Assembly (NCBI RefSeq): GCF_006345805.1
Contig: NC_043009.1
Coordinates: 22,568,001-22,632,000, forward strand
Source of the DNA: Octopus sinensis
Taxonomy: Eukaryota
Direction of reading: 5' to 3'
Length of the DNA stretch: 64,000 nucleotides
Shown here: piece by piece, positions 1-64,000 of the stretch
Layout of the letters: each line of letters opens with the position of its first letter
Position numbering within the stretch: the stretch's first letter is position 1
The notes under the pieces: generated by a model
Database searches by the model: none
What the model was told of the DNA's origin: nothing
The model's input: the letters and a program-made list of their open reading frames with translations, nothing else
Program-made: the position numbers and the translations under genes

Positions 1-156
1 AGCTGGTGTGTTTACGTCCCCGTAAATTAGTGGTTCAGCCAAAGAGACTGATAGAATAAGTACTAGGCTTACAAAGAATAAGTCCTGGAGTCAATTCGCT
101 TGACTAAAGGTGCTACTCCAGCATGGCCACAGTCAAATGACTGAAACAAGTAAAAG
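1..156 (+). mobile_element. SINE family A, 3' part (cut by window edge)
   Basis: Matches the 3' half of the full copies at 6602-7018 and 52307-52711 (...aataagtactaggcttacaaagaataagtcctgg...cagcatggccacagtcaaatgactgaaacaagtaaaag). Confidence 0.85.
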
Positions 157-294
157 GGAGAATGTGCTTCAAACAAGAATTGTTTCTTTTCTTATTTCTT
201 TTCTCTTGTTTCTTATTCTACATTGATAAGGGGTTCACTCGGAAAAAGCATCAGTCTGCTCCTTTTTCTTTTCTCAACATGCAATTCACTATCC

Positions 295-677
295 TTTTAT
301 TTGTTTCAGTCATTTGACTGCAGCCATGCAGGAGCACCACCTTTAGTTGAACAAATCAACCCCAGGACTTATTCTTTGTAAGCCTAGTACTTATTCTATC
401 AATCTCTCTTGCCAAACTGCTAAATTACAGGGGCGTAAACACACCAGCATCAGTTGTCAAGTGATGGTGGAGATGAGGGGACAAGCACATATGCATACAC
501 ACATATGTATATACAACAGGCTTCTTTCAGTTTCCGTCTACCGAATCCACTCATAAGGCATTGGTAGGCCCGAGGCTATAATAGAAGACACTTGCACAAG
601 GTGCCACGCAGTAGGACTGACCCTGGAACCATGTCATTGGGAAGCAAGCTACTTACCACACAGCCACTCCTGCACCT
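295..677 (-). mobile_element. SINE family A (tRNA-derived head, CORE-like block, CR1-like tail), tail-to-tail with the previous copy
   Basis: Reverse complement of the family A sequence over its full length. Confidence 0.85.
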
Positions 678-929
678 ATGCACATCTTTATTATTTGTTT
701 TTGTTTTCCAATTTCCAATTAATTTATCACTTTTCAATAGATTTGTCACTTTTTGAAATTTGTAACCTCACATGTTGTCCACCTGTCCATTTTTTTGTTC
801 CCTTTATTCCATTTATGCTAATTTAACCCTTTGCCTGTGCTGTGTATCAGATGTAGTACATAGGACATATTTCTCTGGTGCCCATACACTCCCAAGATTT
901 TTGCAACAACCAGAGCAACTTGGGACTTC

Positions 930-1205
930 ATTATCATCATCATCATCATCATCATCGTTTAACGTCCATTTTCTGTGCTAGCATGGGATGGACAGTTCGA
1001 CCGGGGTCTGGGAAGCCCGGAGGCTGCACCAGGCTCCAGTCTGACCTGGCAGTGTTTCTACAGCTGGATGCCCTTCCTAATGCCAACCACTCCGTGAGTG
1101 TAGTGGGTACTTTTTACATGCCACTGGCACAGGTGCCAGGGGAGGCTGCAGCATCCACGATCGGTTGGTGCTTTTTACGTGCCACCGGCACAGAAGCCAG
1201 TCAAG
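930..1205 (-). mobile_element. RTE LINE 3' UTR fragment (5'-truncated) with (GAT)n tail
   Basis: Same sequence as the 3' end of the RTE at 36947-39158 (ggatgcccttcctaa..ccaaccactcc; catcatcatcgtttaacgtcc). Confidence 0.85.
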
Positions 1206-1499
1206 ACTTATGAAAGGAAATCTTTATATTACTCAGAATTTAGAAAACAAAGGCTACCACATTTTCTGGCATACAAGTCAACGTAGTGTATAGTGTAAAC
1301 ATGTAGCATAACCATTCAAACATTAATAGTATCATTCAAATCCTGCTGCATTTCACAAAGAATTCTTGGTCCTCCAAACACATCTTGGTGCATAAGTCAA
1401 CCTACTTCTTTTGGGTGTAAATTGGTAAATTGTAGTCTGAAAAATTTGACTTCACTGCTGGAAAATTGTTGACTTGTCTCTCGAATGTGAGGATTGATT

Positions 1500-1680
1500 T
1501 CTGCTCCTGGATGAATATTTTGGCCATTGATATTGGTGGTGAATGTGACTAATGAAGCCAATCCTTGCATGGAACATGTGACTACATTGGCCACATGTAA
1601 ATGTCATGGTTGGCCTTATTGTAACTAAAACTTTGAAGACAAGCAGGGATGTTTAGGATAAACTTATGAAAATTCTTTGG
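1500..1680 (-). pseudogene. Possible old RTE-type ORF2 C-terminal zinc-finger remnant
   Basis: One minus-strand frame reads FTCGQCSHMFHARIGFISHIH, resembling the CxxC..F.ARIGL.SH motif at the end of RTE ORF2. The surrounding sequence is degraded. Confidence 0.4.
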
Positions 1681-2176
1681 ATAAGTAAAGGGCAAACTAA
1701 CTATATATTGTAAAAACTAGTCCTTGCCACTGGTGATGTCGTATATAAGTAGCCTTGGTCACTTATGGTTTAGACGAACTGGAGTACAAATATGATTGGA
1801 TTTTGTTGAGATATAATAGAATAATAAGTTCCACCATAGCTGTAGTAGTTGGGTTAATAACATCAACAACAAAAACCCATGTAGGTCTGTAATTTATAGC
1901 TGCCATCTCTAACAATGATTTCTACAAACGTCTGATGGCAACTGTAGTCTACATATGATTGATTTTTGATAAATGTCTTGTCTAATCTCTTTGTGACCAA
2001 AACTTCGTACACATCTAATGTCTGAATGTTTGAGAGGAATAGTTGTTAATTGGTATAATTGTTCAAATTTTGGGGCTGAAGATCAGTTTAACTGCCCGAA
2101 TGATAATCTTCCATCTGAGATCTATTTATGACTAATCCCTGATATACATCTTGAATTCATGTTTTTGACTAACTCT

Positions 2177-2791
2177 TAACTCTTCAGTATTCAGATTACT
2201 CAGAAAAAAATGTAATGTTTATTTATTCACATTGTTTTGAATTAATCATCCATTATCCCAGAGTTTCAATTATGTGATTGTTTAGCTTTAGAAGGACAAT
2301 GTAGGGTAGGTGTGAGAGGCCAGATTTGGCAAAATATGAACACTAGGCACAGGAGTGGCTGTGTGGTAAGTAGCTTGCTTACCAACCACATGGTTCCGGG
2401 TTCAGTCCCACTGCATGGCACTTTGGGCAAGTGTCTTCTACCATAGCCTCAGGCCGACCAAAGCCTTGTGAGTGGATTTGGTAGACGGAAACTGAAAGAA
2501 GCCCGTCATATATATGTATATGTATATACATGTGTTTGTCCCCCCAATATTGTTTGACAACCGATGCTGGTGTGTTTACGTCCCTGTAACTTAGCAGTTC
2601 AGCAAAAGAGAATGATAGAATAAGTACTAGGCTTACAAAGAGTAAGTCCTGGGGTCGATTTGTTCGACTAAAGGCGGTGCTCCAGCATGGCCGCAGTCAA
2701 ATAACTGAAAGAAGTAAAAAAAAAAAAAAACTAAAGCAGGCAGAATATTTATTTGGGTCAGATACGGCCTGTTTAAGTATTAAAAGGTTAA
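2177..2791. mobile_element. TTAA-flanked piggyBac-like MITE interrupted by a SINE A insertion
   Basis: Starts ttaactcttcagtattcagatt and ends attaaaaggttaa. Same body as 3142-3360 (opposite orientation), 5707-5932, 9613-9828 and 28243-28440. Confidence 0.7.
2346..2730 (+). mobile_element. SINE family A, full length
   Basis: A-box-like tggctgtgtggtaa, B-box-like ggttcagtcc, CORE-like ggcactttgggcaagtgtctt, internal (TA/TG)n, CR1-like tail and A-run. Confidence 0.9.
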
Positions 2792-2859
2792 ATGAGTACA
2801 TGCTACACCATGCTTTAGAAATCTGTTCTTTCAATGTGAAATGCTGTAGAAACAAGATA

Positions 2860-3040
2860 CAAGGGGATGCTGAAAAGTTCCTGGCTTTAAGGGTATCATC
2901 TAACCTTCTGAGTTCTTTTACAGGGCTTAGAAAAACTGAAAGACCATTGCAATAAGTGTGTGAATTGAATAAAATCATAATTAACTGATCCTCCTTGTAT
3001 TTTATTTAACCAAAGCCAGGAACTTTTCAGTAGCTCATCG
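2860..3040. mobile_element. Mariner-type MITE
   Basis: TA target duplication (2858-59 and 3041-42). Imperfect TIRs caaggggatgctgaaaagttcctggcttt / aaagccaggaacttttcagtagctcatcg. Confidence 0.8.
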
Positions 3041-3141
3041 TATATGAGAAAAACAAATATTTCTGTTACTAATTAGTCTAAAAAACAAAACAAAAGATTT
3101 CCAAAACAGCAGTACCAATTTGAGGATGATTGGTTAATATG

Positions 3142-3360
3142 ATTAACCCTTTAGTGTTTAAACCGGCCATATCTGGCCATTTGTTTTATGTTCAAAGTTG
3201 TGAGATTCAGCCTCTCACACCTATCCTACAATGTCATTCTAAAGATAACCAATCACATCATCAAAATCTTGAAGCTATGACATAAGGCACAATTAATTCA
3301 AAACAATGTGAATAAATATGCATTACATTTGACAGAGTAATCTAAACCCTAAAGGGTTAA
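3142..3360. mobile_element. TTAA-flanked piggyBac-like MITE (~215 bp)
   Basis: ttaa-ccctttag ... ctaaaggg-ttaa termini; multiple copies in the window. Confidence 0.8.
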
Positions 3361-3396
3361 AGCAATGTCTGTTAAGTATTTTCTTCAACAGACATT

Positions 3397-3820
3397 GTTG
3401 TGTGGTTAAGAAGCTTGCTTCCCAACCATATGGTCTCAAAGGGTCAGTCCCACTGCATAACTGCTTGGGCAAGTGTCTTCTACTGTAGCCGTGTACTGAT
3501 CAAAGCCTCATGAGTGAATTTGGTAGACAGAAACTGAAAGAAGCTTAATACATATATGTATATGTGTCTGTGTATATTTATGTGTACCCTTGTCTAGGAA
3601 TCACATGATAAATATAAATGAGTATCATTGTTAAAAAGTGAGGTTGTTAGTCTCCAGTCTTCTGTAAACCCCATGTCTGGCCATGGGGAAATGCTACTTT
3701 GCTTGGAAACAGGTGAAGGCTGGTGATAGGAAGAGCATCTGGTCATAAAAAAAATTTGCCTCAGCAAATTCTCTCTTCTCCATGCAAGCATGGAAAACTG
3801 GATGTTAAATAATGATGAGG
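3397..3820 (+). mobile_element. SINE A-type head with RTE-like tail (family A')
   Basis: Family A head and CORE block, followed by ggaagagcatc...ccatgcaagcatggaaaa..gatgttaaa(tga)n, which resembles the RTE 3' end. Related copy at 17100-17480 (-). Confidence 0.7.
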
Positions 3821-5546
3821 ATTCCTGAAGAAGTATTCATGACACAAAGTGATGAGAACAGAAAGTAATGAGATCATAAAGCATGTTGATCATAATAACC
3901 TAAACCAACCTCATGACATCAACAGACAAGAAGAAGGCATACCTCAGAATAGTTATTCTGATTTGAGCTGTGCAACTTCCCAAGTTACACATGGGAGCAG
4001 GAATTCGGTTCTGAGACAGAGAATTGATACCTGGGAATCAAAATCTTGTATGTGAAAACACCAAACTGTAATCAACCTGCCTGTATTTAACCTACCTGGG
4101 CAGGTGATAGTGACATGACAACAGGTATGAATCATTAACCTAAAAAACCACATAGACAATGGACATAAATATTCATTATATTTTATCATCAAATTTCATT
4201 GAAATTCATGCAATAATTGTATTTTTAAAATTTTATATGGAACAACATTTTCATAAAAATAAAACCTGTCGTTTCTACAAAGATGGAAGATTTACAGAGA
4301 AAGCATGAAAGGAATTTTAGAGTTAAAGAACAACAAGCAATTCATTTTTTAGGAATGTAGGACAAGTAAGAATCTGAAAACTAAGCATTTGGTGATGTGA
4401 CAATGATAAAGATAGCTAAATTAGGATGAGATACAATTAACCTGAATGGCTCAGATGTTGACCTCCAATGCAAACAGGAACACAATAGTTCTGTCTTGTA
4501 TTTTAGTTACAGATGTCTTTGGACACGGTATCTACTCTGCACACAAAACTGCTGTTCTTTTGCATTTGTTATTATGTTGTTTGCTCTTTGGACAAGGTAC
4601 TAGACAAGCTTGTCTGCTTGCATACCAAGACCATTTTTTTGGCTCAACATATGCAAAGAGAGGAAGAGGAGGAAAGGAGCCAAAAAGAGATGATGATGGT
4701 GGTGGTGGTGGAGTGTAAGGGGTGGAAAGTTGTGGATGTCAGCTGTACTGAATCAGATAAGTAATTAATAAAGCCGTTAAGTGGTTTAGAGTGCAAAGAT
4801 TGAATTTGACAAACTAAGAGAAGAAAGAAAGAATAAAAACAACAAAAAAAAAAACGCTACATAAATTATATGGTTGTAATGAATGGAACAGTAAAAAACA
4901 TTTACTTTAAAATAATAAATAAAAATAATTAAAACTTTCCAAAGTTTGGTAGCTTTCCTCGTTAATTCACTGCATTAATTGCAGTAACCAGCAGCAGAAG
5001 CAACCTCACTATTGTCACCACCACCACCACCACCACTACACCATCACCAATATCAAGACCACCACAATCATCACAACAATCGGGGTTTTTATGTGACCCA
5101 ATGAAGGAGTTTTGACATGGTTGCATGATCTGCTAAATATAGCAATCAAATCTGTCTTCAAAAAAATAAATAAATAAATAAATAAATAAAGACACATTGG
5201 ATAATGTAGGCCTAGATACACTGTATCTGAACATGTGGGAGGATGAATTGGGTAGACTGCCAATGAGGCAATTTCTACATAGTTACTTCAACCTGAAAGA
5301 AACAGCAACCGAATTTTTCTCAAGTCACACTCTTCTGTTGTAAAAACAAAGAAGGACAGTGTTGTTTTGCCTACACTGTGAAAATGAAATAGGATGAAAA
5401 CAGCTGGAAATGCAGGTTAAATGATGGAGTGAACTGTGGATCACATCTACTTTAGTTGTTCATGAGGATAGGGGATAGACACCTTGGGGAAAAGGGGTTG
5501 AGGATAGCCCTTGGTTCTATGATACAAACTTCATGTCATAAAATGA

Positions 5547-5932
5547 TTGAACCCTTTAACATTCAGATTACATTATCAAATATAACACTTATTTATTTAC
5601 AGTTTTCAATTAATTTTGCATTATCTTATAGCCTTGAGCTTTCAATGATATGATAGTTTTATTTTTAGAATGATATTTTAGGATATTTTGGCCAGATATG
5701 GCTGGTTTAACCCTTTAGCATTCAGATTACTGTATCAGATGCAATGCTTATTTATTGATATTGTTAGTAATTAACCATGCTTAATCTCATAGCCTTGAGT
5801 TATCAATGATGTGATTGTTTGTTTTTAGAACGACAGTGTTGAGGAAGTGTGAGAGACTAGATCTGGGCAGTTTGAACATAAACCAAGTAGAATATTTTGG
5901 CTGGATATGACCAGTTTGAATGCTGAAGGTTA
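5547..5932. mobile_element. Two tandem TTAA-type MITE copies
   Basis: accctttaacattcagatt... and ttaaccctttagcattcagatt...gctgaaggttaa, homologous to 3142-3360. Confidence 0.7.
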
Positions 5933-6601
5933 AATTAAAACTTTTCTCCAAAAGTTCATTTTACGTTCCAAATGGTCATTACTATCTTGAACCTTAGAAC
6001 TCACAAGGTCAGTCAGATGGAGCATAAGTGACCAAAAACATTTCCCTCTGCATGAGATGCCAGTCTGTCACATGGTTCCTCATTTACAGCTGAGTGCACT
6101 GAAGCAATAGGAAATGAAGTATTTTGCTCAGTAATTCAATGCACTACCTAGTCCAGGAATTGAAACCACAACCTTGTGATTGTGATTGCAACACCTTTAC
6201 CAGTAGACCATGCACCTTTGCTACTAATTTAATAACGACAAAGTTATTTTACTAAATTCTTTGTTGTTATAATCATTTTGATTATAACAACAAAGAATTG
6301 TTGTTCAAACTGCCCAGATCTAGTCTCTCACACATCCTCAACACTGTCGTTCTAAAAACAAACAATTCATTTTGAATTAAAATTAATGGCAGAACATAAT
6401 TCAACAGAAATACGGTAACGAAAAGGTTAAATAAAACTGAACTGGCTTTTAAAAGTTATTAACTTATTTTTTGTAGAGCTTAGTACTTATTTTGTCAGTA
6501 TCTTTTTGCCAAACCACTAAGTTACAGAGATGTAAACACACCAACACTGATAGGAGACAATATATTTCTTTTATATGTTTCAGCCCTAGTTACAAGTAGT
6601 A

Positions 6602-7018
6602 GGCGTAAGAGTGGCTGTGTGGTAAGTAGCTTGCTTACGAACCACATGGTCCCGGGTTCAGTCCCACTGCATGGCACCTAGGACAAGTGTCTTCTACTAT
6701 AGCCTCGGGCTGACCAAAGCCTTGTGAGTGAATTCGATAGACGGAAACTGAAAGAAGTCCGTTGTATATATGTGTGTGTGTGTGTATATATATATATATG
6801 TATGAGTGTGTATATGTTTGTGTGTCTGTGTTTGTCACCCCAACATCACTTGACAACCAATGCTGGTGTGTTTACGTCCCCGTAACTTAGCGGTTCAGCA
6901 AAAGAGACTGATAGAATAAGTACTAGGCTTACAAAGAATAGGTCCTGGGGTCAATTTGCTCGGCTAAAGGCGCTACTCCAGCATGGCCACAGTCAAATGA
7001 CTGAAACAAGTAAAAGAG
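6602..7018 (+). mobile_element. SINE family A, full length (followed by two partial tandem copies, ~7120-7602)
   Basis: Complete head-CORE-microsatellite-tail structure. Confidence 0.9.
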
Positions 7019-7604
7019 TTGACCAACACCATGGTTAATAAAGAAGGATTATGGAGATGCAAACTCTATTTTGTCTTCCAATTAATGAAGAGAGGAAGAA
7101 GTAAAAATTTGCTTTTATGTTCAGTCTCACTGAGTGGTGCCAAGGGCATCTTCTATTATAACCTCAGGCTGACCAAAGCCTTGAAAGTGGATTTGGTAGA
7201 TGGAAACTGAAAGAAGCCCATCATGTGTGTGTGTATCTTTCTGTCTGTGTTTGTCCCCCACCATAGCTTGACAACTGGTGTTGGTGTGTTTACATCCTAG
7301 TAACTTAGCATTTATTAGAGAACAATCTTTGGACTGACCAAAGCCTTGTGGGTGGATTTGGTAGATGGAAACTGAAAGAAGCCCTTTATATATATATATA
7401 TCTGTGTGCATGTGTATGTCCATGTGTATGTGTTTGTCTCCTATCACTGAAAACCAATGTTGGAGTGTTTACATCTCTGTAACTTAGTGGTTTGACAAAA
7501 AGAAACAGACAAAATAAGTACTAAGCTCTACAAAAAATAAGTACCAGAGTTGATTCATTCAGTTAAAATTTTTCAAGGCAATATGAGTGAGACAAGTAAA
7601 ATAT

Positions 7605-7925
7605 AATTCACCAATGCACCAAACTTGGACATCAAGGGCTATACTAATCACTGAACTGGACATCACTGTACTGTTCCAAAGGTCCCAGGTATCCTGTCCA
7701 GAGTGAGGAGCAAGTACTGCAGTAGCTTGGGATTCAAGGGCACCCAGCTATTTAATGCCTTGCCAAAATGTCTGAGGGATGTTCATGGAGTAGAAGTAGA
7801 TATTTTCAAGAAACAATTTAATTTCTTGCTGTCCAAGGTCCTAGATGGATCTACATCATGGCAAAAAACTAAAAAGAGGGCAGCTGTGTTGAACTCCCTC
7901 TTTCACCAAAGGCCAATCACAAACT
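7605..7925 (+). pseudogene. CR1 LINE ORF2 C-terminal fragment, degraded
   Basis: RSKYCSSLGFKGTQLFNALPKCLRD..FKKQ aligns with RTRYCDSLGFRGPQLFNILPKNLRD..FKVG of the CR1 at 56391-56954. Confidence 0.8.
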
Positions 7926-8426
7926 GGGCTGATACATATAAAAGAAATATATTTTGGGCAAGGAGAGAAGATAGGTAGAAGACAATGTGAGACCCCTTGA
8001 TCTACATGCTATAGGTTTGGCTCATTTCGAGTTGATTTGGGACTGAATAACATACTTGAACAGTGAACCTAATACAATATGTCTGTTTCAGATTGTCGCT
8101 TGTCCTTTGCTTTTGAAGATAACCAGGACTCAGCCTATCAAACACTGAACACAAGTGTGTTGGTTACAGGAAATTCCTGACAGCTTCCACCACCAATATT
8201 AAACCTTTCACATAAAGAAATTGCAGAAGTGCTCATATTTCATTGTCACAGATGCACACGACATCCCCAAACCACAGCAACAAAAGTTTCTGTCGGTTTC
8301 TGATTTAAAGAAATTTGAGTTTTCACTTGTACTTAAACTTGTGACACTGTAGCAGGGTTGCAGCACACAGTCTTACTCTCAATAGTATATTTCAGACTAC
8401 GGAGTAATGAATAAGTCAGTGTTCGT

Positions 8427-8760
8427 ATGGCTCAGTGGTTATAGTGCTGGGCTCACAATCGTGAGACTGTGAATTCAATTCCCAGACCAGAACGTGTGTT
8501 TGTGTTCTTCAGCAAGACACTTTATTTCATGTTGCTTCAGTTCACTCAGCTGTAGTAATGAGGTGCAATGTCACTGGTGCCAGGCTGTATAGGTTTTTGC
8601 TTTTCCCTTGGATAACATTGGTGGTGTCGAGAGAGGAGTCTGGTATGCATGGGTGACTGCTGGTCTTCCATGAACAACCTTGCCTGGACTTGTGCTTCAG
8701 AGGGGAACTTTCTAGGTGCTATCTCATGATCATTCATAAACGAAGTGGGTTTTTACCCTT
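8427..8760 (+). mobile_element. SINE family C (tRNA-derived head, ..gcaagacactttatttca.. domain)
   Basis: tggctcagtggtt A box and gaattcaattcc B-box-like. Head shared with 10926-11247, 13600-13822 (-) and 33580-33900 (-). Confidence 0.75.
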
Positions 8761-10419
8761 TAATATACCCAATGCAGAAAATATTTATTAACATTACTAA
8801 TTTCAAGAATGTGATGAGGAAATGAGGAAACAAAGCAGTAGACAGAAACTGAAGAAGACCACTGTATTTACATGTGTGTGTGATTGAGTTCATATTTCCC
8901 CTTGTCATCATGTGTGTTCACTGACTGTAAACAAAAGCCTCACTCTTCATACAAATGGTGTCCTTTGCTTGCAGCCCATGTAAAAGCATGTCTGGGCTGA
9001 TCATTGTTCAATAGATGGAAGTGGGGGGTGGGATGGAGAAATTATTACTTTGCTTGGAAACTAGTAAGAATTGGCAGCATCATAAAGGACATACATCAGT
9101 CATCCAATGTAGTTTTGTCTGAGGCAAGCAAGCATGGAAAAGTGAAAATTCAGTGGGCATTCAAATAATCTATTACAAGTATATAATTGAGTTGGTATTA
9201 CTATATCCTATACAACAAAAGCAGAGCAGTAGAAGGGGATAAAGAACCAGTACCTCTAATGAATTCTATTTAAATCACTTTGAGTGAAGAGAGTCATGTC
9301 TGACTGAATAAGCTATAAAGCAGACAACTACTGAATTATTTCATGGTTCACTACTGGCTATTGACATCTTGTTCTGTTCATGACCAAGACACTTAACACT
9401 TTAGTACCAAAGCTATATCAACTGTAACTTAGTCTTCTTTTTAATCCTTTAACTCCATGTGGGGCATAGAGTACCAATAAAAGATCTCCTACAGTTGTCT
9501 CAAAGTGTAGCTATCTGCCTGCCAGTGCTACAGTTTCTGTGGACCTTCTTATGCTGTTCTTTGGCATTGTAAATTTATTAGGCATCAAGATACATATCAT
9601 CATCATTATCAATTTAACCCATTATCTGTCAAAGTAATACTTATTTATTCACATAGTTTTGAATTAATCAAGCATTATCTCATAGCTTTGAGATTTTCAT
9701 AAGGTAACAATTTATTTTTAGAATGATATTGAAAGGCTAGTGTCAGAAACCACATCTGGCCAGGTTGAGCATAAAAAAAAGGGTAGAATATTTTGGTTGG
9801 ATATAGTTGGTTTAAATGCTAAAGGGTCAATATCCATTTTTCCATGCTTCAAAAGGAATTCACAGCAGCAGATTTTCTATGGCGAAATGGCTAGGCTCTT
9901 CCTGGAGGATGAAACACAAAGACATAACCACACACACGACAGGTTTCTTTAATTTTCCATCTACCAAATCCACAGAAGGCTTTGGTCAGCATGAGGCTAC
10001 AGCAGAAGACACTTCCACAAGGTGTGATGCAATGGGGCTGAACCCAAAACCATGTTGTCGGGAGGCAAACTTCTTCTCACATTTCATCATCATCATTGTT
10101 TAGCGTTTACTTTCCATGTTGGCATGTATCAAATGGTTTGACTGGAACTCATAAGCCAGAAAGCTGCACCAAGTTTCAGACTGATTTGGCATGGTTTCTA
10201 CAACTGGATGCTCTTCTTAACACCAACCACTCCAAGGCTGTAATGGGTGCTTTTTACATGACATCAATACAGGTGTTCTTATGTTCCACCAGCACAGGTA
10301 CTCACCATATGACACCGGCATCAGCCACAACTATGATTTCTCTTGGCTTAACAAGGCTTCTCTCTCTCTCCCCCCTCTCTCTCTATATATATATACATAC
10401 ACAGTTGAAATTTAGAAAA

Positions 10420-10575
10420 ACAAAAGATGAAGACAGATGTATGAACAACAAGATAGTGTAATAGTTTGATGCTCGGGAAAAATGAAGTCTTTTATGTTTT
10501 GAACCTATGCTCTTCAACAGAAAGGAATAAAATAAAGAGAGTGAGAATGAAAAACAACTTGTAGATTTCAGTTGT
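10420..10575 (-). mobile_element. Penelope-like terminal-repeat remnant with decayed hammerhead motif (10489-10524)
   Basis: Minus strand reads cttt-CTGTTGA-agagc-atag-gttc-AAAA-ca-TA-aaag, the same layout as 35191-35226, between TA-rich tracts. Confidence 0.5.
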
Positions 10576-10925
10576 CCTACATGGTAGTCCACATATATAT
10601 GTATAGGTTGCATCATATAAATTTAGAACCTTCGAAAAATGTGAAATAAATCACTTTTAATGTTGGAACATGAAATAGGTAAAACTATGAATAAATATTA
10701 AATGGAAAAAGGAAAAAACCTTACCTGGAAAGTGTTGATGATGGGCTTCTTTCAGTCTCCATCCACCAAATCCACTCACAACACTTTGGTCAGCCAGGGG
10801 TTATAGTAGAGGATACTTTCCCAAGTTGCCATACAGTGGGACTGAACTTGAAACCATGCAATTGAGAAACAAACTTCTTAACCACACAGCTATGTCTATG
10901 CTTATATGTCTGGAATTGGAGCAAA

Positions 10926-11247
10926 GGTGCATGGCTTAGTGGTTAGGGTATTTGGCTCACAATAATAAGTTCAAGAGTTCAATTTCTGGTGGCATGTTAT
11001 GTCCTTGAGCAAGACACTTTATTTCATATTGCTCCAGTTCACTCAGCTGGCAAAAATTAGTTGTACTTGTATTTCAAAGGGCCAGCCTTGTCACACACTG
11101 AGTCATGCTGAATCTCCCTGAGAACTAAGTTAAGGATACACATGTCTGTGGGGTGCTCAGCCACTTGCAAGTTCATTTCATGAGCAGGCTGTTCCGTTGA
11201 TCAGATCAACTGGAATACTTGTTGTTGTAACTGACAGTGTGCCAGTT
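10926..11247 (+). mobile_element. SINE family C, full length
   Basis: tggcttagtggttagg A box, gagttcaattt B box, gtccttgagcaagacact domain; same tail as the copy at 33300-33900 (-). Confidence 0.8.
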
Positions 11248-11994
11248 CTTTTTGTTTTTGCCTTGCATTTTACATACATGAACAGCCAGCTCTCAGGCAA
11301 AACTAAGTAGAGTGTAATGTTTTTTGATATAACTGACACACACACACATATGTATATACCTATATATGTATGTATGCACATGTATGTATACACATACACA
11401 CATACACACGTGTAGGTAGTGGTGAAGTGCCTTTATAAATGGCCTACATTCTAAATTTGAATGAAAGCATGAAAACCATGGCTTGCATGGCTAAGCATGA
11501 AAAATTCTTATGAATTCAACCTGACTACAATTGGTCTTTTGTGAAAACTAAGCTAAGCCAGTGTCTAGTTCAAAGAGAAAGATATACTATTAAAGCCAGA
11601 CAGAATTAGCTAGGTTAGAAAACAGAACAGAGCTGGATTATGTATCATGAGATTACATGTTGCTACAGTCTATCTCACAGACAAGCAAGACTTCTGAGCA
11701 ATGAAATATGGAACCAAATATGCATCATGATGATGTCGTCCTTTTTTTTTTTTTTGTATTCTATACGTTTCAAGGATTAAATATACATTGGTTTCTAAAA
11801 CAGGCAAGTGCAAGGTCATGCATTTTGAAGGAGTATACAGAAAATATCACCTTCAGATAATTCTTTCTTAGTTCTTATTTTACTGACCCTAGATAGATTA
11901 AAGACAAAGTCAATTGTAGCAGGGGGTTAACTCAAAAGGTCAGAAATGATAGCTAAATATTCAAAGCAATTCCTGACTTATTCTACAGATATTC

Positions 11995-12388
11995 TTTTAT
12001 TCTTTTACTTGTTTCAGTCATTTGACTGTGGCCATGCTGGAGTACCACCTTTTAGTCGAGCAAATCGCTCCCAGGACTTATTCTTTGGAAGCCTAGTACT
12101 TATTCTATCAGTCTCTTTTGCCAAACTGCTAAGTTACAGGGACGTAAACACACTAGCATCGGTTGTCAAGCGATGTTGGGGGGACAAACACAGACACACA
12201 TATATATATATCCATATACATATATACGATGGGCTTCTTTTCAGTTTCTGTCTACCAAATCCACTCACAAGGCTTTGGTTGGCCCGAGGCTATAGTAGAA
12301 GAGACTTGCCTAAGGTGCCACGCAGTGGGACTGAACCCGGAACCATGTGGTTGGTAAGCAAGCTACTTACCACACACCCACTCCTGTG
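11995..12388 (-). mobile_element. SINE family A, full length
   Basis: Reverse complement of the family A sequence. Confidence 0.9.
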
Positions 12389-12551
12389 CTATTTTATTTC
12401 TATGCTATTTTACTATATGAGATAAAGCTATGTCTTGCAAGAGTTATTATGGCAATGATAATAAAACATACACATAATTATTGATGTAAAGATACATGTG
12501 TTATTATTATTATTAGTATATTGCATGCGCTAATCTTCTTCTTCTTATTAT

Positions 12552-12910
12552 TATTACCTCCATCTTAGTGAAGGCAGAGGTATTGCTTTCAGTCGTGTCT
12601 GTTTGTCCGTGGGCAAAATATCACAAGAACTGCTGGATGGATTTGGATGAAACTTTCAGAGATGTTTGGCTTCATGACTGGCATGAGCTGATTAGATTTT
12701 GGGATCGATCCGGTACCAGACAAGGATTCTGGATTATTTTTCCTGTTTTTTACTTAATTTTTGAGAGCAGTTGGATTTGTTTTTAGTATTCTCGTTAGTG
12801 AGAGCAGTCAAGTTTATTTCAGATATTATCATTTTAAAAATCATCTCTGGCTAATTGTTGAAAGGTAGTTCGTGTTGCCTTGGTTGAGGTTTGCGCTCTC
12901 TGAGTGCTCT
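12552..12910 (+). mobile_element. Helentron/DINE-1-like non-autonomous element
   Basis: 5' ttattacctcc..aaggcagaggt subterminal inverted motif, (gtct/gtcc) repeat, gatttggatgaaact core, 3' gccttgg..gaggt plus short hairpin gcgctc-tct-gagtgc; T-rich flanks. Confidence 0.65.
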
Positions 12911-12925
12911 TATTATTATTATTAA

Positions 12926-13137
12926 GGTGGTGAGCTGGCAGAATTGTTAGCACACCAGGTAAAATGCTTAGTGGTAGGTCATCTGTGTTCATGTTCTGAG
13001 TTCAAATTCTGCTGAGGTCGACTTATCCTTTCAGGGTCGATGAAATAAGTACCAGTTAAGCACTGGGGTTGATGTAATTGACTAGCACCCCTTCCCCACA
13101 ATTTCAGGCCTTGTGCCTATAGTAGAAAGTATTATTA
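12926..13137 (+). mobile_element. SINE family B (tRNA head + Meta-like domain), (ATT)n tail
   Basis: gagctggcagaattgttagca...gagttcaaattc...cctttcagggtcgat..aataagtacc domain; sits in an ATT tract. Confidence 0.8.
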
Positions 13138-13149
13138 TTCGCCTTACTG

Positions 13150-13478
13150 ACACTTGTGCCGGTGGCACGTGAACAAAATATTCGAGCGAGGTCGTTGCCA
13201 GTGCTACTCTACTGACTCCCGTGCAGGTGGCATGTAAAAAACACCATTTGAGCATGGCCATTGCCAGTACCGCCTGACTGGCCCTCGTGCCAGTGGCACG
13301 TAAAAGAATCCACTACATTCTCGGAGTGGTTGGCATTTGGAAGGGCATCCAGCTGTAGAAACTCTGCCAGATCAAGATCGGAGCCTGGTGCAGCCATCTG
13401 ATTCCATAGTCCTCAGTCAAATCGTCCAACCCATGCAAGCATGGAAAGCGGACATTAGACGATGATGATGATGATGAT
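13150..13478 (+). mobile_element. RTE LINE 3' UTR fragment
   Basis: gtgccggtggcac repeats, gaagggcatccagctgtagaaa, (GAT)n tail. Confidence 0.8.
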
Positions 13479-13991
13479 TATTATTATTATTATTCAGGTG
13501 GTAAGCTGGCAGAATTATTAGCACGCCAGGCAAAATGCTTAGTGACATTTCTTCTATCTTTACATTCTGTATACATGGGACTCAAAGTGTTAAGTAAAGG
13601 TAAAGTTATCTTCTTGAGTCATACTAACTCATAAGGGTTGGTCTCCTAGTTTCCATGTCACATAAATTCCCCACCTGAATGGGACGCCAGTCCATTCAAG
13701 GATTACTCATTTTTGCCAGCTGAGTTGACTGGAGCCACAACGCATCGCTTGGTCCAGGAATTGAAACCACAATCTTACAATCATGAGTCCAACGCCCTAA
13801 CCACTAAGCCACATGCCTCCACATTGGTTTAAGTGCTAAAGGGTCAAACCAACAAGCAGTGTATTTGGCTAGGGTTAGAACCTGGCCTTTATGGAATATA
13901 ATTCTTATCTGTTATCCTTCACTTGTTTCAATTATTGGACTGTGACCATGCTGGGGCACTAACTTGAAGGGTTTAAATGAACAAATCGACC

Positions 13992-14051
<60 letters not shown>

Positions 14052-14399
14052 AAGTACAAAGTGAGATAGGGGTTATGAGTGTAACCCACTATAGGATATC
14101 AGTTATCCAAAATACTGCTGGTGAAGCACCCAAATGGCAAATACATAAATGCTTATAATTGCAATGCAATTAATTCATTTATTGTATTAGATGGGCAAAG
14201 GTAAAACATTTTACCTCAAATTCATAATACAAATAAGAAAATAGAGGAACAGATTCATTCCAATCAACGACTTACAGATATTACCAATTCATATTATTTA
14301 TTTAACTACATAAATAGGAACATCCAAATCCAACAAAACAAAACAATATACATCAATATGTAAGATAATAATACCATAAGAATAATATACATAAAATGA

Positions 14400-14521
14400 A
14401 TATTACAGCTGTTTCAGCCTGTAGATAAAGGTATCTCATTCTGCCTATATTAGTCAGATGTATTGAGGTAATATGCAGTTAAAAATGAGTTACTTATATA
14501 TCTCAAGGCCTCGTCAGAGAT
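14400..14521 (-). ncRNA. Type I hammerhead ribozyme motif (inverted copy, one stem I mismatch)
   Basis: Reverse complement of 15276-15397; stem I 3' strand reads ATAT instead of AGAT. Confidence 0.6.
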
Positions 14522-15112
14522 TGTAAAGTACAATTATAAAAATGCAAATATAAATATGAAACAAAATACATATATATATACATATATATAAGTATATATA
14601 TAATAATATACATACACATAAGGTTACATATAATCAAATATACTGGAGTATACCTATACATCCACATCAATGGGTACATATACGGAGTTCATTACATTAC
14701 CAAAACTATTAATATTATTATTATTATTAATAATACCAATATTAGATTATGTGCATTCTGCTATTCATATTTCATAAGCATCTGTCTATATATTATGTTA
14801 TACTATATTATATATGTGATATATAATTTATTATATTATATTGTACTATATTATATTATACTATATTTTATGTGGTATTTTCCATCTACTATGCATTGTG
14901 GATAGCAGAATGCACATAATCTAATATTGGTATTATTAATAATAATAATAATAATATTAATAGTTTTTGTAATGTAATGAACTTTATATATGTACCCATT
15001 GATGTAGATGTATATGTATACTCCAGTATATTTGATTATCTGTAACCTTATGTGTATGTATATTATTATATATAGACTTATATATATGTATATATATATA
15101 TGAATATACACT

Positions 15113-15152
<40 letters not shown>

Positions 15153-15160
15153 TATACACT

Positions 15161-15217
<57 letters not shown>

Positions 15218-15275
15218 TTGTGTATGTGTATTTTGTTTCATATTTATATTTGCATTTTTATAATTGTACTTTACA

Positions 15276-15397
15276 ATCTCTGACGAGGCCTTGAGATATA
15301 TAAGTAACTCATTTTTAACTGCATATTACCTCAATACATCTGACTAATATAGGCAGAATGAGATACCTTTATCTACAGGCTGAAACAGCTGTAAGAT
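15276..15397 (+). ncRNA. Type I hammerhead ribozyme motif with long stem II insert
   Basis: atct-CTGACGA-ggcct..(~85 nt)..aggct-GAAA-cagctg-TA-agat: stem I atct/agat, stem II ggcct/aggct (extendable agata/tatct), palindromic stem III cagctg, GUA site. Confidence 0.7.
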
Positions 15398-18384
15398 CCA
15401 TTTTATGTATATTATTCTTATGGTATTATTATCTTACATATTGATGTATATTGTTTTGTTTTGTTGGATTTGGATGTTCCTATTTATGTAGTTAATAAAT
15501 AAATAATATGAATTGGTAATATCTGTAAGTCGTTGATTGGAATGAATCTGTTCCTCCATTTTCTTATTTGTATTATATATATATGTATATATATATTTAT
15601 TTCTATATATATTTTTTGAAATCTGGTACTTAGCAGTTCAGCAAAAGAGACTGATTGAATAAGTTACGGGGATGTAAACAAACCAACTCTGGTTGTCAAG
15701 CAGTGGCAGGGGAGAGGAGACAAACAGAAATATATGCACAAATACATACATCTTTATATATATGATAGGCTTCCACACAGTTTCTGTTTACCACATTCAC
15801 TCAAAAGGCATTGGTCAGTCTGGGACAATAGTAGAAGACACTTGCTCAAGGTGCCACACAGTGGGACTGAACCTAAAATAACATGGTTGCAAAGCAAAGT
15901 TCTTAACCATGCAACTATGCCAACATCTAATATTTGAATTTCAGTATTTTTTTTTCTTTTGTTCATCAATGAAATTACCTTGCTAGAAACATTAGAAATC
16001 ATGTCTTCAACACAGCATACAAATTTATTCATATTTGCAAATTTTATTTACAGATTTGTGCTGAAGCATACCACCACAAGTTTTCCCAACATATTCTGTT
16101 TTTTCTTTTTTTCTAGTTTTATTTTATTTGTTATGCAAATATAATGAATTGAAATCAAAGAGATTAGTGGTAGTTTTCATTTACTCGCCAATGAAGAACT
16201 TTGCTGCACAAAACATTAAGATATTTATTTCTTCATCAAACAACACTCTGACATGCCTCACTTTTCACTACCTCAGCCAACACTGCACAGTTTAGAATTA
16301 ACGTGTATATGAGAGCAACACAGATGCATTTGATGTGTTTTTTTTAAATAAATCCATTCATTTTTAATTGTTACCTGATTTCATAGCATGACAGAGATAT
16401 AAAGGTGGAAAAATCCAACTAGTTAAAGGTAATAAATATGCCTATTATACCTAAATCATTTTTACTCAGCTCTTTCAAGTACAGAGTTGCTACACAGGTT
16501 AGAAGTTTGATGCAACACAAATGTAACAGCTACCTCTCGTAATCAGACATTTTTTTCAAAGCCTCACCTAACACAATTCTTCCTAGAATTCTTATTTTCA
16601 TCTTAAAGAAGAAATATAATTAATCATAATTTTTTTCTTTTTAACTTTTCAAGAAAATGACTTTTGTTTTCTGTTGTGATTTTTTTTTTGTTGCTATTTC
16701 TCATAATTAAAGTCATGTTAACTTAGCAGTGAGTTAAGTTGTTATTTAGCCCCAGGCAAGCTCTGAATGAGTAAACCTATCATCAAAGGCATTCCTTCAA
16801 TGAACATTCCATGTTTATTTCAGCCAATATAATTTAGATCCTGTATATTGGTCAGTGCTTCTGTTTCTATTAAACAAAAATAAACAAACAACAACAAAAG
16901 CAACAACAAACAAAGAGAGAATGATTTGAGAGAGGTTTCGTTGCTATTTCTAGCCTATGTTGTTGGCTCATGTTTTGTTAAATTGACAGGTTAGATACAT
17001 TTAGTGTACAGGTTCTAACCAATTTCTATACTGATAATATAAATGGTTTTCTTTTAGTTCCAACAAAGCTCCATCAATGGACTTATCATCATAATTGTCA
17101 TCTTAACAGCTACTTTCCCATGCTAGCATGGATTGGAAGAGGTTTATTGAGACAGATTTAATACAGCAGGATTCTTGTCTTGAATCCTCATCTGTTTCCA
17201 AGCAAGGTAATTGCAGAGTATCCGGAATGAACGACACTGCTTGAATGACAGTGACACTCACAACTATCATGCTTGTCAAGACAAAGAGAAACAAATACAC
17301 ACACACACACACACACACACACAAAGGCAGACACACACAGACACACATGATAGACTTCTTTCAGTTTCCATCTACCGAATCCAGGGCTTTGGTTGGCTCA
17401 GGTCTATAACAGAAAACACTTGCCCAAGATGTTGTGGAGTGGACTGAACCTGGAACCATGTAATTAGGAAGCAAATTTCCCAACCACACAGCTACACCCG
17501 ACCCAATGAATTAGTGAATGGTAGTATGTACCAGAGCAAGTTCTTTGAATTTAGAGGTACCAGTATCATCTATACAAGTGGGTTCCAAACTGTTTCAGTC
17601 ACAATTCAGTTTCATTAAAAAAACTTGGGATGATCCAAAATTACAGTAAAAGACATTGACCCAAGATGCCATGCTGTGGGATTGAACCCAAGTTCCCAAT
17701 GACTGTGTGGTAGAAATCCTTAACTATTCTGCCTCACCAGCATTCAAATCAGAAGCAAGGTGGCAACATTAATTGCTCTACCTAACTTCACTGAACAGTG
17801 ACACTAAGATTCAAACTAACTGGGAAGCCCTCTCACTCACTCTATTCTACATTCTCTTTTTCCTTCTCCCTCTCTCTCTCTCTCTCTCTCTCGCCTCTTA
17901 GAATTTACTTTGTCTTTGTAAACAGACAAAAAAAAAAAAAAAACTCCACTGGTTGCCAAGTACAACATTGATTTTAAAATATGTTGACCTGGAATATGAA
18001 GCCCAAAGTATAAAATATCAAAAGACAATAGCTATGCCCTATTGTTGAGAGAGAGAGAGAGAGATGGGGGAAAGATGGAATAAAAAATTTCATTTCTAAC
18101 ACAATGTATGTGAAAGCGTGTGTGTGTGTGTGTGTGTGTACTTATAAGGAGAGAGGTGTTGCCTCGACAGAATCAAGAGAAATGGGACCATAACTCTAAA
18201 ACTAAATACACATAGTTCAAATCTAGGCACATATTGATTTTGGAAGCTGAGGTTCTGAGATCAAACCTAGACATATCCTTTATTTGAGCTTCAATATATT
18301 TCTATTTTTAGGGGCTAGGTATCACAGAAATTTATATGGTTCTGTTTTTGTTGAAGTTACCATTATTCTTTTACTCACTTTTAG

Positions 18385-18725
18385 TCTTTTACTTGCTTCA
18401 GTCATGTAACTAGCTATGCTGGAGCATCACCTTTTAGCTGAACAAATAGACCCCAGGACTTATTCTTTTAAGCCTGGCTAAACTGGTAAGTTATGGGGAC
18501 ATAAACACACCAACACCGGTTGTCAAGCAGTGATAGGGGGACAAACACATATAAAGACACACACAGAGAATATATAGACATATACATAGGATGAGCTTCT
18601 CTCAGTTTCCGTCTACCAAAGCCACTCACAAGGCTTTGGTCAGCCTGAGGCTTTGCAGAAGACACTTGCCCAAGGTTCCACGCAATGGGACTGAACCCAG
18701 AGCCATGTGGTTGGGAAGCAAGCTT
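18385..18725 (-). mobile_element. SINE family A
   Basis: Reverse complement of family A with an internal deletion. Further degraded copies at ~10740-10900, 15620-15920, 25737-25920, 26680-27060, 27165-27535 and 40130-40465. Confidence 0.8.
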
Positions 18726-20010
18726 TTTGTTTCATCAGAAGAAATTAAAATCTTTTGTTCCTACATTTTAATATAGCATATCCATCAACCCTCCACCTCC
18801 CATTTATTTCACACTGGCACAAGTTGGGCAAGACTTACTGAGGGAGCCTTTTTTATATTATACTTATTATATTATAAATACATTGTTGCAAGGCAAATTT
18901 ACTGAGGTATTCATCCAGAAATAACATTTCTCATGGACCTGATGTGTTTAAAAACCCAATACAGCATGTCCATAAAACAAGTTATCTTTGGATGGATACC
19001 ACAGTAAATTTGCCTTTTAACAATGTATTTACATTTAATTTGATACTGCTTCTACTACATATAACAGATTCCTATTGAGATTGTTTTACTATGGCCAGAT
19101 GTCCTTCTTTGGTTTTCAGAGTCCAAAACTAATGAGCTACAGGACATTTACAGAGGATGTAAACAAACATTACTTTAGCTCAAACTGTAAAGACACATGG
19201 AATAAAACCATACACATGGACTTACAAACACATTCTCCATATCCAAACAGCTATGCCTGCACTGACATATATATATATATATCATCATAATTTAGTGTCC
19301 ATTGTCCATGCTGGCATGGGTTGGATGGTCTGACCAGGGCTGGCAAGCTGGATACATTTGTACAAAAAAAAAACTCAAGGCATAGTATAGAATTATATAT
19401 TTATTAGTAAGGGATCAGATCAAAGAAGAAAGAAAACTTTACTCCCTTGTCCTAATTCATTTGGAAGATCAAAAACTACAGGTTGAAACATACATGGAAA
19501 ATAGGCAACAAAACCACTCCATGTTTAGATGGAGCCTAAAACTGCAGGCTGTACCTAATGGAAAAATTTTTCTAATATAAAAACAACCAAAGGTAATAAA
19601 TATTATCTAGCTGTTAACATTAGAGACAAAATCCTACTGGACAGCTTCCATACACCCAAACATTCTAAGGCCAATGCATGAATTTAGCTGGGGGTGCTTG
19701 TGCACCATAGGAATCCAGCAAGTGACAATGGTGTCCATAAGAAGCTACATACTCAATCAGCTGAATAACTTTGATCAATGAGAAGTGGCTGAGTAGGTGC
19801 TCTGTCAATACACTTCTCTTCAGTAGCAATGGAGTGAAGAGTCAACTGATTTTTAATAAATGTAAACTCTACATCATGCATTGAGTACTTTTCTATTAAT
19901 TTCTTTTCTAAAAAGCAAGTGCATGTCTGTGAGTATGCACATATGTATCCACATACACACACAAGCATGCACACATTTATTTATTTATAAACTTTTATAT
20001 GTATAATATA

Positions 20011-20190
20011 CAGGGTGTGATGGGTAAATTGTTGCCATTTTATACTTTTAATTTTGCGCAATCACATTGTTTTTAATTTTGTCAACAACACAGTATAGTA
20101 GGGTCAGTTGGGAACCATCTGTGAGAAAAATAGCACCATGATGCAATTCACTCTACCAGAAATTTGGAAACAACATGCTGTACTTGCTTG
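20011..20190 (+). mobile_element. Tc1/mariner-superfamily left end with transposase start, cut off by an RTE insertion
   Basis: TA|CAGGGTGTGATGGGTAAATTG terminus, followed by an ATG-initiated frame (MMQFTLPEIWKQHAVL) that is interrupted by the LINE 3' end. Confidence 0.55.
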
Positions 20191-22817
20191 AGACAGCATT
20201 CACCCGGGGTGGGTTGAGCTGGCTTCATTCATCCTCAATGCTGCATCTCTCACAAACGCTGACCAGGCCTGGCGATTTGAGGCTAACAACCACGTGATCT
20301 CCAACCACTCCTTATTCCAGCGGCAAATGCCGTAGATATGGGGGCCTAGGTTGGGTTCCAGATCAGCCTTGACTGTCATCAGCCAGGTTTTTCGTTGTCC
20401 ACCACATCGCTTTCGTCAACCCTGAAGGGGAGCTGGGGCAATTGCTTCATAGATGAATTCTGGTTGACGACAGAGGGCATGACCCAGCCAACGCAGATGT
20501 CTCATTAGGATGACTTGTCGGAGGGAGGTGATTCTGCACTGGTGCCACACTGAATTGTTGGAGACAAAGTGATGCCATTGGACACGAAGGATGCGGCCGT
20601 AGACAGAGGTGATCGAAGGATTCTAGTCGCTTAATATCTTCCACCCTCATTGGCCATGACTCGCTGCCGTAAAGAAGAATTGTTCGTACTAGTGCTTGGT
20701 AGATCCATACTTTGGTGGTGCGTCGGATCTCAGATCTTGACCAGAATCGTGCACTGAGTCGGTTGAAGGCTTGGCAAGCGAGGTCGATTCATGTTTTAAT
20801 GTCAGCCTCACCTTGACCTGTAGCTGTAATGATGGTGCCAAGGTATTTGAAACTCTCAACCTCTTCAAGAATATCACCATTGAGGACAATGGGTGTTTTG
20901 TCTGGTGGGGCAAAGCCGGCTCTGAGGATTTTGGTCTTCAAGGCATTGACTTTCATACCAATCTGTGATGCAACATGCTAGAGCTCATTGATAGCAAACT
21001 GGAGATCAGCAAATGTTTCGCCAAGTATCGCAATGTCATCTGCGTAGTCTAGATCCTTGACGAAAAAGTTGTGACCAACAGTGATACCAGGGAACTCCCT
21101 TAATGCATTTGTGGTGATCCAGTCGATGGCGTAATTGAAAAGAGTTGGCGAAAGAACACATCCTTGCCAAACGCCAGACCATATTTCGAAGCGTTCCGAC
21201 ACTTCACCATACACGCGTACGCAGGATCTTGTTGAGCGGTAATAAGCTTTGATAAGATTGAGAAGTTTAGGTGGGATACCATCTGCCTGCATGACCTTCC
21301 AGAGGGTGTCACGATCGACGGAGTCGAATGCAGCAGCAAAATCAACAAAGCAGATGACTGTTTTTTGGCTGAAAGCACCAACGGTGTTCGAGGATTAGTC
21401 TCAGGGTGAAGATTTGAACGGTGCAGCCTCGATTTGGACGGAAACTACACTGATTTGGTCTTGTTCTAGAGTCATGTTCTGATTGGAATCGTCTCAGAAG
21501 AATAGATGCAAATATTTTGGCAGAAACGTCAATCAGACTGATGCCACGGTAGTTGCTGCAGCAGCGTTTATCGCCTTTCTTAAAGAAAGGTACCAGTGTT
21601 GTGTTGCTCCAGTCTTGGGGGAGGATTTCCATATCCCAAACCCGGGTGATAACTTGATGAATTGCGGGCCCCAGTATATTTGCACTATGCTTGAGGATCT
21701 CAGCAGGAATGTTATCTTTGCCGGCAGCTTTGTTATTTTTGAGCTTTCTGATAACAGCAAGGACCTCTTCAAGCGTAGGGGGAACTGTTCGGCAGTTATA
21801 CAAGGTTGGGGTCGCGTCGATCGCAAGAGCAGATAAGGGGGGCTGGTGGTCATGGTTCAGCAGATTGGTGAAATGGTCTCTCCAGCGGATGATGCGCTCA
21901 GTGAGATTGGTGATGGAATCGCCATTCTGCTCCAAAATGGTTTCGTTACCACTCCAGCCTGTCTTTGTGCTCGATCGAAGGAGGCTGTAGAGCTTACGGG
22001 AGTCCCCAGTAGATGTGGCGCATTCCATGTCTTCAGCCACTGTCCTCTAGAATTTATTTGGATCAGCATGGGCAGACCGGGCAGCTCCACGGCACAGTTG
22101 TCTGAAGGTATCAGATTGGTTGCATCGAGCTTGTTTCGCTTTTTCAGCAATTTCGATTGTTTGGCCCAAGATCCAATCTTTGTCTTTTCGCTTAGTGGTG
22201 CCGAGTGTTGTGGACATCACGGATTGAAGATTGTGTTTGACCATTTGCCAGACTTCATCTGAGGAAGCAGATTGAGGGACTTCGAGCCCGTTAAACCGAT
22301 TTGTTAATTCAATACGGAATAAATGTTCGGTCTGGTTACTTTTTAGCTTCAAGATATCGTATCTTAAAGGCTTAGAGCGAGACTTGACTGCCTTGAGATG
22401 AAGATGTAGTTTTGCCCGTCCTAATATATGATTAGAACCATGTTCGCTGCCGGTTTTTGCGCCTCTGAACATTCAACAATCAAGGATGCTCGACGACCAG
22501 CGGCTTCTAACGAGAAAATGGCCAATCTGGTTTGCTGTGACACTGTCATTGGAGTACCATGTAAGAAGATGATGCCATGGATGTTGAAAGCGCATGCTGG
22601 AAACAGTAAGATAATTTGCAGCAGTGAAATTGACAAGTCTTTCACCATTGGCGCATTGGTTGCCAATCGCAAACCGTCCCAGTATGTGGTCATTAGTGGT
22701 GTTACTTGGTCCTGTGCGGGCATTCCAATCGCCTGCAACGATTAGAATGTCACTTGCGGGTATGCGATCAACAACTGCCTGTAAAGCATCATAGAAGGAG
22801 TCTATATAGGCCAGCAA
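20191..22817 (-). mobile_element. RTE-clade LINE (second family), 5'-truncated and disrupted; APE endonuclease + RT
   Basis: IVAGDWNA / TWYSND..NQI.H (APE), KAAGKDNIPAE, NYRGISL, QGCVLSPTLF, YADDI (RT); multiple stops and frameshifts. Confidence 0.9.
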
Positions 22818-23395
22818 ACAAATATGGTAGATAACTTTAAAACATGAATTTGTATCATAGAACCAGAGGCAGTGTCAGGGAAACTGGTAACAAAAGGGTT
22901 AAAGCATTTAGAATGGCAGTGCCCCGACATGGCCCACAGCTTAGTGAAACTAGAAGATAAGTAAAATAAAGGAAGGGATTATAGAATACAGGTGTAGTCA
23001 TGGCTGTGTGTCTGTGTAGTCAAGTTTGCTTCTCAACCTCATGATTTCAGGTTCAGTCTCACCATGTACCACCTTGGTTAGTGTTTTCTACTACAGCTCC
23101 ATGTTGACCAAAACCTTACAAGTGGATTTAGTAGATGGAGATTGAAAAAAGCTCACTGAATGAATATGCATGTGTGTGTGTGTGTATATATATGGCACCT
23201 GTGCCAGTGGCATGTGTAAAAGATTCGAGCGAGGTCATTGCCAGTACCGCCTGTGGCACATAAAAGCACCCATTACACTCTCAGAGTGGTTGGCATTTGG
23301 AAGGGCATCCAGCTGTAGAAACTCTGCCAGATCATGATTGAAGCCTGGTGCAGCCATCTGGTTCGCCAGCCTTCAGCAACATGAAATAAAGTGTC

Positions 23396-23786
23396 CTGGA
23401 CGTTATCAAAGAAGCTTGAGAGGCGGTTGGATGGAACCTACACTCGCCTCCTTATGAGAGCTCAAAATCTCTCGTGGAAGCGCCATCCAACCAAAATGCA
23501 AATATATGGGAAATTACCACCTGTGTCATCTCTTGTGAAAGGTAGGAGAGTCCAGTTTGCTGGACATTGTTGTAGAGCTGAAAAAGAAGTAATTTCTACT
23601 CTTCTCCTCTGGAAGCCATCTACTCGCAATACCAGAGGGCGCACACTCTCCTACCCTGATGTAATCTCCAGGGATACAGGCATCCAGCAACAGGACCTCC
23701 GTAATGCTATGATGGATCGTGAAGTCTGGCGTAACATAGTAAATTCCATTGTCTCGACCACGGTCGAACAATGATGATGATGATGA
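23396..23786 (+). mobile_element. RTE-type LINE 3' fragment (third family) inserted into a SINE C copy
   Basis: Open frame SWTL..LDGTYTRLL..RRVQFAGHC..DREVWR ending in a (TGA)n tail. The flanks rejoin as SINE C sequence aaataaagtgtc|ttgctcaag. Confidence 0.8.
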
Positions 23787-24287
23787 TGTCTTGCTCAAGA
23801 ACACAACACACAGCCTGGTCCAGAAATTGAACTCACTACCTCATGATTGTGAGACTGACGAACTAACCACTGAGCCCTACACCTTCATATATATATCTAT
23901 GTATGCATGTATGTAAGTGTATGTATATTTCTGTCTTCTTGTCTTGACGTTAAATGATCGTTGTAAATGAGTATCAATGTCATACAAGCAGGGTTGTTCA
24001 TTTTGAACAAAATGCAAAAACATGTCTGGTCATGGGGAAACATTACCTTGCACAGACACAAGTGAAGGTTGGTGACAGGAGGGACAACTCACCACAGAAA
24101 ATCTATCCCAATAAACTCTGACCCATACCAGCACAGAAATGTGGATGCTAAAACAAAAATTGATGTTTATAATGATGATCACTAGCAGACAAGCCGCAAC
24201 AATAATGAACATAAAAGAGAATGGAGAGGGAAACTGATAATTTAATCAACCCTAGTACATGACTGGTATGCATTATTTTATAGATAC

Positions 24288-24452
24288 ATGCAGGAGTGAC
24301 TATGTGACAAGAAGCTTGTTTCCCAGATACATGGTTCTGGGTTCAGTCCCACTGCATAGCACCTTGAGCAATGTCTTCTACTATAGCCTTGGGCTGACCA
24401 AAGCCTTGTTAGTGAATTTGGTAGACAGAAACTGAAAGAAGCCCATTGTGTA

Positions 24453-24502
<50 letters not shown>

Positions 24503-24738
24503 CACACACACACACACATATATGTATGAATTTGTGTGACTGTGTCACCCTCGCCATAGCTTCACAACCAATGTTGGTTTGTTTATATCCCTGTAACTTA
24601 GTGGTCTGGCAAAAGAGACAGATAGAATAAATACTAGGCTTACAAAGAATAAGTCCCAGGGTCGAATTGTTTGACTAAAGACAGTGAGGCAGCATGGCGA
24701 CAGTCAAATGACTGAAACAAGTAAAAGAGTGAAAGAGA
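24288..24738 (+). mobile_element. SINE family A with expanded internal (TA)n
   Basis: Full head-to-tail match to family A. Confidence 0.85.
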
Positions 24739-25191
24739 CTGCCAAATTTTTTTGAATGCAGGTTTGACAAATGACTTCAATTTAACATACCATACGGCAT
24801 TAGTTGATCTGCTACAAATCTTAATGTAGTTAGCTTTTTTTAAAGGACATGATCTGAAATTTTCATAGTGTTTATATTATCCTATAATGTATGCTAATTT
24901 ATCCTGGTCATTTATTTATGCCACTCGTATGACAAGATTCATGAAATGAGATCATATGTTCAAACTAAAGCAGTTACATAGAGGTCATTTGAAACTTACA
25001 CTCTACTACTCTTTATCTTTTTACATGTTTCAACCTTAATGCTGTGGCACCACCAGTGGGGGGGAGGGGGATATTCACTTCTATTTATTCCTTCTCCCTA
25101 AAGCAGCAGCAGATTATTATTATTATTATTATTATTATTTTCAGTTATTTACTTTTGTTGTATGTTTGTTGCAATCACATGCTGAGTATTA

Positions 25192-25222
<31 letters not shown>

Positions 25223-25415
25223 CATCAAGGATGATGATGATGACGATAATGATCAAAGATGTTTGTCTTAAATTTATGACTAGGTCACTGTTACCCTACT
25301 TCATTGTATTTCATAATTCATTTTAGGTCCAATAAAAATAGCTGTTTAGACAAAATCATGACATGGATTTCACACTCTATTTAACATATGAGTGAATGTA
25401 TACTTCGATTAACAA

Positions 25416-25466
<51 letters not shown>

Positions 25467-25468
<2 letters not shown>

Positions 25469-25672
25469 AGAGTAAGCACATAAATGCGAAACAAGGTGAC
25501 AAAGATAGTACTCAAATACAAGAAGTAGAGTAATATGCTTTATTAAAAAGCAAGAAAATATCACAAAAACTGTTACTGAGGGTTTCACGTTCCCATTCGT
25601 CAAACAAAACTGTCTGACAAATGGGAACGTGAAACTAACAGATTTTGCAATTTTTTGCTGCTTTTTAATAAA

Positions 25673-25678
<6 letters not shown>
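25467..25678. mobile_element. Penelope-like inverted terminal remnant with two back-to-back decayed hammerhead cores
   Basis: Minus: tgt-TTGACGA-atgggaacgt-GAAA-ccctcag-TA-aca (25570-25606). Plus: ctgt-CTGACAA-atgggaacgt-GAAA-c-TA-acag (25610-25641). Flanked by (TA)n. Confidence 0.65.
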
Positions 25679-25707
<29 letters not shown>

Positions 25708-26003
25708 TGGAGAAAAAAATTACTTTGATAGCATATAGGCTCAGGCAAGCCTGTGTGATTAAGAAGCTCACTTTGCAACCACGTGATTTTGAGTTCAATC
25801 CCAGCATGTGGCACCTTGGGCAAGTGTGTCTTTTACTATAGAACAGGAATGATCAATGCCTTGTGAGTAATTTGGTAGATGGGAAGTGTGTGAAAGCCTG
25901 TCATATGTTTGTGTGTGTGTGTATATACATTCCTTTTGTGTATGAAGGTTGCCAGTGGTTTCATGTTAAGAAAATATTGCAATACTTCTTCAAGCCAATC
26001 ACA

Positions 26004-36946: not shown

Positions 36947-39158
36947 AGAAGCATGAAGACAGGGAAAGCCCCAGGCCCATCAGGAATTACTGCAGAGATG
37001 CTCAAAATATCTGGCAGTGTCGGCTATAACCTAGTCACCCATATAGTCAACCAGGTGATACACGAAGGAGTCATACCCAATGACTGGTGTAGCAGCATAC
37101 TAGTCAACTGCTACAAAGGTAAAGGTGATGCCCTAGATACAAATAATTACAGAGGTATCAAGCTGTTGGATCAGGTAATGAAGGTTACGGAGAGGGTCAT
37201 ATAACCCAACTAATTAGAGAGAGAGTTAGTTTAGATGAGATGCAGTTTGGGTTCGTGCCAGGGAAAAGCACCACTGATGCTATATTCCTGGTAAGGCAGC
37301 TGCAGGAGAAATACCTAGCCAAAGATAAGCCCCTGTACCTGGCTTTCGTTGACATGGAGAAAGCCTTTGACAGGGTCCCCCGATCCCTCATCTGGTGGTC
37401 AATGAGGAAACTAGGGATAGATGAATGGCTGGTGAGGGCTGTGCAAGCCATGTACAGAGATGCCGTAAGTAAGGTTAGGGTTCGCAACATGTACACAGAA
37501 GAATTCAAAGTAGAGGTTGGGGTCCACCAGGGTTCAGTACTCAGCCCCCTCCTATTTATCATAGTCCTCCAGGCAATTGTGGAGGAATTCAAGACAGGTT
37601 GCCCCCGGGAGCTCCTCTATGCTGACGACCTCGCTCTAATTGCTGAGTCACTATCAGAACTGGAGGAGAAGTTCCAGGTGTGGAAGGAGGGTTTAGAATC
37701 GAGGGGCCTTAGAGTCAACCTAGCTAAAACCAAAGTACTAATAAGTAGAAAGGTAGACAATCCACAAATGTCCTCAGGAAGATGGCCCTGCTCGATCTGT
37801 AGAAAAGGTGTAGGTAGAAACTCTATAAGATGTACCCAGTGTAAGCTATGGACACATAAGAGGTGCAGCAATGTCAAAGGTAGGCTAACTGAGAAGATAG
37901 TTTTTGTATGTGGCAGATGCTCGGGAGCATTGACCTCCGAAGATCTGCAGAAAACAACTTCCGTCACTTTCCAAGGGGAAAAATTAGAAGTAGTTGATAG
38001 CTTCCGTTATCTAGGTGACCAAGGCAGTAGTGGGGGTGGGTGCGCTGAGAGTGTAACTGCTAGAATAAGAATAGCCTGGGCAAAGTTTAGGGAGCTCTTA
38101 CCTCTGCTGGTGACTAAAGGCCTCTCGCTCAGAGTAAAGGGCAGACTGTATGATGCATGTGTACGAACTGCCATGCTACATGGCAGTGAAACATGGGCCG
38201 TGACTGCTGAGGACATGCGTAAGCTCATGAGAAATGAAGCCAGTATGCTCCGATGGATGTGTAACATCAGTGTACTTACTCGACAGAGCGTTAGTTCCTT
38301 GAGAGAAATGTTGTACCTAAGAAGCATCAGTGTGCAAGAGAGACGATTGCGCTGGTATGGTCATGTGGCGAGAATGGATGAAGATAGGTGTGTGAGAAAG
38401 TGCCAATCCCTAGCAGTTGAGGGAACCCGTGGAAGAGGTAGACCCAGGAAAACCTGGGACGAGGTGGTGAAGCACGACCTTCGAACGTTAGGTCTCACCA
38501 TGGAAATGACTAGAGACCGAGACCTATGGAAGTATGCTGTGCGTGAGAAGACCCGGCAAGACTAGTGAAGCCATAACCCATGGCCCCTACCTGGGACGTA
38601 GTCAGTCCACCTGTGCATACCTTCCTGCTTGTGATACTTGTGAAGACCTGTTGAGGCAAGTAAAAGTCAAATCGAATCAAATCAAAATAGATGAACATCA
38701 ATGGAATTTGTATCCTTGTGGTACCAGTGCCGGTGGCACATAAGAAAACCATCCGAACGGGACCGTATCCAGTACCGCATTGACTGGCCTCCGTGCTGTG
38801 GGCACGTAACAAACACCATCCGATCGTAGCAGTTCGCCAGCCTCATCTGGCACCTGTGTCGTGGCACATAAGAAAACACCGAAAACACCATCCGAGCGTG
38901 GCCGTCTGCCAGCCTCGTCTGGCACATAAAAAACACCATCCGAGCGTGACCGTCTGCCAGCCTCGTCTGGCACCTGTGTCGGTGGCACATAAAATCACCC
39001 ACTACACTCTTGGAGTGGTTGGCGTTAGGAAGGGCATCCAGGTGTAGAAACACTGCCAGATCTGACTGGCCTGGTGCAGCCTTCGGGCTTACCAGACCCC
39101 AGTTGAACCGTCCAACCCATGCTAGCATGGAAAGCGGACGTTAAACGATGATGATGAT
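36947..39158 (+). mobile_element. RTE-clade LINE, 5'-truncated, young; RT with internal PHD-like finger, repeat-rich 3' UTR
   Basis: KAPGPSGI, NYRGIKLL, QFGF, DMEKAFD, QGSVLSPLLF, YADDL, FRYLG, GRGRPRKTW. One frameshift near 37200; (GAT)n tail. Confidence 0.95.
37240..38565 (+). pseudogene. RTE ORF2 reverse transcriptase (441-aa open segment)
   Basis: ORF track; RT motifs as above. Confidence 0.9.
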
Positions 39159-39194
39159 ATATATATAAATATATATATATAAATATATAAATAT

Positions 39195-39243
<49 letters not shown>

Positions 39244-39319
39244 AATATATATATATATACATATATACATATATGTATATATATATATGTATATATATAT
39301 ATATGTATATATATTTGTA

Positions 39320-39360
<41 letters not shown>

Positions 39361-40529
39361 TTGCATACACCCAATATACATGCATATACACACACACATG
39401 CACACACATACATATATATAATATATATAGACCTACACATACGCATGTATCCACAAATCCAAACACACATATATCTATGTACACATACACACAGATTCTC
39501 CTTTCTTTCTGTCTCTTCTGTTTGTAGACATAATACTAAAGACCAAAAGACACTGAATACAAAAACTGAGATGTAATTACCAATATCTTATATCTCTCAT
39601 AGAACTGACTTTCTTCTCTTGAAAGCAACAGGAATTTGTTTTCTTTTTCTGAAATGTTACACACATACACACACACACATAACCCACCCATCCCTGAGAC
39701 ACATGTTACATACACACACACACACACACATGCACGCACACGCATACATGTACAAATTCTTCGCTTCATGTTTTTCTCTCCACAAACATTTTTGAATACC
39801 AAGCTTCTAAGACAAAAAAAAGAGATAAATAAAATATAATAAAAAAGTGTGCTAGATTAGACATTAACCCATTAACCCCCAGAGATCTGATTACATTGGA
39901 TTGATATGGTTTAATGGACCTATGCTATATATACACACACGTGCGCACGTGGTTGTAGGCGAGTGGCAGGAACAGGGAGAAGGCATTTATCTTCGGAGTG
40001 ACAGAATAACCTGGTGTAGAATGCAAGATGAACTCAATGCCCTCTGTGTGGTCGCCTGCCTCAATTTTGGAGATCTTTTTCTCGTTATTTCATATTGTTA
40101 TCGCTATTTATTATTATCGATATCTCATAAGTGCAGGCATGGTTGATTGGTTAAGAATTTCGCTTTGCAATCACATTGGTTTCGGGTGGCAGCTTGGAAA
40201 AAAAACATCTACGTGGCCATATGGTAAGAAGTTTGCTTCCAAACCATATGGTTCTGAGTTCTGTTCCACTGCATGGCACCTTGGGCAAGTGTCTTCTACA
40301 AAAGCTTTGTGAGTGGATTTGGTAGATGGAAACTGAAAGAAGCCTGTCATATATATTTGTGTGTGTACCTTTGTCGCTGGCGTTTGCCCCCCCCCACTGC
40401 TTCACAACTGATATTTGTTTGTTTACATCCCCATAACTTAGTGATTTAGCAAAAAAAGACTGATATTATTATTATTAGTGTGGTGAGTTTATTTATTATT
40501 ATTATTATTATTATTATCATTATTATTAA

Positions 40530-40741
40530 GGCAGTAAGCTGGCGGAACCATTAGCACGCCAGGCCAAATGCTTTGCAGTATTTCATCTCTCTTCATGTTC
40601 TGAGGTCAAATTCTGCTGAGGTCGACTTTACCCTTTCATCCTTTCGGGGCCGATAAAGTAAGTACCGGTAAAATACTGAGGTCAATGTAATTGACAAGTC
40701 CCCTCCCACCAAATTTCAGGCCTTGTGCCTTTAGTAGATAG

Positions 40742-40776
<35 letters not shown>

Positions 40777-40990
40777 GGTGGCAATCTGGCAGAATTTTTA
40801 GTACGCTGGATGAAATGCTCAGTGGTATTTCATCTGTTGCTACATTCTTCGTTCAAATTCTACCAAGGTCGATTTTGCCTTTCATCCTTTTGGGGTTGAT
40901 TAAATAAGTACCAGTTACGTACTTAGGTCGATGTAATCGGCTTAATCCCTTTCCCCAGGGATTTGAGGCCTTTTGCTTCCAGTAGAAAGA
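40530..40990 (+). mobile_element. Two tandem SINE B copies (40530-40742, 40777-40990) separated and flanked by (ATT)n
   Basis: Both have the family B head, Meta-like domain and ..ggccttgtgcct..agtaga tail. Confidence 0.85.
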
Positions 40991-41234
40991 ATTATTATTA
41001 TTATTATTATTATTCCTTCCAACGCGGATGGACGTGTGTACGGAAGCTCCGTGATTTTTGTGACAATTTCATTGGAAATTTGTTTGTAAGTTGTAATATT
41101 TTTTAATATTTGTGTGGCCAAGCCGACTAACTTCGTACGAAGCTGGTTGGCTAGGCAAAATTTTGCCCCATTGGGGGTGAAATTGCATTTTGAACTTTTG
41201 AACTTTGTCAAAATAACAAACTTTTAAACAAAAA

Positions 41235-43046
41235 ATGGCTATGAAGCGAGCAGTTAGCTGTTCCTTCCTTCCAAATACATTCCCTCCGCAAACACACACG
41301 TTATCACCAAAAAAACACCTACTTCGCGCCGTAAAAGGCAACAGAGCTCCTCCTTCCGAAACGGAAAGCACGCGCGCCGTTCGAAAAGAGAATGCTAACC
41401 AGGACGTCGCATTCGACGTCACTCCCGATTTCCCCCCTATTCCTTCAACATGTGATGTTGTACCGAAGGGGAAGGAAAGGAAAGTTATAACAGACACAAA
41501 CACAAACAGGAACACAGAGAAAAATGTAAAAATTTCCAACGATTTTGCTTCTGCTGCGAAGCAAATTTCGGAGGAAGTAAAAATTACATTACAAGACATT
41601 AAAAAAGCAAAGGAGTTGTTGAGGAAGGATGGCAACAGCATCTTCCTCAATACTCCACAAGATGTAATTGATAACACCAACAGGTAAACAATTACATACA
41701 GAGTTTTCGATAGAAAACTGAAAAAAATGACAAACGCCACACCCCAACAGTTAGAGATAGCTCTAAAGCCCATTTGGGCCCAAAAGAGCTACGTAACCAA
41801 GGGGAAGCGTTTCGGAACCGTGGAGGTTTGCTTCCCAACAGAGGAGCAAGCAAGGGCGAACACCATTTCGCCCTTGCAAACTGAGAGTTTGTTACTCGTC
41901 CCGACCCACCTCGGGCGAAGAGTGACAAAAATAAAGATTGACCTTGCCCCTCCTGAACTAGATATGTCATGGCTGGTGGCAGCTGTCCTCTATGATATAG
42001 AGGACACTACCACCATTCTGGATGTCAGGAGAGTGAGGGAGAAAAACTGGTTGGGGATGGGAGTGCTGCTTCTTGCTCAAATTCAGCAAGAAAATATCAG
42101 CAAGGTCCCAGATTTCGTTAGTTTGCCGGACGGCACCAGGCTAAACATTGCTGTAGAGGGGCGAAAGCCAAAATGTTTCCTCTGCAGCAGCGAAAGCCAC
42201 TTAAAGAGGGACTGCCCCATTCAAAAAAAGAGAATGGAGGCTTACAGCAAGAGGCAGCAACAACAACAACAACAACAACAGAAACAACAACAACAGAAAC
42301 AACACGAAACACCAAAAGCTGCCACACCACCAACACCATCACCAGCACCAAGACGAACAACACCACCTCCAACAACAACAACCACCACCAAACCAACACC
42401 AGTACCTAGAAAGTCGACAGCAGCACCATCAACAGCAACAGGAGCAGCGGCACCACCGATACCGGCGGAACCAACAACCTTTCGTCCTGCTGCTGAAGCA
42501 GACCCCTCAACCATTCCTTTGCCGGATGAAGAGTACTTGGATTGTGCGAGCTCTGATTCCAACAAAGGAGAATGGAGCACAGTGCCTCCAAAAAAGAAAA
42601 GGAGGAGAAAACAAAAAGATATACAGGGGAAGCACGAACAAATAGTGCTTCCAAACATCAACAACAACATCAACGACAACACACATTCACAACAACAAAC
42701 AACAACACTTTCGACACCACTACTGCCACTGCCACTGCCACAGACACAAACAAACACAGACACAATTACAGCAATAAATACAAAAAACCAAGAACTGGTT
42801 GAGTATTTGAAAGACAAAACAAGCACAAATATAACAGATTTCGTTATACCAACAAAAAACACACCACCAGCACACATTCTCACAATAAAAATAAACAAAA
42901 CAATATATAATGAAATCAAACAAAATTTCCCTAACGATGTGGGATCGTTAGGGAAAAGTTTCTCTAAGAAACTATATAAAAATATTGTGGAAGAACCCGT
43001 GCAAAAGCACAAGGGAGCCACCCCTACCACCAACAACAGCAAGTAG
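41235..43046 (+). pseudogene. Tx1 ORF1 (gag-like, CCHC zinc knuckle) with one in-frame stop at 41685-87
   Basis: ORFs 41235-41687 and 41727-43046 share a frame; CFLCSSESHLKRDC knuckle, polyQ/Pro-Thr linker, PPKKKRRRK basic patch. Confidence 0.85.
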
Positions 43047-43084
43047 AGCCTTTTTTCTCCTTTTTTTTTCCTAACTTTTGAAAC

Positions 43085-46000
43085 ATGGCAAATCTTAGAA
43101 TCGGTTGCCTGAATGTGAGAGGCCTTGGGTCACCTTGGAAACAGGGTCACCTGTTAAACGACCTGAGTTTTCATGATGTGGATGTAGCAGCCATCAGTGA
43201 AACCAGGCTCTCCGACCCGCAGGAACTCGCAGCCCTTTTCGGCGGATACGAGATATTTCTATCTCCGTGTCGGCCGGGAGCGGGCGGTGGTGGTACTGCG
43301 ATGTTGTTTCGGAAGGGCCTGGACCTGAAAATAAGGACAGTCTTCTTGGATCCGGAAGGTAAGTTGGTGGTCCTCGACGTCGACAGTAGTGACGGCGGTG
43401 CTTTCAGACTGCTGGCTGCCTACGCTCCGACAGGAGCAGGGCAGTCGGATTATTTCAAACGTCTGGAAGTTTTCCTGGGAATGTCACGCACTCTAGTGCT
43501 AGTTGGGGATTGGAACGCTGTCTTAGACGAACGTTTCGATCGGGTGGGCAGGGGAGCGTCTGATAGGAGAGGGGGAGGGTGCAAGAGCCTCGCCAACCTA
43601 CTCGGCCGCTTTCAGCTGTCCAACAGGTTTCGACTAGACAACCCGAATGTGCCAATGTGGACTTGGACCAACCGCATCGGGTCGTCTAGATCGTACTTAG
43701 ATAGAGTGTTTTGTAGGCCAGCGGATAAGGACAGCGTAGGGTGTCCACAATTCCACCTAGTCGAATATACGGACCACAAATTAGTGATCTGTACGGTCGA
43801 CTTAGATAGGCTACATAGACAGGGACCCGGCTACTGGAAGCTGAACGCGTCATTAACGGCGTGCAAAGCTTACAGAGACCGGATTAGTTTACTAGTTAAG
43901 CGGGCGCTCACGGGGGCAATCATCAACAACAACTGGTGGTTTGCCCTCAAGAGAGCAATTAAAGTAGAGTCGATTAGGTATATTAAGACTCTAGCTATTG
44001 AACATAGGAAGAGAGAGTGGGATTTAGTTAAGAAACTAGACGAGGCTCTTGACACTGGCATCGCGACCGACGTGTTGGCGGCAAGGTTGGCCCTCGACCA
44101 ACATTTCGACGCCAAACACGAAGGCTGCGTTGTCAGAGCTAAGGCACGTTCGCTAAGCGGGGAGGGGACTAGAGCCACTCGATGGGCCCGCGTGGCAGAG
44201 GCGAAGTGAGGCAACAAAGCAACCATTCGGTCTTTGGTGGACCAGAACGGGCGCGAGGTTACCGAACCGAAGCAGATGTGTACGGTGCTTCAGCGGCACT
44301 TTGCTCAACTGTTTGGGACGAGCGGTGGAACGGACAACGGTGCAGACTTCGGTGTGTACCTGGACGGCCTACCGCAACTCTCGGACAGCGAGGCAGAGTG
44401 CTGCGAAGGACCGATATCTGCCTGGGAAGTACAGGAAGCGATGAAGAGTTGCACGAGAGGTAGATCACCAGGTTTGGATGGTCTGCCCTACGAGCTTTAC
44501 TTTTCAATGCCTGACTTGTTTGCGGGCCTGTTGGCAAATGTCTACTGCAACTGGCAGCAAAACGGGAGAATTCCTGCTTTTGTCTGTCGAGGGGTGGTGG
44601 CTTTGCTGAAGAAGGACCCAAACAAGGGGGACATTATAGGCAATTTCCGGCCCATCACTCTGCTCAATGCAGAGTTGAAGATTTTGGCCAAGGTGCCAGC
44701 CAAGAGATTGGCGCTTGTAGTGTACAAGCTGGTCGGCAAGACGCAGACATGCGCCGTGCTGACCAGGTCGATACACGACAACCTCCATCTCATGTGCTAC
44801 ATCATAGAGAGGGTGGGTAACGACGCTGGTGCGGGTAGGGCTTTGATCAACTTGGATCAGAGTAAAGCCTTCGATAGGGTCGACCATCGGTACCTGGCAG
44901 CTGTCCTCAAGGCAGCCGGCTTCGGTCCAGTCTTCCGCGGGTGGATAGCTGCTTTATACAGCAACATCTGGTCGGTGATACGGGTGAACGGCCACCTTTC
45001 GGAACCATTCGACATCTCGCGTTCGGTCCGCCAAGGATGCCCTCTCTCCTCCCTCTTGTACATTTTGACTCTCGAGCCATTACTGCGCAAGTTGGAGGCT
45101 TTGAGGGGTATCCCGCGCGATCTAGGAGGCGGAAACAGCGTGTCTGCTTATGCCGACAACGTCACCATGGTGGTGTCGAGCCACAGGCACATTGGCCTGA
45201 TTGGCGAGACACTAAACCAGTACGAAGCGGTGACAGGGGCAAAGATTAACGCGGAAAAGTCTGTGGGCTTGCAACTGGGCACCTGGAGAGGCAAGCCCAT
45301 GCCGTCCAACAGCGTCGTAGGGCGCTGGACAGACGGACCCGTTAAACTGCTCGGGGTCTGGTTCGGTCCGGACCTCCAGGTGGATAAGAACTGGGAAGAG
45401 GTGACGAGCAGGGTGGCACGTCTCACCCAGAAATGGGCCGAGAGGAAGCTGTCCCTGAAAGGTCGAGCAGAGGTGGTGAATGCGTACATCGCATCCGTCA
45501 TCTATTACCGCTTGACCGTCGTCCCTTGTCCCGACCGCTGGTTGGCCAAGCTGGTACGCCTGCTCTTCGACTTTTTGTGGAAGGGTCAGGTGCCACTGGT
45601 CAGGCGATCCATCTGCTGTCAACGACCGCTGAACGGAGGCCTTGGAATGCCGTGGTTGCTGTTGCGCAGACATGCGCTCAGGCTGCGGCATCTCAAGCGC
45701 TTCCTAGACGGTGAACAGGTGTGGTCGTCTTTTGTCAGACGCGATTTTCCGCAGCTTGTCTCTTTGACGGAGCTGCAGACCTGGATCAAACGTAGACCGA
45801 GAAAGGGCGCTTGGCACCTCAAGTGCCGTCAAGCCCTCTCCGCCCTCCGTCAGGTGGGCAATGCGATCGGTTACAGCTCCACTCTAGCGTTCTATAGAGG
45901 GTTAGTGGAGGAAAAATGCGACGACGTTCTCGAGGAAACTCTAGGCGTTGAAGACGACGAACTGAGCGGTCTGTTCGGGAGGACTTTCGGGCTGGGGCCG

Positions 46001-46560
46001 ATGGATAATTTCCAGAGGTCGCTCGCCTGGCAGTGCTACGAGGGGCACTGCCTGTTCGAGATAAACTCTACCGGCACGGAAGTGCCGTCAGCCGGACCTG
46101 CCCGAGGTGTTGCCAGGACGACGAAACCGTTCTGCACGCACTCGTCCAGTGCCCGAGTATTGCTGAAATATGGGTTTATGTCGAACAGCTACTGTCACGT
46201 GTAGGACGGATCCGACTATCGGCCGAATCCATAGTGAAGATTGCCCCGCCGACCTCCTTTAACAAGGAGGGCGAGGCCGTTTTCTTATGCCTAGTGGCTG
46301 TGGCGAAAGAAGTTGTGTGGTGGACTCGTTTGAAAGGGCTAAAGTCAGACACTTTCCTCTTTGGTCAAGGCCTTATCAACTTTTTCAAGTTTCACTTGAA
46401 AAGGAAGATGAGGTTAGAGAGGAAAGTGCTGTCCAATAGCAAGTTTTATGAAAGGTGGGTGAATTGTGCGAGACTGGCCAGTATAAATGGACCAGTTCTC
46501 AGGTTTCGTCTGTTATTTCAAGAAGGTAATACGAAAGGAGAAAAACGGGACTCTCTACAC
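43085..46560 (+). pseudogene. Tx1 ORF2 (APE endonuclease + RT + zinc-binding domain), inactivated
   Basis: LNVRG, SET, GDWN, YLDR, TDH, GYWKLN; SPGLDG, FRPITLLN, KAFDRV, QGCPLS, YADN (YADD mutated). In-frame TGA at 44207-09, frameshift near 46040, then CPRC..ETVLHALVQC. Confidence 0.92.
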
Positions 46561-47147
46561 CCCTTTTTTGACCAGGCTCCCGTTGGCTTTTGTAGGGTTT
46601 TTTCCACCAGGAACCTTTCGAAACGTCTCCCCCTTTTGGGAATTTTTCATTGTTGAATTTTTCAAATTGTTATAAAGATTTTTACTCGATGTTTTTAAAA
46701 AACGGACAAAACCCTTTGTAACCTTTCATCCTGTCTTGTCCCTTTATGTAATCATGCATGTCAGCCCTTGTGGCCAATAAAAAAGAATTGATTATTATTA
46801 TTATTATTACTGGTGATGTTGTTTTTGACGTTATTGTTAACCTTTACTGCCAACACCACCAGCATCACCAATCACATGAGCATCATCATCATCATCATCA
46901 GTATTATTTCTGTTAGCTGAAATCAAAGAATTTGTCTTCATTAGCTTCTAAGTTGGAAATGCAATTGGAGAAGAAGTCATCTCACCATGCCAGTTGCTAA
47001 AGCAAGCAATATTCTTAGAAGACTCTGGAAGTTCAAATGGTGTAAAGTAGCAAAACACCAGAACCAAAATCATTGAAGAACACTCTGGAAAACCAATCTT
47101 AAAAATCAAAGCAAGAGAATTGTCGATGATCTTTCAGAAGCTGATGA

Positions 47148-47381
47148 TTAACTCTTTTGATGCCATCCTACCTGAGACCGCCTGTAGTTCAATGATACAA
47201 GTTCCCTGTTTTAAAGTGATCTAAAGTAAAAACCATCCATCAGAATTCCATGTTAATTTATATTCCAAACATTGGCTCAATAACAACAAAAAGTCATTTT
47301 AATAAATTCTTCATTATACTTGAAATTAATTGTAACTAAAGCTGTGCGTTTCAATAGAAAGATGGTAACAAAACAGTTGAA
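47148..47381. mobile_element. Second TTAA-type MITE family
   Basis: ttaactcttttgatgcca ... tggtaacaaaacagttgaa; related remnants near 5935-6430 and 22830-22902. Confidence 0.55.
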
Positions 47382-47654
47382 TTACTTTTTACATGTCTCC
47401 CTCATTGACCTGTAACCATGCTGGGGCACTACTTTGAAGCGTTTCGTTAAACAAATCACCCCCCCCCCCCGTTCACCACCACACCAATACCAATACTTGT
47501 CTGCATTAAGTCTGGTACTTATTCTATCAATCTCTTTTGCCGAACCACTAACTTATGTGGAGATAAACAAACCAGTATTTGTCAAATAGTGGGTAAGGAC
47601 AAACACGTATCTCAGTATAGGAAGATGATGATGATGAAAGATATATTGTTGGCA

Positions 47655-48030
47655 TCCTTTTGTCTCGGGACACAATTGAGTTGCACATGAACTAATACAG
47701 TCTGTTTTTACATTCCATGTCCTCTCCAGTTCTGCACAGGCCTGGGCTAGATGTAAGAAAATCCTGGGTAGCCCAATCGTTAGGAGTCCTCTCTCGACCT
47801 TGCTGACGTTTGGCACCAGCTTGGTTGCAGGAGCTGCTGGAAGAGTGTTGAGTTGAACACTAAACCGCCTACGGGGCCCCACTCCGGATTTCTTTGATGG
47901 TTGTCTCCTTTCCGTAACCCTGGATAGGACCATACCGCGTATTGTCAGCTGGAGCCACCTGAACCTGGGACTTGCGTCAGGCAGGGTCGTCACTCCCTGA
48001 AGTAGTGAAGAAAATTGCTACCCACAACCT
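47655..48030 (+). mobile_element. GC-rich element resembling an RTE 5' UTR / RTE-derived non-autonomous element
   Basis: Motifs ctctcgaccttgctga, accagcttgg.tgcaggag.tgc.ggaag and aaccgcct..ggg..ccactccggattt recall RTE 5' UTRs (from memory, not searched). Confidence 0.45.
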
Positions 48031-48066
48031 ATGATATATATATATACACACACATATATATATATA

Positions 48067-64000: not shown

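Follow-up and report, generated by a model that had tools for sequence, protein, structure and literature searches.

The palindrome at positions 14052–15576 of the window (the whole 64,000-nt stretch of Octopus sinensis DNA analysed here) very probably consists of two 5′-truncated ends of a Hydra-clade Penelope-like element (PLE) that are set within a TA repeat in a head-to-head arrangement, each carrying a hammerhead motif whose stem II is predicted to form a rod of about 95 nt. The two ends were likely joined in a single insertion. The locus is a dead, routine insertion, with a truncated copy and no ORF at 14052–15576. Its head-to-head layout is already known, and what matters is the class of hammerheads with a long stem II to which it belongs.

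Arms of the palindrome and their hammerhead motifs

The left arm (14224–14767, minus strand), an inverted 5′-truncated copy of the pLTR, and the right arm (14898–15576, plus strand) form an inverted repeat, with 11 substitutions and a 128-nt TA expansion between them. Alignment of the reverse complement of 14224–14776 with 14890–15576 gave 538 matches, 15 mismatches and 134 gap columns; four of the 15 mismatches fall on the junction, leaving 11 true substitutions, about 2%, and the gap columns come mainly from a TA-rich microsatellite expansion of about 128 nt found in the right arm only (15100–15227). The original prediction had placed two arms of about 540 bp around a separate spacer of about 130 bp. 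The inverted repeat stands, but the right arm is really 679 bp long, and the spacer, present at 14768–14897, belongs to the element too, as the right copy's longer 5′ stretch, which matches the family copies L003, L008 and L025 in sense orientation. The right 5′-truncated copy with this longer reach therefore spans 14768–15576, there is a single inversion junction near 14766–14770, and the copy stops at the fixed pLTR end of the family. The left copy reaches 172 nt past 14224, to 14052, and this one-sided “tail” (14052–14223, minus strand) continues the pLTR and shows homology with the 5′ UTR before the ORF in full-length tandem elements; it matches the sequence immediately upstream of the ORF in L221/L222 at 73% and has a good predicted fold (z −3.0). 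A (TA)n microsatellite beside the left end (13996–14048) is the likely target site, with no TSD discernible, and the right end is flanked by TA-rich sequence (15577–15610).

Both arms hold the type I core order of CUGANGA, GAAA and UH around three helices. In the right hammerhead (15276–15397, plus strand), a 4-bp stem I (15276–15279 with 15394–15397) encloses CUGACGA (15280–15286), a 95-nt stem II domain (15287–15381), GAAA (15382–15385), the palindromic CAGCUG (15386–15391) and UA (15392–15393), with the predicted cut at 15393/15394. The left hammerhead (14400–14521, minus strand) has its core at 14517–14511, a 95-nt stem II at 14510–14416, GAAA at 14415–14412, a palindromic stem III and a predicted cut at 14404/14403, and a G>U change at 14402 breaks one pair of its stem I. 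The proposed recurrence of CUGACGA and GAAA-CAGCUG-UA in each arm, about 95 nt apart, was thus located on both strands, whereas of the other hammerheads said to have 10–16 nt in this place, scans of the window found two cores and no more, at 36635 (16 nt) and, weakly, at 35195 (12 nt). The family search gave 884 first-look candidates, with 40 scored and 41 matches, and on these counts the motif pair in the arms is not due to chance. Stem III lies in an 8-nt self-complementary stretch with a predicted duplex energy of −11.1 kcal/mol, its palindrome is 97.5% paired among 20 subfamily sequences, and cleavage by each hammerhead motif is predicted to need a dimer.

Rfam returned no match, even at E 10, for the 95-nt motif or for the 16-nt one at 36635. 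That length-limited searches would miss the variant is consistent with this result, but since the 16-nt hammerhead was missed as well, the Rfam miss does not come from stem length alone.

When the repeat is folded in full, the right hammerhead has 121 of its 122 nt paired with the other arm, which bears out, at the level of prediction, the suggestion that long dsRNA would compete with self-cleavage. Because the two arms of a read-through RNA would pair with each other, both ribozymes at this locus are predicted to be silent, and such paired RNA would be a substrate for editing. The RNA evidence consists of contigs from four putative RNA runs, from which rare variants drop out.

Identity of the element and its mode of insertion

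The Penelope origin first suggested by the inverted arrangement was confirmed by linkage of the family to a Hydra-type RT/GIY-YIG ORF in other copies. In L137, L138 and L224 the family hammerhead and pLTR are located downstream of, and on the same strand as, a PLE ORF, and the ORF (RT/GIY-YIG) is intact in the sister family L221/L222. The Hydra clade is marked by RW(K/R), DKT, a CxCX5C linker and GIY-YIG at the C-terminus (Craig et al. 2021; PMC8557442), and the corresponding motifs are RIRWR, SDKT and CNCRNKNKC in L222 and RIRWK, ADKT and CKCRIKSKC in L091. Judged from these motifs and the published alignment, the element is assigned to the Hydra clade of EN+ PLEs. The RT was assigned by its YRDD/DKT motifs and by collinearity with published Hydra proteins; Pfam returned nothing for five ORFs and elsewhere only a weak GIY-YIG, and a PDB search of the ORFs nothing meaningful. 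Direct (tandem) pLTRs are present in L222 and L091, and in L222 the hammerhead lies within the pLTR, about 510 nt ahead of the next ORF. A preference for (TA)n is apparent from both ends of the window copy and from nearly all listed copy ends, which meet TA repeats. A non-LTR retrozyme was considered and rejected, as the family has an ORF-bearing parent and its copies truncate at variable points.

With the Hydra clade as described in PMC8557442, including Hydra-1_Obim, the element shares the four marks above, (TA)n targets, a 3′ hammerhead with palindromic stem III, an inverted 5′-truncated copy and a one-sided tail. It differs in the length of the tail (172 nt, versus 30–40 there) and in having an ORF that contains Asn-rich inserts and measures about 960 aa, together with a non-coding 3′ region exceeding 2 kb, whereas the Hydra elements of that description are under 3 kb.

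An upstream inverted partner was found in 17 of 29 tail-selected and in 17 of 29 pLTR-selected copies, the two sets overlapping and some arms of one insertion being counted twice; one of 30 loci was dropped from the second set for want of a central hit. Among the pLTR-selected copies, 20/29 stop at the pLTR end and 7/29 at the tail end. The 5′ ends of the copies are not clustered at the cut site, with 0/29 and 2/29 lying within 10 nt of it. The inverted pair is a routine insertion product of the family and, with a partner in 17 of the 29 tail-bearing copies, the palindrome layout is ordinary, as the original prediction had held for Penelope insertions. The pattern of partners and copy ends agrees with PMC8557442, PMC3846280 and PMC11167929. 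The head-to-head copy and the tail at one end are shared with the inverted pLTR-plus-tail insertions of EN+ PLEs in the latter two reports, from whose descriptions there is no essential difference here, and the two fixed 3′ ends, deduced here from copy ends, match the pair of RT start sites in PMC11167929. In the mechanism that we propose, each strand of the target would prime reverse transcription, which would begin at two fixed internal points, the pLTR end and the tail end, and this dual-strand priming would leave the arms pointing outward with the tail on one side.

The stem II rod and its alternative readings

The 95-nt stem II of the right hammerhead is predicted to fold as one imperfect rod with 32 pairs (−23.0 kcal/mol, z −3.8), and z falls below −2 for the insert in 14 of the 20 subfamily sequences, as it does in 11 of the 13 recurrent variants of the family. 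Covariation of the rod across the 20 subfamily sequences is moderate: 17 of 40 pairs are altered on both sides, with 47 both-sided change cells against 25.8 after shuffling, and the alignment is 77% paired as compared with 34–38% when slid. The pairs with both-sided change exceed the shuffle modestly (15/500), the shuffle being one that ignores relatedness. At the base of stem II a G–C pair is present in 20/20, with the helix 86% paired, and stem I is 76% paired, two of its four pairs changing on both sides. Stem I, which is short in this lineage (2–4 bp, and 2–3 bp in the intact L222 element), is also paired in 11 of the 15 sequences that represent families of the 31–59 nt class, as against 10% when swapped. 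Pairs in stem I and the insert covary, although only modestly over the relatedness-blind shuffle, and together with the rod fold this favours a hammerhead variant with a large stem II domain, its cleavage being predicted.

GAAAC, CUGA-GA, CUGU and the basal G–C are invariant in the 20 sequences (61–89% identity), whose core was chosen by the search pattern and whose basal pair and palindrome were not. Of 61 full copies, 46 keep all parts of the core intact together, in line with the expected joint conservation of CUGACGA and GAAA-CAGCUG-UA; within the family the core varies by 2.5% against 3.2% in the 5′ flank, and is thus barely more conserved. A sense-specific wobble bias was looked for and not found (G–U 48 versus A–C 45 cells), and the sense fold is stabler than the antisense in only 6/20 subfamily sequences and favoured in 10/13 recurrent variants. 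With G–U and A–C cells so alike and the sense fold stabler in 6/20, these counts do not demonstrate selection on the sense RNA. RNAalifold on an unguided alignment recovered the basal stem only.

Several other readings have to be weighed against that of a tolerated extension. The rod could instead be a functional domain, such as a binding site for the element's RT/endonuclease, a cleavage-gating switch or a site of template switching, and this is a possibility to be taken seriously, if a doubtful one. All sampled ORF-linked lineages of octopus-type Hydra (51–103 nt) keep it as a rod, as do the most abundant families, its predicted stability is very high in the L222 family, which is young and intact (z −6.9), and 11/29 pLTR-selected copies end within stem II; moreover, a PLE hammerhead from Anolis is reported to cleave only with the element's protein (PMC11167929). 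Against it, insert sequence and length vary widely among families, abundant families have a stem II of 14–26 nt, TA slippage within the insert is tolerated, and only 3/29 tail-selected copies end in stem II, which accounts for roughly one fifth of the span that was scored. That the hammerheads are vestigial, the rod blocking or replacing catalysis and the core surviving through the youth of the copies only, appears unlikely: while the lack of 5′ ends at the cut site, the weak stem I, the strand-symmetric pairing statistics and the Anolis hammerhead mutants without effect on in vitro insertion (PMC11167929) would all suit it, it accords poorly with the invariant core positions and basal pair of the 20 sequences and with the covariation of stem I between families.

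The insert might also be read as a retained spliceosomal intron of 75 nt, the removal of which would leave a compact hammerhead; the window has a GT at 15304, a branch-point-like CTGACTAAT, a pyrimidine tract and an AG at 15378, and PLE pLTRs can hold introns, one of which in D. virilis ends in overlap with the hammerhead (PMC4209133). We regard this as very improbable and disfavour it, since the AG is retained in 8/20 subfamily sequences and GT and AG together in 7/20, no splice joint occurs in the four putative RNA runs, one contig of which crosses the motif unspliced, the signals are missing from other long-stem families, and the insert forms a rod that is paired from one end to the other. 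An assembly artefact from fold-back chimeric reads is scarcely credible. No short-read DNA contig of four public runs bridges the junction, but the arms differ by their 11 substitutions, several indels and the 128-nt expansion, the tail is one-sided, the right copy reaches 130 nt farther and 17/29 other copies have the same layout; the artefact is rejected on the asymmetry of the arms.

Long stem II across the genome and among known hammerheads

Far from being a rare variant, the 95-nt domain is one step in a genome-wide range from 8 to more than 100 nt. Core matches with a stem II of 31–120 nt number 37,570 in this genome against 1,580 in the control. By class, matches and control are 13,035 and 589 at 8–30 nt, 28,143 and 699 at 31–59 nt, 6,750 and 432 at 60–90 nt, and 2,677 and 449 at 91–120 nt, the last count being inflated: of its first 30 matches, only 7 satisfy two of the three hammerhead criteria and 7 come from one repeat family that fails them. 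A long stem II occurs in many families, young intact elements included, and families with 14–26 nt are also abundant. In an RT tree built from sequences of this genome only, the families with 85–103 nt cluster (support only 86/92) and adjoin a family with 58 nt. In the stretches fetched, short-stem families yielded no ORFs save one RT fragment (L267), which leaves short versus long stem unpolarised on the tree.

The predicted stem II of about 95 nt is far longer than in the relatives described in PMC8557442 and PMC4209133. In File S2 of the former, which lists PLE hammerheads, loop 2 of Hydra elements has 3–10 nt on stems of 3–7 bp, and 8 nt in Hydra-1_Obim, against 95 nt here and 51–103 nt in the ORF-linked families sampled. 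The same file has an enlarged loop 2 in spike-moss PLE-X hammerheads too (29–34 nt, marked non-canonical), but these are two single elements of another clade with one-third of the length, not a genome-wide class. The minimal, short-helix-III hammerheads of metazoan PLE pLTRs (PMC4209133; Cervera and de la Pena 2014) share with those described here the type I topology, a palindromic helix III, a predicted need for dimers, a short helix I, an enlarged helix II and frequent opposite-strand pairs 100–700 bp apart. Their “larger” helix II, however, has 7–8 bp where about 30 pairs are predicted here, and the basal pair here, G–U/A–U followed by G–C, is unlike theirs.

The hammerhead of an active tandem element would process its tandem transcript through the pairing of two palindromic halves of stem III, probably aided by the element's protein. 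Hammerheads of this kind appear to be independent of loop I–loop II contacts, and PLE min-hammerheads have been described without them (PMC6155905); with no reliance on such contacts, stem II would be free to lengthen, within limits set by self-closure and by keeping CUGANGA beside GAAA. The 95-nt rod may be the product of lineage-specific lengthening in a stem that was long already (51–60 nt). As a more speculative proposal, octopus-type Hydra hammerheads might be active, with a stem II rod of 50–105 nt that serves the element's own RT/endonuclease as a docking or gating domain, and at more than 30,000 matches would be the dominant hammerhead form in this genome, outside published search descriptors.

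About 50,000 hammerhead-core matches are thus present in one animal genome, about three quarters of them with a stem II of more than 30 nt. The core search of PMC8557442 used spacers of 7–17 nt, at most 35–50 nt, and since long stems exceed such published search spacers, hammerhead censuses of invertebrate genomes may be large undercounts. The frequent inverted pairs supply many long dsRNA hairpins, and the host appears to edit such hairpins. The sister families with stems of 55, 58, 85 and 100 nt, whose ORFs are closely related and partly intact, form a natural series that bears on the role of PLE hammerheads and on their need for the element's protein.

Layout of the insertion and its parent element

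The inverted repeat of the original prediction is present in the window sequence, where two 5'-truncated pLTR copies of one Hydra-clade Penelope-like element (PLE) stand head to head, at 14224-14767 (-) and 14898-15576 (+), the arms being set apart by 11 substitutions, by small indels and, on the right, by a TA expansion of 128 nt. The ~130-bp "spacer" (14768-14897) around which the arms had been said to sit does lie between them, but comparison with other family copies identifies it as further 5' sequence belonging to the right copy, with the inversion point at ~14766-14770. The left copy extends 172 nt further to 14052 as a tail terminating in (TA)n, an end shared with most of the family copies listed. 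A search of the 2.72-Gb genome with the hammerhead region gave 884 first-look candidates, 40 of which were scored; an upstream inverted partner accompanies 17 of 29 tail-selected copies and 17 of 29 selected by a pLTR word, and in the latter set the pLTR end is the terminus of 20 copies and the tail end that of 7. A fold-back artefact is argued against by the arm asymmetry and by the recurrence of the layout in other copies; the inversion junction is bridged by none of the public contigs, which are short-read contigs. The window insertion itself is ordinary, resembling in its inverted pLTR and tail the PLE insertions in the available parts of PMC8557442 and PMC3846280, and the tail has been tied to two internal RT start sites (PMC11167929, in excerpt). 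The tail and pLTR end (14052-14290, -) form stable hairpins (z -3.0 and -2.2); these adjoin the family's two fixed 3' ends and are candidate RT start signals.

The parent ORF was reached by walking upstream through family copies, and RT/GIY-YIG ORF pieces in three genome stretches (L137, L138, L224) lie on the same strand as the window-family hammerhead. A sister family (L221/L222), 81% identical to the window family across 168 aa of RT, has an intact 960-aa ORF flanked by two direct pLTRs, with an 85-nt stem II, a tail homologue directly 5' of the ORF and a predicted cut about 510 nt 5' of the ATG. It shows the RWR, DKT and CxCX5C motifs and the TA preference given as Hydra diagnostics in the available part of PMC8557442, and its protein, compared by eye, is collinear with Hydra-1_Obim. 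Pfam returned only a sub-threshold GIY-YIG match, with no match for five ORFs, and a PDB search with the ORFs no meaningful match. In Hydra ORFs at L222:3800-4700 and L091:3540-4480, RT and endonuclease are separated by long insertions rich in Asn, like those of rotifer Penelope elements (PMC3846280, in excerpt). Elsewhere, a window-family PLE sits between long intronless ORFs of unassigned kind, up to 997 aa and near-identical across two contigs (L136:1-1584 and 7760-9499; L147:1-1385 and 5947-8937), and a near-complete non-LTR retrotransposon, named from motifs, occupies 41688-46656 (+), with endonuclease and RT downstream of a gag-like ORF that bears a zinc knuckle.

The hammerhead pair and its stem II domain

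In both arms the type I core is complete, stem II is 95 nt long and stem III is palindromic; together they form the anticipated divergent pair, with predicted cut sites at 15393/15394 (right) and 14404/14403 (left) and one stem I pair broken in the left motif. Only two further cores occur in the window, at 36635 (16 nt) and 35195 (12 nt, weak). The expectation that searches would miss the long motif held for Rfam, but the 16-nt motif at 36635 goes equally undetected there. This type I hammerhead (36629-36675, +) has a palindromic stem III and lies in a ~280-bp stub flanked by TA runs; related 16-nt motifs predominate among the first matches listed at 8-30 nt, and their inverted pairs yielded no intervening ORF.

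The 95-nt domain (15287-15381 in the right arm) is predicted to fold into a single imperfect rod (-23.0 kcal/mol, z -3.8). Among 20 relatives with 61-89% identity to the window copy, taken from 65 distinct matches after removal of those >90% alike, 14 fold at z < -2, and the window structure pairs 77% of alignment cells vs 34-38% when slid. Both-sided changes occupy 47 cells vs 25.8 shuffled (0/500 shuffles) and 17 of 40 pairs (15/500 shuffles); because these slid and shuffled comparisons take no account of relatedness or are biased toward the structure they derive from, the support is moderate. Selection on the sense RNA is favoured by 13 recurrent family variants, 11 of them at z < -2 and 10 with the stabler fold in sense, and is opposed by the near-equal G-U and A-C cells (48 vs 45) and by a sense fold stabler than antisense in 6 of the 20 relatives. 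The insert also contains intron-like signals (15304-15378); GT and AG are both kept in only 7 of the 20, and four putative RNA runs revealed no splice joint.

Predicted fate of the RNA

Competition of dsRNA with self-cleavage, as originally proposed, agrees with the modelling: read-through RNA is predicted to pair one arm with the other (-884 kcal/mol), which would trap 121 of the 122 hammerhead nt, and therefore both hammerheads are predicted to be silent here. In tandem elements, two motifs would join via stem III (duplex -11.1 kcal/mol), so that a tandem transcript could be processed. PLE hammerheads with palindromic stem III are described as cleaving weakly, as dimers, in the available parts of PMC4209133 and PMC6765202, and the Anolis one as requiring the element's own protein (PMC11167929, in excerpt). 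Copy starts speak against in vivo cutting as a source of insertions, with only 0/29 and 2/29 in two copy sets lying at most 10 nt from the cut site. T>C clusters at 15463-15574 in low-depth contigs of two putative RNA runs (10 places in X1, 9 in X6) hint weakly at A-to-I hyper-editing of antisense family RNA, of which they are the expected sign, this being a family-level signal not assignable to this locus, from contigs without matched DNA.

The long-stem class in the genome

Matches to the CUGANGA...GAAA core pattern exceed those to the reversed-pattern control at 8-30 nt (13,035 vs 589), 31-59 nt (28,143 vs 699), 60-90 nt (6,750 vs 432) and 91-120 nt (2,677 vs 449), the last two patterns allowing only C/T at position 7 and one site being able to count in two bins. 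At least two of three hammerhead features (stem I of at least 3 bp, stem II closure of at least 4, palindromic stem III) appear among the first listed matches in 22/25 (31-59 nt), 19/30 (60-90) and 7/30 (91-120), and stem I is paired in 11/15, 4/13 and 7/19 family representatives, respectively, taking the best member, vs 4-10% in a swapped stem I control. An abundant repeat family with the core pattern at 92-93 nt spacing, without stems I and II (centre of L154, L175, L176 and L178-L180), is a source of false positives for such searches. Retrozyme-like tandem arrays with a repeat unit of ~400-450 bp, each unit bearing a hammerhead whose stem II is 43-45 nt, have extended stems too (L270:900-2160, L258, G000:C1:4297863-4299124 and 4621805-4622984).

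All ORF-linked hammerheads sampled have a stem II of 51-103 nt. A 23-row RT tree, for which L149 was too short and in which row L225_893 is a mislabelled second ORF fragment, places the 85-103-nt families in one tentative group (support 86/92) adjoining a 58-nt family. Hydra loops measure 3-10 nt in the available part of File S2 of PMC8557442, where the longest, at 29-34 nt, belong to spike-moss elements, and the "long helix II" of PMC13725137, in excerpt, measures 6 bp. No description of PLE hammerheads with 50-100-nt stem II domains was found in the literature searched, itself incompletely covered, and none occurs in the available parts of PMC3088659, PMC7229834, PMC6155905 and bioRxiv 2026.07.22.740005. 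Stem II could lengthen freely so long as it closes. The long stem II would represent a new structural form within a known ribozyme class, with putative activity.
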